This document shows, one piece after another, positions 1 through 64,000 of a DNA stretch of 64,000 nucleotides; position 1 is the first letter of the stretch, and every line of letters starts with the position of its first letter. Source of the DNA: Vicinamibacteria bacterium. Its GTDB lineage: Bacteria > Acidobacteriota > Vicinamibacteria > Vicinamibacterales > UBA8438. A model generated the notes under the pieces. The model was not told where the DNA came from. It saw nothing but the letters and a program-made list of their open reading frames with translations, and did no database searches. The stretch lies in assembly GCA_963579735.1 (NCBI GenBank), contig CAUZIB010000005.1, positions 6,463 to 70,462 of the forward strand, in the 5' to 3' direction. Made by a program: the position numbers and the translations under genes.

Positions 1-13
1 CGCCCTCAATAGC

Positions 14-529
14 GTGAGCCGTCCGGCGTGGGCCTTCAAGCTCGGGCTGGTGCTCATCGTTCCGTCGATTGCCCTGACCTGGATGCGGCACGCGGTCTCG
101 TCCCCAGCCCTAGACCAGGGCGTATATGTGATGCTACTCCTGGCGTTTGCGTTCACCGCGGCCGCGACTCTCGCCCACACTCTGCAGGCGAGGCGGGTGG
201 CGGTCGATCAGATTTCCGGGGCACTGGCGGCGTATCTTCTGCTCGGACTGGTCTGGGGCCTGGCCTACTTCCTGCCCGAGTCCGCGGCACCAGGTTCGTT
301 GTCGATTGGGCCCGTGTCCCAAGAATCACGCTTGAACGCATCGCTCTATTACAGCTTTGTCACACTCACCACGCTCGGCTACGGCGACATCCTGCCGCTT
401 ACCGCCAAGGCGCGCTCGCTCGCCTACGTCGAGGCGGCCATCGGACAGACCTACCTGGCCGTCCTGGTCGCAAAGCTTGTCGAGATGCATGTGTCCGGCG
501 ATGCATCCGGCCACGACGACGCAAACTGA
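14..529 (+). CDS. Two-TM pore-only potassium channel
   Basis: 171-aa ORF with the K+ selectivity filter TTLGYGD between hydrophobic helices. The frame is open to the window edge, so the 5' end may be incomplete. Confidence 0.75.
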   Translation: MSRPAWAFKLGLVLIVPSIALTWMRHAVSSPALDQGVYVMLLLAFAFTAAATLAHTLQARRVAVDQISGALAAYLLLGLVWGLAYFLPESAAPGSLSIGPVSQESRLNASLYYSFVTLTTLGYGDILPLTAKARSLAYVEAAIGQTYLAVLVAKLVEMHVSGDASGHDDAN

Positions 530-686
530 CGCCCAACACGCTGACGGGGAAGCCGGGTCCTCACGACTCCGCTGCCGCACCAAAACGGGGGCATCAGAAC
601 TGGCACACCTAGCGCCGCAGCTAACAATGAAAACGGAGCGGCCGCGGATGCGGCCTTCCAAGCTCGGTTGAAACTGCAGGAGTTAA

Positions 687-763
<77 letters not shown>

Positions 764-814
764 GCAAGGGTCTTGCCCGATGGCCTGGCAGCCTGGTTCC
801 GAAGGAACACGAGC

Positions 815-889
815 TGGTGGGCGGTACAGGATTTGAACCTGTGACAGCCGGTGTGTAAAACCGGTGCTCTACCCCTGAGCTAACCGCCC
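815..889 (-). tRNA. tRNA-Val (TAC)
   Basis: 75-nt cloverleaf: acceptor GGGCGGT/ACCGCCC, D-arm GCTC..GAGC, anticodon loop TTTACAC, T-loop TTCAAAT, encoded CCA. Confidence 0.9.
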
Positions 890-913
890 TTTCGGGCTTC
901 GAGGTCCCAGCCG

Positions 914-1489
914 TCAGCCAAGTCGTAAGTATAGAACTTTCATCGCCAACACACCAAGCGCCGCGACAAGCCCCAAGAGCGCGTGGTGCTCTCCATTCTT
1001 AACAACCTGCGCAAAACTAAAGCGGCGAGTCGTGACGTGAAGAGTCCCTCCCGCGTAGCGGTCGTATGTCGAGCCAAATGCCTCACGCAGCGTGGCCTCT
1101 TCAAGCCGTATCGCCGCCCACAGCATCACGGCGAGATACCCGAGTACGACCAACGCCACCATTGGGTGGGCAGCCGCGACGACAAAGCCAAGACCCAACA
1201 TAAACGATCCTACATACAGCGGATGACGCGTAAGGCGATACGGACCGGACGTCGTGACCTCTTGGCTCTTGCGAAGATGACCCGCCGCCCAAACCCGTAT
1301 GGCCTCGCCCGCGCCGGCCAGAACCCCGCCGAGGGTTAGTGACATCCAGGTCGGTGCCGCGAACCAGAACGCGACGACCGCCACAACAAACCCGAGGCTC
1401 ACCCGGAGTCGGGCGAGGTGAAACAGATGACGTAGTGCGGGATTGGAATCGAGGTCGAGCATAGGCCGGGCGACGGAACACATTAGCAC
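914..1489 (-). CDS. Isoprenylcysteine carboxyl / phospholipid methyltransferase family membrane protein
   Basis: Multi-TM ORF with the family motif TSGPYRLTRHPLYVGSF. The start could be an internal Met. Confidence 0.65.
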   Translation of the reverse strand: MLMCSVARPMLDLDSNPALRHLFHLARLRVSLGFVVAVVAFWFAAPTWMSLTLGGVLAGAGEAIRVWAAGHLRKSQEVTTSGPYRLTRHPLYVGSFMLGLGFVVAAAHPMVALVVLGYLAVMLWAAIRLEEATLREAFGSTYDRYAGGTLHVTTRRFSFAQVVKNGEHHALLGLVAALGVLAMKVLYLRLG

Positions 1490-1537
1490 CTATCGGCCTC
1501 TTCCTCGGAGCGCGAGCTCTGACGGCCCGTCGCGTCG

Positions 1538-2635
1538 CTAACCCGACCGCCCGAGCCGAGCCGCGGCGACCGAGGCTGCCGATCGCTCCGCGCTCCTGCA
1601 GTGGAGGCGATGTCGAATCGCCTCGACCACTTCCTCGATCGCTATGTCGTCAAGACAGCGGCAGGGCTCCGCGCACCGGCGAACAATGACCCCGCGGGAC
1701 CCAGCACCTCGGTGTTCTTCTGCACAGGCGCACGTGGCCGACCGAGACAGCACGATGTCGGCCTCCGACCATGGCCCATTACGACCGGCGTCGCTTGGAC
1801 CATAGAGGGCCACGACCGGTGTCCCATACGCAGCCGCCAGGTGAAGCGGACCGGTGTCGCCAGCCAACACGACGGCCGCCCCTTTCGAAAGGCCGGCCAA
1901 CTCAGCGATATCCGTCGGTGGAGTAACCGTCGCGGCCCCACCCGAGAGCGTGGTCACGGCGTCGGCCAGACTACGCTCGCCGGGCCCCCAGGAAATCGCG
2001 CTCGAAATCCCCAATTCTGTTTTGACCCGACTGGCGACCGCCCCGAACGCCGCGGGTGGCCAGCGTTTGCTCGGCCAGGCCGCACCTGGATTGATCAGCA
2101 TGAACCCACCGTGCCCCGTCAGACCGAGTGACGTCCGCGTCTTGACCAGGGCGTTCGTGGGCGGGTCACTCAGAGGAAAGGCGCCCGCTCGTGTGAACAG
2201 ACCGAGATGTGACGCCAAAGACAAGTTCTTTTCGATGACGTGGACACAATCAACGACGGGAGCATGCTCGGTATGAAACCAGCGCGCGGCCGGCTCGCGC
2301 AGCTGCGAGGCCTCGAACCCGACCACGCGACTCGCTCCAGCCAGGCGCGCAGCGATCGCCGACTTGAGCAACCCTTGGGCGTCCACTGCAATGTCGTATC
2401 GCTCGCGGCGAAGGATTGATACGACACGACGAAACCGTCCAAATCGACCAGCCCCGGTGCGGGGCCACACGATGCACCGGTCGACGTCCGACACCAATTC
2501 GACAAAGGCCTGGAATCGTTCGTCCACCAACCAGTCAATCCGAGCGGTAGGAAATCCCTCTCGCAACGCGGCCACGACCGGCACGGTGTGCACGAGATCG
2601 CCGAGGGCACTCAGACGGACAACGAGAATCCGCAT
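1538..2635 (-). CDS. GT9 ADP-heptose:LPS heptosyltransferase
   Basis: N-terminus MRILVVRLSALGDLVHTVPV and C-terminal GDTGPLHLAAAYGTP are typical of RfaC/RfaF. Start set at MRILVV rather than the ORF-track Met at 2692. Confidence 0.8.
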   Translation of the reverse strand: MRILVVRLSALGDLVHTVPVVAALREGFPTARIDWLVDERFQAFVELVSDVDRCIVWPRTGAGRFGRFRRVVSILRRERYDIAVDAQGLLKSAIAARLAGASRVVGFEASQLREPAARWFHTEHAPVVDCVHVIEKNLSLASHLGLFTRAGAFPLSDPPTNALVKTRTSLGLTGHGGFMLINPGAAWPSKRWPPAAFGAVASRVKTELGISSAISWGPGERSLADAVTTLSGGAATVTPPTDIAELAGLSKGAAVVLAGDTGPLHLAAAYGTPVVALYGPSDAGRNGPWSEADIVLSRSATCACAEEHRGAGSRGVIVRRCAEPCRCLDDIAIEEVVEAIRHRLHCRSAERSAASVAAARLGRSG

Positions 2636-2764
2636 GCGGTGGACTGTACCAGCCTGCTCGCTGATACGCTGACTATTTCGGTCCGAAGACACGATACGCC
2701 GGTGGAAAAAGATGCCCCGGCCACGTGATGAGACCCGTCGGACCGGCGCTCCTGGTCTGTCTTT

Positions 2765-3832
2765 TCAAAGCGGGCGGTTGAGGTCGACCGTGACTGCCCG
2801 CCGGAGTTCGTCGCTGGACAGCGCGCACGCATCTCGCGTTGGGCCAAGCAATCCAGCTCCGTAGGCTGCAAGTCGGGCCGCCTCGTAGAATGACGCGCCC
2901 GCGGCCAGCGCCAAGGCAAGCGTCGCCGATACGATATCGCCCGCCCCGGTATGACCATTGACCTCGACGGTGCGAATGACCGGAAAATGCGTCGTTCGTT
3001 GTCGGGTTTCGAAGAGCGATATGCCCTTGCCGCCCCGGGTCAAGACCACTGCTTTCGCGCATGTTCGCCGCAAGATCGCGCGACCCGCCCGCTCGAGACG
3101 ATTGGGGTGATCACCTATGGTGACGTCGAGCGCGGTCTCCGCCCCTGATTCGTTGAGGGTGCAAATGGTGGGTCCGTGATAGTGCAAAGGGTTGTGACGC
3201 GAATCAACGAGCACTGGCACAGGCAGCCGCCGTGAACGCTTGGCGACCTGCTGAGTAAGGGCCGTCACCAACCCGGCGGTCACCAGCCCAGAACCGTGGT
3301 CTGAGACCAGCACGGCATCGCAATCGAGCGCGGCCTGGCCGGCCGCCTGCTCGATACTCGTTGCCACGACACGTTTGTCGACCGCCGATGCGTGCCGGTC
3401 GATCCGCACGATCTGCTGCGACACCGATTGGAGACCCCGAGCCATGACAAGTGTCCTGACTGGCGTGTGATAGGCCCTGAGCCGCGTCAGCCGGCGCTTG
3501 TCGACGCCCCGCGGGAACGCGCGGGCCACGCGTCGGCCGACGTCATCTGACCCGAGAATCCCGACGAGACGTGCCTGTCCATCCAACCCTGCCACCTGCG
3601 TGGCCGCGTTCCCCGCCCCCCCCGGCCGAACGGTCGTATGCTCGTAGTCGACGACCAAGACTGGCGCGTCACCCGACACCTTCGAGACCTGTCCGTGGAC
3701 ATACTCCTCCGCGAACACGTCGCCGACGACGACAACCCGTCGCTGCCGAAATCCATCAACCAGCCCCAGGAGACGAGTCTCGAGCTCGTGGTTTCCAGGT
3801 CGGGGATGAATAGATGAGACCGACAGACTCAT
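2765..3832 (-). CDS. D-beta-D-heptose 7-phosphate kinase (RfaE domain I, PfkB family)
   Basis: VVVVGDVFAEEY...PGGAGNAA and TGAGD motifs of PfkB sugar kinases. The start forms an ATGA overlap with the upstream gene's stop at 3829-3832. Confidence 0.75.
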   Translation of the reverse strand: MSLSVSSIHPRPGNHELETRLLGLVDGFRQRRVVVVGDVFAEEYVHGQVSKVSGDAPVLVVDYEHTTVRPGGAGNAATQVAGLDGQARLVGILGSDDVGRRVARAFPRGVDKRRLTRLRAYHTPVRTLVMARGLQSVSQQIVRIDRHASAVDKRVVATSIEQAAGQAALDCDAVLVSDHGSGLVTAGLVTALTQQVAKRSRRLPVPVLVDSRHNPLHYHGPTICTLNESGAETALDVTIGDHPNRLERAGRAILRRTCAKAVVLTRGGKGISLFETRQRTTHFPVIRTVEVNGHTGAGDIVSATLALALAAGASFYEAARLAAYGAGLLGPTRDACALSSDELRRAVTVDLNRPL

Positions 3833-4752
3833 TCCGCCCGCCGCTCGGATGACGCCGGGAACTCGCCCTCGCTGACATCGGGCTCCCGCCAGCGCCGATG
3901 CATCCAGAACCACAACTCCGGCTGCCGGCGAACATACGCTTCGAGGACATCGCTACATCGCTGCGTATAGGTGAGGATCGGGTCGGGATCATCAGCCGCG
4001 GGCGGCTCGATAGGACGCTCGTAAATCGTTCGATACCGTCCCCCCGGAAGCGGCAATGCGAAGACCGGGATAATCGGAGCACCGGCGCGAAGGGCCAGTG
4101 ACGCGATCGCCGATGTCGTTGCGGCGGGTCGAGCAAAAAAGTCGACCGTCACGGCACTTCGGTCTTGAATGTGCTGGTCGATCATCATGCCGACCGAGCC
4201 ACGGGCTCGCAGCGTGCGCATGAGTCCGCGGACTGCACCCTGACGCGGGATGACACGCGTCCCAACGCGCGTGCGGATGCGCTCGATCAGACGTTCCAAC
4301 AACGGGTTATCGAGCGTGCGAGCCACCATGACAATCGGCCCGAACCGGAATGCGTGCATCATCACCTGCAGCTCCCAATAGCCGAAATGCCCGGTAAAAA
4401 ACATCACACCGCGCCCGGCGGACAACGCCTGGTCAACATGCTCCTCTCCCTCGAGGTCGATGTGGCGCATCATGTCGTCCGAGCTCATTCCGCTAAAGAT
4501 GAGCAGATCGACGAGGTGACGTCCGAAATGACGAAACGTCCCATGCAAAATCGCGTGGCAATCGTCCTCGGAGCGGGAGGGAAACGCCCGTTTGAGATTG
4601 TCAAGGGCCAGCGCGCGGCGACGACCGTAGAGCGCGTGGAAGAGACGACCCAGCATGCTGCCAAAGCCCAGTCCGACTCGCCGCGGCAGCCAGCGAACAC
4701 AGGTCGACACCACCAACACCGTGTAGTACTCGAGCCAGTGCCGCCACATCAT
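3829..4752 (-). CDS. Lipid A biosynthesis (Kdo2-lipid IVA) late acyltransferase, LpxL/HtrB family
   Basis: LDNLKRAFP, FFTGHFGYWE and MMIDQH-type motifs. Its start overlaps the lpxK stop. Confidence 0.8.
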   Translation of the reverse strand: MMWRHWLEYYTVLVVSTCVRWLPRRVGLGFGSMLGRLFHALYGRRRALALDNLKRAFPSRSEDDCHAILHGTFRHFGRHLVDLLIFSGMSSDDMMRHIDLEGEEHVDQALSAGRGVMFFTGHFGYWELQVMMHAFRFGPIVMVARTLDNPLLERLIERIRTRVGTRVIPRQGAVRGLMRTLRARGSVGMMIDQHIQDRSAVTVDFFARPAATTSAIASLALRAGAPIIPVFALPLPGGRYRTIYERPIEPPAADDPDPILTYTQRCSDVLEAYVRRQPELWFWMHRRWREPDVSEGEFPASSERRAE

Positions 4753-5819
4753 TGGCGTGCCCGCCGGGCCGTCGCCACGGCCCGTGCGACGAAGGTCCGA
4801 AAACGTGCCGCCGGCGCCACGCCGATCCGCAGCGGAACCCAGCGGAGCGGAAAAGGAAGCGGCGAGCGCGTCTCGAATCGCACGACATCCTTCTCCGTCG
4901 TCAACACGTGCGTGGCCGCCGTCGCCGTCAGGCGCTTGCCGATCCGATCGATGTCGCGTGACGAATAGACGTGGTGGTCGGCAAAACTCATCGCGTCAAC
5001 CAGTTCGTATCCGGCACGCCGCAACGCCTCGAAGAACGCCAGCGGTCTGGCGATCCCACAGACGGCCAGGCACTTGGCGCCAGCATCGCTCTGACTCGGC
5101 GAGGCAAATGACACACTCTGTGACTTCTCGAGCCGCCGAGAAAACGAAAATGTTTCGCCCGCGAGAACCGTTCTAGGAAGCGACGGTACCTCGTGGTCGG
5201 TCCGTTGACTGACACGACTGGCCGCGTGACCGTCGGCGTTCGTGTCGCCGTCGGCCTCAATCAAGACCGCGTCCACGGTGTGTCCAGCGTCAACCGACTC
5301 GCGTAGACGCCCGGCGGGCAACGGTCGTCCCGTGAGATCATCTCGACCGAGCACCAAGATGTCGACGTCACGATTCAGGCGCAGATGCTGATACCCGTCG
5401 TCTAGCACGTGCACGGTGGCTCCCAATTCTCTTTCTGCGACCTGCCCGGCAAGATAGCGGTTGTCCGCCACGACGACCGACGTATCGCTGAGGCGTCGCG
5501 CCATCATAAATGGCTCGTCACCGGCAACCTCGATACCCGCGCGGAGACCGCCGCGTTCGCTGACGACAACGGCACCGGTCGGTCTCCGTTGGCGTCCATA
5601 CCCGCGGCTCAGTATCGCCGGGTGCTCGCCCAGTGACGCCAACGTGCGCGCCACGACTACTGCCACCGGCGTCTTTCCACTGCCCCCGGCCGCCAGGGCA
5701 CCGACGCTGATGACTGGTCGGTCGAGCCAACGTCGGTGTTGTGGGTGGCCCGTATACCACTGCCGACGTCGCGCGGCGACCCCGGCATACACGGCGCCCA
5801 AGAAACCCGCCCCGGCCAT
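4749..5819 (-). CDS. lpxK: Tetraacyldisaccharide 4'-kinase
   Basis: P-loop ISVGALAAGGSGKTP. Start chosen at MAGAGFLG (AGGA 6 nt upstream, 1 nt after the waaA stop), with an alternative Met at 5861. The 516-aa ORF-track extension is a GC artefact. Confidence 0.8.
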   Translation of the reverse strand: MAGAGFLGAVYAGVAARRRQWYTGHPQHRRWLDRPVISVGALAAGGSGKTPVAVVVARTLASLGEHPAILSRGYGRQRRPTGAVVVSERGGLRAGIEVAGDEPFMMARRLSDTSVVVADNRYLAGQVAERELGATVHVLDDGYQHLRLNRDVDILVLGRDDLTGRPLPAGRLRESVDAGHTVDAVLIEADGDTNADGHAASRVSQRTDHEVPSLPRTVLAGETFSFSRRLEKSQSVSFASPSQSDAGAKCLAVCGIARPLAFFEALRRAGYELVDAMSFADHHVYSSRDIDRIGKRLTATAATHVLTTEKDVVRFETRSPLPFPLRWVPLRIGVAPAARFRTFVARAVATARRARQ

Positions 5820-5820
5820 C

Positions 5821-7167
5821 TCAGGTCCTGCCCCGCGCCGTGGGCTCGGGCCTGACATCATCACGCCGCGGGCTGGAGTTGGGTGGCAGAAGAACGCGGA
5901 TAACATCGAGAGTCCTGATACCCGCTCCTCGGTTCGCCTCGACGACCGCATACGCTGCGGCCCCGAGAGTCGCGCATCGCGCCGGGTCTCGAGTGAGCGC
6001 GACCAGCACCTGCTCGAGCTCCTGTGCCGAGTGGACCTGCACCGCGGCACCGTGGCGAACAAATATGTCGGCCGTCTCCGCAAAATTCTGCATATGCGGT
6101 CCAAACACGATGGGCTTTCTATACACCGCCGGTTCGAGAATGTTGTGCCCACCGGCCGGCACCAGACTCCCTCCGACAAAGACGATGCTGGCCAATTGAA
6201 AAAGCCGCGCCAGCTCGCCCACCGTATCCAGCACGATGACGTCGACAGAAGACTCCGCGTGTGTTTCAAGCGCGGTGCGAGCGACCGTGGTGAAGCCACA
6301 CGCGTTTGCGCTGGCCATCACGGTGGAAGCCCGCTCGGGATGCCGAGGCGCGAGCACGAGTACCGCGCGCGAGTCGGTTTTTCTGACCTCCTCGAAGGCA
6401 CGTAGCACGGGCTCGTCTTCACCGGAAAGGGTGCTCGCGGCCATCACGACCATGCGGTCACGAGCGAAGGCGAAGCGCGTCAAGAGGCCATCCCCAGGGT
6501 CGGTCTCGCTCGCCTTCGCGCCATCGGATGCGTCGAATTTCAGACTCCCAGTCACCGCTAACCGCTCGGCGGGCAGACCGAGGTTCACAAACCGCTGCCC
6601 CCACCGGTTGGTCTGCGCGCACACCCTATCCACGTCGCGGAGCACGCGTCGCATGAACGGTCGTCCGCGGCGATAGCCGCGATAGGAACGGTCCGAGATC
6701 CGCCCGTTGACGATCACCGTCTTCACCCCTCGTCGTCGACAGGCGCGTAGCCAGTTTGGCCAAATTTCGGTGTCCACAAAGATCATCAGCTCGGGAGAGA
6801 CGCTGGCCAGACTCCGCCGAACAAAGCGCGGGAGGTCAAGCGGCGCGTAGAAGACGCCGTCAACGACGTCACCCAGCTGGTGTGCAACCTTTTGCCCGGT
6901 CGCGGTCGTGGTCGACAGGAGAAGTCGATGAGTCGGATAAACCAAACGCAAGGCATCGAGGAGCGGACGCACCGTAACCACTTCGCCGACCGACACGGCG
7001 TGGACCCATATTGACGGCGTCTTTCCACGCCACAGCGATGCGGGAACCTGCCCCACCCTGTCTCCTAGCCTTCCCCAAGGCTTCCCAAACCGTAGGCGTT
7101 GATACCAAACCACCGGGAGAACTGCTATGAAGTAAAAACAAAGGAGGACGCTATAGAGAAGGTACAT
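5821..7167 (-). CDS. waaA: 3-deoxy-D-manno-octulosonic acid (Kdo) transferase
   Basis: IWVHAVSVGEV motif and a GT30 C-terminal domain. Start set at MYLLYSVLLCFYF, an N-terminal TM helix. Confidence 0.85.
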   Translation of the reverse strand: MYLLYSVLLCFYFIAVLPVVWYQRLRFGKPWGRLGDRVGQVPASLWRGKTPSIWVHAVSVGEVVTVRPLLDALRLVYPTHRLLLSTTTATGQKVAHQLGDVVDGVFYAPLDLPRFVRRSLASVSPELMIFVDTEIWPNWLRACRRRGVKTVIVNGRISDRSYRGYRRGRPFMRRVLRDVDRVCAQTNRWGQRFVNLGLPAERLAVTGSLKFDASDGAKASETDPGDGLLTRFAFARDRMVVMAASTLSGEDEPVLRAFEEVRKTDSRAVLVLAPRHPERASTVMASANACGFTTVARTALETHAESSVDVIVLDTVGELARLFQLASIVFVGGSLVPAGGHNILEPAVYRKPIVFGPHMQNFAETADIFVRHGAAVQVHSAQELEQVLVALTRDPARCATLGAAAYAVVEANRGAGIRTLDVIRVLLPPNSSPRRDDVRPEPTARGRT

Positions 7168-7213
7168 GCACCGGTCTGGCAGTATAGCGTGGGATGCTGA
7201 AGACCGAGCGGCG

Positions 7214-7243
7214 TTGACCCTCAAAAGACCGGCAAACTATAAT
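7214..7243 (+). promoter_or_regulatory. Sigma-70-like promoter upstream of gap
   Basis: TTGACC (7214-7219), an 18-nt spacer, then TATAAT (7238-7243), about 120 nt upstream of the gap ATG. Confidence 0.45.
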
Positions 7244-7361
7244 GAAATGTTTACTTTACCCGCAGGCTGCCGACACGGTCTCCACTATCCTGCGCGTGCT
7301 CACACCGCTCGCGATGTGGAGTGACTTCAGGGAATCACAATCTTGAGAGGGACGGGACGAG

Positions 7362-8375
7362 ATGCGCACCAAGGTGGGAATTAATGGGTTCGGGCGAATC
7401 GGTCGCAATATCTTTCGGGCCGCTATGCAACAACGGGGGGCGGACCTGGAGCTTGTGGCCATCAACGATATTACGAGCACCGAGACCTTGGCCCACCTGC
7501 TCAAATACGACTCCGTCCTTGGCAATCTGACCGAGTCCGTCACCGTTGAAGGCGATCGCATTCGAGTCGGCGACCGTTCGTTCCGGGTCCTGGCCGAGCG
7601 TGACCCTGGCGCCTTGCCGTGGGGTGATTTGGGCGTTGATGTCGTGCTCGAGTCGACCGGTCTTTTTACAAAACGAGAAGATGCTGCCAAGCATCTCGCG
7701 GCGGGAGCGAAGAAGGTCGTCATCACTGCGCCGGCCAAGGGTCCTGACCTCATGCTGGTGCTCGGGGTCAATGATGATGAATACGACCCTGCCCGTCATC
7801 AGATCATCTCCAACGCGTCATGCACCACAAACTGTCTCGCCCCGATGGCGAAGGTGCTCAACGATACGTTCGGCTTGAAACGCGGTTGGATGACGACCGT
7901 GCACGCGTATACCAACGACCAACGTCTCCTAGATTTACCGCACGGAGACCTCCGTCGGGCGCGGGCGGCCGCCCTCTCCATGATTCCGACCACCACCGGC
8001 GCCGCCAGCGCCGTCGGTCAGGTGCTGCCAGCGCTCAAAGGCAAGCTCGACGGAATCTCCCTGCGTGTCCCCACTCCCAATGTTTCTGTCGTCGACCTCG
8101 TTGCCGATCTCGAGAAACCGGCCACCGCGGAATCGATCAACGCCGCGTTCGCCGCCGCCGAAGCCGGACCGCTCAAGGGCATCTTGCATCTGTCGACCGA
8201 ACCGCTCGTCTCCATCGACTTCCGCGGTAATCCGCACTCCTCCATCATCGACGCGGCGTATACAAAAGTGATGGACGGCGATTTTGTCAAGGTGTTGTCG
8301 TGGTATGACAACGAGTGGGGCTATTCGTCACGGTGTGTCGACCTCGTGGCAAAAATTGGCCAGCTGGGGGTCTAG
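7362..8375 (+). CDS. gap: Glyceraldehyde-3-phosphate dehydrogenase, type I
   Basis: [13 protein letters not shown] Rossmann motif and the active site [12 protein letters not shown]. Confidence 0.95.
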
Positions 8376-8381
8376 GAGACC

Positions 8382-9578
8382 GTGCGGAAACGCACCATCC
8401 GCGACCTAGAGCTTCGCGGCAAGCGAGCCTTTGTTCGCGTCGACTTCAACGTCCCCATCGTCGACGGAATCGTCGGCGATGACACGCGAATTCGGGCAGC
8501 CCTCCCGACGCTTCAGCTTGCGCTCGACCAAAACGCCGTTCTTGTCTTGGCGTCACATCTGGGCCGCCCCAAGGGGCAACGGGCGCCGGCACTCAGCCTG
8601 GAGCCGGTGGGCGCGCATCTCTCATCGCTCCTCGACCGACCCGTTTGTTTTGTCGACGACTGCGTTGGCGAGAATGTACGCGCCGTCGTTGAAGCGGCGG
8701 AACCGGGGAGTGTCGTGCTGCTCGAAAACCTACGGTTTCACGCCGAGGAAGAACAAAACGACCTCGGCTTCGCCGCTGAGCTCGCCCAATCATCCCGGGC
8801 GGATGTGTTTGTGAACGACGCCTTTGGCGCCGCTCACCGGGCGCATGCGTCGACTGTAGGAGTCGTCGCCCATGTCGAGACCGCCGCCGCGGGCCTGCTC
8901 ATGGCCGACGAGCTGCGGCACCTCGGTGCACTTCTCGGGTCACCCGACCGACCGTTTATCGCAATCATCGGTGGCTCAAAAGTATCCGGAAAACTCGAGG
9001 TGATCGAACACCTCCTGACCCGGGTCGACACCCTCCTCATTGGGGGGGCAATGGCCTACACGTTTTTTCTAGCGCGAGGTTGGCCCACCGGCCGGTCGCT
9101 CGTCGAACCGGAGCTCGTCGATGCCACTCGTCGCGTCGAGGAGACCGCCCGCGAGAAGAATGTGACGCTCATGCTGCCATCAGATCATGTCGTTGCCGAG
9201 CGGATAGAAGGGGGCGCCGAGTGCGAGACCATCGACGTCCGCGACATAACCATCGGCGACCGGTTCGGGCTGGACATTGGCCCCCAGACCGCTGCGGCCT
9301 ATGGCACGGCCATTCATAGCGCGCGCACCATCGTCTGGAACGGCCCTATGGGCGTGTTCGAGATCGACCAGCTCGCCGAGGGTACCCTGAGCGTGGCCCA
9401 CGCAGTCGCTCAGTCACCCGCCCGGTCCGTCATCGGCGGTGGGGACTCCATTGCCGCCGCCTCGAAAGCTGGAATCACCGACCAGGTCACCCACCTCTCC
9501 ACCGGCGGCGGGGCATCGCTAGAGTTTCTTAGCGGACGCACCCTGCCCGGGATCGCAGCCCTCCCCGACATTCCCTAA
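8382..9578 (+). CDS. pgk: Phosphoglycerate kinase
   Basis: [15 protein letters not shown] and GGGDS motifs. GTG start after a GGAGA ribosome-binding site. Confidence 0.95.
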
Positions 9579-9601
9579 GAGCCGAGGGTCAGAAGAGGCC
9601 A

Positions 9602-10363
9602 ATGAGAACGCCCTTTGTTGCCGCCAATTGGAAAATGCACAAGACGGTGTCTGAATCCGTCGACTACGCGCGCACGCTGCGAGGCCATCTCGAACAGACC
9701 GACGGCGTGGACATTGCGCTCGCGCCCCCGTTTACCGCACTCAACGCGCTCCGCAACGCGTTGCATGACGCGCCGATACACGTGGCCGGGCAGGATCTGT
9801 ATTGGGAGAAGCAAGGCGCCTTTACCGGCCAGGTCAGCGCAGCCATGCTGACCGACGCCGGCGCCAGCCATGTCATCATCGGGCACTCAGAACGCCGTCA
9901 CATCTTTGGCGAAACTGACGACCAAGTCGCGAAGAAGGTGGCCGCAGCAGTTGACGCCAATTTGACGCCTATTGTCTGTGTCGGAGAAACGCTCGAACAA
10001 CGAGACGGCGACAAAACCCTCGACGTGCTCGATCGACAGCTTACTGCCGCATTCGCCGAGCTGTCGGCGGGCGATGCACACAGTGCCATCGTGGCCTACG
10101 AACCCGTATGGGCAATCGGCACCGGCCGGAACGCGACGCCGGAGCAAGCCCAGGTAGCGCATGCTCATCTCCGGGCGCGCATCGCTGCGATATTCGGAAG
10201 CGACCTGGCGGCGGCCTGCCGGGTCATCTACGGGGGCAGCGTCAAACCTTCGAACGTCGCAGCCCTCTCAAGCCAGCCAGATGTCGATGGATCCCTCGTC
10301 GGTGGTGCCGGTCTCGACCCCGACGGCTTCGCCGAGATCGTCAGACAGTCCCAGACGGTATAA
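9602..10363 (+). CDS. tpiA: Triosephosphate isomerase
   Basis: VAANWKMH, IIGHSERR and AYEPVWAIGTG motifs. Confidence 0.95.
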   Translation: MRTPFVAANWKMHKTVSESVDYARTLRGHLEQTDGVDIALAPPFTALNALRNALHDAPIHVAGQDLYWEKQGAFTGQVSAAMLTDAGASHVIIGHSERRHIFGETDDQVAKKVAAAVDANLTPIVCVGETLEQRDGDKTLDVLDRQLTAAFAELSAGDAHSAIVAYEPVWAIGTGRNATPEQAQVAHAHLRARIAAIFGSDLAAACRVIYGGSVKPSNVAALSSQPDVDGSLVGGAGLDPDGFAEIVRQSQTV

Positions 10364-10373
10364 TTTCCCCGAT

Positions 10374-10706
10374 ATGCTGAGTATGGTCTTGACCGGTGTT
10401 TTCGCGGTTGCTTGCTTCCTCCTGCTCACGGTCGTGCTTCTCCAGCAGGGCAAAGGTGGAGATATCGCCGCAGCGTTCGGCGGCAGTGGAAGCCAGGCCG
10501 CCTTTGGCGCGCGCGCGGGCGCAACCGTACTGACGCGGGCCACAACCGTCCTCGGCGCGATCTTTATGGTCGGCGCCATGGTATTGGCCATCATCGGCCA
10601 ACGCGAACCCAGCTCCGTCCTCAGTGGCATCGAGGGCCCAGACGCCCCCGTCGTGTCCATTGAAGACGAGATCCCCGACGACTCGGCTCCGGTCGAACCG
10701 CAGTAA
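10374..10706 (+). CDS. secG: Preprotein translocase subunit SecG
   Basis: Internal start MLSMVLTG in ORF 10161-10706, with LLQQGKGGDIAAAFGG and two TM helices. Follows the conserved tpiA-secG-tRNA-Leu synteny. Confidence 0.85.
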   Translation: MLSMVLTGVFAVACFLLLTVVLLQQGKGGDIAAAFGGSGSQAAFGARAGATVLTRATTVLGAIFMVGAMVLAIIGQREPSSVLSGIEGPDAPVVSIEDEIPDDSAPVEPQ

Positions 10707-10730
10707 CCAAATCTGCTCGGCCCACAATTC

Positions 10731-10817
10731 GCGGAAGTGGCGGAACTGGCAGACGCACCAGCTTGAGGGGCTGGCGGTGGCAACATCGTGGGGGTTCGAA
10801 TCCCCCCTTCCGCACCA
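10731..10817 (+). tRNA. tRNA-Leu (GAG)
   Basis: 87-nt class II tRNA: acceptor GCGGAAG/CTTCCGC, anticodon loop TTGAGGG, long variable arm, T-loop TTCGAAT, encoded CCA. Confidence 0.9.
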
Positions 10818-10866
10818 TATTTAAAACCCCCTGTAAACCGGCACGTTTTTGCATCTGGGCGCTGTT

Positions 10867-10886
10867 TTTGCCCACCATTTGCCCAC
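10867..10886 (+). repeat. Repeat copy 1: TTTGCCCACCATTTGCCCAC (tandem TTTGCCCAC, 11-bp period)
   Basis: Identical 20-mer also at 14615-14634, with a diverged copy at 20713-20731. Lies 50-70 nt after the tRNA-Leu end. Confidence 0.7.
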
Positions 10887-10973
10887 CGATTTCGGAAAAC
10901 GGGTATCAGCGCCCGTAAACCGATGTGGCTCTCACCTCAGACGCGCATAGAATAGGCCCCTCGATACGAGCGT

Positions 10974-12257
10974 ATGCGTCTAGAAGCCGGGAGACAGTTC
11001 GGTCCCTACACGATCCAAACGCCCCTCGGAGCCGGGGGGATGGGTGAAGTCTATCGAGCCCACGACACCCGCCTGGACCGCGCCGTCGCCATCAAGGTCC
11101 TCCCCGAACACGCCGCCAGCGACCCTGACCTGAGGCGGCGGTTCGAGCGGGAAGCCAAAACCATCTCCAGTCTGAACCACCCGCACATCTGCACCCTGTA
11201 CGACATTGGCAGCCAGGACGGGATCGACTTCCTGGTCATGGAATACCTGGAGGGCGTGACGCTCGCGCAGCGGCTCGAGAAGGGCCCGTTGCCGCTCGAT
11301 CAGGCGCTCACGATGGCGATCGAGATCGCTGATGCGTTGGACATGGCGCATCGGCGCGGGGTCATTCATCGCGATCTGAAGCCGAACAACATCATGCTGA
11401 CGGAGGCCGGGGTGAAGCTGCTCGACTTCGGGTTGGCGAAGGCACGGCCGACAGGCGTTCTTGGAACAGAACACGACTCGGAGACGGTGACCCAAACCGA
11501 GCCTCTGACCGGGCAGGGGATGCTGCTGGGCACTGTGCAGTACATGGCCCCGGAGCAGTTGCAGGGGAAAGAGGCCGATACCCGCACCGATATCTTCGCG
11601 TTCGGGGCGGTGATCTACGAGATGGTCGCCGGCACGAGGGCGTTCCAAGGCGACACGCAGGCGAGCCTGATCGCCGCGATCCTCGAGCATGAGCCACGGC
11701 CCGCATCGGCCCTTCGGCCGCTCACACCGCGGGCTCTCGATCGACTCATCAGGGCCTGCCTCGAGAAGGATCCAGATGAGAGATGGCAGTCAGGTAAAGA
11801 CCTCAGCCGGGCACTTGAGTGGATTGTCGGTGACGGCTCAAACAATGGCGATGCGGACGCCGATCGGCGTCCGCGATTCGGCATGCCGGTGGTCGCTGGA
11901 GTCGCCGTCGCCGCGATGCTGGCGGGAGCGCTCGCGGCGTGGGTCTTGACATCCTCTGACACGCTTCAGGCCCCCTCCACCGGCCGGTTCTATGTCAACA
12001 CTCCCCCCAACAGCGAACTCCGTAAGACTGGCATCTTTCCTGAGGTCGCCATCTCGCCGGATGCCCAGCGCATTGTGTGGGCCTCAGGATCGTCCGGTGG
12101 GTCCAGCACGCTCTACGTGCGTCAACTCGACCAATTGGATCCAACGCTGGTGCGAGACGTCGTCGGTGCCACCCCTCCTTTCTTTTCGCCAGACGGACAA
12201 CGTCTGGGTTTCTATGACTCCACCGATGAAAACTGCCTGCTCGGCTCTGACTGTTAG
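10974..12257 (+). CDS. Ser/Thr protein kinase, C-terminally truncated (kinase + TM + first propeller blade only)
   Basis: GAGGMGEVY, VAIK, HRDLKPNN, DFG and APE motifs, then a TM segment. The TolB-like repeat (FFSPDGQRLGFYD) stops abruptly at ...LLGSDC. Confidence 0.8.
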   Translation: MRLEAGRQFGPYTIQTPLGAGGMGEVYRAHDTRLDRAVAIKVLPEHAASDPDLRRRFEREAKTISSLNHPHICTLYDIGSQDGIDFLVMEYLEGVTLAQRLEKGPLPLDQALTMAIEIADALDMAHRRGVIHRDLKPNNIMLTEAGVKLLDFGLAKARPTGVLGTEHDSETVTQTEPLTGQGMLLGTVQYMAPEQLQGKEADTRTDIFAFGAVIYEMVAGTRAFQGDTQASLIAAILEHEPRPASALRPLTPRALDRLIRACLEKDPDERWQSGKDLSRALEWIVGDGSNNGDADADRRPRFGMPVVAGVAVAAMLAGALAAWVLTSSDTLQAPSTGRFYVNTPPNSELRKTGIFPEVAISPDAQRIVWASGSSGGSSTLYVRQLDQLDPTLVRDVVGATPPFFSPDGQRLGFYDSTDENCLLGSDC

Positions 12258-12428
12258 GCTCTGCCGGAGCGGGTTGCGCCGGATAGGCTCCGGCCGTTGG
12301 GCCCTGAGCACGGGCAGCATGCCAAATTGCTTGACGATGCTCGTAAGGATTCCTAAGACGTCCCAGATTTTGCCCTATCCAGTTCTGTGGGCGCGTGCTA
12401 TTGTGCCGGCCACAATGAGGAGATAGCC

Positions 12429-13052
12429 ATGAAGACTTATCTTATCGAAGCCATCGGAACGTTCTTTCTCGTACTTGTAATCGGACTGACTGTCGCCGGC
12501 GGTGTCGCCCTGGCCCCTGTAGCGATCGGCAGTACGCTCATGGTAATGGTTTACATGGGGGGCCACATTTCTGGCGCCCACTATAACCCCGCCGTCACAT
12601 TGGGAGTATTGATTCGCGGCAAGATCGGAGGAAAAGACGCCGGTATTTACATGGTGTCGCAGGTGATTGGCGCTGTCCTGGCTGCGGCAGTGTCGTCCTG
12701 GCTGGCCGGAAGCTCGATCGAAGTTGGACCGGGTGAAGGGGTTGCCGTAGTCAAGGCTCTCGTAGCGGAAATCCTCATTACATTCGCACTCGTTTCCGTC
12801 ATGCTCAACGTTGCGACATCCAAGGATCATCCCGATAATTCGTTCTACGGACTCGCGATCGGATTCACCGTTATGGTGGGTGCCTTTTCGGTCGGACCGA
12901 TCTCGGGTGGCGCGTTCAACCCTGCTGTCGCCCTGGGTCACAACATCATCAATGGTACCCTCGGCAATATCTGGATATATCTGCTGGGTCCGTTTGCTGG
13001 TGGCCTGCTCGCGGCCATCGTGTTCAAAATCACGAATCCCGACGACCAGTAG
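12429..13052 (+). CDS. Aquaporin / MIP family channel
   Basis: Two NPA boxes (SGAHYNPAVT, SGGAFNPAVA) and 6 TM helices. GAGGAG ribosome-binding site before MKTYLIE. Visibly lower GC than the surroundings. Confidence 0.9.
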   Translation: MKTYLIEAIGTFFLVLVIGLTVAGGVALAPVAIGSTLMVMVYMGGHISGAHYNPAVTLGVLIRGKIGGKDAGIYMVSQVIGAVLAAAVSSWLAGSSIEVGPGEGVAVVKALVAEILITFALVSVMLNVATSKDHPDNSFYGLAIGFTVMVGAFSVGPISGGAFNPAVALGHNIINGTLGNIWIYLLGPFAGGLLAAIVFKITNPDDQ

Positions 13053-13168
13053 GTCCACGACGAGCCAGCCCGATCATAGCGAACTACGCGAGACCGACCT
13101 GTGCCAATAACGCCTCCGCTTGAGGGCGGCGTCCATACGAAACGTACGTACCTGTCGATTTCCGACAT

Positions 13169-13420
13169 ATGAAGAACGTTCTGCTACTGGGCGATTCGAT
13201 CCGCTTGAGTTACCAGGAGGCGGTCGCAGAAAAGCTCAAGGATGTCGCGGTGGTGTCCGGCCCGGAGGACAACGACCGCTTTGCCAAGTATACCTTTTGG
13301 TATTGTGCCAAGTGGGTCGACGAATGCGGCGATGTTGACGTCATTCACTGGAACAACGGCATTTGGGATGCTTATCTCCAGTATCCGGAATCCGGTCCCT
13401 TCACACCCGTAGGTCTATAG
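13169..13420 (+). pseudogene. SGNH/GDSL hydrolase N-terminal fragment
   Basis: MKNVLLLGDSIRL block I motif, but only 83 codons where the family normally has about 200. Lower GC than surroundings. Confidence 0.5.
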
Positions 13421-13451
13421 GACGGATTAGACGGGTTCGTAGGTTAACGTA

Positions 13452-14483
13452 GTGTCCGTTATTGGACGCAATCCTCAACGAGTCCACATGCTGGAAACGC
13501 TCTGGCCCCGACCAAGCTGGTGTCATCTACACGCCCGACAACCACTTCACAGCAAGGAGTCCGGGCTCCGCCCGGCCGCCCTATTGCGCACGACGTCACA
13601 GACCTGGGACCTCGCCGATGCCTTGTTCGTCGGCGCGGTGTCGACGCAACTTGTCGACCCGGCCGAGGCGATCGACCGTGCCCGGGAGGCGGCCACACTG
13701 GGCGCGCAGGTGAGACACGATGGCGCGGCGTGCGTGGCCGCCTTTGTCGAGGACTTTTGTCGGTTGGTGATCGACGGACGCCTGGATCTGGTCGAGCACA
13801 GCGTGCGGGAGACCATCGAGCGCTTCCAGCACGAAGGATGGATTTACACGAGCTACGTGCTGCTCGCCACGACGCTCTTCTGGGCCGGACGATGGGTCTG
13901 AAGTCGAGCGCGCCTGCCGCGAGTCCATCCAACGTGAACCGCCAGGGAATTACCAGGGCGGCGGGCACGCCTATCTGAGGATGACCCGGGCCTACCAGTC
14001 GACCCCCGACGCCTTCGACGAGCTACGAGCGGTCGCCAAAGACTTGCCCGCGGGTGACGGAGTGCATCGTTTCGGTGTCTGGATGCAAGTCGGAGCCCTC
14101 GTGGAGGGCTTCGCGATGCTGGGGGGTCGACACGATGTGGCCGGCCTCTACCCTATCGTGAGCCAGAGTCTCGAGACTGGCAACGTCATCACATTGAGCG
14201 GGAGGCTCTGGCCGATGCTCGCCGGCATGGCCGCCGGCGCCGGACAGCAGTGGACGGCCGCCGAGGACCACTTCGAGACCGCTCTTCGACAGGCGCACAC
14301 ATTGCCGCACCGGATCGCGCAGCCTGAGGTGCGCCGCTGGTATGCGTGGATGCTCCTCGACCGCAATCAACCCGGCGACGCGGAGAAGGCCAGAACCTCC
14401 TCGACGAGGCGGTCGAGATGTATGGCGCGATCGGCATGCCGAAACATGTCGAGCTGGCAAGGCGGTTGCTCGGTCAGGGGTGA
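13452..14483 (+). pseudogene. C-terminal helical-repeat (TPR-like) fragment of a large regulatory protein, frameshifted
   Basis: Helical-repeat sequence spread over at least 2 frames. It ends QNLLDEAVEMYGAIGMPKHVELARRLLGQG* in a frame shifted relative to ORF 13981-14988. No N-terminal domain is present. Confidence 0.4.
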
Positions 14484-14614
14484 ATCGGAGACCGCGACAC
14501 CGTCGCGAGGGAACAGTGAGGTCCTGTCTGGCCGCCTAGCCCTGGCCTTGCAACAGGTTCGTCGCCGAGGCACGGATGGGCAGTCGTTCCAGTGTCTGAA
14601 CGCGACGAGGTTGA

Positions 14615-14850
14615 TTTGCCCACCATTTGCCCACGAACTCCGCAGCACTAGCCAGTACCAGACAGCACGAACACGCCGAGAATGTCGCCTTTTTCAGGGA
14701 ACAATCTGGACAGGACGGTACCAGACAGCACGAGCCGGACTGGTCCATGCAGATTCCCCCCTTCCGCACCATTCTTCAGGAGAGGCGCGGTTTCAGGGGC
14801 TTTCTTGGCCGGAAATCGACAAAAAGCTAACGAACTATTCGGAACGCGGT
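14615..14850 (+). repeat. Repeat copy 2 (TTTGCCCAC tandem plus ~230-nt non-coding tail, contains the tRNA-Leu 3' duplicate)
   Basis: 20-mer identical to copy 1. About 120 nt aligns at roughly 70% with 20712-20830, and the shared GGAACGCGG lies at similar offsets (226 vs 214). Substitutions show no third-position bias. Confidence 0.6.
14752..14772 (+). repeat. Duplicate of the tRNA-Leu 3' end (att core-like)
   Basis: TCCCCCCTTCCGCACCAT is identical to 10801-10818, and no remaining tRNA body lies upstream. Confidence 0.75.
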
Positions 14851-14984
14851 TTCCGTGCCCCTCCCGCGCACTGCATCCGACCGTCCCCCGAGGTAAAGCC
14901 CCCGGTGCAGACCGACCCGCAGCGTCCTGATTCCCGGCAAATTTTCTGGCGTGTCGGTGGCGCTCGGCAGGTCGTTGCCCGTCA

Positions 14985-16136
14985 GTGATCGGCGAACACA
15001 GTGGTCTATTGGTCGACGGGGGCAGTGACGCACACTACGTGCCGACCGGAGAGCTCGTCTACGCCCGGGGCAACGCCCTGTTTGACGTCGGGCTCGACGC
15101 CGATACCCTTGCGGTGGAAGACGGGCCGGTGTCCCTCGTCGATGGCGTGCTTCGGACGACGAGCCATGCGAACTTCGACGTGTCTGACGACGGAACACTC
15201 TTCTACGTCGCCGGCGGCGTGCCTTTGATGAGCCCGCTTGTCTGGGTGGATCGAGACGGAAGCGCGGAACCGATCGAGGCAATTCCGCCCAATGGCTATA
15301 TGACACCGCGCCTGTCGCCGCACGGCGATCGGGTGTTGGTCGTCGCCGAGGGCGATGCGTGGGTCTACGACATCGCGAGCGCCCGCGAGAGTCGGATCAC
15401 GACCGACCAAAAGACGCTCAATGACGCCGGTTGGACGCCGGATAGCCAACGGGTGCTGTTCGGGTCCGCGCGTGAGGGCACATTTCAGGTGTTCGCCAAG
15501 GCGGCCGACGGCACCGGTAGTGTCGAACGGCTGACGGACGAGGCGGACTATCCGGTCGGCATTACACCTCTTGCGGTCTCTCCGGACCGGCAGCACTTGT
15601 TGATGCAGCACGGTGTCACTGGTGAAACCGCTCTCCTGCGGATGGCGCTGGAGGGCGACCGGGTGGTCGAGGAGCTACTGGAGGGCAACGCCAACGAGAG
15701 AAATCCGCTCTCTCGGCCGACGGCCGTTGGATCGCCTACCAATCCGACGAGTCGGGGCAGGATGAAATCTACGTGCGTCCATTTCCCGACGTGGGGGCGG
15801 GACGGTGGCAGGTGTGGGACACCGGCGGCACCCAGCCGGTGTGGAGCCCAGACCCTTACGGACGGGAATTGTTCTACTGGACCCCCGCGCCGAGTCTGGT
15901 AGTAGTGCCGGTCCGCGGAGAGGGCGCAACGTTCGCGCATGGCAACCCGGAGGTCCTGTTCGATAACGAGGGGTATATCCCCGGGCAAAACGGCCACAGC
16001 TACGACATGTCGCCGGACGGGAGTCGCTTTCTGATGATCAAAATAAACAGCGTCGAGGATACCGCCACCGTGCCTGAGATCGTCGTCGTGGAAAACTGGT
16101 TCCAGGAAACTGCTCGAGCGCCTTCCGGTGCCGTAG
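14985..16136 (+). pseudogene. Ser/Thr kinase C-terminal TolB-like beta-propeller remnant (two frameshifts, no kinase domain)
   Basis: Repeats such as LSPHGDRVLVV, WTPDSQRVLF and SADGRWIAYQSDESGQDEIYVRPFPDVGAGRWQV. The frame changes near 15715 and near 16108, and the family-typical end NWFQE-LLERLPVP* is restored only after the shift. Confidence 0.7.
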
Positions 16137-16139
16137 CCA

Positions 16140-16307
16140 GTGCCTCTCAAACCCGGAACCGCTCGCGGCGCCTACTCCGCCACCGCCAAGATCGGCGAGG
16201 CCGGTATAGGCGGCGTGTGTCGGGCGCGCGACACAAAGCTCGACCGCGACGTGCCGCTGAAGGTGCTGCCGCGGGCATTCACGGCCGACCCCGATACGCC
16301 CTCTTGA
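16140..16307 (+). pseudogene. N-terminal 55-codon stub of a further tandem Ser/Thr kinase
   Basis: GTG 3 nt after the preceding stop; PLKPGTARGAYSATAKIGEAGIGGVCRARDTKLDRDVPLKVLP is a degenerate Gly-loop/VAIK region that then stops. Confidence 0.55.
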
Positions 16308-16449
16308 ACTCCGGCTGGACTTTCGATTTCACCTGACAGTAGCGGTGCTGAACTCCTTAGCGCTGCCAGCCAGGAATTCCCAGATCTGTTGGCCCCGGGC
16401 GTCTTACAACACGCAACAAGCGCACACTGGAATAGTGTTGCACTGCTTC

Positions 16450-16677
16450 GTGAAGAACATTACCCTCAGCGCAGAAGAGACCATCATCGAGGCCGCCAGG
16501 CAGACCGCGCGAAAACGAAAAACCACGCTGAACGCTGAGTTTCGCGAGTGGCTTCGTCGCTACGCGGTGCCCGAAGAGGGCGAAGAACACGCCCGGCGCT
16601 ATCGGCGACTGATGCAATTGTTGGTAGGCGTTTCAAGCGGACGCGTGTTCTCCCGGGACGAGATGAATGAGCGCTGA
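16450..16677 (+). CDS. Type II antitoxin (VapB-like)
   Basis: 75-codon frame from GTG (VKNITLSAEETIIEAARQ...), a small charged protein. Its stop overlaps the PIN toxin start by 11 nt. Confidence 0.55.
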   Translation: MKNITLSAEETIIEAARQTARKRKTTLNAEFREWLRRYAVPEEGEEHARRYRRLMQLLVGVSSGRVFSRDEMNER

Positions 16678-17104
16678 GTTTTTTATGGATACGAACGTGC
16701 TCGTCTACACGTCCGACCATGGCCATCCTGAGAAACGCGCACTGGCTAACGAGATTGTTGAACGAGCGGTTTCAAGTCGGCGTGGCGTCATCAGCTTTCA
16801 GGTGGTGCAGGAATTCCTGAACGTCGCGCTGACGAAATTCGAGAGGCCGCTCAGCATCGACGACGCGTCGCAGTATCTGGAGCAGGTGCTCGACCCGTTG
16901 TGCGCGGTCTTCTCGAGCGCCCATCTGTACAGGAGGACCCTCGCGATTCGAGAGCGCTGGCGGTTCAGCTTTTACCACTCGTTGATCGTTGCGGCCGCAC
17001 TCGAGTCAGAGTGCGAGACGCTGTATAGCGAGGATCTTCAGCACGAGCAGCGGGTCGAATCGTTGACGATTGTCAATCCGTTTCTCCGCGCTTCAGCGTC
17101 GTAG
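16667..17104 (+). CDS. vapC: PIN-domain ribonuclease toxin (VapC family)
   Basis: FFMDTNVLVY with conserved acidic residues (D8, QEF, SEDLQH), 145 aa. Confidence 0.8.
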   Translation: MSAEFFMDTNVLVYTSDHGHPEKRALANEIVERAVSSRRGVISFQVVQEFLNVALTKFERPLSIDDASQYLEQVLDPLCAVFSSAHLYRRTLAIRERWRFSFYHSLIVAAALESECETLYSEDLQHEQRVESLTIVNPFLRASAS

Positions 17105-17213
17105 AAGGCGCTGCGCAGGTCTCCCTGATGGCGATCCGTCGAAACGACCGCGCCCTCATTTCCCATCAGTCCATGCAATAGGGCCCGCCAACGCGGGAAA
17201 TTGGAGGAGACGT

Positions 17214-18275
17214 ATGAAGCTGTTTCTCGCGGTGTTCATACTATTCGCAGGCACGATGCAAGCGGCGGCCCAATGGCTCGATCGTCCCTGGCCGGGCATC
17301 CCGCGCACAGCTGACGGGAAGCCGAACCTCACCGCGCCCGCGCCACGTGGGCCCGATGACCAGCCGGATTTGACCGGCGTCTGGAGCGGGCCGCCTCCCG
17401 TCGCCCGTCTCGACCCGGCCACGTTGCAACCGTGGGTCACCGACCTCGCCCGTCGGCGTCAGCAGGAGTACTACAAGACGCGCCCATTTTTCCAGTGTCT
17501 GCCGAGCGGGCCCGAGACCGAGCGGTCTGGCGGCTGGAAACGCTTCATCCAGACACCGACCGCCATCGCGATCCTGAACGACGACCTCACCTATCGCGTG
17601 GTCCACATGGACGGCCGCGAACTGGAAGCCGACGCCTTGCCAAGCTGGACGGGGTATTCGGTGGGGCACTGGGACGGCGACACGCTGGTCGTCGAGAGCG
17701 CCGGATTCAACGACAAGACGTGGGTGAGTCGCTACGGGGTCTCGCACACGGACGAGTTGCGGATCACAGAGCGCTACCGGCGTCCCGACTTCGGGCACCT
17801 GCAGGTGGAAGTCACCTTCACCGATCCCGGTGCGTTCGCCGAGCCGTGGAGCTTTGGGGTGACTATGGCGCTGGCGGCCGATACGGACATGCTCGAGTCG
17901 GTCTGCGAACGCAGCAGCGAAGACTGGGCGGGCAGCCTCTCAGACGCCGCCAATCGGGCGGTAGCCGTGCCGCCAGACGTTCTGGCACGATACGTCGGCG
18001 TCTACAGTGGTATCTACAGGGGAATTCAGCGGACGTATGACGTGTCGCTTTCCGGCGACGAATTGATCGCGACCATCGTCGGCGCCTACGACGCAGTGGG
18101 CCTCGGCGCCGCCGGCCTCGACGAAGGGGCGCCGCGGCCGCTCGTGCCGCAATCCCAGACGCTGTTCGAAGGCCTGGGCCTCGGTTACCGGTTCATTGTC
18201 AACGACGTGGGCGTGGCGACAGACGTCATGGTGATTCACGTAACTGGCGACTACAAATACTCGCGCCAGCAGTGA
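17214..18275 (+). CDS. Secreted protein of unknown function (paralog of 26427-27311)
   Basis: GGAGGAGA ribosome-binding site, signal peptide MKLFLAVFILFAGTMQAAAQ. Shared block GYSVGHWDGDTLVVESAGFNDKTW...HTDELRITERY...DPGAFAEPW. Confidence 0.75.
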   Translation: MKLFLAVFILFAGTMQAAAQWLDRPWPGIPRTADGKPNLTAPAPRGPDDQPDLTGVWSGPPPVARLDPATLQPWVTDLARRRQQEYYKTRPFFQCLPSGPETERSGGWKRFIQTPTAIAILNDDLTYRVVHMDGRELEADALPSWTGYSVGHWDGDTLVVESAGFNDKTWVSRYGVSHTDELRITERYRRPDFGHLQVEVTFTDPGAFAEPWSFGVTMALAADTDMLESVCERSSEDWAGSLSDAANRAVAVPPDVLARYVGVYSGIYRGIQRTYDVSLSGDELIATIVGAYDAVGLGAAGLDEGAPRPLVPQSQTLFEGLGLGYRFIVNDVGVATDVMVIHVTGDYKYSRQQ

Positions 18276-18318
18276 CCCCAGTTAGCTGTCCGGTACGCGA
18301 CAACAACGCCTACCACCG

Positions 18319-18825
18319 CTATCGCAGCGCCACCTGCAGACGATACGTGGCCTCCCGGCCCACGAGAAACGGAAGCGCGAATGGCCGATGGACTCGCACC
18401 TGCGGCACCAGCGCCAATCGGCGTGTGAACGCAATCGCTCCATCAAGGCCAGCGCTGACGGCCATGCTGGATTCGGTCCGGTCACCCCGGTCTGTGGTCG
18501 CCAGAGCTGGGATGAAATTCGAGATTCCGTCGGTCGTGCTCATCCCTCCGATTCCAACCAGGAAACCCAAACGTAGGCGGCGGATCGGCTCGGGATGCCA
18601 GCCAAACAGAGCGGACACCGTCGTCCTGCGAACCGCGGTCCGAGTCGTCACGGGCCCGGACACGATCGTGTCGGTGCCGGGGTCGCGGCAGTGGAACGAG
18701 GGCCGGTCCCACTGCCGTCGATGCCGTCCGGGCACCTCGAGCTCTAGTCGTATGCTGGTCCGGGGTGAGCGGAAGGCGCCGACGCCGAGGCCAACGCCCG
18801 TCGTCCGAGTCGTCGTCGCGGAAAG
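18319..18825 (-). pseudogene. Outer-membrane beta-barrel (porin-like) protein remnant
   Basis: Alternating beta-strand patterns (GVGLGVGAFRSPRTSIRLELEV, RLRLGFLVGIGG, SSMAVSAGLDGAIAF, ATYRLQVALR). The signal-peptide-like part (AVVVVLILGAVVPAAAQ) is in another frame with no start codon, and a TAG stop comes two codons before a terminal RW. Confidence 0.35.
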
Positions 18826-19528
18826 TCACGGTCCCAATCAAACACAGGGCCGGCCTCAACGAAGAACCCATTTGACGTCTGGAGCCAGGGCGATTGCGCA
18901 GCGGCGGGCACAACGGCGCCCAGGATGAGAACGACGACGACGGCGGGAATATTGCTGGCCCTGGCGATTCGGCCGGTCTATGGCCAGAACTACTCCGAGC
19001 GCAGCCTCCGGGGTTCATAGGTATTTCGGGGCTGTGGCACCGTGGGAGGGAGTTGATGCCCCGTCGATCGGGCGCACCGTGTACGACGGCGCTGGGGGGT
19101 GTCAGAGCCGCCTTTTCTTGAACCTCGGGGGAACGATCGTTGAGTTCAACACGAACGCCGGCGGCTCCTGCACCTACACAGTTGGCCCCCAAGGTTTGTA
19201 TCGATCTTCTTACGTCGGTGGACCGCGGCTAGTAGGAGAGGACTTCCCCATAAAATCTGGCGGACGGAACGCCGGCTGCATTTGACTGGGTCGATAAGTT
19301 TCCCACACGACGTGGCAGCGAATCGACGGCAGGTGTCCCGCGACGGCGGAGCCTACCCTGCGTCGTCGCGGGATGGCCAGAGGCCAGGTGTCCCCTCGTG
19401 GAGCGCGGCCTGGCCGCGGACGTACGGTTCGTGAACCCGGGTCCCGGTTATGCGCCACGAGCGACAGCTCGAGCCCACCGAATACCCAGAGCAGCTGGGA
19501 GTTCCTGAGCGCTAACGGGTTTCAGGGC

Positions 19529-19639
19529 CTATCTCTCTTTCGCCTGTTTGTCCCGCTGCGCCTTCTTCTTCGCTGCGTCCTTTGCTGCTCTTTGCTTCTG
19601 GCCCTTGTCCTTGTCTTTCTGACCGCCTTTATCTCCCAT
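19529..19639 (-). CDS. 36-aa lysine-rich small protein
   Basis: MGDKGGQKDKDKGQKQRAAKDAAKKKAQRDKQAKER*, below the ORF-track cutoff. GGGAGG ribosome-binding site 6 nt upstream, and the start is 14 nt after the upstream gene's TAA stop. Confidence 0.55.
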   Translation of the reverse strand: MGDKGGQKDKDKGQKQRAAKDAAKKKAQRDKQAKER

Positions 19640-19653
19640 CGCATGCCTCCCTG

Positions 19654-20475
19654 TTATGTGCGTGCACGAGCAGAATTACCTGAGGTGGACGGTGCGGACC
19701 GCGGTGTGATCGACCCACTCCGGCTTCTCAGCTGAACTATGGGGCCGCCCCCGGCTAGCGATCCCTCCACGCGGCGCTTATCGCTTTCGCCTCGTATCAC
19801 GAGGTTCTGGCTCTCGACCGCTCCCGAGCCTGACGTCGCGTCGATAAAGAACGCCGCGTTCGCGCTGAACTCGGCAGTGATGGCGCTGGACCCTGTGGTG
19901 ACCTTCCACGGCCGCCTGGGGTTACCCGAGACCCACACCCGACCGCTCTGCGTCCGAACGTACAGAGTGCCGCGGATGCGCTTCATCTCGATACCGCTGC
20001 TGGAGGTTGTCACGCTGAGTGGACCGGCACGGTCAATGGACACTGCGCCGGATCCGGTCTCGACCCGGGTCTCGCCAGATTGGCTATGCGTCACGACCCG
20101 CGTACCTGCGGGCACCTGGACATCGTAGGCTATCGTGACTGGCCGTTGGGTCCGACCATCGTTTGGTTTCTGGAGTCGAACCGTGTCGCCGGTGAATTCG
20201 ATCGGCGGTTGGGCGGCGGTCGATCGTGCCAGTGCCACGGCATTGCGCGGAGAATTCCAGGCGACGCGCCTAGAGACCCGGCCCACGACGACCACTTCGG
20301 CGGTCGTGCCGGCGCGCACCGTAATCTTCCCTCGCTCGGTCGTCACGTCGAGTATCGTCGACGCCGTTGCGGGAAAGGACCGCTCGAAGGTGAACGTTTG
20401 GGCGACGGCTTGGGTGCCCGTCCCGAGGAACACGCCGATCAGAAGTACGGGCATGGCAGTCGCGGAGGTGATCAT
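19654..20475 (-). CDS. DUF4097-like (putative adhesin, beta-helix) exported protein
   Basis: Start set at MITSATAMPVLLIGVFLGTGTQAVAQ (signal peptide), followed by repetitive beta-strand segments with the GSG..V patterns typical of DUF4097. Confidence 0.65.
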   Translation of the reverse strand: MITSATAMPVLLIGVFLGTGTQAVAQTFTFERSFPATASTILDVTTERGKITVRAGTTAEVVVVGRVSRRVAWNSPRNAVALARSTAAQPPIEFTGDTVRLQKPNDGRTQRPVTIAYDVQVPAGTRVVTHSQSGETRVETGSGAVSIDRAGPLSVTTSSSGIEMKRIRGTLYVRTQSGRVWVSGNPRRPWKVTTGSSAITAEFSANAAFFIDATSGSGAVESQNLVIRGESDKRRVEGSLAGGGPIVQLRSRSGSITPRSAPSTSGNSARART

Positions 20476-20711
20476 GCGGGAGTGTAACCCGCGCCCATGC
20501 CATCCGGGCCCTGACGTCCCTATTTGTCGAAACAGCCAATCTGGTTCGCTTCGATGAGCTGTTGGCGGGCGAGGAAGTGCGGTCATGAGGCGCCGGTAGA
20601 TTTACCGCACGAGTAAGCGTTTGAGACACCGGATGATTTTGGGCCCCCAGGCGAGCTCCGTGAGCTCAGCCGCACCGACGTGGAGTGCGCCTCTCCAAAC
20701 GGCGATGGGTG

Positions 20712-20935
20712 GTTGGCCACCACTTGCCCACGAACTTCTCAGCATCGGCCAGCACGGGACAGTACAAACACGCCGAGATTTTCGCCGCTTTCTCGGAGAA
20801 GTTGGACGGGATGCTACGAAGCAGCAGAGGGCACCGCCGTCGAGATGAGGTGAAAGCCTCGGGTTCGCAGGGCCGCCTGGCGCAAAGCGCCGCGCCGAGT
20901 CATACCGGCGGTATGGCGAGAAGCGGGAACGCGGC
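20712..20935 (+). repeat. Repeat copy 3 (diverged TTGGCCACCACTTGCCCAC plus tail)
   Basis: Aligns at about 70% with 14615-14735 and shares GGAACGCGG at 20926. No tRNA-derived core is recognisable. Confidence 0.5.
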
Positions 20936-20997
20936 GCCAGGGGGTGCTGCGGACCCGAGGATTGACTGCATCTCGACGGCGGGGCACTAGTGGACTG

Positions 20998-21312
20998 TCA
21001 GTCAGGCGCCGGGACGGGGAGCCACTTTGAGACGGCGAATCCTGACAAGAGCACGATGGCGACCGTTGGATTGACGACATAGAGCCAGAACGTGTCCACG
21101 TCGGGGTCAGCGGCGATGGCGCTAAAGAAGAACGGCTGGTCTGCCACCATGAATTCGGTCAGCTTTACGAGTAGCACGAACTCTCCCGCACCCAGAAGAC
21201 CCATGACGTTGCTAAAGGCCCAGCTGCCCCCACGACCTCTGACGATGTAGAAGAAAAAAACATACACAACCGCGACCACCGCCAGCGTGAGCACTTGGTG
21301 AATAGACATCAT
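20998..21312 (-). CDS. Small membrane protein, hypothetical
   Basis: 104 aa with 3 predicted TM helices, GGGGAGG before the ATGATG start, and an AT-richer upstream region. Confidence 0.55.
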   Translation of the reverse strand: MMSIHQVLTLAVVAVVYVFFFYIVRGRGGSWAFSNVMGLLGAGEFVLLVKLTEFMVADQPFFFSAIAADPDVDTFWLYVVNPTVAIVLLSGFAVSKWLPVPAPD

Positions 21313-21464
21313 CCTCCCCTCGCCGAATTTCGGAAGAGTTCAAATCTGAAAATTTATCACAACTCCACGGTCTTCCTCGTGAGCAGGATTCTCCATGACC
21401 CCTTTGGCTTGTTCGCGGCAGTGGTCACGTTGGTCCCAATGGGTGTTTTCAAGGAGGCGCTTCG

Positions 21465-21968
21465 TCAAGTCACGGGGCGGTCGGCCTCGGCCGGAATCTC
21501 GATGGTGAACGTCGCTCCTTTCCCAAGACTGCTCTCGGCTGTAATGTCTCCGCCCACCATCCGGCAGAAACGCCGACTACTGGCGCGGCGTCGAGTCAGA
21601 CGCTCGTTGAAGCTGCGGCTCCCAAACGTGTCGGCGTAGCCCACCACGCGCATCTGCACTCGGGTCGGCGTCGTGAGCAGGAGTGAGGCGGCCTCGGCCA
21701 ACGTGGCCTCCGCCTCGGACTCATCTCTAGGGGTCGCCCCGTCGCCAAAGAAGGCCACGTTGGTCCGTGTCCACCGCTCCAGCCTATCGGTCGCCGACGT
21801 AGCCGTCTGCGACAGTGTGTTGACACGATAGTCGAGCCGCGCGTCCGGCAGGGCCGCCGCAAGGGCGCCGCGTAGCGCCTGTCGTTCGCGGTCGCTGGGC
21901 ACGAGGCCGTGACCGCGCAGGCTTCGAACACAGGGTCGAGACTGAGTCTTCGGGCGTTCGCGGTGCAC
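21465..21968 (-). CDS. OmpA-like domain ORF ending in a histidine-kinase ATPase tail (probable chimera or pseudogene)
   Basis: VAFFGDGATP...RVVGYADTFGSRSFNERLTRRRA matches OmpA/MotB C-terminal domains. The last 25 aa, GGDITAESSLGKGATFTIEIP, match an HATPase_c G2-box tail. No signal peptide. Confidence 0.4.
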   Translation of the reverse strand: MHRERPKTQSRPCVRSLRGHGLVPSDRERQALRGALAAALPDARLDYRVNTLSQTATSATDRLERWTRTNVAFFGDGATPRDESEAEATLAEAASLLLTTPTRVQMRVVGYADTFGSRSFNERLTRRRASSRRFCRMVGGDITAESSLGKGATFTIEIPAEADRPVT

Positions 21969-21978
21969 CGGACGTTCG

Positions 21979-23880
21979 TCACTTCACCGGCAGGGCGAAC
22001 GCGATGATCTCGTCGTTGGTGACCTCCGACCCCGTGAGCCCGCCACCGGTGCTCACGACGGTCACGAACTGTCGTCCATCGGATCCCAGGTAGGTGATGG
22101 GCGTCGCTTCGACGGACGATGGCAACCTGATCTCCCACAATCGCTCGCCGGTCGCGGTCGCAAACGCGCGGAATCTGAAATCATCCGTACCGCCCACAAA
22201 AGTGAGACCGCTCGCCGTCAGCACGACGCCTCCGGTGCTAGGGCGACCGGTGTCCTGCATGCCGGATGGCAGCATGTCGGAAACGCCAAGGGTCTGGCGA
22301 TACGCGATGTCACCGGTCTCCATGTCGACGGCGACGAGCTCGCCCCACGGTGTCGGCCCGCAGGGTAGACGCCTCTCGGGATCGCCGAACCGACGAAGAC
22401 CGGCGAGCGGCCCGGAGTTGACCCACGTGCCGTCTGGCCGCTGGATGAGGCGCATGGGCTGAAACAGGTTGGTGGTGTTCGACACGAACATTTGAAGCTC
22501 TGGATCGTAGGCTGGTCCCCAGTAGTTGACGCCGCCCGCCGGTCCCGGCGGGGAGATGCTGTACTGGTTGACGGCGATGGGCATATAGGGCCCGCCCAGC
22601 TTCATGTCGTTGTCATCGACCATGTGTTCGCAGTAGGACTGATGCTGGGGCTCGCCCTTGTAGAGGTTGTCGCGAGAGACCGTGTTTTGCGCGAGCGGTT
22701 CAGGCTTTGTGGGGAACGGCTGGGTCGGAGACGCCAGTTCCTCAGCCAGGTCGCTCGGGGGTACCGGCCGCTCTTCGATAGCGAAGAGCGGCTCGCCGGT
22801 CACCCGATTGAGCGTGAACACAAGCCCGGCCTTGTTCACGATGATGACGGTGGGAACCGTTACCCCGTTTCGGCGCAGGTCAACGACGAGCGGCGCCGAC
22901 TGAGCGTCATAGTCCCAGATGTCATGATGGACGAGCTGGAAGTGCCAGAGATAAAAGCCGGTGTTCGCGTCCACCGCGACGATCGACGACGAGAACAAGT
23001 TATCGCCGGGACGATCGACGCCGACACGGTCATCGTTCGGTGCGCCGAGCGGCATATAGAGAATGCCCCGCTCCTCATCGAGCGACATATAGCCCCAGAC
23101 ATTGACACCCGACCGGTTTCTGGAGCTGTCTGCCCCCCAGCTGTCATAGCCGAACTCATCGGGGCGCGGCACGGTATGAAACGTCCACATCAACTCGCCA
23201 GTCCTGGCGTCCCAGGCACGCGTATCACCTGCCGGTCCGGTTCCTTTGGGAAATCCGCGCCCTTCTCCCGTTCCCGCGCCGGTAATGACGAGGTTCTTGT
23301 AGATGGTCGGAGATGACAGCAGCGAATAGCCTGCCTCCGGGAAGGTCCGCATGACTTCAGGCGTCTTCAGATTGACGAGGCCATTCTCACCAAACCCGAG
23401 ATTGAGCGTGCCGTCGGAAGCCTTGATGGAATACAACCCACCCGAGCTGGCCCCGAACAAGATCGCAGGTGGGACGTCACCGGCGCCGGGCCAATAGGCC
23501 AGACCACGCTTGGATGGCACCTCACCCGCGGGAAGCTGAAAGCGCCATTTTTCCGCGCCAGTGGTGGCATCCAGTGCGATGACGGCGCCATACGGCGAGC
23601 CGAGATACATCGTGTTTCCAATCACAAGTGGAATGGACTGGTCTTCTCGTAGGCGGCCGGTATAATCCGCGGGCTTGAGATGAACACTCCAGACCCGCTC
23701 GAGCGTCGCCACGTTCTCAGCGGTGATCTGGGTAAGTGGACTGTAGCGGTTGGCGCTGTGAGCGTAGTTGGTGCTCCGCCAGTCGGTCGCGAGCCCCCGG
23801 TCCTGAGCGCTCACAGCGCCGGCCACAGCAACCGACAGAACGAACGTTCCCAGAGCCAATCTCGAAGTTGATCCCGCCAA
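21979..23880 (-). CDS. PQQ-dependent dehydrogenase (quinoprotein, 8-bladed propeller)
   Basis: Signal peptide, then NYAHSANRYSPLTQIT...VWS with repeated W-docking blades; 633 aa. Confidence 0.85.
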   Translation of the reverse strand: MAGSTSRLALGTFVLSVAVAGAVSAQDRGLATDWRSTNYAHSANRYSPLTQITAENVATLERVWSVHLKPADYTGRLREDQSIPLVIGNTMYLGSPYGAVIALDATTGAEKWRFQLPAGEVPSKRGLAYWPGAGDVPPAILFGASSGGLYSIKASDGTLNLGFGENGLVNLKTPEVMRTFPEAGYSLLSSPTIYKNLVITGAGTGEGRGFPKGTGPAGDTRAWDARTGELMWTFHTVPRPDEFGYDSWGADSSRNRSGVNVWGYMSLDEERGILYMPLGAPNDDRVGVDRPGDNLFSSSIVAVDANTGFYLWHFQLVHHDIWDYDAQSAPLVVDLRRNGVTVPTVIIVNKAGLVFTLNRVTGEPLFAIEERPVPPSDLAEELASPTQPFPTKPEPLAQNTVSRDNLYKGEPQHQSYCEHMVDDNDMKLGGPYMPIAVNQYSISPPGPAGGVNYWGPAYDPELQMFVSNTTNLFQPMRLIQRPDGTWVNSGPLAGLRRFGDPERRLPCGPTPWGELVAVDMETGDIAYRQTLGVSDMLPSGMQDTGRPSTGGVVLTASGLTFVGGTDDFRFRAFATATGERLWEIRLPSSVEATPITYLGSDGRQFVTVVSTGGGLTGSEVTNDEIIAFALPVK

Positions 23881-24079
23881 TTGTCTACTCCTTCAACGGT
23901 GACGCGTCAGAGTGGTGTCCTTGTTGCGAGAATGATACAAGCAGGTCGCCCGGCACATCCGGGCGTACATCACGAACTAGGTGCCCGGCCCGCTCCGCCT
24001 CGCGATGCAGACTGTGAACCCAGCGGAAGCGAACCGTGCAGAGACGACGGGGAAAGCGCTTGTGAGAGCAGCCGGCGAA

Positions 24080-24553
24080 TCAGTCCAAGATTGTCCCGGT
24101 GGGTATCTCGTCGCCGTTCCCGTCATTGAACTGGACCGAGAATCTTGACGCGTAGGGGTTCGCGGGACCGCGAACATTGAAAGAGGACGATTGTCCTGGC
24201 GCGAGCGGAGTGACGTGGACCCGCGTCTCGCGGGTCGTGACGAAATCGTTCCAGTCGGTGTACCACGCAACCATCACGGTCAGATCCGCCACCTGAGTGC
24301 CCGAGATATTCTTCACGACCCCCGCGACGTGGCGATAGCCGGAATCCTCATAGTGGTCGGTCGTGAGTAGCGCGAGACGGTCATCCAACGACCGCCACGG
24401 CCGAGCAGACGGGGGCGAGGTCGTCGATGGCGCCAAAGTCTCGGGGCGGCCACTGTTCGACACATCAGCGCGCTGGGCAGGACCCGGCTGACACGCCGCC
24501 AGGAGACCAACGACGACCAAGACGACGAGTGCGCAACGAGGATGAAGACTCAT
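24080..24553 (-). CDS. Lipoprotein, hypothetical
   Basis: Internal start MSLHPRCALVVLVVVGLLAAC (lipobox LAAC). The upstream part of ORF 24080-24832 overlaps the next gene. Confidence 0.6.
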   Translation of the reverse strand: MSLHPRCALVVLVVVGLLAACQPGPAQRADVSNSGRPETLAPSTTSPPSARPWRSLDDRLALLTTDHYEDSGYRHVAGVVKNISGTQVADLTVMVAWYTDWNDFVTTRETRVHVTPLAPGQSSSFNVRGPANPYASRFSVQFNDGNGDEIPTGTILD

Positions 24554-24714
24554 GGAGCCCCAAAAAAGTCCGACGCCGAGCGAACACGATGTCGAAGGCG
24601 AACGGTCCGGCGCAAAACGACCACGAGAGTAAAGTACTCCATCAAGATCGCCTCGGCGACCGTTTCCCGCTCGGCCGCGGAAATCGGAAAGCGGGTGAGC
24701 GACCCGGAGGCGGT

Positions 24715-25692
24715 TCAGACGTCCCAACCGGCTTCTAGCCTCTGTGCGGCGGCTCGACACCAATCCGGGTTGGCGAGATACCACTCCACGGTATTGGCGA
24801 TAGTTGCTTGCAGGGTGTGACGCGGCGCCCACTCCAGCGCTGCCCTCGCCTTGTCGGCCGACATGAAGTATCGCAGGTCATAGCCCTTCCGGTCGTCGAC
24901 TTCCTCGATGTCACCTCGGCCGACAATGTCGCGGACGAGTTTGATGACATCCTGTGTGTAGGCTTCCGATTCCACTGGAGGCGCCAGGTTGTAGACCTCG
25001 CCGATCTCACCGCGGAGCAGCGCCGCTTCTACTCCAGCTGCATGGTCCTCAGCGTGCATCCACATGCGTCGTGCCGGTGTGCGAAACAACGGGAACGGCT
25101 TGCCCCGCTGAAAGTAGTCCACAGCCTTGGGCACGGCCTTCTCCGGAAACTGCCGCGGACCCACCGTGTTGGCGCCACGCGTGATGACGACATCCAACCC
25201 ATGGGTGTGTCGATACGCGAGCAACAGCAGCTCCGCCGAGGCCTTTGTCACCGAGTAGGGATTGCGAGGGGCGATCGATGTCTCCTCGGTCCACGGCCGG
25301 TCGGCTGCGATGGCATCGCCGTAGACCTCGTCGGTTGACACCTGGACGACGCGGATGCCGCGCTCGCACGCCGCCAGCGCCAGGTTACGAACACCGAGCA
25401 CGTTCGACTGCCAAAACGCCGCGTCATGGTCGATCGATCGGTCGACGTGACTCTCGGCCGCGAAGTTGACGATGGCGTCCGGTTTGAATCGGTCTAGAAG
25501 CGCGGGCAGCTGTCGCTCATCACCGATGTCAAAGCGCGTGTCGGCCACGCCAGGGGCAAGGTTCTCCTCCATGGATCCCCAACCGCAGAAATCCAGACCG
25601 GCAATCTCATACCGATCACGGCAGAGCCAGCAAAACGCTGACCCAATAAAACCGAGATGGCCAGTGACCAAAAGTTTGCGGTATCTCGTCAT
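24715..25692 (-). CDS. NAD-dependent sugar 4,6-dehydratase/epimerase (dTDP-glucose 4,6-dehydratase-like)
   Basis: LLVTGHLGFIGS Rossmann motif, VNFAAESHVDRS, STDEVYG and YSVTK catalytic motifs. Confidence 0.8.
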   Translation of the reverse strand: MTRYRKLLVTGHLGFIGSAFCWLCRDRYEIAGLDFCGWGSMEENLAPGVADTRFDIGDERQLPALLDRFKPDAIVNFAAESHVDRSIDHDAAFWQSNVLGVRNLALAACERGIRVVQVSTDEVYGDAIAADRPWTEETSIAPRNPYSVTKASAELLLLAYRHTHGLDVVITRGANTVGPRQFPEKAVPKAVDYFQRGKPFPLFRTPARRMWMHAEDHAAGVEAALLRGEIGEVYNLAPPVESEAYTQDVIKLVRDIVGRGDIEEVDDRKGYDLRYFMSADKARAALEWAPRHTLQATIANTVEWYLANPDWCRAAAQRLEAGWDV

Positions 25693-25909
25693 GATTCGCT
25701 GACGCTCTCGCTCGCCGTCCGCACGAATCTCGTGGGACTGTTGCGGAGAACAGTTACGCAAGGCTCGAGCGACGCAGCGCGTCGGCCTGGCGATGAAATC
25801 CCTCCATCCAAGACGCCCGCCGACACTCTATGAACAACGCGAGAACGCCTACCTACTCCGCCTTCCCTCCGACTAGCTCTCATATGACCGTCTGCGGCTG
25901 AATTGAGTC

Positions 25910-26389
25910 GTGCAAATGATGGCCGCTCCATCCGACAGGCATGCTACCATCGCCGTCCAAATGGCTTCCTCCAACGTGTGTATATCGACACGGTCTTCCT
26001 TGATTCGCATCGTGGGTTTTTTCGGGATTCTGAGCCTCGCGGTTGCGACATCCGCTCAATACGGCCATCCGTTGAAAGGCTCGTGGAGCGGCGACTGGGG
26101 AACGGGCGAAGACCGCCGAACCCGTCTCCTTCTCGTGTTCGATTGGGATGGCACGCAAATCATCGGCACGCTCAATCCTGGTCCGAGCGCCGTGCCGATT
26201 GCGACCGCCTCGCTCGATCCTTCCAGTTGGACGGTTCAGATCGAAGCCGAAGGGCAGGACGACTCCGGCGCCCCGGTGCCGTATGTGATCATCGGTGAAT
26301 TGCAGAACATCGGCTCGTCTCACCGGGTGATCACCGGATCGTGGACGCAGGGTACGGTGACCGGCGACTTTACGATTACGAGGAACTAG
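25910..26389 (+). CDS. Exported hypothetical protein
   Basis: Signal-like IVGFFGILSLAVATSAQ followed by a beta-rich domain. The start may be the internal Met at 25961. Confidence 0.5.
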   Translation: MQMMAAPSDRHATIAVQMASSNVCISTRSSLIRIVGFFGILSLAVATSAQYGHPLKGSWSGDWGTGEDRRTRLLLVFDWDGTQIIGTLNPGPSAVPIATASLDPSSWTVQIEAEGQDDSGAPVPYVIIGELQNIGSSHRVITGSWTQGTVTGDFTITRN

Positions 26390-26426
26390 TGTCCAGGCTC
26401 AGTGATCCGGGACACTAGACCGGCGT

Positions 26427-27311
26427 TTATCGATCGGCGAAGATGGGCTGCCCGAAGTCATCAGTGAGCCGATACAAATATCTATTGTTCTCCTGACAGA
26501 CATACTCCATCAGCTCGCCCTCTGGTCTCCACGCAATATCCCAGGCCACGGTCCACGGTTCAGAATACGCGCCAGGATCTTCAATCGTCGCTTCGTAGTG
26601 CAGCGTGTTTTTGTCTCGGCGCTCGAACCGCTCCACAAGATGAAGCGCATCGGTATGGGGGTGGCCAAAGAAATCGATCCAGGTGTTCTCGTTGAATCCC
26701 ACGACGTCCACGACGAACGTATCGCCCTCCCAGCGACCAACCGAATGCCCGAGGAACGTCGGATTCAGCGCATCACCCTCGGGATGGGGACGTCCGTCGA
26801 GGTAAATCTCTCGCCAGATGTGGGTCGCGCCTTCGAAAATCATGATGACGCGTTCTTGGTCCGGCAGTTGAATGATCTCCATCGGATAGGGAGTAGCCAT
26901 CATCCGCGGGCCGCCGGGAGGGAGACAATATCCCTCCGGGTCATATTTTGATTGGTTCGCAGAGTTGTAGTCGTAGATCGCCGCCGCCCAGGGCAAGAAA
27001 GGAATATGAGGCTCGGTGGCGGAACCCGCGCGCGGGCCCCGTGACCCGCTGAGTACCGTGGTCGCCTCGATGGGGGTCCCGTCTGCCCTGATGGAACGCG
27101 ATGCCATGTTGGTGATGTACGGAATGGCCCACACGCCCTTTTCGCCGGCAATGCGCCCAAGGTTGGGGGTGCCATCAGCGAGGCGAGGCGTCGGATCGGA
27201 CGCTGCGGCTGGTTCCTCCGCGCCATTCTGAGTAGCAGCCAGCAGTGGGGAAGGAGACCAAACCGTCGCCCCCAAAACAAGGGTGACCGCCGCAATCGCA
27301 GCGCTCAGCAT
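26427..27311 (-). CDS. Secreted protein of unknown function (paralog of 17214-18275)
   Basis: Start MLSAAIAAVTLVLGATVW. Shared block GHSVGRWEGDTFVVDVVGFNENTW...HTDALHLVERF...DPGAYSEPW. Confidence 0.75.
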   Translation of the reverse strand: MLSAAIAAVTLVLGATVWSPSPLLAATQNGAEEPAAASDPTPRLADGTPNLGRIAGEKGVWAIPYITNMASRSIRADGTPIEATTVLSGSRGPRAGSATEPHIPFLPWAAAIYDYNSANQSKYDPEGYCLPPGGPRMMATPYPMEIIQLPDQERVIMIFEGATHIWREIYLDGRPHPEGDALNPTFLGHSVGRWEGDTFVVDVVGFNENTWIDFFGHPHTDALHLVERFERRDKNTLHYEATIEDPGAYSEPWTVAWDIAWRPEGELMEYVCQENNRYLYRLTDDFGQPIFADR

Positions 27312-27334
27312 GAATCGGTTTCGAGCGCAGCGAG

Positions 27335-27736
27335 TCACGGCGTCTCTCCTTGGCTCGACCCCGCAAACAGCCGTTCGCCGTCGCTGGCCATAAGCACCGT
27401 CCGGGCGTTTGCCCGATTGCTTCCGTCGCTGGCCTGCCATCCCTCGACGGTCACGATGTCACCAACCTTCATGGAGTTTCGTGTCCAACCCCTCCGTATC
27501 AACCCGTTCGGACTTCCCATCTCCCAGCCCCAAACTGCGACGTCACCATCTTCGTCAGTGACATCAACAAAGAACCAGACATGTGGATTCGTCCACTCAA
27601 TCTTCGTGACGGCGCCGTTTGTTTCGACCGGCTGATTTTCGTCGAACTCTGCTGAGAAGGAATGATGGGCCACCAGCGGGACCGCAATCGCGAACAACGC
27701 GGCGACAACCCAAAGAACTCGACACCGACTGGTCAT
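27335..27736 (-). CDS. Small exported protein (HHSF... beta-rich domain), hypothetical
   Basis: GGAAGG ribosome-binding site 7 nt before MTSRCRVLWVVAALFAIAVPLVAHHSFSAEFD; 133 aa. In frame with upstream remnants but has its own start signals. Confidence 0.65.
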   Translation of the reverse strand: MTSRCRVLWVVAALFAIAVPLVAHHSFSAEFDENQPVETNGAVTKIEWTNPHVWFFVDVTDEDGDVAVWGWEMGSPNGLIRRGWTRNSMKVGDIVTVEGWQASDGSNRANARTVLMASDGERLFAGSSQGETP

Positions 27737-28270
27737 TTCTACACCTTCCTGTGGAGCACTCCATCGCGAGAGCCGCAATCCCACTTGCCTGCCGTCTCGA
27801 CTCTCTTCGTCGACCGCGAGGCCTCCGACGATACCATCAACTCGGTGTCCGATTTGGATCGCTCTGAGTTTCTCTATCTCGGCCGGCGTCGCCGCCATGG
27901 GGTCGACGTCGCCACAGGTAAAGGCACGGAGAGTGCACTCGGACGTAGTGTGAGCAATCCCACGTTCTTCCATGAGACCCGCTATGAGCTCGGCCGCGTC
28001 CTCCATCATGACGATGGCATTGTTTGGTCGAAAGGTTCCTACCCCGATGGCATAATCGAGCGCCATAAGCGGTTCGATGCTTCCGCCAAAGGCGCCGTCG
28101 TTTTTCTTTCCCAGGTCGTGGGCACCGAGGTCCGCGCCCTGATCGACCAGGTATGTGATGATGTCGATGTCACCCATATTCGCGGCAACCATGAGTGGGG
28201 TTATACCGGCGTCATCCGCCAAATTGACGTCCGCGCCAAGACCCACGAGACGTTGGATGACTCGCAGCCG
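27737..28270 (-). pseudogene. Ankyrin-repeat protein C-terminal fragment
   Basis: GADVNLADDAGITPLMVAANMGDIDIITYLVDQGADL repeats. No start of its own; fused in frame to a transposase fragment. Confidence 0.6.
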
Positions 28271-28480
28271 CTCGCCGAACGCTCGCCAGATGCGGCTAAT
28301 CGACGTCTGACTCAGGCCAGCATGTTTGGCCATCTCTCGGGTACTCCAGTGGGTCGCGTTCCGTGGCGTCGATTCGAGCGTGTCGACCACAATCTTTTCG
28401 ATCTGGTCGTCGCCGATGCGGCGCGGCGTCGCGGCCCTCGAAGGCGTCCGAACACCGTCACTGGTCGCGAAGGCGGTTAG
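28270..28480 (-). mobile_element. IS630-family transposase internal fragment (HTH region only)
   Basis: ...RRIGDDQIEKIVVDTLESTPRNATHWSTREMAKHAGLSQTSISRIWRAFGE matches the N-terminal DNA-binding region of IS630 transposases. No DDE domain and no terminal repeats. Confidence 0.6.
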
Positions 28481-28487
28481 GCACCCG

Positions 28488-28799
28488 CTACGGCGTCAGC
28501 GTGAGGCCGAGTCCATTGCCGTCCGACTTCGTCGTGTAAAACGGAAGCTGACATTGCGCGAACTGCTCGTCGGGTCCTGCCAACCCCTGCGTCGCGAACG
28601 GTAACGCGACTCCCGTCATCACCCAATCGCTGTGTAGAGACCGTGACGGTTCAACGGGGGACAGCGAATTGTTCAGGCTATGGGCGATGCCAGCCGTCAG
28701 TGTGCCAATTGACAGGAGCCGCTTGCTGCGTCTGACCATCGCGTCGGCGCGCTTCAGCTCCGAGACATCAGGGTATGCGGACGACCTGCCAGGCACCAC
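28488..28799 (-). pseudogene. Histidine kinase remnant with an internal deletion
   Basis: H-box LTAGIAHSLNNSL, then only about 40 aa before PFYTTKSDGNGLGL. No sensor domain or G2 tail. Confidence 0.55.
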
Positions 28800-28822
28800 C
28801 CGACCGTTTTGTCTTTTCTTCC

Positions 28823-29245
28823 TTAGTCCTCCCCCCCGTGCGCCCGCCCTCGTAGTTCCTTTGTCTGGCCACGGCGCCGTTTCGCGTCGAGCCTTTTTTC
28901 GCGGGCAGCTGGACGAGGTCTTGTGGGTCGCCGCGCTTTCGGAGGGCGTGCCGCACGCCCCAACAGCTCGGCCAGCCGCCGTCTGGCCGCTGTGCGGTTC
29001 TGGCCCTGCGTCCGATGCTCACGGCTGTCGATTACGAGGACGCCTCTCGACGAGACTCGGCTGCCAGCCAGCGCGATCAGTCGCGCCTTGAATTCGGGAG
29101 CGAAAGACGAGTTTTCTACATCAAAGCGCAACTCCACCGCGGTCGCGACCTTGTTGACGTTTTGCCCACCCGGTCCCGAAGCGCGCACGAAGCGTTCCTC
29201 TAATTCGTGTTCCTCGATCCAGACGGTGTCGCAGACCTTGATCAT
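28823..29245 (-). CDS. arfB: Alternative ribosome-rescue factor B (peptidyl-tRNA hydrolase, ICT1/YaeJ family)
   Basis: MIKV... start, GGQ motif SGPGGQNVNKV, basic C-terminal tail; 140 aa. Confidence 0.85.
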   Translation of the reverse strand: MIKVCDTVWIEEHELEERFVRASGPGGQNVNKVATAVELRFDVENSSFAPEFKARLIALAGSRVSSRGVLVIDSREHRTQGQNRTAARRRLAELLGRAARPPKARRPTRPRPAAREKRLDAKRRRGQTKELRGRAHGGED

Positions 29246-29478
29246 GGCCACTTGAGATCTAGCCCGCCAGCCTTCTCGTAAAGTGTGCGTGTCGGCGCTC
29301 CGCTGTACGGTGGAGCGCATCAAGCGCCACTATTCTAGCAACCTTCAAGCAGGGCGGCGTTTCTGGCGTCTTACTTCGCTTCCCGTCGAGCACACGACGC
29401 CAACTCGAAGATACGGCGCCGGAGATGGGCGGGGTGGACGGCTGGACTCTGCGAAATGGGTGGCGCGATACCCGCGGC

Positions 29479-29868
29479 TTGCTCTCGTCCACGAGAGCAA
29501 TGCAGAATCGGGATAGGGGGGCACCTCACGGTGCCGCCCCTCCCAGCTCTCGCTGGGTTTACTGCCGCCTGTCGCTCATGAGATACCCGTCTCTACTAGC
29601 CACTCCGTTACCCCCCTCACGGGGAGCCGTTCAGGCCTTCGGTGAGGTGAGACCTCCGGTGCTCCGGCTCGTTTCCGCTACCTACTATGCCATCTGCTGA
29701 CTCCTGGGCCGCGGGCAGGTCCACTTCGTGTGACTTCGACTGCGATAGTTCGTCATGGAGACTCCCTGTCGTGATGCTTTGGCGGCTCACGTTCGGGAGT
29801 TCCTCATTCCACTTCCGGAACTGTCAAACTCTGGGTGCCGCCCCGGCAAAGCCTGGGGGTCTCCCCCG
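29479..29868 (-). ncRNA. Candidate large structured RNA, family unassigned
   Basis: No credible coding frame. At least 9 perfect local helices, three of them GNRA-capped when read on the minus strand (GUGA, GAGA, GUGA), plus a terminal 9-bp hairpin. See findings. Confidence 0.5.
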
Positions 29869-29874
29869 TTTACG

Positions 29875-30650
29875 CTAGAGGGGGCGAGCCGAGGGCAGGT
29901 CGAGAAGCTCCGCGGATAACAATCGCCGTTCACACATGCTCTTGGATGTGTACTCGACGTCGCTGGGGCGTGGTGCGTCTTGCGTCTCGATGGCCGCTTC
30001 GTTGAAATCGAGAAAGAACCAGGCAATCTGTCTCCCCTCGAGTGCGGAGGCAGAATAGCGCTGCTCAGCGTTGTCCGCATATTCGCCCAACCACGTTCGA
30101 CCCACCAGGATGGGACCGTGCCGACCGGGAATCACGACGGCAAGGTCATACACACCCAGTCTCTCCACCAGTCCTGCGAGCCGCCGGAGCAGCGGAATGT
30201 TGTCATCGGTATGAGTGTTCGGCTCGTCGAGACCCGTTCTTCGCTGCTCGGGGAGTGTGGAGCTGTAGTTCAGGTCGACGTAGTTGGACCGGGCGTGAAT
30301 GTCGAGACTTCCGGGTTCTCGACAAAGCTCTCAATGAGATTCTGGGGGATGAGACGCGTCACGAAATCGACACGGGCGCTCTGACCAATCCGATTCGCTC
30401 CCCGAGCGAGACGCGAGCACGGATCGGGCCGCTCGAAGTACTTCCCAAACCAGACCCGTCCGGTCAGATGCTCTAACACGTCCGAGATATCCACATCATC
30501 CGTCAGGTCGATGGAGGCCCCGAGACCGGCTGAGAATCCGCGTGGCAAGTAGCTCATGCTCACGCCATATTCGTTGAAAATCTTCAGTAAGAGGTCCGCG
30601 TATATGGGGAGTGACGGAGGTTCTCTACGTTGGCGTCCTCCTGGCCGCGG
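29875..30650 (-). pseudogene. Unassignable protein-coding remnant (frameshifted, start-less)
   Basis: ORFs 30270-30563 and 29875-30168 join into one ~255-codon frame through a shift near 30300-30320. The frame stays open upstream to 30650 with no ATG, GTG or TTG. Confidence 0.45.
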
Positions 30651-31929
30651 TTACGAGGTTTGGGATCGTCGTCGCACGCTACTTGAGTGCCGTATGGCGC
30701 TGGGGTGCCGCCCAACACCCGCGCCGTGTGGTTGTCGGGTGGGCGATGCTCAACACGTATTTCGTGCTGTCGCTGTCGTGGTTTGGCGTCGCCCGAGACG
30801 ACGCGATCCTTCAACTTCAGGCCAAGGAGTCCTTCTACAACTGGCAGCGGTCACAGGAAGTACTCGCCACCCTCGAGACGCTCAGCGGTTCCTCGATGCA
30901 GGCTGCGACCCGCTTGGCCCAAACCCTCCCCGTACGTCGTCCTGACATCTTTCTGTTTGAGGTCGAGTCGTATGGCGCCACGCTATGGGCGGACGACGAC
31001 TACGAAGTTGCCCGACAGGGACTGATGCGCCGAGTGCAGAGCGAGCTGGACGAACTGCAACTCCCGATTGTCACACGCTTCGCGACCTCTCCCGGATACG
31101 GCGGTGGGTTCTGGATGAGCAAGGCGTCGTCTTTGAGCGGGATAAAGATCTCGTCCCATTCGACGCACTTGGCCTGGAAGCAAATTGCCAGCCAGTATCC
31201 TCACTTGGTCTCCTACCTGAACCGCAACGGCTATTACACGCTCGCCGTTCAGCCCGCCACCCTATGGACGGACGGACTGTACGGCTACGACGAAGTCATC
31301 GTGCGCGATGACTTCTCATGCGACGGCTCCTTCTACGGGTTCGGTCACGTTCCAGACCAATGGTCGCTTGACTACGCCTTTACCCACCACTGGAGCAAAC
31401 ACCCACGGCCTCGCCTCTTTCACTTCTCGACCGTGTCCACCCACTTTGCGTGGGAACCGCCGCCGCAGATCACAGACGACGTCGCGGAACTCGAAGCGCC
31501 ACAACCCTCCTTCCTCGAGACCCGGCCCGGCTACGTGGAGCTCGCGCTGACGGTGCCCAAGGTCGGAAGCGCAACTACTTCGTCACCGTCGCCTACGAGT
31601 GGGAGTTGCTGCTCGCGGCGTTCCGACATCGCATCGAGCCAGGATTCATCGCGTTGATTTATGGAGACCACCAGCCGCCGTTCATTGCAAACGGACGGGG
31701 CGACAACGATGTCGCGGTTCATGTCATAACCGATATTCTCGAGCTATTGGGCCCCTTGGCGGAGGCCGGCTTCGCCGCGGGAAGCTCAACGCCTTGGACA
31801 TCCGCCTCGGAAGAGTTCCGGATCGAAGGGTTCTATTCGTTCGTCGTGAGCCTGCTGTCGACACAGGGTGGAGCCGACTTGGAGTACAGCCCCCAGGCCT
31901 TCTCCGTCCCGACGATGCCGACCTGGTAG
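30611..31929 (+). pseudogene. Sulfatase/LTA-synthase-like (alkaline phosphatase superfamily) membrane protein, frameshifted and probably 5'-truncated
   Basis: DIFLFEVESYG and YGDHQPP motifs. Reading frame changes near 31565 (ORF 30611-31657 to ORF 31450-31929). Only about 2 N-terminal TM helices. Confidence 0.6.
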
Positions 31930-32065
31930 CCCCACGGGCTCCGCTCAGCGAGTGCCGGCAACGGGGCCACACACCCAGGGACCTTCTTGATACGATCGGA
32001 CCCGCCGCGATAGTGCAGGAGCGTGTGCCTTTCGCGTCTCTTGGATTGCGAGCACGAGGTTTTCG

Positions 32066-33178
32066 ATGGGCTGCTGCGAAGCGACACAACCGCGTATACG
32101 AGGAGTCGGGCCGAACCGACGGTCTGAGGCTCGTCGTGCGACCGACACGATCCAGTGGCCCGAACTCGGTGACCGGTGGAATCGTCGGACCGCACTGAAG
32201 AGTCTGCTTGGCGCCGCTGGCGTCGTCGCGGTCAGCGGATGCTCCACGACACCAGAAGAAGGCACGAACAGCATACAACTGGCCTTTTGCGGGCAGCTTC
32301 TCTGTGTCGTGCCGTATGAGGTCGCCCAAGCACGAGGACACTTTGCCGACCAGGGACTTGCCGTGGAGCTGGTCTACACCCGGGGCGGGACGGCCGCCAT
32401 GCAAGCGCTTGTCGCGGGCGGGGTCGACTATGCGGGCACGTCGTTTGACGTCGCGCTGCAGGCCGTGGCGAATGGTGCGAACATTCGGCGGTTTGCCTCG
32501 ACCGGTCGATTACCGTTGTTCGCACTCGCGGTCGCACCAGACCACACGGAGACGATTCGCACGGTCCGCGCGCTGGAAGGCCGGACGGTGGGTGTGTCTG
32601 GTCTTGGCAACGCGGACCATGCGCTGCTGCTGTTCTTACTGGACCAAGCCGGAGCCGACTCGACAAGTGTCGACTTCGCCACGATCGGGACGAATCTCTT
32701 CGATGCCCTTCGGATAGGGCAGGTCGACGCGGCAATGCTCCAGGAGCCGGCTCTCTCGCTGATCATCGACGCCGGGGGCCGCGAGCTCGTGAACTTCATG
32801 GAACTCGAACAAGCGCGACAATACCTGGGCGGAGCCTACGAATTCATGGGTGTCTCGGTGCGAACCGAAGAACGCGACGAGCGCCTCCCAGAAATGCGCC
32901 GGCTCGCCGCCGCCTTGGCCGCGGGTCTGGCCGACACGCGAACGCTCCCCCCCGCCGACATTGTTGCCGCGTTGCCATCCGCTCTCGTCGCCGGAGGAAA
33001 CCTGGGTCAGCTCGAACAGATTATCGAGCGCTACCGACTGTCGCTCTACCCCGAACACGTTGGGATCGACATCGACGCCGCGCAGCGCGTGGTCGAAGCC
33101 CAAGAAGTCGCCGGGCTCTTGAGCCCCGGACAAGTCGACATAGCGACGTGGCTGGATACTGAGGTCCTCGAGGGCTAG
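32066..33178 (+). CDS. ABC transporter substrate-binding protein (NMT1/SsuA/TauA-like), Tat-lipoprotein
   Basis: NRRTALKSLLGAAGVVAVSGC (twin-Arg plus lipobox). NitT/TauT-type periplasmic domain next to a matching ATPase and permease. Confidence 0.75.
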   Translation: MGCCEATQPRIRGVGPNRRSEARRATDTIQWPELGDRWNRRTALKSLLGAAGVVAVSGCSTTPEEGTNSIQLAFCGQLLCVVPYEVAQARGHFADQGLAVELVYTRGGTAAMQALVAGGVDYAGTSFDVALQAVANGANIRRFASTGRLPLFALAVAPDHTETIRTVRALEGRTVGVSGLGNADHALLLFLLDQAGADSTSVDFATIGTNLFDALRIGQVDAAMLQEPALSLIIDAGGRELVNFMELEQARQYLGGAYEFMGVSVRTEERDERLPEMRRLAAALAAGLADTRTLPPADIVAALPSALVAGGNLGQLEQIIERYRLSLYPEHVGIDIDAAQRVVEAQEVAGLLSPGQVDIATWLDTEVLEG

Positions 33179-33260
33179 TGGACGGCCACTGCAAACCGCT
33201 GACTCCCATCAGCGTCTGGGCCGTCGTCTGGCCGCCCGCCCCCAGGCGCGGAACGAGTCG

Positions 33261-34013
33261 ATGCTGAGGGTCCGCGACCTGGCCGTCAGCTACGATGACC
33301 AACTGGTGATCGAAGGAATCGACCTCGACGTCGAAACGGGAAAGTTTGCGAGCCTCGTTGGTCCGTCCGGCTCCGGGAAGACAAGCATCCTCCGGGTGGT
33401 CACCGAACTCGTACGTCCAGAGCGTGGCACTGTCGAACTCGACGTCCCCCTCACTGATGTTGGGTTCTTGTTTCAAGACGACGCCCTCCTGCCATGGCGC
33501 ACGGTGAAGGAGAATGTCGGCCTCGGCCTACGCATCCGAGGCCATCAGTCGCCCGAAGTTGACGATCGGGCCGAACATTGGCTCGAGCTCCTAGGGCTCA
33601 AAGGATACGGTGGCCGCTATCCCAGCCAACTCTCTGGCGGCCAGCGAAAACGGGTCGCGCTCGCCCAGATCCTCGCGTTGCGGCCCCAGTTGCTGCTCAT
33701 GGACGAGCCATTCGCTTCATTGGATGCCATCGTGCGGACCCGCATCACGCAGGAGCTCCTGGATTGGGTGGAGCGCGAGCATTTCACCGTGCTGCTAGTC
33801 ACCCACGACCTGGAAGAGGCCGTCAGCGCATCAGATGTCGTCTACGTCCTCGGGCACGGACCGGGTGCGACGATCCATGCGCGCTACGACGTCGAGATTC
33901 CTCGTCCCCGGAATGTGCTCGACACTCGTCGTCATCCAGCATTCGGCCCTCTTCTCGCAAAGCTGTGGGACGACCTGTCCGAAACCCGACGTGGAGAAAA
34001 CCCCCGACCGTGA
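33261..34013 (+). CDS. ABC transporter ATP-binding protein (NitT/TauT family)
   Basis: Walker A GPSGSGKTS, signature LSGGQRKR, Walker B LLLMDEPF. Confidence 0.9.
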   Translation: MLRVRDLAVSYDDQLVIEGIDLDVETGKFASLVGPSGSGKTSILRVVTELVRPERGTVELDVPLTDVGFLFQDDALLPWRTVKENVGLGLRIRGHQSPEVDDRAEHWLELLGLKGYGGRYPSQLSGGQRKRVALAQILALRPQLLLMDEPFASLDAIVRTRITQELLDWVEREHFTVLLVTHDLEEAVSASDVVYVLGHGPGATIHARYDVEIPRPRNVLDTRRHPAFGPLLAKLWDDLSETRRGENPRP

Positions 34014-34771
34014 CGACCCAAGGCCACGCGCCGAAAATCCGCCGCGGTCTCGCGCTTGTACTTCTGGTCGGCGTGTGGGAGACGCTCTCGCAGGTCGGGT
34101 ACTGGGATCCGTTTTATGCACCGCCCCCGTCGGCGGTCGGGTCGGTGATGTTCGGTCTGGTTGCCGACGGCGAGCTGTGGCCCCATCTCGGGGCGACCGC
34201 TCTCGCCGCGTTCGGAGGCCTGGTCGGAGGCCTCCTCCTGGGGATCACGCTGGGCTTTGTCGCTGCACTCTTCCCACTGTTGGCCGAGCTCCTCGAGCCG
34301 GTCATGATCCTTCTCAACGCGATTCCGCGTGTCATTCTGGCGCCGCTGTTTGTCATCTGGCTTGGCATCGGGCTCGCCTCCAAGCTGGCACTGGCGACCA
34401 TCCTGGTCGCGGTCCTCATCTTTTTCGCCGTCTACAAAGGTATCCAGGAAGTCGACCAACGTCTCGTCGAGCGAATCCGGACGCTGGGTGGCGGCCGTCG
34501 AGTCTTGATTCAGCACGTGTATGTGCCTTCGGTGACGGCCTGGGTCATGGGGAACTTCAAGGTCGCAGTGGGGTTCGCATTCACGGGTGCCGTCGTCGGC
34601 GAGTTCGTCGCGTCGAGCCGCGGGCTCGGCTACTTGCTTCAGTTTGCGCAAAGCACATACAACGCCGCGCTTACAATCGCTTTGATTCTCGTCATCATGG
34701 GATTCGTGTTGGTGCTTTTCTCCGTCGCCGAGCGTGTCGAACGACATCTGCTGCGGTGGAGGCATCTCTAG
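34010..34771 (+). CDS. ABC transporter permease (SsuC/TauC-like)
   Basis: GTGA overlap with the ATPase stop, 6 TM helices, EAA-like loop QEVDQRLVERIRTLGG. Confidence 0.8.
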   Translation: MTTQGHAPKIRRGLALVLLVGVWETLSQVGYWDPFYAPPPSAVGSVMFGLVADGELWPHLGATALAAFGGLVGGLLLGITLGFVAALFPLLAELLEPVMILLNAIPRVILAPLFVIWLGIGLASKLALATILVAVLIFFAVYKGIQEVDQRLVERIRTLGGGRRVLIQHVYVPSVTAWVMGNFKVAVGFAFTGAVVGEFVASSRGLGYLLQFAQSTYNAALTIALILVIMGFVLVLFSVAERVERHLLRWRHL

Positions 34772-34935
34772 CGGGACTGTCGCGCACCGCGGGATCCGTC
34801 CTGAGCCGGCGCCAAACCCCGGGCGCGGCGCCACCAGGCCGGCTGACCACGGACCCTTGTCGCGTCAGCCTACCCTCGCTATAGTGAGGCGACTCGCGCG
34901 TGGCGCGCACATCTTTTGTCTGAAACGAGGAATCA

Positions 34936-35493
34936 ATGGCAAGAATTTATCTGGTGAAGCGGCCGATGTATCGGGCGTGCATACTCGGCGTCCTCGCCGT
35001 CGTTGGAATCGGAGCGCTCTCGGTAGCCGGCCTGCAAGCCCAAGACGAGGCACCGGACGGCGTGGTCAACTACACGCGGGTCGACGCGACAGTCGCGTGC
35101 GCCGGCGCCACGTCACCAGAAGCAATGTCGGCCCTCAAAGACCTCGGCTTCGCTTCTGTCATCAATTTTCGAACCGCCGAAGAAGACGGAGCAAATATCG
35201 AGGCCAGCCAGACAGCGGCCAGCGCGGCCGGGCTCACATACATCCACATTCCCTTCCGCGCACCGAGCGCCGAGAAAACAGAAGAGTTCCTGGCGGCAGT
35301 CGCGGAACCGGCCAACCAGCCCACCTTTATCCACTGCGCCTCGGCCAACCGGGTCGGCGCGATGTGGTATATCAAACGCGTCACCCAGGACGGTTGGGAG
35401 CACGACCGCGCGATGGCCGAAGCCGAGACCATCGGTCTGCGGAGTGAACGGCTCAAGGAGTTTGCTCAAAGCTACGTCGCCGGTACCCTCTAA
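34936..35493 (+). CDS. Exported Cys-based phosphatase-fold protein (DUF442/TIGR01244-like)
   Basis: Signal peptide, then FIHCASANRVG (a CX5R P-loop). Confidence 0.65.
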   Translation: MARIYLVKRPMYRACILGVLAVVGIGALSVAGLQAQDEAPDGVVNYTRVDATVACAGATSPEAMSALKDLGFASVINFRTAEEDGANIEASQTAASAAGLTYIHIPFRAPSAEKTEEFLAAVAEPANQPTFIHCASANRVGAMWYIKRVTQDGWEHDRAMAEAETIGLRSERLKEFAQSYVAGTL

Positions 35494-35580
35494 CCGCTCG
35501 CGCAGGCAGGCGGATGTTGCTGGGTCATTCGATGTGGCGCGACCCCGGGGACTGACCCACTGTGCACACGGCAAAAAGAA

Positions 35581-35618
35581 ACGGCCGACCTCTTGTTTAG
35601 AGGTCGGCCGTTTTTTTT
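35581..35618. terminator. Bidirectional rho-independent terminator
   Basis: Perfect 13-bp stem ACGGCCGACCTCT/AGAGGTCGGCCGT with a 5-nt loop, a T7 run downstream and an A-rich run upstream. Lies between convergent genes. Confidence 0.8.
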
Positions 35619-35654
35619 GTGCGTCGCGTCCCCGGCAAGACCCGGGCGCATTAT

Positions 35655-36572
35655 CTACTCCGCGAGGTGCTCCCGAAAGAAGCCAACCGTTCGATTCCAC
35701 GCCAAGGCCGCAGCCGCCTCGTTGTAGCGCGGCGTCGAGTTGTTGTGGAAGCCATGGAGCGTGCCTTCAAACTCGTGCTTCTCGTAGGTCACTGTGTTCG
35801 CGTCAAGCGCGGCTTCGTATTCGGGCCACATCGCATTGATACGGGGATCAGTCCCCGCAAGGATGATCATCAGAGCCGCCTTGATCTGGGACACGTCGGC
35901 ACTCGGCACGGCGGCCCCATAGAACGGAACACCGGCATCGAGATCGCTACCCAACGCCACCGCAAGACGGTTGGTCATCCCGCCGCCCCAGCAGAAACCC
36001 GTGGCCCCGAGTCGACCGTTGGACAATGCATGCGACTTGAGATAGCGGGCGCTGTTGATCATGTCTTGGTCCAACGTCTCCGGATCGATGCTTCGCTGGA
36101 GCGTTCGGCCATCATCGTCATTCCCCGGGTAACCGCCAACAGGCGACAATCCATCGGGCGCCAACGCCAAGAACCCGGCCACCGCGGCGCGGCGCGCCAC
36201 GTCCTCGATGTGAGGATTGAGCCCGCGATTCTCGTGCATGACCAGCACCGACGGAAACGGCCCCTCCCCCGTGGGTTGCACGAGGTATCCGCGCATGGTC
36301 CCGGACGTCCCCCCGGGTGACGGATACTCGACATAGGTGCCCTTCAGCCGCGAATCGGTGAACGAGATAGTCTGGGCCTCGGCGTAACGAGGCATCAATG
36401 CCTGCGCCATCCACAACGCCGACACACCGCCAATGGTGAGGGCGGCGGCGCGGCTGAGAAACTCGCGCCGGTCGATGTGGCCGTGACAATACTCGTCATA
36501 GAGGTCGAACACTCGAGGGTCTATCTCTTGTTGCGTCATCTCCTGCGTGTCCGTCTCGAATCTCTGGGTCAT
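35655..36572 (-). CDS. Dienelactone hydrolase family protein, Tat-exported
   Basis: AAGGAG ribosome-binding site, start MTQRFETD, Tat-like RREFLSRAAALTIGG, nucleophile GFCWGGG and C-terminal HGF. Confidence 0.8.
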   Translation of the reverse strand: MTQRFETDTQEMTQQEIDPRVFDLYDEYCHGHIDRREFLSRAAALTIGGVSALWMAQALMPRYAEAQTISFTDSRLKGTYVEYPSPGGTSGTMRGYLVQPTGEGPFPSVLVMHENRGLNPHIEDVARRAAVAGFLALAPDGLSPVGGYPGNDDDGRTLQRSIDPETLDQDMINSARYLKSHALSNGRLGATGFCWGGGMTNRLAVALGSDLDAGVPFYGAAVPSADVSQIKAALMIILAGTDPRINAMWPEYEAALDANTVTYEKHEFEGTLHGFHNNSTPRYNEAAAALAWNRTVGFFREHLAE

Positions 36573-36829
36573 GGTCCGCTCCTTGACGTGGCCCACCCGC
36601 AGCGGGCTCACGACGGCGGTGCCGGCCGGTCCCGATCTAGGGTGACTCGGCGCGACGTGGTTGCCTGTGTTCAATCTGTACTTGCTACTCCCCTTGCGTC
36701 GGATGTGTCTATGTCCCGAGATGTTCGTCGGTCATGATCGCCATGTCTTCTGGTCGCGTGCAGCCCGCCCTCACCGTCGTCGCGCCCGGCGCGAGTGCCT
36801 CGCCCGGTGCCAGCGTCGCGGCCGGCGTT

Positions 36830-37576
36830 CTACACGCCTCCGTACCAGTGAAAACCCCAATCCGAATTGATGCCCCCGGTACCTTTTCCAAATCCCACCA
36901 TCGAATCGACAACCTGGATCGATTTCAAGAACTTGAGATTCTTGTATCCGCACTGGCGTTCCACCCGCAATCGCACTGGAGCGCCATTTCCGACCGGCAG
37001 GTCCTGACCATTGAGGCTGTAGGCCACGATGGTTTGCGGGTGCACGACTTCAAACATGTCAATGCCTTCATACCACCCATCGACCGTGTCGATGACGACA
37101 TAGCGGGCGTCTGCGGTGACACCGCCGGCCGCCTCCAGCAGCCGAAGCAGTGGTGCTCCGGTCCACTGCGCGATTGCCGACCAGCCCTGCTCGCAGACGT
37201 GCGCCGTAATCTGACTCCGCGCCGGCAAGCGCCTGATGTCCTCGAGCGAGAGTGATGTCGGTCGCTCAACGAGACCGCTCACCGGCAGACGCCAATTGGC
37301 AAAGCGCTCGCGAAGATGTTGCTGGTATTCATCGTCCTTGGGGTTGGTTTGCCCCCAGGTAGGAAAGTTAGGCGCAATATCGGCACGCCGATACTCTCGG
37401 GCCAGCGGTTGGTCTCGTAACAGGAATCGGTTGAGACCCATCGTGAGAACGTCCGCGGCACCAACCAATCCGCCGCGCACCACGGGCGGGACCATCGCGT
37501 CTCGTGAACACCCACCCAGCAGGGCAGCCCCCAGGACTGGAGCGCTCGACAGCAGACGGCGGCGAGTCACACTCAT
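36830..37576 (-). CDS. Molybdopterin-dependent oxidoreductase (sulfite oxidase / YedY-like fold), Tat-lipoprotein
   Basis: MSVTRRRLLSSAPVLGAALLGGC, HVCEQGWS and NGAPVRLRVE motifs. ATGA overlap with the upstream cytochrome b gene. Confidence 0.8.
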   Translation of the reverse strand: MSVTRRRLLSSAPVLGAALLGGCSRDAMVPPVVRGGLVGAADVLTMGLNRFLLRDQPLAREYRRADIAPNFPTWGQTNPKDDEYQQHLRERFANWRLPVSGLVERPTSLSLEDIRRLPARSQITAHVCEQGWSAIAQWTGAPLLRLLEAAGGVTADARYVVIDTVDGWYEGIDMFEVVHPQTIVAYSLNGQDLPVGNGAPVRLRVERQCGYKNLKFLKSIQVVDSMVGFGKGTGGINSDWGFHWYGGV

Positions 37577-38259
37577 ATTTCCTCCCCACGAAAAAAGTGA
37601 CGCGTTCCGGTCGTCATCGCGCGAAACCGGGTCCAGGCGCCGACCGCCATCACTTCCAGCACGTGGATGACGACAAAAAGCACGAACACGACGGTGCCAA
37701 GCGAATGGAGTGTACGAGCCGACTGCCGGCCGCCAAAGAGATCGAGCAGCCACGGCCAAGCGGCGGTGAAGCCGGGAGACTGCGCGAGCCCTGTTAGCCC
37801 CATGAGTGGCACGATGATAAAAATCAACACGAGATAGGAAATTTTTTGTAAGGAGCCGTAGTGCTCGTCCGGCCGGCTGGTCGCTGGCCACCGCATGTGC
37901 TCTCCGAGCTCGGACCACAGTCGCGTGAGCGTCAGGTCGCCTCGACCGGGTAACAAAGCCGACCGAAAATGGCCTCGAGCGATGTTCCAGGCCACGTAGA
38001 CCAGGCCGTTGATCACAAACACCCAGGCGAACGTGAAGTGATAGTTGCGGCCCCACATTCGATTTCCCAAGGCGCCCGCTTCATCCCAAGACAGTCCCCA
38101 GTCAGCGAGCCGGAAAATGGCGGGATAGCCCTGGTAGCCGGTGTGCCCCCAATACAGCTCCGGAAAGTCGAGAAAAATATGGATCCCGCTCAACAGAAGG
38201 TAGCCAGAGGCGATCACATTGATCCAATGGCAGAACCGGACGTTGAAAGAGTGCACCAT
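37573..38259 (-). CDS. Cytochrome b561 / Ni-hydrogenase-type b cytochrome membrane subunit
   Basis: RFCHWINV..., 4-5 TM helices with conserved His residues. Operonic with the Mo enzyme. Confidence 0.75.
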   Translation of the reverse strand: MVHSFNVRFCHWINVIASGYLLLSGIHIFLDFPELYWGHTGYQGYPAIFRLADWGLSWDEAGALGNRMWGRNYHFTFAWVFVINGLVYVAWNIARGHFRSALLPGRGDLTLTRLWSELGEHMRWPATSRPDEHYGSLQKISYLVLIFIIVPLMGLTGLAQSPGFTAAWPWLLDLFGGRQSARTLHSLGTVVFVLFVVIHVLEVMAVGAWTRFRAMTTGTRHFFRGEEI

Positions 38260-38560
38260 ACTTCGCCGCCTGCGTCGACACCCGCAACTCTAGCGTAGTT
38301 CGTCCGAAACTCGCGGCCTGAATCTGTGGTGTCCTGTCCTAGGGTCCTGGGTCAGTGAGACGTTACAAAACGTCCGGGCCGGGGCATCCCGTCTCGCGCC
38401 ATTGTTCCTCAGTCGCATTTGCCCAGTGTTGCCTCTCGTCGCGCCTTGCCAGCCGGGCGGCGCGCCCGGGACGTACGCAACGAATCACTGACCCGAGACA
38501 ATGGGAATATGACGTCTAGCCCCAAGGTCTCTACAATGACGAGAGGAAGGAGACTGGAGA

Positions 38561-39244
38561 ATGTGTAGAGCGACATCTCTGATAGCGGTAGCCGTCGTCG
38601 GGTTTGCGGTGGTGATGACCGAAACGGAAACGACGGTCGAAGCCGGCCAGACACCAGACGGCGCGCCGACTTTCGATGGGGAGTGGCGGCTGGCCGACGA
38701 GCTCAGCGACGGTCCCAATCCAACATCGTGGCGCGGGGAGAGAAGAGGGGGTGGCAATCGGCAGGGGAATGGCGGGTTTGGCGGCGGATTTGGTGGGTTT
38801 GGACGCCGAGGCGGCTTTGGGGGGCGACCTGACTACGGCCAACCAAGCCGGCGTGACAACCCGGCTGGAGAAAGAGCGGCGAGGCAGGGAGCCATTGAGG
38901 ACCTAACGACGGCCCCGCGGCGCATGACGATCACAACGGGACGGCGCGAGATCGAGCTGCGCTACAACGACGGTCGCGTTGTCAGGCTCATACCGGATGA
39001 CCGTGAGCACTCGGGCCTCGCCGGCACAGAGCTGGCGGTCAAGCGCGTCACATCATGGAAGGGTGAGATGTTGACCACCCAAATCGACGTCCAGACCCGT
39101 CAAAAGTTTCGAGTGCATCAGACCTATGCGCTCAGTCTCGAAGGAACGCGACTCACCGTGGCCTCGCGATACGAGGGCGACGGCGTCGGGGACGATGAGG
39201 ACCGCGAATTCCGCCAAGTCTACGAGCGGGTTTCGACAGAGTAA
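38561..39244 (+). CDS. Exported hypothetical protein with a Gly/Arg-rich linker
   Basis: GGAAGGAG ribosome-binding site, signal-like N-terminus, GGGNRQGNGGFGGGFGGFGRRGGFGG tract, then a beta-rich C-domain. Confidence 0.55.
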   Translation: MCRATSLIAVAVVGFAVVMTETETTVEAGQTPDGAPTFDGEWRLADELSDGPNPTSWRGERRGGGNRQGNGGFGGGFGGFGRRGGFGGRPDYGQPSRRDNPAGERAARQGAIEDLTTAPRRMTITTGRREIELRYNDGRVVRLIPDDREHSGLAGTELAVKRVTSWKGEMLTTQIDVQTRQKFRVHQTYALSLEGTRLTVASRYEGDGVGDDEDREFRQVYERVSTE

Positions 39245-39269
39245 GCGGTCGAACCCGCCGAGCAATGGG

Positions 39270-39990
39270 TTTAGTGGGCGATTGCGTAGCAGTCACGTCG
39301 AGGGTCTGCCGCCGGGATGTGTCTTTGAGCCCACCTGGTGACGGACCAAATGACCCCGTCGAATCGTCGGTGGTCTGGCCATCGTCGATATCGGCGACCC
39401 AGTAAGGCCAGTCGTCTATCTCGGGGTCATAGGGCAGCGGATCGCCAGCCTTGAAGGCGGCCGACGCGTGGTCGGGGTCGATCTCGGCTCCGCGCTTCCT
39501 GGCATACGCCTTTGACAGCAGCCCCGCAACCGGCACATCCACAAACTCCGGGTCCGCGTAATACGTGTCGCGGTCCGCGTAAGGCCAACTTCATCGCCTC
39601 AGTGATGGTGTGGACATAGTCCGGACTGTTGTGTCCCATCGCCTGGAGGTCGAACTGCTCGAGGATGTTGAGCGTCTGGAGAAGGACCGGTCCCTGACTC
39701 CCGAAGTCCTGCTTGTAGACCGTGTAGCCGCGATACTCAGCGTGCGTCGGCTCCTCGATTTTGGCGTAGAACTCGGCAAAGTCGCTCAGCTCGAACGGCG
39801 CTCCGTTGTCTTGGAGAAACGTCAGGTGCATCTCGGTGAACTGGAGCACTGCCTGGAACTGCGACTCGCCTTGAAGCGCGAGGTCTCCTGGCTCGATTAT
39901 TGTGTTGGTCTGCCGCGACGCCTCGCCGGCCAGGCGCGAGGAGGGAGCGCGTCGCCACGTCGTGCGGGAAACCGCGCGGCGACTGGTCTA
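39270..39990 (-). pseudogene. Gamma-glutamyltranspeptidase internal fragment, frameshifted
   Basis: YRGYTVYKQDFGSQGPVLLQTLNILEQFDL...EAMKLA, then (shift near 39585) ADRDTYYADPEFVDVPVAGLLSKAY. N-terminus and small subunit are missing. Confidence 0.7.
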
Positions 39991-40005
39991 GGGTCTGTCG
40001 GGACC

Positions 40006-41019
40006 CTAGCGTGCGACAACAGCCGGAAGGTAGTAGGGAGGGCTCCCGTGCAGGAAACCCTCAAGAAATTCTACGCGCGTGTCTATGGTCTGGCCGGCAT
40101 GTTCTCGCGTCGCGTCCCTCCACGCGCGCCAGTCTGGCCCGTTCCCACCAAGCCGCACCGCCCGGCCGGGTTGCAACGCCTGATAGTGCCCATAGCTCGC
40201 GTAGCGAGTCATCGTAATCAACTCGTCGTAGTCAGGACTCTCCTCGGTGCGGCCGGCCGCGCCTGGATATATGACCTTCCACTGCCCGATTGGACGGGCC
40301 CCAAGCTTTTCTTCGAACGGCCACACGCTCGCGACCGTCGCCGCGAGGAGTGCGTCGCCAGCGCCCTTGTGGATGCGCTCGTAGGCCAATGTCACAAGCT
40401 CCGTGCCGGTCCGAGCCGCAACGTCGTGCTGAATGGCAATCACGTCGCGGTCATCGCCGGACGGCACGCCGGGCAGGTAGATCGGCCGGGCGGTCGCGGT
40501 CGCGCCTTGCAGAAAATAGCCACCCCGCGAGCTTTCCTGAAACTCTCGACGGAGTTGTAGCGCGCGAATGTTCAGTTCTCGTGCGGGGCCGCTCCCGCCG
40601 AGGGTCGTCGACCGAGCACCACGCGTATCCTGCCAGTGCTCAAAGCTTGCGTAGCGCGCGAGACGATAGACATCGTCAAACTCGAAGTCCGTCTGGCCTT
40701 CCGGGTCCACAACCACCCACTGGCCGGTCATGCGCGCGCCAATCCGAGCGAACCACGGCCACACACCCGTTTCGCTCAGATGAAAGAAGGGTTCGTGCGA
40801 ACCCTTCAGTAGCCGATGGTGACGCAGCATCAGCACTTCATCGCTCGGCCCGAGCGGACGAGCGACCTCGTTTCGTATCGGAATCTGAACCGAGGGTTCC
40901 TGCGCGAACACGTCCCCATCACGATTGAACACACGGCCGTCGGCGACAAGCAGTGTCGCCAAGACCGCGACGATCCACCCGGCCGCGCCCCCCCAGGCTG
41001 TGACTTTAGTGAATGCCAT
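40006..41019 (-). CDS. Tandem NIPSNAP-like domain protein, N-terminal TM/signal
   Basis: AGGGAG ribosome-binding site, start MAFTKVTAWGG. Two repeats end in RLARYASFEHWQ and MTRYASYGHYQA. Confidence 0.55.
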   Translation of the reverse strand: MAFTKVTAWGGAAGWIVAVLATLLVADGRVFNRDGDVFAQEPSVQIPIRNEVARPLGPSDEVLMLRHHRLLKGSHEPFFHLSETGVWPWFARIGARMTGQWVVVDPEGQTDFEFDDVYRLARYASFEHWQDTRGARSTTLGGSGPARELNIRALQLRREFQESSRGGYFLQGATATARPIYLPGVPSGDDRDVIAIQHDVAARTGTELVTLAYERIHKGAGDALLAATVASVWPFEEKLGARPIGQWKVIYPGAAGRTEESPDYDELITMTRYASYGHYQALQPGRAVRLGGNGPDWRAWRDATREHAGQTIDTRVEFLEGFLHGSPPYYLPAVVAR

Positions 41020-41054
41020 GTCGTACTCCCTGTGTTCTCGCATCCCCTGAACGG

Positions 41055-41560
41055 CTAGCGAACCGTCGAGCCTAGTGCGGCCCGAGTGAAGACGGTCAGC
41101 ACGTCCAGGACGACGTCGTTATCGGCGCCACTCAGGTTTATCAACCCGACGATAACGACTCGTGTCTCAGGCTGGATGATAAGAAGCGACGCACCTCCAA
41201 CCGAACCACCGGCGTGAGACCACAGACGCCACCCGTCGGAATCGAGGCCAATAAACCAACCGAAACCGTATCCGATCGGTTCACCATCTCGCGTCTTCTA
41301 TTCGGTAAATAGAAGCTGTCTGGCGTCGTGGGATAAATAGCCTTCTCCGAGATGGGCGTTCCCAGACCGCAACACGTCTTCGGTTGTTGACAAAAACCCG
41401 CCACCCGCCGCGAGCCGTGATTGGGGTTCGTGCACAAACGGATGGGCACGAAGCGGGACACCGCGCGGTGCCTCGCCGGCCCACAGTGGTCCTCGGGAGC
41501 ACCATCTCTTTTTTTGCTCTCTCCACGACATCCGACACGTTCTCGTGCACCTAGGAGGTC
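41055..41560 (-). pseudogene. Beta-lactamase-related serine hydrolase C-terminal remnant, frameshifted
   Basis: GGGFLSTTEDVLR... in one frame and GEPIGYGFGWFIGLDSDGWRLWSHAGGSVGGASLLIIQPETRVVIVGLIN...* in another. The SxxK region is absent. Confidence 0.6.
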
Positions 41561-41702
41561 GACGGCACTAACACCCGAAACAGTATGAACTGTCTGACCC
41601 GCGGAGGCACGAAGGCGGGAGCCCGTTCTCGGCGAATGACGACTGCGAATTCCAGGCATCATCCCTGCCGAGCCGCATGACCTTCGACCAGCCTGACACA
41701 CG

Positions 41703-43139
41703 GTGAGTACACTGGACGAGCCGAGTCGCATCGGAAAACGTGCCATCTCATGCACCGTCTGTATCATCTTGCTCTTTTCTATCTGGCTGGGCTCGCTGAC
41801 CCACCACCGTGGACTGGTCAGATACGGCTCTAACTGCTACCTGCGGCAAGCCGCGTTCTTTGTCGAGAACCGCGGTGTCAGATCCCGTGGTCTCGTCGAG
41901 CCGGCCCCTTTTGCGGTGTGGCCGCTGGGATATCCGTTCGCTATCGCGGTCGTTTCACGTCTCACCACGCTTCCGGTCTTTTGGGCCGCCAAGGCCCTGA
42001 ACTCGTTGGTCGTCGGAATCGTCGTGCTGCTCGTGCGGGCACTACCCCGTACCGGCGGCGCGGCGTGCCTCGCGTTGCTATCCGCCGGCATGGTGAGCAT
42101 GTTCTCGTCCACCTTCGCCGAGGGTGTGTTTCGTCTCGCTCTCCTGGTGGTCGCGCTAACGGTGGCGCGACTCGTCGTACGACCCAGTGGGTCGGCGGCG
42201 CTGGGGTTGGCGATCACCTTCGGTAGCGCTTTTTCTATCCGCTACGTGGGAGCGGTGTTGGTCTGTCCCATCGTGGCGGCCTGGGCTTGGGCCCGCGTCG
42301 GCGGCCAGCCGAGAGGGACGAAGCTGCTCGCGGCGGCGCTCGTCGGTGGCGCGTCCCTTATCGGTGCCTACATGGTGCTCACATGGTGGATTGCGGGCTC
42401 GCTGCTCCCTCCCCGTGTTCCGCGGACCGAGAGCGTGGCGACCTTCCTCTATGAAACCACCAAAGCCTTCGTGGCAGAGGCCAACTTCGCGTTTCTCTAT
42501 ATACCCAACCCTCGTGACATCACTTCACTCGCGGTCGTCACTGGGGTCTTGATTCTCACCACGGTGGCAATCCTCGGTGTTTGGCGACAAGGAGCACGGT
42601 TACGTCAAGGACAACACTCCCTTCATCGTGAAGAACGAGTCACGCTGGTCGTCCTCGCGCTAGTCGGCGCCTTCTTCTGGGCGACCATGACCGTCTTGAA
42701 ATTCCGGGTGTATTTCAACCCTCTAGACTTTCGCCTTTTGGGCCCCAGAACGCTGCTCATGTCGGCGGCGGCATTCGGTGCCCTGGCGACGTTGGGAGTG
42801 TCTCAGCATCGGACGGCCATGACCGCGGTGGCGACGGTCATCGTCACGACGGTGATCCACTCCTGTCTCTACACGCCGTGGCAGGACTATCAGACCGATG
42901 GAGGGCTCTTTCCCGATCGGATGGAGACGATTCACCGCCGCTACGAGGATGTACCCGCTGGCTCGGTGATACTTCGAGGGTCTCTGCATTTGCTTTTTCT
43001 TCGACCCGATCTCCTGGTCGTTCCCCAAGAGCGGATTCGGTCACGCGAGTCCTTCGACAATCTTCGAGCCCAGGCTGTCCGCGCGGGACGACAGGTGTGG
43101 GTGGAACGTGATGGTCACCCACTACACGAGCCTCGGTGA
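41703..43139 (+). CDS. Polytopic membrane protein, GT-C (ArnT/PMT-like) glycosyltransferase fold; possibly 5'-truncated
   Basis: About 10 TM helices followed by a soluble C-terminal domain. GTG start and no clear first-loop acidic motif. Confidence 0.5.
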   Translation: MSTLDEPSRIGKRAISCTVCIILLFSIWLGSLTHHRGLVRYGSNCYLRQAAFFVENRGVRSRGLVEPAPFAVWPLGYPFAIAVVSRLTTLPVFWAAKALNSLVVGIVVLLVRALPRTGGAACLALLSAGMVSMFSSTFAEGVFRLALLVVALTVARLVVRPSGSAALGLAITFGSAFSIRYVGAVLVCPIVAAWAWARVGGQPRGTKLLAAALVGGASLIGAYMVLTWWIAGSLLPPRVPRTESVATFLYETTKAFVAEANFAFLYIPNPRDITSLAVVTGVLILTTVAILGVWRQGARLRQGQHSLHREERVTLVVLALVGAFFWATMTVLKFRVYFNPLDFRLLGPRTLLMSAAAFGALATLGVSQHRTAMTAVATVIVTTVIHSCLYTPWQDYQTDGGLFPDRMETIHRRYEDVPAGSVILRGSLHLLFLRPDLLVVPQERIRSRESFDNLRAQAVRAGRQVWVERDGHPLHEPR

Positions 43140-43744
43140 GTTCATCGATTGGCTCCAAGACCTGGACCCAGACGCGGTCATGTTCTTCGCCTACCAAGGC
43201 GAGGATCATCGAGAGGTCGTGAGGCGCAAAGCTCCAAAACACGTCCTCTTCGCGTCGGATCTTGCCCAGATTGAGGCGGTTGGAATAGAGATACTGCAGT
43301 GGGCCAAGCGTTCCCGCCCCGATCATGTCGCGTAGCGCGAGGAACGCTGGGTGATACTACAGGAGGTGCCCGACCATCAAGATACGGTTGGCTGACCGTG
43401 CCAGCGCGATCGTCCGACGAGCATCGTCGATCTCGAGCGCGAGCGGTTTTTCGACAAACACATGTTTGCCAGCCTGGAGCACTTCCTGCGCGAGTCCGGC
43501 GTGGACGACAGGCAGGGTGGCGAGTGCCACCGCCTCGACCTCTCGGGTGGCCAAGGCTCTTCGCCAGGACATCGCATCGACCCCTACTAGGTCGCTGGCC
43601 GAACGTCTCGGCTAACCCTTGTTCGGCGTCGACAACAACCCGGAGCGCCCCGAGCTCATGAAAATTTCGGGCAAGATTCCGACCCCAATAACCGCGACCA
43701 ACCACAGCCACCACGCGACCGTCTGTTCTGGTCATGGGCTTCAT
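43140..43744 (-). pseudogene. Gfo/Idh/MocA family oxidoreductase remnant (at least 2 frameshifts, 3'-truncated)
   Basis: VAVVGRGYWGRN (frame 1), AGKHVFVEKPLALEIDDA...MVGHLL (frame 2), LNLGKIRREEDVFWSFAPHDLSMIL (frame 3). Cut off where the convergent gene ends. Confidence 0.65.
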
Positions 43745-43914
43745 ATCGCTAGAGTATGAACGCTAAGCTCGGCAAGCGGACGCGCAACGCGGACCCGTGT
43801 GATCAGGTGGGCAGCGTCGTCTGTGCCGCCGGGGCGGAGCGGTGTCGACGTCGAGTAGTTGAGCCAGCACAACGACGCCGCAGCTAATATACTGCTGCCA
43901 TTCGCATCCCGCTG

Positions 43915-46539
43915 ATGCTCAGTATGCCATTTGCCTTTCGCGGCTACCCGGCGCTGGTTGCTCTGGGACTCGTGCTGGCCACCGTCTCAGTGGCCGTGGC
44001 GCAGGAAGAGGACAATACCGACGCGACGCTGGGTCCGCCCGCACTCTACGAAGCGCTACGCGAGACCGGTCTCGAGTATGCCGGGCGCATTCTCGGCGAG
44101 ACGGTGCTTGTCGACCGAATCACGTTGGAGCTGACCGAGGGAGATCTGTATCTGCTTCCCCAGCTCGACGAGCGCCGCACGATCGCTGTTTTCCTAGGGG
44201 ATGGGGCGATCCGGATCTATCCTCCCGACGGGGTCGAACACCAACAACTCGAGAAATTTATCGACGACGACGATTTCGTTGACGAGGAGTTCGATCGATT
44301 TATCTTATGGTTCGCCAGTGACATCGGCGACCAACTCCAGGCCTTGACCGCGCCCAAAGAGGAACGACCGGATCGTGGCCGCCGGGACGAGGACAAAGCC
44401 AACGACCTGCTTGGCGACCGCCGAACGCGCTTGATGAACGACCAGCTCGTCAATCCTGACAGCCGGCTACTCGTCGCACTCCTGGACCCGCCGAGCGACG
44501 CGACAAGAAGGACTGGCTCCAGCTTTTTCTATGCCGAGATCGACACGGACGACCACGGCTGGCTCACCGTCGAAATTGAACCCTACGAACAAGAGGAAGT
44601 GCGGGTCGTCCGTCATGACCGCCGACGGCGCATCACCGACACGTGGATGGGATTCCACGCCGTCGAGGACTTCGAACCTGACGAAAGAACCTCCGGCCTT
44701 GACGGGTTTCCACGGGACCCCGAGCGCGACGGCAAGCTGTATCACAGCGATGATGATGACGACGATGACTGGCACGCGGTCGACCTCGGGCTGTCGCTAC
44801 GACCGCGTTCGCCCACCAGCGAGCAATGGTCGCCGCGGCTCTCTATCCCTCGTACCGACGTCGACCTCAGCCTTGAAGCAAACGGTGATGCCGTCGCCAG
44901 TGCTGCCATCGTGGTCGAGGCCCGGGAGGCGATGACGGCATTCCAGCTACGCCTGTCGCCCGTGCTCGAGGTGACAGATGTTCGTTGGCGACCCGAAGTG
45001 CCCACCGGATTCGAAAACGTACGAGATGTTCCGTTGCTCACTGGGGAATCGGCAGAGCCAGACGAACCGCTCGGCCTGGTGGGAACGCGTCTGCATTTCG
45101 TGCAGGAAACTCATCGCCGGCGGATGGAAGAAGATCGCTACGAGCCGTGGATCACCGTGGTCTTACCTCGCATGGTCGCCGCCGGCGAACAATTCGTGCT
45201 GGAAGTCTCGTATGAAGGAGAACTGCTTGAAGACCCACCGTTCAGCGATCGGCTCCTGCTGAAAGACACGCTCTATTGGATGCCCCGGCATCCCGACAAC
45301 CGAAGGACACTCCTCAACCTGACCTACCGAGTGCCGCGACGCCGACGCATTGTCAGCGGAAGCGAGCTTATCGACGAGCAGGAAGTCGACGGCACCCGCA
45401 TCGCGCGCTGGGTCTCCGATAAGCCCATTCGAAGCATGTCATTCAACTTCGGTCAGTTCGATGTGACCGAAGTCGATGTCGAGGGCATGCCACCAATTTC
45501 CGTCTACGCCGACAAGAAGCACCTTGGCTTTGCCCCGGGCAACCTCGAGAAGACGATCGCAGACCTGACGGGTTCGGTCGAGACATACGAACAATACTTT
45601 GGCCCGTATCCCTTCCCCTCGCTACTACTCACCGAAACCCAGGCCTACAGCGGTCAGGCATTTCCGGGACTGGTGCTGCTCTCGTTTCAAGCGTTCGGCG
45701 GGCTCCATACCGGCGAGGAGGAATTTTTCCGCGCGCATGAAGTCGCCCATCAATGGTGGGGGGCGGCTGTGCACTGGGAGGGGTATCGGGACCAGTGGAT
45801 CTCGGAAGGCTTCGCGAACTACTCGGCCGCGCTCTACACCCAGATGCACTTGAAACGTGAGGACCGGTATCTCGAGATGCTGGATGCCTGGCGTCTAGAT
45901 GTCCTGGGTGAGGTCAACATGGGACAAGGACTGGGCTTGAGACACTATGGATTTCGCCCAGAGGTCATTCGTGAGAGTGACGGTCACAAGTCAGGACCGC
46001 TGGTGGTTGGCCATCGTCTGGTCACCGCGGAAGCTCCGATGGACTACCGGCTGCTCATCTATGAAAAGGGCGCCTATGTCCTCCACATGCTCCGCATGAT
46101 GCTCCTGGACCTTGACACGGGGAATGACGACAGATTCCGCGAGCTCATGCGGTCGTTTGTTGCCGACCATCAGCAGACGCCAGCGAGCACCCAGTCATTC
46201 GAGACCGCAGTGGCCAGCGTATTCGGTGAACCGATGGAGTGGTTCTTTGACCAGTGGGTATATGGCGTCGACGTGCCGACCTATCGCCCGGACCTTGACG
46301 TGGTCCGGACGATCGACCGCCCCGACCCGTATGTGCTCCACGGTCACATCCGACAGGACGATGTTCCCGACGGGTTTCGTATGCCGGTGCCCATCGTCAT
46401 CCGGTTCGACGAGCACCCACCGCTCAGCCAGCGGGTGTGGGTCGACGCCGAATCGGTCGAGGTCGAAATCCCGCTACCAGCCGAACCTTCCGACATCGAG
46501 TTCAACTACCATTATGGGGTTCTCGCCCGGGTCCGCTAG
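43915..46539 (+). CDS. M1-family zinc metallopeptidase (aminopeptidase N-like), secreted
   Basis: Signal peptide, then HEVAHQWWG ... WISEGFANY (HEXXH-E). Confidence 0.85.
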   Translation: MLSMPFAFRGYPALVALGLVLATVSVAVAQEEDNTDATLGPPALYEALRETGLEYAGRILGETVLVDRITLELTEGDLYLLPQLDERRTIAVFLGDGAIRIYPPDGVEHQQLEKFIDDDDFVDEEFDRFILWFASDIGDQLQALTAPKEERPDRGRRDEDKANDLLGDRRTRLMNDQLVNPDSRLLVALLDPPSDATRRTGSSFFYAEIDTDDHGWLTVEIEPYEQEEVRVVRHDRRRRITDTWMGFHAVEDFEPDERTSGLDGFPRDPERDGKLYHSDDDDDDDWHAVDLGLSLRPRSPTSEQWSPRLSIPRTDVDLSLEANGDAVASAAIVVEAREAMTAFQLRLSPVLEVTDVRWRPEVPTGFENVRDVPLLTGESAEPDEPLGLVGTRLHFVQETHRRRMEEDRYEPWITVVLPRMVAAGEQFVLEVSYEGELLEDPPFSDRLLLKDTLYWMPRHPDNRRTLLNLTYRVPRRRRIVSGSELIDEQEVDGTRIARWVSDKPIRSMSFNFGQFDVTEVDVEGMPPISVYADKKHLGFAPGNLEKTIADLTGSVETYEQYFGPYPFPSLLLTETQAYSGQAFPGLVLLSFQAFGGLHTGEEEFFRAHEVAHQWWGAAVHWEGYRDQWISEGFANYSAALYTQMHLKREDRYLEMLDAWRLDVLGEVNMGQGLGLRHYGFRPEVIRESDGHKSGPLVVGHRLVTAEAPMDYRLLIYEKGAYVLHMLRMMLLDLDTGNDDRFRELMRSFVADHQQTPASTQSFETAVASVFGEPMEWFFDQWVYGVDVPTYRPDLDVVRTIDRPDPYVLHGHIRQDDVPDGFRMPVPIVIRFDEHPPLSQRVWVDAESVEVEIPLPAEPSDIEFNYHYGVLARVR

Positions 46540-46645
46540 CCGCCCGCGCCCCCGGGACATCAACGACCGGGCGTCCTTGACACACATCAGGCCGCCAGCC
46601 GACAATCGACGCTTAGTAGAGCCGTGTCCTTGGGGGACGGGCTGA

Positions 46646-46668
46646 CTGCCTCGTGGGCAGGCTTTTTT
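46646..46668 (+). terminator. Possible rho-independent terminator
   Basis: CTGCC-TCGTG-GGCAG hairpin followed by GCTTTTTT. Confidence 0.4.
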
Positions 46669-46687
46669 CTGAGGCACATCTCCGCGG

Positions 46688-48178
46688 ATGCTTGAACCTC
46701 GCGATATACGCGCTTACATCGATAAGCACCGCACCCGTCGCCAGAGTAACAAGGTCCTCCACGGCCATCCGTCGCCTGGTTTCTGGAACGACCGCGACGT
46801 GCAGGTGACGGAGATCATGCGACAACGCGCGGAATCCAGCGCGACCGCCCCAAAGCGGCTCAACCTTTACGTCGGCACTCCATATTGTTTACCCACCGAG
46901 CCCGACCGGTGTGGATTCTGTCTGTTTCCCAGCGAGGTGTATAAAGACCGGCGTCAACTCGACGTCTATCTCACATACTTGCGCAAAGAAGGAGAGCTGT
47001 TCCGCCGTCATCTCGAAGGTGTGGAGTTGGCCAGTATCTATTTCGGCGGAGGCACGTCCAATCTCTACAACGCGGACCAATACGCCGAGCTCATGAGTGT
47101 CGTCGGTGAGGTCTTTGAGATCCCACCGCAGATCGAGGTCACGCTGGAGGGCATTCCGCAGACATTTACCCACGACAAGCTCGCGGCAATGAAAGCCTGC
47201 GGTATCAACCGCATCAGTATGGGAGTGCAGCAGGTCGACGATGAGCTCATAAAGGCCAGCGGACGTCGTCAGAAATCGAGCCAGGTCTTTCGAACGATCG
47301 CGTCCTGTCAGGAGCTCGGTCTGCCCATCAGCGTCGATCTCATCTTCGGGTGGCCGAACCAGACGGTCGACCATATGCTGAGAGACTTGGCTGCCGTGGT
47401 CGCGACTGGTATCAGCCACATCACGCACTATGAGCTCAACGTCGCAGGGCGCACCGATTTCTCCAGACGGCGACGCGACGCACTCCCATCCATCGAGCAA
47501 AACCTCGAGATGTATCGGCTCGGAAAAGAGTTTCTCGAATCGAAGGGGTATCACCAAGTCACACCCTACGACTTCGAGCGACCGTCCGACACCCACGACA
47601 GTAGCTACCTTTACGAGGAATTGTTCCGTCGGCCGCTCCGGGCGGAGCGAGGTCAGCTTCTGGGCTTTGATGCCTGGGGTTGGGGATATGCGGGCATCTC
47701 GTTCTTCTTTGGCGCGCCGACGTCACCCGGGTGGGCGTATATCAATCAGATACACATTGACGACTACTACCGAGACCTGGACAAGGAACACTACCCGGTG
47801 ATGAGGGGGTTTCGCTACTCAGAAGCGGACCTGCGACTGCACCTGCTCTTTCAAGAGCTGCAGGGGCTGTCTATCGACCGGACCGAACATGCAGCGATCT
47901 TTGGTCGAGATGTCGTGCAGGACTTCCAGCCAATCTGGGATGTCCTCGAGGAGCGCGGTTGGGCCCGGGTGGACAACGTCGCGGTCTCAATTACTGGCGA
48001 CGGCGTCTTTCACCTTCCGCTCGTGCAGAACCTTCTGGCCCGCGAACGAACCGAGGATATGCGTCGGCAGCGGAAAATGGCGGAGACCGGTCTGGGGCCG
48101 TTGGCAGGCGTTGCAAGCGGTATTGTCCCCGAGACCGGGCGACCCCCTGCATCTGCACCGGCCGCCCGCGTGCTCTGA
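46688..48178 (+). CDS. HemN-like radical SAM protein (coproporphyrinogen dehydrogenase family)
   Basis: LYVGTPYCLPTEPDRCGFC cluster region, GGGTSN, and a HemN_C-like C-terminus. The start is uncertain. Confidence 0.75.
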   Translation: MLEPRDIRAYIDKHRTRRQSNKVLHGHPSPGFWNDRDVQVTEIMRQRAESSATAPKRLNLYVGTPYCLPTEPDRCGFCLFPSEVYKDRRQLDVYLTYLRKEGELFRRHLEGVELASIYFGGGTSNLYNADQYAELMSVVGEVFEIPPQIEVTLEGIPQTFTHDKLAAMKACGINRISMGVQQVDDELIKASGRRQKSSQVFRTIASCQELGLPISVDLIFGWPNQTVDHMLRDLAAVVATGISHITHYELNVAGRTDFSRRRRDALPSIEQNLEMYRLGKEFLESKGYHQVTPYDFERPSDTHDSSYLYEELFRRPLRAERGQLLGFDAWGWGYAGISFFFGAPTSPGWAYINQIHIDDYYRDLDKEHYPVMRGFRYSEADLRLHLLFQELQGLSIDRTEHAAIFGRDVVQDFQPIWDVLEERGWARVDNVAVSITGDGVFHLPLVQNLLARERTEDMRRQRKMAETGLGPLAGVASGIVPETGRPPASAPAARVL

Positions 48179-48220
48179 CCAGCGCTGCGCGCCGGCCTCG
48201 CAACACAGCGAAGTCGGCGG

Positions 48221-49066
48221 TCAGACGCGGCCCCGAGCTATCTGCAGCATGCGTTGTGCCGCGGCGATAACCGGCCGTTCGATAAGCTGACCATCGACCA
48301 GCAGGACACCCCCCTGGTTGTTCTCATAGGCCGCAACAATACGGGTGGCCCACGCGACCTCGGTGGCGGCGGGTGTAAAGGCCTGCTGAATCACCGGCAC
48401 TTGCGTGGGATGAATCGCCGCCTTCCCCCCAAACCCGAGCCTCCGGGAGCGCGCGCTCTCGTCGGCCAGCGTTCCAAGCGCGGGTACGTCCATATACGGA
48501 GTATCGAGCGCGCTCACGCCGGCGATGGCGCAGGCCAGAACAACCTCGGACCGGGCGTGTAGCAGGCTATCCCATTCGACAGCACACCCGACGTCGGCCG
48601 AAAAGTCGATGGCTCCAAAGAAGAGTGCCGAAATGCTCTCCGAAGCGACGGCAATATCCCGGGCCATCGCCACCCCCGCCGCGGTCTCTATCTGGACGAT
48701 GAGCGGAATCTCGCCGACGGTCCGGGCGACCTCGACCACTTCGGCCGGACCGGACACTTTTGGCAGCATGAGGGCGTCGGGACCAGCGCCGGCTCCGACG
48801 AGCGCGACCACGGCGGCCAGATCACGTTGTCCGAGTGCATCCTTTGTGTCATTGATCCGGAGGACCACCTCGGCCTCGGTCGGCACGCGCTCCGACAACA
48901 GCCGCCGCGCTTTGTCGCGGGCGTCGTCCTTGGCGCCAAACCCGACCCCGTCTTCCAAGTCGAGACAGACTGAGTCAACGCCAGTCGCCAACGCTTTTGG
49001 ATAACGATCGGGGCGAACCGCCGGGACAAACAGCAGGGAGCGACGGTGGCGAAATGTCAAAGTCAT
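48221..49066 (-). CDS. HpcH/CitE-like acyl-CoA lyase (citramalyl/malyl-CoA lyase-like)
   Basis: RRSLLFVPAVRPDRYPKAL...VCLDLEDGV and MLPKV motifs. The start overlaps the upstream stop (TGATG). Confidence 0.8.
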   Translation of the reverse strand: MTLTFRHRRSLLFVPAVRPDRYPKALATGVDSVCLDLEDGVGFGAKDDARDKARRLLSERVPTEAEVVLRINDTKDALGQRDLAAVVALVGAGAGPDALMLPKVSGPAEVVEVARTVGEIPLIVQIETAAGVAMARDIAVASESISALFFGAIDFSADVGCAVEWDSLLHARSEVVLACAIAGVSALDTPYMDVPALGTLADESARSRRLGFGGKAAIHPTQVPVIQQAFTPAATEVAWATRIVAAYENNQGGVLLVDGQLIERPVIAAAQRMLQIARGRV

Positions 49067-50493
49067 CACGCGTCCGCGGTGGTCGCGGGCGCTGAGGCCG
49101 CCACCGACGCCGATGGCGGCGCGGTAGATGTCACCCCGGTGCTGGGCGGCAAAAGCGACGCAGTCAACCGGCCCACCGAATCGAGCCCCTCGAGCCTTTC
49201 CAGCATAGTCAGCGCCGCCTGCGCCGACTCGTCCGACAGAACCCGACCCGCGCACTGCCGAAATTTCGCCCAGCGCTCGTCATCGCTCGGCGGACGGTCA
49301 GGATAGCCACGGGCGCCGGTCACGGCCCGCGTAAAGGACTGCCCGTCGGTCATCCGCACGTGGATCAGGGCCTGAGTCAGCGGCGGAACCTCGACTCCCA
49401 GGGTCTCATCGACACGCATGGTCACGCGCTCCACGAGGCGACGAATCTCCGGCTCGGTGACACTGGCCCGCTCGAAGGTTTCGATCCCGACGACGCCCCG
49501 GACGAGGGCCGCCGCCGCGCAAAAGTGCAAACTGAATTTCCCTTCCAGGCCGGTCTCGGGACGGTCATACACCAGAACGGTCGGCACCACCGGGTCTACG
49601 GCGATCTCGACGCTCTCGACCAGCGCCGGGTCAATGTCGTGCTCGCGCTTCAGATCGACCAGCGTATCGATGGTCGGATGCGTCGCGGCACACGAGGGAT
49701 AGAGTTTCATGGTGATACCGCCCTCGACGATCTCCCAGACCGCCCCGAGCATCTGCAGCGAGTCGGTCATATCTGTCCCGCTACTTTGCATGGCCATCAG
49801 GAAGCCCTGCGGGCCGTCGATCGCCGCGTCGGCTGCCGTCAGGCCGCGCGCAGCGAGCTGGCTTGCAAGCACCCCATTCCGAGCCGCGAGACCGACCTGG
49901 AGCGGCTTGACCATCGTGCCAAAGTTGGCCTTGACACCCGAAGCCTCCGACGCCGCAATCGACAAGGCTCGTGCGCTGTAAGTCGTATCCAGCCCTTGAA
50001 TGCGGGCGACGGTCGCGGCCGCGGCGACCGTGCCAATCGTCGATGTGCAGTGCCATCCATTTTCGTAGTGACGCGGGTTCATCACGCGGCCCAATGCCGC
50101 CGCCACCTCAAACCCCACCACGTAGCCTTCGAGCAAGCGACGACCGGTCGCACCCTGCACCTCCGCTGCGGCGAGACCGGCCGCAACGAGCGGCGCACTC
50201 GGGTGCGCCATGGTGACCCAACACATGTCATCAAAGTCCAAGGCATGAGCGGCGGCGCCGTTGGCCAGTGCCGCCCACGCCGCCGAGGTCTCCCGCGTCG
50301 TCCCGACAATCCTGGCCGGCCCGATCGGTGTCTCGTGCTGAGCCTGTGACTGCAAGGTCGTTGAGACCGACTCGTTCACCCCGGCCAGCGCCACACCTAC
50401 TGTGTCTTGCACTGCGACGCGCGCCCGGACGAGCGCCGCGTCGGGCACCTCGACGGTTGCCACAAACTCGCCCAACGCCACGGCCGCAGTCAT
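49066..50493 (-). CDS. MmgE/PrpD family protein
   Basis: Family-typical N-terminus ...QDTVGVALAG, DFDD and a C-terminal MmgE_PrpD_C domain. Confidence 0.8.
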   Translation of the reverse strand: MTAAVALGEFVATVEVPDAALVRARVAVQDTVGVALAGVNESVSTTLQSQAQHETPIGPARIVGTTRETSAAWAALANGAAAHALDFDDMCWVTMAHPSAPLVAAGLAAAEVQGATGRRLLEGYVVGFEVAAALGRVMNPRHYENGWHCTSTIGTVAAAATVARIQGLDTTYSARALSIAASEASGVKANFGTMVKPLQVGLAARNGVLASQLAARGLTAADAAIDGPQGFLMAMQSSGTDMTDSLQMLGAVWEIVEGGITMKLYPSCAATHPTIDTLVDLKREHDIDPALVESVEIAVDPVVPTVLVYDRPETGLEGKFSLHFCAAAALVRGVVGIETFERASVTEPEIRRLVERVTMRVDETLGVEVPPLTQALIHVRMTDGQSFTRAVTGARGYPDRPPSDDERWAKFRQCAGRVLSDESAQAALTMLERLEGLDSVGRLTASLLPPSTGVTSTAPPSASVAASAPATTADA

Positions 50494-50556
50494 CGCGCTC
50501 TCTCCTTGTCGGCCGCACCGACCTTCGCCGCCCGCCGCCGTCCCATCGGGCGTCTC

Positions 50557-51972
50557 TTAGTTCCCATAGAACCGCGCCATCTCCTCGAGGCGTCGCTGGA
50601 TCTCTTCCTCGGGAAACCAGCGTCCGTTCACCAGCACGCCGGCTCGGTCGGAAAGGTTGGCGATGTCGTCCAAAGGATTGGCCTGGAGCAACACCAGATC
50701 GGCGCGCTGTCCTACCGCCACGGTCCCCCACTCGTCGGTGGCCTCGAAATACTCGGCCGGTTTGCGGGTGGCGGTCTCGAGCACCTCGTACGGACTCATT
50801 CCAAGCTCGGCGTACAGCGCCATCTCTCGATGCATCGAAAACCCCGGCACGTTAAAAATCTGGGGGGAGTCGGTCCCCAGGGCGATGTTCGCGCCCCCCT
50901 CGTGAAGGGCTTGTAGAATGCGTCGCCGGAGTTCAGCCGCTTGCCGATTAGTCGAGACATCGCTCTCGGCGAGACGGTTGTCAACGGCCTGTTTCCATTC
51001 CTCGACGGTTTCTGGTGGCATATACCTGATCTCGGGACGCTCGGCGCCAGTGTCCGCGGCCGTGCGGTCCCCAAAGAACGCCGTTTCCCAGAGCACCATT
51101 GTCGGGACAACCCACGCATCGGCCGCCACCGTGGCGGAGACAAGCTCGGAAATCAGTGCTGGATCAGTTCGGTCCAGCAACGAGCCAACATCCGTAAGAC
51201 GGGGGAGCTCGGCCGAATCCGTGTCATCGGTCGGGGGAACAAGCGCTTCAACGTAGTTGTCCAGGTGGTCGATCGACCGCTGGCCCGATACCAGGGCGTG
51301 GCGCAGCCCGACCGCATCAGGCACGTGCCCGCCAAAAGGAATGCCGACCTCATTGGCAACACGCGCCAACGCGTCAAAGGCTTCGCGGCTCAGCCCTTCA
51401 TGCACCTTGACCAGGTCATAGCCTGCAACGCTGTACTCGCGGACCCGCTGTTCAGCCTGCTCCGGCGTGGCCACATTGCCACCATTCATGGACACACTGC
51501 CCAGATAGAACCGTGGCCCGACGAGGAGCCCGCGGTCGACTTGGGCCCGCAGCGCGAACTGCGAATCGTCACCCTGCATCCCGCGCACCGTGGTCACGCC
51601 ATTGGCGAGATAGAGAAACAAGAGGTTCTTGATGTCGATATCTGACATCCGCGGGGGTGGTAAATGACCGTGCATCTCGGTCAATCCAGGGATGACATAG
51701 AGGCCGTCCCCATCAATGACCTCGACACCCTCCTCTGGCCCAATGTCGTCAGCGCTGCCGATCGCGGTGATCCGGCCAGCCTCGACGACGACCACCTGCC
51801 CCTCGAGCGCTCTCTCGCTGTCCATCGGAAGCACCGTGACGTCGACGATGGCGAGATCGCCGGACACGAGCGTCTCAGGACCGCCGCAAGCGCCCACGAA
51901 CGCCAGAGAAAACACAAACGCCACAAATGGCCCGTATCGAACGTCACGCATGCGAGACTCCCGGAGCTTCAA
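50557..51972 (-). CDS. Amidohydrolase family protein, exported/lipoprotein
   Basis: AFVGACGG lipobox, GLTEMHGH metal-binding motif, and an ALGTDS...(D) C-terminal motif. Confidence 0.75.
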   Translation of the reverse strand: MKLRESRMRDVRYGPFVAFVFSLAFVGACGGPETLVSGDLAIVDVTVLPMDSERALEGQVVVVEAGRITAIGSADDIGPEEGVEVIDGDGLYVIPGLTEMHGHLPPPRMSDIDIKNLLFLYLANGVTTVRGMQGDDSQFALRAQVDRGLLVGPRFYLGSVSMNGGNVATPEQAEQRVREYSVAGYDLVKVHEGLSREAFDALARVANEVGIPFGGHVPDAVGLRHALVSGQRSIDHLDNYVEALVPPTDDTDSAELPRLTDVGSLLDRTDPALISELVSATVAADAWVVPTMVLWETAFFGDRTAADTGAERPEIRYMPPETVEEWKQAVDNRLAESDVSTNRQAAELRRRILQALHEGGANIALGTDSPQIFNVPGFSMHREMALYAELGMSPYEVLETATRKPAEYFEATDEWGTVAVGQRADLVLLQANPLDDIANLSDRAGVLVNGRWFPEEEIQRRLEEMARFYGN

Positions 51973-51983
51973 GAATAGTGTCC

Positions 51984-52493
51984 TTAGGGACTCAGACTGG
52001 GTGGGTTTACACGAGCCGTCTCCGGCACGTGGCCGCGTTTGTACACCATGAACGTTCGCTTGAACTCGATGACCGGTGTTCCGTCTTGATTGAATCCGAC
52101 GGTCTTGACTCTCACGATGCCGACGTTCGGCCGCGACTTCGATTCGCGTATGCTCAAGACCTCGCTCTGGGAATAAATTGTATCGCCCTCGAAGACCGGA
52201 TTCGGGAGCCGCACCTCATCCCACCCGAGATTGGCCATCACGTTGAGACTCAAGTCGATGACGGACTGCCCCGTGACGAGGGCCAGCGTAAAGGTTGAAT
52301 CGACGAGCGGCTTCCCAAACTCGGTCTTGGCCGCGTAGGCGTGGTCAAAATGAATAGGGTTGCTGTTCTGCGTGAGCAGCGTGAACCAGATATTGTCAGC
52401 AGTGATCACCGTACGCCCCAGGGGGTGCCGATACACGTCACCGACCTCAAAGTCTTCATACACACGACCGGTCCAGCCCTCTTTCACTGTCAT
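51984..52493 (-). CDS. MaoC-like (R)-specific enoyl-CoA hydratase/dehydratase
   Basis: Start MTVKEGWTGRVYEDFEVGDVY; hot-dog fold motifs NPIHFD. Confidence 0.8.
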   Translation of the reverse strand: MTVKEGWTGRVYEDFEVGDVYRHPLGRTVITADNIWFTLLTQNSNPIHFDHAYAAKTEFGKPLVDSTFTLALVTGQSVIDLSLNVMANLGWDEVRLPNPVFEGDTIYSQSEVLSIRESKSRPNVGIVRVKTVGFNQDGTPVIEFKRTFMVYKRGHVPETARVNPPSLSP

Positions 52494-52503
52494 CGCTTTC
52501 CTC

Positions 52504-53682
52504 TCACACAATTCCCCGGGCCCGCCAGGCGGCAATGGTCGAGGGATCGTAGCCTAGCTGGGTCAAGATCGTCTCCGTGTGCTCGCCAACCGCGGGAATC
52601 GGGTCCATCCGAGGCTCGACCCCCGCCAGACCATCAGGTGGCAAGAGCGCCCGGATCGGTCCTACCGGGGAACCAACCTCACGCCAACGGTCGCGTGCCG
52701 CAAGTTGCGGATGCTCCGCAAACTGCGCGACGGTGTTGAGCCGTCCATGCGCAATCCGGGCGGTGTCCAGCCGTCGCACGGCCTCGTCGACCGGGAGCGC
52801 GGCAAACACAGCGGCCACCATGCCGTCCACCTCATCGCGGCGCGCGACCCGCCGCGGATTGGACGAAAATCGTTCGTCGGACGCAAGCGCGGAACGTAGC
52901 AGCACATGCTCGCAAAAGGCGGCCCACTCTCGCTCGTTCTGAATACCCAAATAGACGACATCGCCACCCGCGGTGGTAAAGGGTCCATACGGTGCTATTG
53001 CCGCGTGACGAGCCGCGGCCCGGGTCGGCGCCGCACCACCGTAGGTCGTGTAGTACAGGGGATAGCCCATCCACTCCCCGAGCGCCTCGAGCATCGACAC
53101 CTCGAGTACTGTCCCCACTCCCGTGTTCGACCGCGTAATGAGGGCGGTCAAGATACCCGTCAAGGCATACATCCCGGCCGCAATATCGGCGACCGAGACT
53201 CCCACCTTCGCCGGCTCCTCCGTCGAACCGGTGATTGACACCAAACCAGATTCGGCCTGGACCAGAAGGTCGTACGCCTTGTGGTCACGGAAGGGACCAG
53301 TCGAGCCATAGCCAGAGATTCCGCACACGATCAGGCGTGGATACCGTGCGCGGAGTGCGTCGTTGCCAAGACCCAGCCGCTCCGTCGCCCCCGGAGCCAG
53401 GTTCTGCAGGAAGACGTCCGCGCCCTCCAGGAGACGCGAGACGACCTCCCGACCCTCTCGACGCTTCATATCGAGCGTCAGCGATTCCTTTGACCGGTTG
53501 AGCCAGACGAAGTGACTCGAGAGACCATTGACGGTCGTGTCGTAGCCCCGGGCAAAGTCACCGACTTCGGGACGCTCGATCTTGATCACGCGCGCACCGC
53601 GGTCCGCAAGCTGTCGGGTGGCAAACGGCGCAGCGACCGCTTGTTCGAGGGCGACGACGGTCACACCGTCGAGCGGTCGCAT
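52504..53682 (-). CDS. Class III (CaiB/BaiF) CoA-transferase
   Basis: MRPLDGVTVVALEQAVAAPFATRQLADRGARVIKIE and a GLxxxGxD-like core. Confidence 0.85.
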   Translation of the reverse strand: MRPLDGVTVVALEQAVAAPFATRQLADRGARVIKIERPEVGDFARGYDTTVNGLSSHFVWLNRSKESLTLDMKRREGREVVSRLLEGADVFLQNLAPGATERLGLGNDALRARYPRLIVCGISGYGSTGPFRDHKAYDLLVQAESGLVSITGSTEEPAKVGVSVADIAAGMYALTGILTALITRSNTGVGTVLEVSMLEALGEWMGYPLYYTTYGGAAPTRAAARHAAIAPYGPFTTAGGDVVYLGIQNEREWAAFCEHVLLRSALASDERFSSNPRRVARRDEVDGMVAAVFAALPVDEAVRRLDTARIAHGRLNTVAQFAEHPQLAARDRWREVGSPVGPIRALLPPDGLAGVEPRMDPIPAVGEHTETILTQLGYDPSTIAAWRARGIV

Positions 53683-53735
53683 CTAGCGCCTTGTCACCAC
53701 GTCAGTGGCCAGTACACGCAACAGGACCCACTCCA

Positions 53736-54911
53736 CTAGAACGAACGCGGCAAGCCCAGGACGTGCTCGCCGATATAAGACAGAATCAGGTTCGTGGAAA
53801 TCGGCGCAACCTGATAGAGCCGGGTTTCCCGAAACTTACGCTCAATGTCGTAGTCTTCCGCAAAGCCGAACCCGCCATAGGTTTGCACTGCGACGTTGGC
53901 CGCTTCCCACGATGCATCTGCCGCCAGAAGCTTGGCCATATTGGCCTCGCTGCCACACGCGGTTCCCGCGTCAAACAGCTCCGCCGCCCGCATACGCATG
54001 AGGTCGGCCGCCTCGATATTGACATGGGCACGCGCGATCGGAAACTGCACGCCTTGGTTCTGCCCAATCGGACGGTCAAAAACGACCCGCTCTTTCGCGT
54101 AGTTACACGCCCGCTCGACAAACCACCGCCCGTCTCCAACACACTCGGCGGCAATCAAGATCCGCTCTGCGTTGAGCCCATCGATGAGATATCGGAACCC
54201 TCGTCCTTCCTCTCCGATCCGGTTCTCTACCGGTACTTCGAGGTCGTCAAAAAACACCTCGGTGGTCGCATGATTCATCATCGTCCGGAGTGGCCGGATT
54301 GTGACACCGTTACCCACCGCGGTGCGAAGGTCGATCAAGAAGACCGACAATCCATCGGTTTTTTTTTTGACCTCTGCGAGCGGTGTCGTCCGCGCGATGA
54401 GTAACATCAGGTCCGAATACTCGGCGCGAGAGATCCACACCTTCTGACCGTTCACCACATACCGATCGCCTTTTCGAACGGCCAGTGTCTTGAGCTGGGT
54501 CGTGTCCGTCCCCGTCGTCGGTTCGGTGACGGCAAACGCCTGCAACCGCAACTCACCGTTGGCGATCTTTGGCAAGAACTCTTGTTTTTGCTCTGGGGAC
54601 CCGTGACGAAGCAGCGTCCCCATGATGTACATCTGGGCGTGACAGGCTCCGGCGTTTCCACCCGCGCGGTTGACCTCTTCGAGAATGATCGAGGCCTCCA
54701 TGACGCCCAGACCAGCGCCGCCGTAATCTTCGGGAATCAAGGCTGCGAGATAGCCCGCTTCGGTCAGCGTCCGAACAAACTTCTCGGGATAGGCGCGGTC
54801 AGCGTCGAGCTCTCGCCAATAGCTGTCCGGAAATCCGCGACACAGCTCAGCGACACTTCGACGCAGGTCTTGGTGAAGTTCGTGGTGAGGCTCAGCGCTC
54901 GATACACCCAT
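53736..54911 (-). CDS. Acyl-CoA dehydrogenase
   Basis: Start MGVSSAEPHH; AFAVTEPTTGTD, YVVNGQKVWIS and a C-terminal QTYGGFGF...E. The upstream 244 codons of the ORF-track frame are antisense to dam and were discarded. Confidence 0.85.
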   Translation of the reverse strand: MGVSSAEPHHELHQDLRRSVAELCRGFPDSYWRELDADRAYPEKFVRTLTEAGYLAALIPEDYGGAGLGVMEASIILEEVNRAGGNAGACHAQMYIMGTLLRHGSPEQKQEFLPKIANGELRLQAFAVTEPTTGTDTTQLKTLAVRKGDRYVVNGQKVWISRAEYSDLMLLIARTTPLAEVKKKTDGLSVFLIDLRTAVGNGVTIRPLRTMMNHATTEVFFDDLEVPVENRIGEEGRGFRYLIDGLNAERILIAAECVGDGRWFVERACNYAKERVVFDRPIGQNQGVQFPIARAHVNIEAADLMRMRAAELFDAGTACGSEANMAKLLAADASWEAANVAVQTYGGFGFAEDYDIERKFRETRLYQVAPISTNLILSYIGEHVLGLPRSF

Positions 54912-54947
54912 CAGAAAGGCACATGGTATCATCCGGCCGGTCCTGTG

Positions 54948-55874
54948 ATGAGTGTCCCGCCTGTGCGTCCACCGCTGAAATGGGCCGGTGGAAAGCGACA
55001 GCTGTTGCCACAAATCCGCCGCTTCTACCCACTTGATTTTGGCGCATATCTCGAGCCTTTTGTGGGCAGCGGTGCGGTCTTTTTCGACCTGTACAACCAG
55101 GGTCTTCTTCGCCAACGCCGAGCGGTGTTGCTCGATACCAATACCGATTTGGTTGGGTGTTACCTCGCCATCCGCGATGACCTCCACGGAGTGATCGACG
55201 CCCTCGAACAGTTGACCGCCGGCCACCGAGCAAACGCCAGCACACACTACTACGACGTGCGAGACCGGCGATTCAACCCGGCGCGCCTCGCCATCCACAA
55301 CGACCGTGGACCGGACGAGACGCGATACTCCGCGTCCGTCGCCGCCATGTTGATCTACCTCAACCGCACTGGGTTCAACGGGCTCTTTCGGCTGAATTCC
55401 GACGGCCGGTTCAACGTGCCAATTGGTCGCTACCAGAATCCTCGGATCTGCGACCCAGACAATTTGAAGGCTGTGGCGACCGCGCTGCGCGACAACGTGA
55501 CGCTCGAAACCGCGCCCTTCGAGTCGGTGCTCGAGCGAGCGGTGGAGGGCGACTTCGTCTATCTCGACCCGCCATACGCCCCCCTGAGCCCGACCGCTCA
55601 GTTCACCTCGTATACGGCGACCCGGTTCTCCACTGAAGACCAAGAACGCGTGCGCCAGGTCGTCATAGCCCTCGCCAAACGACGATGCTGGGTGCTCCTC
55701 AGCAATTCAACGGCTCCTGAGATTCGTCGTCTCTACGACGACAATGCGGAAGCACGTGCCGCGGGTCTTCAGGCCCACAAAGTGCCGGCGCGACGCGTGA
55801 TCAATTCAGACCCCGCCAAACGCGGCGACGTCCAGGAGTATCTCATTACGAACATTTGCCGCCAGAGCGAATAA
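54948..55874 (+). CDS. dam: DNA adenine methyltransferase (D12 class, Dam family)
   Basis: Internal start MSVPPVRPPLKWAGGKRQLL, EPFVGSGAVFF (SAM site), DPPY catalytic motif. Confidence 0.85.
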   Translation: MSVPPVRPPLKWAGGKRQLLPQIRRFYPLDFGAYLEPFVGSGAVFFDLYNQGLLRQRRAVLLDTNTDLVGCYLAIRDDLHGVIDALEQLTAGHRANASTHYYDVRDRRFNPARLAIHNDRGPDETRYSASVAAMLIYLNRTGFNGLFRLNSDGRFNVPIGRYQNPRICDPDNLKAVATALRDNVTLETAPFESVLERAVEGDFVYLDPPYAPLSPTAQFTSYTATRFSTEDQERVRQVVIALAKRRCWVLLSNSTAPEIRRLYDDNAEARAAGLQAHKVPARRVINSDPAKRGDVQEYLITNICRQSE

Positions 55875-55905
55875 GTTTATTGGTGCCGCCTGTTCTTTTT
55901 GTTGA

Positions 55906-57108
55906 TTGGAAGGAAACGAGGAACGGTCGATGGATATGAGAACTGCTGTGACCCTCGGGAGCGACCGACTCCTCGCCTCCGGACAGCTCACGGGACGTCG
56001 CGTGGGTCTGGTCTGCAATCCGGCCTCACTCAACGCAAACTGGCAGCATGTATCGGACCACGTCACCCAGATGCCGGGCGTAACCTTGGCAGCGCTCTTT
56101 GGACCGCAGCACGGTTTCCATTCGGTCGTACAAGACAACATGGTGGAAACCTCTCACGCCCGTCATCGGCGCTACGATGTCCCGGTGTATTCGCTCTACA
56201 GCGACACTCGCGAACCCACCGCAGACATGCTCGACGGACTCGATGTGCTCGTCATCGACCTTCAAGACGTGGGCACGCGGGTATACACCTACATCTACAC
56301 GATGGCCCACTGTCTCCGCGCGGCCAGTCATCACGACCTGCCGGTCATTGTCTGTGACCGACCCAACCCGATAGGAGGCGCGGTCATCGAGGGACCGATG
56401 CTCACGCCGGGGTTTGAATCGTTCGTGGGTCAGTTTCCTATCCCGCTCCGTCATGGAATGACGATTGGAGAGCTTGCCGCACTCTTCAACACACTTCTCT
56501 CCAGACCCGCCCCGCTGGATGTGATCCCCATGACAGGCTGGTCCCGAGCGATGTATCACGACGAGACCGGACTCCCCTGGGTTCTGCCCTCACCAAACCT
56601 GCCGACTCTTGACAGCGCGGTCGTCTATCCGGGCGGTGTGCTCTTTGAAGGCACGAGCCTCTCCGAAGGACGCGGGACCACGCGACCGTTCGAGCTCCTG
56701 GGAGCGCCCGGCGTCGACGCCGAGGCGATCACCGATTCGCTCAACAGCCGGCAACTCGGTGGCGTGCGCTTTCGTCCAGTCGAGTTTGAGCCCACCTTTC
56801 AGAAACACGCGGGGACGACGTGCGGAGGTTGCCAGCTCCACGTCACCGACCGGGTGTCATTCGCGCCCGTCAAAGCGGCCGTCGCCGTCATGCACGCGTT
56901 CAGAACACACGCCGCGTCGGCCTTTGTCTGGCGAGAGCCGCCTTACGAATACGAGCACGTGCACCGCCCGATCGATATCCTCTCTGGGTCGGAGACGCTG
57001 CGGCAACAAATCGACAGTAACCAGAACGCGGAGGATATTGCCGCGTCGTGGCGACCTGGCGAAGACGAGTTTCTGACCACGCGAAAGCCCTTTCTTCTCT
57101 ACGAGTAG
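55906..57108 (+). CDS. DUF1343 family protein (exo-beta-N-acetylmuramidase NamZ-like)
   Basis: GLVCNPAS...LFGPQHGF...VIDLQDVGTRVYTY are hallmark stretches. The start may be the Met at 55930. Confidence 0.75.
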   Translation: MEGNEERSMDMRTAVTLGSDRLLASGQLTGRRVGLVCNPASLNANWQHVSDHVTQMPGVTLAALFGPQHGFHSVVQDNMVETSHARHRRYDVPVYSLYSDTREPTADMLDGLDVLVIDLQDVGTRVYTYIYTMAHCLRAASHHDLPVIVCDRPNPIGGAVIEGPMLTPGFESFVGQFPIPLRHGMTIGELAALFNTLLSRPAPLDVIPMTGWSRAMYHDETGLPWVLPSPNLPTLDSAVVYPGGVLFEGTSLSEGRGTTRPFELLGAPGVDAEAITDSLNSRQLGGVRFRPVEFEPTFQKHAGTTCGGCQLHVTDRVSFAPVKAAVAVMHAFRTHAASAFVWREPPYEYEHVHRPIDILSGSETLRQQIDSNQNAEDIAASWRPGEDEFLTTRKPFLLYE

Positions 57109-57267
57109 TCGAGTGGATTGAGCCCGCGACGGTGCCTCTCGTGGAGATTGGGTCAAGGCTCGGGTTCCTAGACCCTCTGCTGTAGAGCGTCGCGCGGAAG
57201 AACTCACGCTTTACAAGAACGGGAACGCTCTCCTTGCCTATCCCGAAGTGGTACGAGGGTTGTCACC

Positions 57268-58638
57268 ATGAGTATGAGTCCGCCTTTCCCGCCCATTGAA
57301 GAGCTCGCTGACAGAATTCGCTCAGGGCGGACGACCTCAGAGCAACTGGTGGAACAGTGCCTGGCGGCGATCGACCGGCAAGAGGGACAGCTGAACGCGT
57401 TCATTTCCGTGCTTGCGGACGAGGCGCGCACCGACGCGCGTCGCGCCGACCGAGAGCTCCGAGAAGGCCACGACCGAGGCGTCTTGCACGGTATTCCGAT
57501 ATCAGTCAAAGACCTCATCGACCTCGACGGTCTGCCCACCACCGCCGCGTCGTTGGTGCGCGACGGACACCGTGCCACGTCCGACGCGCTGGTGCTCTCG
57601 CATCTCCGGCGCGCCGGTGCGGTTTTTGTGGGTAAATGCAATCTCCATGAGTTTGCGTTTGGCACAACAGGCGAGGATTCGGCATTCGGACCAACAAGAA
57701 ATCCGTACGCCCCAGGGCACATGCCCGGCGGGTCCAGCAGCGGTTCGGCGGTCTCGGTGGCGGCGGGGATGGCGGTCGCGTCTGTTGGCACTGACACGGG
57801 CGGCTCGATCCGGATTCCTTCAGCCGCGTGCGGCGTGGTGGGCCTCAAGCCGACGTATGGCGAGCTCAGCTGTGACGGTGTGATACCGCTGGCAGAATCC
57901 CTCGACCACGTGGGACCACTTGGGTCGAGCGTCAGTGACGTTGCCTGTCTCTACGAGGTGATGGCCGGCCGCGCGCCGACGACTCTGGCCAGTAACGATC
58001 GGCCCAGGCCCGCGGTCGCCGGCGTGCTCCGGCCCTACTTCCTGGACCAGCTTGACGACATTGTCCGACACGATCTCGACGCGCTGCTCGACCGTTTGCG
58101 ACATGCTGGGTGGGACGTCCAGGACGTGTCGCTCCCGCACGCCGAGAACATCGCCGAGACCTATCGGCAGACCGTGCTGTACGAGGCATTCAATGTCCAC
58201 CGGACAGCACTCTCCCAACGTCCCGACAAATACTCGCCCCGTGTCCGAGCGCGTCTGGCTCTAGGAGCGAACATTTCGCAGAGAGACTATGAAGACGCGC
58301 GCCGAATGCGAGACACGTTGAGACGGGAAGTAGAGACACTGCTCGCCACGCGCCCGTACTTGGTCCTTCCGACACTTCCCATGCCGGCGCCGCCGCTGCA
58401 TACAGAGACGATTTCGTTGGGCGAGAACGACCAGCCAACGGCCATCCGCGAGCTCACACTCCGCCTCACTCAACTCTTTGACCTGACCGGGCACCCAGCA
58501 CTCTCGATACCAATGGGCTTATCCCCCGGCGGGCTACCGACCGCCGTTCAGCTGATTGGCCGGTCCGGACACACGGCGTCCCTCCTTCGCGATGCGTCAG
58601 AGTACGAAGAGGTCATTCGCGGTACGAATCCCGGTTGA
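57268..58638 (+). CDS. Amidase (amidase-signature family)
   Basis: GGSSSGSAVSVAAGMA signature and the Ser-cisSer-Lys context (KD...GTDTGGSIR). Confidence 0.9.
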   Translation: MSMSPPFPPIEELADRIRSGRTTSEQLVEQCLAAIDRQEGQLNAFISVLADEARTDARRADRELREGHDRGVLHGIPISVKDLIDLDGLPTTAASLVRDGHRATSDALVLSHLRRAGAVFVGKCNLHEFAFGTTGEDSAFGPTRNPYAPGHMPGGSSSGSAVSVAAGMAVASVGTDTGGSIRIPSAACGVVGLKPTYGELSCDGVIPLAESLDHVGPLGSSVSDVACLYEVMAGRAPTTLASNDRPRPAVAGVLRPYFLDQLDDIVRHDLDALLDRLRHAGWDVQDVSLPHAENIAETYRQTVLYEAFNVHRTALSQRPDKYSPRVRARLALGANISQRDYEDARRMRDTLRREVETLLATRPYLVLPTLPMPAPPLHTETISLGENDQPTAIRELTLRLTQLFDLTGHPALSIPMGLSPGGLPTAVQLIGRSGHTASLLRDASEYEEVIRGTNPG

Positions 58639-58791
58639 CACTGAGCGGACTGCGGAGCGGGCCTGACGGTTCACACGCGATCACGAGGAGGCGCATTCAT
58701 CAGCCATCGGCGATGACGCGAAGGCGCGCGACGTGCCGATAGACCGCCTCAGCCGCCCTCTGGCTCGCGTGGGGAGTTGCGACGACGCGCG

Positions 58792-59241
58792 CTAACCCTG
58801 CCCGGCGATCTTCTGTAGCTCGTCGTAGCCGCTCCCCGTGGGCGTGTCCTGCTCCACCGGAAGACCCGCGTCGGCCCAGCCCTCGGCGACGACGTGGCCG
58901 GTCATGCGGTCGCGAGCGCCGCCAAACCCGCCTGCGACGTTGGTCACGTCCTGATACCCCGCGGCCACCAACGCCTGTCCAGCTTGCGCCGAACGACCAC
59001 CCATTTGGCATCCGACAAGAAGCGCAGTGTCCGGAGAGAAATTCGCCTGCATCACCGTCAGAAAATCGGGGTTAGGATGCATCCGACCGGTCGATTCGAC
59101 AAAATGGAGAAGCGGCACGTTGCGGGCTCCAGCGGGGTGCCCCTTCTCAAACTCTGGCACGGAGCGGACGTCCACATACACCTGACCATCCTCCGTCTGG
59201 CGCGTATACGCCGTCTTCACATCAACCTGTTTTAGACTCAT
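58792..59241 (-). CDS. Rhodanese-domain sulfurtransferase
   Basis: Active-site loop CQMGGRSAQA; 149 aa. Confidence 0.8.
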   Translation of the reverse strand: MSLKQVDVKTAYTRQTEDGQVYVDVRSVPEFEKGHPAGARNVPLLHFVESTGRMHPNPDFLTVMQANFSPDTALLVGCQMGGRSAQAGQALVAAGYQDVTNVAGGFGGARDRMTGHVVAEGWADAGLPVEQDTPTGSGYDELQKIAGQG

Positions 59242-59306
59242 CGGGCGGGTTTCTCCTCGTCATCGCATAGTAGCATCCTCGGTCGGAGCATTTCTTTCCT
59301 ACGCCG

Positions 59307-60347
59307 ATGCTAAAGAGCCTCTTTTATCGATGGGAGCGGCGGCTCGCCTCCGTCACCACAGATCGCGTGGTTGGCGAGTTCGACTGGGGTCTCGATTGGC
59401 TCGCCAACCCGCCCTGCCCCGGTTCGGGTTCCTCGCCAGGTTCGGGTCCTTCGCCAAGTGAGACCATCCGGGCATGGTCGGCGGCGGCGCTCGAGAATTC
59501 AGAGAGATTCTTTGAGACCCCTCCTCTTCCCGATAACGAGTTTGTCTTCACCGGCGACGCGCTGAGTTTTCCCAGCGCCATGGACACACCACATCTGGAA
59601 AACAACCGTGTCCACGCGCGGTACTGCCCGACCCCCACCGCGGGAGGGTCGCGTCGCGCGGTAGTCGTCTTGCCGCAATGGAATGCCGCCCCGGACGCCC
59701 ATATGGCCCTGAGCCGTCTCATCGCCCGTTTCGGGGTAAGCGCGCTTCGACTCAGCCTGCCGTATCACGACAGCCGCATGCCGGCTGAGCTCCATCGTGC
59801 CGACTACATCGTCAGCGCAAACATCGGTCGCACACTGCAGGTCTGCCGCCAGGCCGTGCTTGACGCGAGACGAGCGGTGCATTGGCTATCGGCCCGTGGC
59901 TACGACCGCATCGGAATTCTGGGGACGAGTCTGGGTTCGTGTCTGGCCATGCTCACGGCCGCCCACGAGCCAAAGATCGACGCTGCTGCGCTCAATCACA
60001 TCTCACCGTACTTTGCGGACGTCGTCTGGGAGGGGCTCTCCACGGAGCACGTGCGGGCTGGGCTGGACGGCGAGATCGAGTTGGACGAGCTGCGCCGTTT
60101 GTGGATGCCGATCAGCCCCCGGCCGTATATCGACCGCATGCGAGAGAAGCGCACGCTGTTGGTGTATGCACGCTACGACCTCTCGTTTCCGGTCCGTCTT
60201 TCTCGAGCGCTTATCGACGAATTCCGCCAACGGACAATTCGACCCAACGTCTTCGAGCTTCCGTGTGGCCACTACTCGACGGGAACGGCACCGTTCAGCT
60301 GGATCGACGCCTATGTGCTGATTCGTTTCTTGCGACGTGCATTGTGA
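59307..60347 (+). CDS. Alpha/beta hydrolase family protein
   Basis: Nucleophile elbow GTSLGS and C-terminal CGHYS. Contains a PGSGSSPGSGPS linker. Confidence 0.65.
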   Translation: MLKSLFYRWERRLASVTTDRVVGEFDWGLDWLANPPCPGSGSSPGSGPSPSETIRAWSAAALENSERFFETPPLPDNEFVFTGDALSFPSAMDTPHLENNRVHARYCPTPTAGGSRRAVVVLPQWNAAPDAHMALSRLIARFGVSALRLSLPYHDSRMPAELHRADYIVSANIGRTLQVCRQAVLDARRAVHWLSARGYDRIGILGTSLGSCLAMLTAAHEPKIDAAALNHISPYFADVVWEGLSTEHVRAGLDGEIELDELRRLWMPISPRPYIDRMREKRTLLVYARYDLSFPVRLSRALIDEFRQRTIRPNVFELPCGHYSTGTAPFSWIDAYVLIRFLRRAL

Positions 60348-60515
60348 GGCGGAGCGGGCGCGGGGTTTGCCACGGGACACCGGAAACGCTGCGCCTCAAT
60401 CCGACACGTGGCACGTTGGCACCACCGACATCTCACCGACGAGAAATTGCTCCGTCTTATTGAGCCGAGCCTTTGGCGATGTCCAGTGGACGAGAGGCGG
60501 GCGAGATGGAGCGTC

Positions 60516-60719
60516 TCAAAGATACTGAAGCAACCCTCTCAGGGCCTGCAAGAGAATGGCCGCCAGCTCGCGCACGACCGGCGTCACATCCTGCTCGGTC
60601 ACCGCGTTGGCTACGGTCACCGGATTGCTGAGCAATAGCCAAATCGTCGCGGCGGCCAAGGTCACCGCCACGACCCCTACGACACCGACCAAGCTCATGC
60701 CAAAACGCGCGTAGCTCAT
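60516..60719 (-). CDS. Small membrane protein, hypothetical
   Basis: 67 aa with one TM helix. Starts 10 nt after the stop of the upstream M16 gene. Confidence 0.45.
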   Translation of the reverse strand: MSYARFGMSLVGVVGVVAVTLAAATIWLLLSNPVTVANAVTEQDVTPVVRELAAILLQALRGLLQYL

Positions 60720-60728
60720 GGGAATGAC

Positions 60729-62084
60729 CTATTCCATCACAGTCGGCGCGCCGAGGCCGAGATCCTCGAGCGGTGACAAGACGCTATCGCTCGCGCCGAC
60801 CACCACGACCGCTAGGCCGTCCGCGTTCACATGGCTGGACGCCACCTGGGCCAAGGCGGCCGAGTCGACGGCGTTCACGGCGTCCACGAATCGGGCCATC
60901 TCGTCGACGGCCAGGCCGTGCAGGGCGAGCGCCACCCCGCCCCGCGCGAGCTGAGATGCGGTTTCAAAGCTCCGAGGAAAGCCGAGGACCAATGCGGCCC
61001 GGGCAAGTCCTAACTCATGATCAGTCACGGGACGGTCGGCGCCAATGTCCCTTATCTCACGTATCGCCTCGCCGATGGCGCCGACCGTCGCGTCCGTCTG
61101 AATACTGGATTGAAACGAGAAGGCGCTGGGACCTACTCGCCAATCGATCGACGTCCGCGCACCGTAGGTGTATCCCTTGTCCTCACGAAGGTTGAGATTC
61201 ATGCGGCTCACAAATTGCCCTCCCAACACCATGTTGAGAACGATCAGCGCGTGATAATCCGCGGTCGCCCGAGGGGGCATCACATGCCCCAGACGGATTT
61301 CGGACTGGACGGCGGTCGGTCGTGATACGAAGAACAGCCGAGACGCGGGCGGCGGGGCGTCGGGGCGAGACAGGCGAGCCACCTGAAGGGCCCTTCGCGG
61401 CGCCACTTCCAGAGCACTGGTCGAAAGGTCTTGGAGGGCGTGGTCCGGCAGATCACCCACGGCGATGAGCGTCCAGTCGGCCGCGCCATACCATCGCCGG
61501 TGGAACCCAACGGCGTCGTCCGCGCCGAGCCCCCGGAGGTCACCGTCGGTGCCCAGGGCCACATGACCATAGGGATGGTGAGGATAGACGGAGGCCAAGA
61601 ACACACGGCTTGCGACGGCTGACGGTAGACGCCGCATCTGCTGGAGATGGGTCAGCCGGAGGTCACGCACACGTTCGCAGTCATCGGCGGCAAAACGCGG
61701 ATGCGACGCGACCTCGATCATCAGCCCCAGCGCGCGCGCGGCGTGCTTTGGCAGCGTCGTCAGCGAGACGATAGTCGCGTCGCTGGAGGTGTGGACCGCC
61801 AAGTGCGCGCCAAGACGCATCAGCGTCTCGTGCAGCTCCACCGACGACGACGACTCGGTCCCCTCGTCCAGTAGGGCGGCGGTCAACGCTGCCAACCCGG
61901 TCTGCCCCGGCGGGTCATCTGCCGCCCCGACCGGGATGATCAGCCGGAAGGCCAGGACGGGCGCCCGACGGTGGGTTAGCGTCCACACCCGTGGTCCGTC
62001 GGGCAATCGGATCTGCGTAAAAGTTGGCGGCGAAAATGGCAGCGCGGTGGTGACGGCCGGAAGCCGGGTGCGATCAACAGCCAT
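60729..62084 (-). CDS. M16 peptidase family protein, non-catalytic subunit-like
   Basis: Insulinase fold without HxxEH. Immediately downstream of the catalytic paralog. Confidence 0.8.
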   Translation of the reverse strand: MAVDRTRLPAVTTALPFSPPTFTQIRLPDGPRVWTLTHRRAPVLAFRLIIPVGAADDPPGQTGLAALTAALLDEGTESSSSVELHETLMRLGAHLAVHTSSDATIVSLTTLPKHAARALGLMIEVASHPRFAADDCERVRDLRLTHLQQMRRLPSAVASRVFLASVYPHHPYGHVALGTDGDLRGLGADDAVGFHRRWYGAADWTLIAVGDLPDHALQDLSTSALEVAPRRALQVARLSRPDAPPPASRLFFVSRPTAVQSEIRLGHVMPPRATADYHALIVLNMVLGGQFVSRMNLNLREDKGYTYGARTSIDWRVGPSAFSFQSSIQTDATVGAIGEAIREIRDIGADRPVTDHELGLARAALVLGFPRSFETASQLARGGVALALHGLAVDEMARFVDAVNAVDSAALAQVASSHVNADGLAVVVVGASDSVLSPLEDLGLGAPTVME

Positions 62085-62087
62085 GGG

Positions 62088-63407
62088 TCAGTCCGCGACG
62101 CGCGCGGTGGCGTCCTCGGAGCCCGCGAGTGCCATCGAGCTGGGACTGCCGGTCGGCGTGACGCTCAACGCCACTGCCGGCGTCTCCGCCAGGTAGCGAT
62201 GGGTGACGGTGCGGACGGCGTCAGGCGAGAGGTCAAGATAGCGGGCCAAATCGGCATCGAAGTATCCGGGGTCACCCGTATACACGTTGTATGCGTTCAA
62301 CTGGTCGGAGCGACCACCAAATCCGCCAACTGTCTGAAAACGATAGGCAAAGTCAGCCTCGATACTGGTCTGCGTACGGGCCACCTCGTCGGGCGTAGGT
62401 CCATCGTCGCACATTCTTCGTAGCTCGGTCGTCAGTACGTCGTCAAGCTCGTCGAGTGTGTGACCCGGGGCGGCAGTCGCGACGATGCTAAATGTCCCCG
62501 AGAGCTCGCGAGACCCTTGCCCCGCCCCGACGTCGGTCGCGATCTGGCGTGTGTGGACCAATTCGCGATAGAGCCGCGACGACTTCCCCCCGGCGAGAAT
62601 CGTCGCGGTGATGTCCAACGCCGCATCCCCCGGACCAAACAGCGCCGGGCTGGGCCACGACAGATACAACCGTGGCAATTCGACCTGGTCCTCGAGGCTA
62701 AGACGAACAGGCTCCACCCGCGCGGCCGGCAGGCCCGACAGTGCCGGTGCGGGCGGTCCGGCGGGGATGTCGCCGAAGTAGTGCGCTGCGAGCGCATGCC
62801 CGTGGTTGAGTTCGATATCACCCGCCAGTACCAGCGACGCGTTGGCCGGGTGATAATAGGATGAAAAGAACTCACGCACCGCGTCGAAATCGGCCTGCTC
62901 GATATCTTTCCGCGCGCCAATGGGTAGCCACCGATACGGGTGGCCCTCGGGATACATGGCGTGCATCAGCGCCATGCTGGCCAGACCATACGGTCGATTC
63001 TCGTAGTTTTGCCGGCGCTCGTTGAGCACCACCTTTCGCTGGGTTTCGAACTTCTCCTCGGTCAGCGCAGGCAACAGGAACCCCATCCGGTCGGATTCGA
63101 GCCACATCGCTCGGTCGACCGCGCCTGTCGGCACAACTTCCCAGTAGTTCGTCCGGTCTGCACTCGTTGAGCCATTGAGCACCCCGCCGATCTCCTGGAG
63201 CGGCTCAAAATATCCGCGGTCGTGGTGGGCGGAGCCCTCGAACATGAGGTGCTCGAACAGGTGGGCGAAGCCCGAACGTCCCGGCCGTTCGTTCTTTGAG
63301 CCGACGTGATACCACAGGTTGACCGCGACGATCGGTAGTGCGCGTTCTTCGTGCACGACGACGTCGAGGCCGTTGTCCAGGGTGCGCTTCTCGTAGGCGA
63401 TCGGCAT
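62088..63407 (-). CDS. M16 (pitrilysin/insulinase) zinc peptidase
   Basis: Inverted zinc motif HLFEHLMFEGS with a downstream E. Confidence 0.85.
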   Translation of the reverse strand: MPIAYEKRTLDNGLDVVVHEERALPIVAVNLWYHVGSKNERPGRSGFAHLFEHLMFEGSAHHDRGYFEPLQEIGGVLNGSTSADRTNYWEVVPTGAVDRAMWLESDRMGFLLPALTEEKFETQRKVVLNERRQNYENRPYGLASMALMHAMYPEGHPYRWLPIGARKDIEQADFDAVREFFSSYYHPANASLVLAGDIELNHGHALAAHYFGDIPAGPPAPALSGLPAARVEPVRLSLEDQVELPRLYLSWPSPALFGPGDAALDITATILAGGKSSRLYRELVHTRQIATDVGAGQGSRELSGTFSIVATAAPGHTLDELDDVLTTELRRMCDDGPTPDEVARTQTSIEADFAYRFQTVGGFGGRSDQLNAYNVYTGDPGYFDADLARYLDLSPDAVRTVTHRYLAETPAVALSVTPTGSPSSMALAGSEDATARVAD

Positions 63408-63462
63408 GACTGCTCTATCCTAGTGGACTGAATCAGAGGGTGACCGCGCAGGGTCGACGACA

Positions 63463-63996
63463 ATGAGAATTCTTGGATACATCGTAGCCGGGGCGGCGTT
63501 GGTCGCGCTCCCACTGACTGCCGCCGCGCAGCCAACGCTAAATTTCGACCCGCCCGCGGAGTGGATACCCGTCAAGCCCGCGTCCTCCATGCGGATCGCC
63601 CAATTCGCGCTGCCGCGCAGCGGAGTGGATACCGAGGATGCGGAGTTCGCGGTCTTCTATTTTGGAGCGGGCGGCGGTAGCGTCGAGGCCAACCTCGAGC
63701 GTTGGACCAACCAAATGATCCAACCAGACGGTCGCTCCTCGGCCGATGTCGCCACGACCACCCAATTTGATGTCGACGAGCTCGTTGTTACGGTACTGGA
63801 CGTGCCGGGAATCTATGGTGCCGAAGTGCAGCCCGGGTCGGGTATGCGGTATTTCAAACGTGGGTTCCGTCTTAAAGCGGCCGTCGTCGAAACACCTGGA
63901 GGGCCATACTTCTTCAAGGTGACCGGTCCCGATCGCACGGTCATGCGATGGGACGCGGCATTTACCCGTCTGCTGAAGTCCGTGACCCACCGATAG
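63463..63996 (+). CDS. Exported hypothetical protein
   Basis: Signal peptide [23 protein letters not shown]; 177 aa. Divergent from the M16 operon. Confidence 0.55.
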
Positions 63997-64000
63997 GCCC

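Follow-up and report, generated by a model that had tools for sequence, protein, structure and literature searches.

The minus-strand stretch that lies between a pseudogene and an arfB-like gene in a marine Vicinamibacterales (Acidobacteriota) genome is best read as a chimeric scar, in which two truncated mobile elements sit head to tail. We give this reading a probability of about 0.88. Judged from the sequence, in which homology, boundaries and missing parts can all be traced, the stretch is the fused debris of an IS200-type left end and a gutted group II intron. These are two unrelated pieces, and not the single RNA of about 390 nt from a possible new family that the initial annotation had described. 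Both parents are well-known kinds of mobile element, and the locus itself is of an already known and ordinary kind. The coordinates below refer to the window, the whole stretch of 64,000 nucleotides of DNA that was analysed. Both remnants read on its minus strand, which the initial annotation had rightly picked as the informative one.

The IS200/IS605 left end occupies 29874-29716 (minus strand) and was delimited by homology to metagenome copies. A pointer to this element was a weak BLAST match of 29858-29759 to a locus (L380) just upstream of a 143-aa ORF with an IS200 transposase signature. A pattern common to the window and this locus, CCAGAGTTTGACANTTNCGGNA, is present in more than 120 metagenome contigs, against fewer than 10 expected by chance according to our own estimate. 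From 29883 to 29716 the window is 85-87.5% identical over 163-168 nt to the copies at L414, L495, L484, L443 and L406, with E-values down to 1e-50. At 53 of 120 loci a TnpA homologue is encoded, without exception in the same orientation, and at 51 of these 53 it starts 60-99 nt past the motif; the 67 loci in which no TnpA was seen could be cut contigs or non-autonomous derivatives. The protein at L495 matches PF01797, Y1_Tnp ('Transposase IS200 like'), with E = 6.5e-37. Intact copies are about 0.66 kb long, encode tnpA only and carry a CCCCCGGC-N3-GCCGGGGG hairpin near both ends. In a set of more than 120 contigs (L402-L521) that come from many kinds of habitat, the left end and 5'UTR (GGUAAACCCCCGGCUnUGCCGGGGGACUCCCAGAGUUUGACA..., with the Shine-Dalgarno clamp described below) are highly conserved, and an Rfam scan of 14 IS left-end loci returned no match.

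The non-coding part of this left end (29757..29874, minus strand) was assigned by homology and a conserved motif, and comprises a subterminal hairpin, a CCAGAGTTTGACA box and the tnpA 5'UTR. The putative TnpA recognition hairpin is an imperfect palindrome, CCCC(A)GGC-UUU-GCCGGGG, at 29841..29858 (minus strand). It is supported by covariation, as the 7-bp hairpin is kept in 29 sequences with compensatory changes at three pairs; the A.G opposition at columns 27/37 is found in the window only among these 29 left ends. The hairpins near both ends of intact copies agree with the subterminal imperfect palindromes described for IS608 (PMC3201880). The hairpin GGGGG-AGA-CCCCC (29855..29867, minus strand) overlaps the left-end palindrome and competes with it, and is common to the closest IS copies (L414, L406 and L443) and absent from L495 and L484.

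Downstream of the palindrome, a two-tier 5'UTR hairpin (29761..29800, minus strand) places an outer ACUCCC/GGGAGU stem over the Shine-Dalgarno sequence and contains an inner GUGAGC...GCAUCAC stem. Each of 29 left ends, 28 with a TnpA-type frame plus the window, folds alike when treated separately, with 6-10 of the 11 bases of the Shine-Dalgarno region paired, and the stem sequences differ between copies (for example AAAGCCUCC/GGAGGCUUU and CUUGAG/CUCAAG). RNAalifold missed this clamp on the gappy alignment A5, and it was recovered by folding the sequences singly. A tnpA 5'UTR hairpin that occludes the Shine-Dalgarno sequence is known as a translational clamp of Salmonella IS200 (PMC4513863). 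The ACUCCC/GGGAGU pairing of the initial annotation is therefore a genuine helix, namely the clamp of an IS200 tnpA 5'UTR. On the same alignment (columns 50-58 with 93-103) RNAalifold also pairs the invariant AGAGUUUGAC box with an invariant GUGAACCGCUC in the 5'UTR, at about 29832-29824 with 29789-29779 in the window. This pairing is conserved and shows no covariation; it could be either an RNA helix or a DNA-level interaction between guide and cleavage site.

The clamp is followed by the first 14 codons of tnpA, MTNYRSRSHTKWTC, at 29715..29756 on the minus strand with the ATG at 29756; intact relatives read MTNYRSLNHSKWACQYHVVFIPKYRK... or MTNYRSLNHSKWACQYH... at the matching position. After codon 14 the frame passes into intron sequence and meets a stop after 23 aa in total. 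The view that the stretch holds no coding frame was mostly sound, the exception being this start of a truncated tnpA. The window contains no further tnpA (PF01797) or other IS sequence. It also contains no IS right end with a matching hairpin, as the complete IS copies of L495 and L403 have no match in it outside 29879-29716. The IS stump is unable to transpose because it has neither a transposase nor a right end. A further copy from this IS subfamily, found in the same series of samples (L443:7869-8031, Ga0310121_10000387), has its tnpA broken after about 19 codons by unrelated GC-rich sequence, which suggests that the IS has decayed repeatedly in these communities.

The second piece, the group II intron remnant, spans 29722-29507 on the minus strand and is defined by an RF01998 match, BLASTN and alignments. 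Its larger part is the distal (3') half of domain I (29558..29722, minus strand), which is supported by RF01998, BLASTN, the alignments A1-A3 and RNAalifold. The RF01998 model (group II intron D1-D4-1) matches the minus strand at 29722-29634 with 32.6 bits and E = 6e-4, below the gathering score of 35. The initial annotation had stated that a significant Rfam hit would make the stretch a known family, and this match nearly does so. In the alignments A1-A3, the distal domain I of the window carries every invariant motif: AGUCAGCAGAnGnCAUAGUAG, GGAAACGAGCC, GGAGGnCUCACC and GAAGGCCnGAACGG. The piece TCAGCAGAnGnCATAGTAG is the most conserved part of the remnant and is found in more than 120 species-representative genomes. 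RNAalifold on A3 predicts 16 pairs, nine of them with compensatory changes, including the GCCGG/CCGG hairpin; in the window the hairpins CCGG-AGCA-CCGG (29655-29668) and CCCC-GUGA-GGGG (29613-29624), both on the minus strand, belong to this distal domain I.

Ten loci of these introns were scanned with Rfam, and in each complete copy the matches are ordered RF02001 (D1-D4-3), RF01998 and RF00029 (domains V-VI); some copies carry an ORF of about 1.5 kb and some are ORF-less and about 0.6 kb long. BLASTN aligns the introns to the window at 29726-29543 and 29545-29506. A second search pattern, for the subclass that shares the GGAAACGAGCC...GGAGGnCUCACC insertion of the window, led to closer relatives. 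The best one found, in a Nitrospiraceae MAG (locus L367, CAZKRM010000045.1), is 83% identical over 96 nt (E = 1.4e-19), and this locus has two intron copies, of which the one covered in full encodes a 481-aa reverse transcriptase ORF with YADD. Group II introns of about 0.6 kb that have no ORF but keep all RNA domains are seen at L029:2480-3123, L025:6482-7133 and L073:1-560, and such introns sit in MAGs of Latescibacterota, Alphaproteobacteria and Bryobacterales (loci L029, L025, L073 and L093). At L093:4400-7250, at least three head-to-tail sets of matches to domain I and domain V/VI are found within 3 kb. ORF-less introns were considered rare in bacteria in a 2015 review (PMC4424553).

The proximal part of domain I and the 5' splice site, the region of RF02001, are missing from the remnant: there is no RF02001 match at E <= 10, a single-sequence nhmmer search for the intron 5' half in the window found nothing, and a profile of 109 intron 5' halves matches the window at 29751-29676 only. 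Intron homology stops upstream at about 29722-29751, and judged against intact copies about 300 nt of the 5' intron are gone. We also considered whether the 5' third of the stretch might be a proximal domain I that has diverged, its 5' splice site being a GUGUG near 29935. This was rejected, since RF02001, nhmmer and the 109-sequence profile all fail there and the sequence is the IS200 left end. No intron-encoded reverse transcriptase or maturase ORF is found in the remnant.

Towards its 3' end the remnant continues with the hairpin CCCAGC-GAGA-GCUGGG (29542..29557, minus strand), the homologue of a CCAG-N6-CUGG hairpin that follows domain I in the relatives (A1 columns 449-461). It is probably domain II. 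An internal deletion junction lies at 29542..29545 (minus strand), where the window has a gap in A1 (columns 462-655) and about 155-195 nt kept in ORF-less relatives, including domain V, are absent. No match to domain V (RF00029) was found at the gathering score or at E <= 10 in the scanned ranges, nor did a domain V consensus with up to three mismatches match anywhere in the 64-kb window. Domain VI follows at 29507..29544 (minus strand), with a GUGA tetraloop, a bulged branch-point A (in UAU) and the 3' terminus ...CCCGAU. It aligns gapless with 19 distinct domain VI sequences of bona fide introns, all of them 38 nt long with matching termini, and shares with them the frame GGGAGG...CCCUAUCCCGAU and a GNRA loop. 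In this alignment 97% of cells pair, with compensatory changes at five pairs, whereas slid controls are all far worse; in the relatives the domain VI sequence forms the 3' half of the RF00029 matches. The three hairpins with GNRA loops in the initial annotation (29520-29535, 29542-29557 and 29613-29624) are thus genuine RNA elements, and they come from a group II intron.

A search for the junction pattern in 185,579 species-representative genomes gave 78 matches, none of which is homologous by BLAST. A recurrent family of mini-introns without domain V was therefore rejected, and no copy of the deletion junction was found in these genomes. The intron piece would neither splice nor move, because the 5' splice site, half of domain I, domain V and the maturase are gone. 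Seven nucleotides past the intron 3' end, and outside both elements, the 3' flank contains a perfect 9-bp hairpin, UUGCUCUCG-UGGA-CGAGAGCAA (29479..29500), which has no homologue in any fetched locus. It was considered as a terminator or as the IS right end and rejected as both, having no T-tract and no homology.

On the upstream side the scar adjoins a pseudogene (29878..30623, minus strand) that corresponds to residues 113-361 of a 361-aa hypothetical protein. It is truncated at its 5' end, has a frameshift near 30315 and an intact C-terminus, and is 79% identical to its relative P0001; comparison with the relatives bears out the 'decayed ORF' that had been noted here. In relatives the gene sits in a five-gene operon, and the operon partners are absent from the 64-kb window. 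The operon order in relatives is a GMC oxidoreductase, the homologue of the pseudogene and then proteins of 408, 433 and 496 aa (with a faint Dyp-peroxidase match), and the intact relatives of the pseudogene are 335-372 aa long, with a lipoprotein-like N-terminus and no Pfam domain (L522:248-7473).

The tetranucleotide CTAG at 29875..29878 (minus strand) lies directly 5' of the IS left end, as judged from related copies and an empty site, and is the probable target and left cleavage site. At this position the related IS copies carry CTAG or a CTAA/TTAA-like motif, with CTAG in the closest copies. The TAG of CTAG is also the natural stop codon of the upstream pseudogene. The empty site is seen at L522, where an intact 361-aa gene ends ...CCGCTCTAG|CAAAAG without an IS; this site, too, ends in CTAG.

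Downstream of the remnant and on the same strand lies an arfB-like gene (28823..29248, minus strand; PF00472, E = 3e-20). Its 141-aa product has an RF-1 domain with a GGQ motif, consistent with the earlier arfB call, and 76% amino acid identity to a protein of a Vicinamibacterales MAG (OY759970.1); the exact protein sequence was looked up with two alternative starts and neither is on record. A conserved arfB leader was considered and rejected, as in 80 arfB loci the similarity to the window is confined to the coding sequence, with upstream homology in 0 of the 80. Further downstream, the ORF at 27335-28390 (minus strand) combines a weak rpiR-like HTH, ankyrin repeats and DUF6152. In public records the gene is called as 332 aa, and the ORF may be a fusion or have an over-extended start.

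The position of the scar next to arfB raises the question whether the IS200 5'UTR, the intron fragment or both have been domesticated as a regulatory RNA, transcribed as an sRNA or as an arfB leader with a host function. The scar shares its strand with arfB, which follows it downstream; no intrinsic terminator is predicted in the stretch or before the gene, and the retained hairpins are largely intact. There is also an analogue, since in Salmonella regulatory small RNAs are processed from the IS200 tnpA 5'UTR (PMC5435999). Against this stand the arfB relatives in Vicinamibacterales and Acidobacteriota, which have no homologous upstream sequence, and the fact that the chimera was found nowhere else. 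In addition, no sigma-70-like promoter is predicted in the stretch, the left-end hairpin has a disruptive mismatch and the neighbourhood is full of decay. We consider such a domestication quite unlikely, although it is the main alternative that survives. The more specific variant, by analogy with Salmonella, in which the hairpins would still be transcribed from the old tnpA promoter and act as a trans-acting sRNA or as a leader that tunes arfB, appears to us very unlikely; if it were true, the transcribed remnant would be an exaptation of mobile-element debris.

In the chimeric scar that we prefer to see here, the junction of the two elements lies at 29716..29719 (minus strand), in a CCTG that is common to both parents. 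The IS homology ends at 29716, while the intron homology and the Rfam match start at 29722-29725. Because the alignment to either parent is weak over about 30 nt (29723-29751), the junction can be placed only to a few bases. The idea of an intron inserted in the tnpA of related IS copies was rejected because 14 IS-bearing contigs show no group II intron signal.

Junctions of this kind could in principle be artefacts of repeat collapse during assembly, and two Logan contigs (SRR9039929 and SRR9039963) do break off within the IS left end (29819 and 29824). From these ends onward, however, both contigs are identical to the window, and their ending there is consistent with a sequence that is repeated in the community. 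Moreover, JGI Ga0310120_10000449 and ENA ERZ27247690, which were assembled independently, both cover the region from end to end and match the window with 100% identity. An assembly chimera is highly improbable in the light of these contigs. All independent assemblies that were found are 100% identical, and there is consequently no population variation from which relaxed or purifying selection could be gauged.

The proposal that the minus strand encodes a large structured non-coding RNA of a new family, which is how the initial annotation read the stretch, can be understood from the folding results. On the minus strand the 411-nt stretch is more stable than dinucleotide shuffles (z = -2.94, with none of 100 shuffles as stable), and on the plus strand the value is z = -2.83, with one of 100 as stable. 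This stability exceeds chance, but with nearly equal values folding energy does not choose the strand; GNRA loops do occur on the minus strand only. All hairpins, paired segments and the 11-nt direct repeat that had been listed (the latter at 29530 and 29834) are present exactly as written, as confirmed by a script. Furthermore, no Rfam family reaches its gathering score here: scanned at gathering scores, the whole 64-kb window yields three tRNAs only. A permissive scan (E <= 10) of 29200-30100 gave RF01998 as its one match near the threshold, and the RF00029 scan covered 26000-33000. RNase P RNA, tmRNA, OLE, GOLLD, ROOL, HEARO, raiA and 6S gave no match at the gathering score in 64 kb or at E <= 10 in 29200-30100. 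The initial annotation had noted that the hallmark motifs of RNase P RNA, tmRNA and the large ornate RNAs are absent, and these were rejected as candidates on the lack of Rfam matches.

The proposed RNA is nevertheless divided midway by the boundary between two unrelated elements. Each half has strong and specific homology to a known element family, with E = 1e-19 for the intron and E = 1e-50 for the IS200/IS605 left end, and the statement that it fits no known family does not hold. Neither do the helices that would link the halves find support in the families. The suggested pseudoknot (GGCGGC/GCCGCC) joins two different elements. The bases of the GAGGU/ACCUC hairpin, which the family alignments do not support, are the invariant GGAGGnCUCACC motif, and those of the equally unsupported AGCCG/CGGCU enclosing helix are used by the covarying GCCGG/CCGG hairpin. 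As for the 11-nt direct repeat, which is real, one copy (29844-29834) is conserved IS left-end sequence and the copy at 29530 is the 5' arm of domain VI. Repeats this long occur in 64 of 2000 first-order Markov samples (about 3%), and we therefore treat the one seen here as coincidence. No second copy of the stretch is found within the window. The dense perfect helices and GNRA loops are a legacy of the functional folds of the parents and not evidence of present function, and a new RNA family is barely credible.

Equally hard to credit is a functional split or ORF-less group II intron with its missing parts supplied in trans: the ORF-less relatives with all domains at L029, L025 and L073 do exist, bacterial ORF-less introns usually rely on a related intron-encoded protein in trans and organellar trans-splicing fragments are known (PMC4424553), but neither a 5' splice site nor a 5' half of domain I is found adjacent to the remnant or anywhere in the window, domain V is absent from the 64 kb, the 5' end is fused to a transposase stump in a frame-breaking manner and not to an exon, and no host gene is interrupted.

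Comparison with known systems agrees with the reading as a scar of two mobile elements. The remnant shares with the group II intron lineage that matches RF02001, RF01998 and RF00029 the motifs and helices of distal domain I, the hairpin after domain I and the 38-nt domain VI, and its identity to real copies is 80-87%. Unlike these copies, it is a dead fragment, from which the 5' splice site has gone together with domain V, about 300 nt of domain I and the segment that holds the ORF in ORF-carrying relatives. With the IS200 group of IS200/IS605 elements, such as Salmonella IS200 and IS608 of H. pylori, the IS part of the scar has in common the left-end hairpin, the 5' tetranucleotide, the 5'UTR hairpin that occludes the Shine-Dalgarno sequence and the N-terminus of tnpA. 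It differs from them in that only the first ~160 nt are kept, with no transposase past codon 14, no right end and an A.G mismatch in the hairpin. The fragmented group II introns of bacterial surveys (PMC4424553, PMC3522654) are likewise truncated copies amid mobile DNA with no intact relative nearby, and we see no essential difference between them and the intron part of the window.

A functional union of a ribozyme-type intron with an IS200/IS605 element exists in the IStrons, for example CdISt1 of Clostridioides difficile, in which a group I intron and an IS200/IS605 element are fused as complete, cooperating parts and the intron lies 5' of the IS genes. The scar resembles IStrons in joining a ribozyme-type intron to such an element. 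Its intron, however, belongs to group II, each part is truncated, and the IS stump precedes the intron stump. This contrast points to an accidental fusion.

From these observations we infer the order of events and a joining mediated by microhomology. An IS200-group element with tnpA only, about 0.66 kb when intact, would have inserted right after the CTAG that holds the stop codon of the upstream gene. A subsequent loss would have left its first ~160 nt, with the left-end DNA hairpin that would serve as recognition site of the Y1 transposase, the 5'UTR hairpin that would hide the tnpA ribosome-binding site, and 14 tnpA codons. In a second step this piece may have been joined at the CCTG microhomology to the middle of a group II intron. 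The intron would have kept distal domain I, the one hairpin that comes next, and domain VI up to the 3' splice terminus. It would have lost its 5' splice site, about 300 nt of domain I, the catalytic domain V and the ORF segment that ORF-carrying relatives have.

The remnant is most likely inert today. One caveat is that the intron-derived hairpins are all perfect, and more broken pairs might be expected in a very old and freely decaying remnant; compared with the families, the window shows one A.C and one A.G mismatch.

Among bacterial group II introns, most copies have suffered truncation or inactivation and lie amid other mobile DNA (PMC4424553), and a survey of Enterobacteriales alone counted 111 intron fragments (PMC3522654). 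Truncation is the usual fate of bacterial group II introns, and the locus adds one more example, from an uncultured marine member of the Vicinamibacterales. It also calls for caution, as group II introns that have decayed to the point of losing domain V fall under the Rfam gathering thresholds, the IS200/IS605 left ends scanned here match no Rfam model, and the hairpins that such debris has inherited can mimic a new 'ornate' RNA when sequences are scanned for GNRA loops and dense helices. For the uncultured marine acidobacterium in which it is found, the locus would provide a clean example of an IS200-type insertion at a CTAG stop codon, and an example of two mobile elements joined at a 4-nt microhomology.
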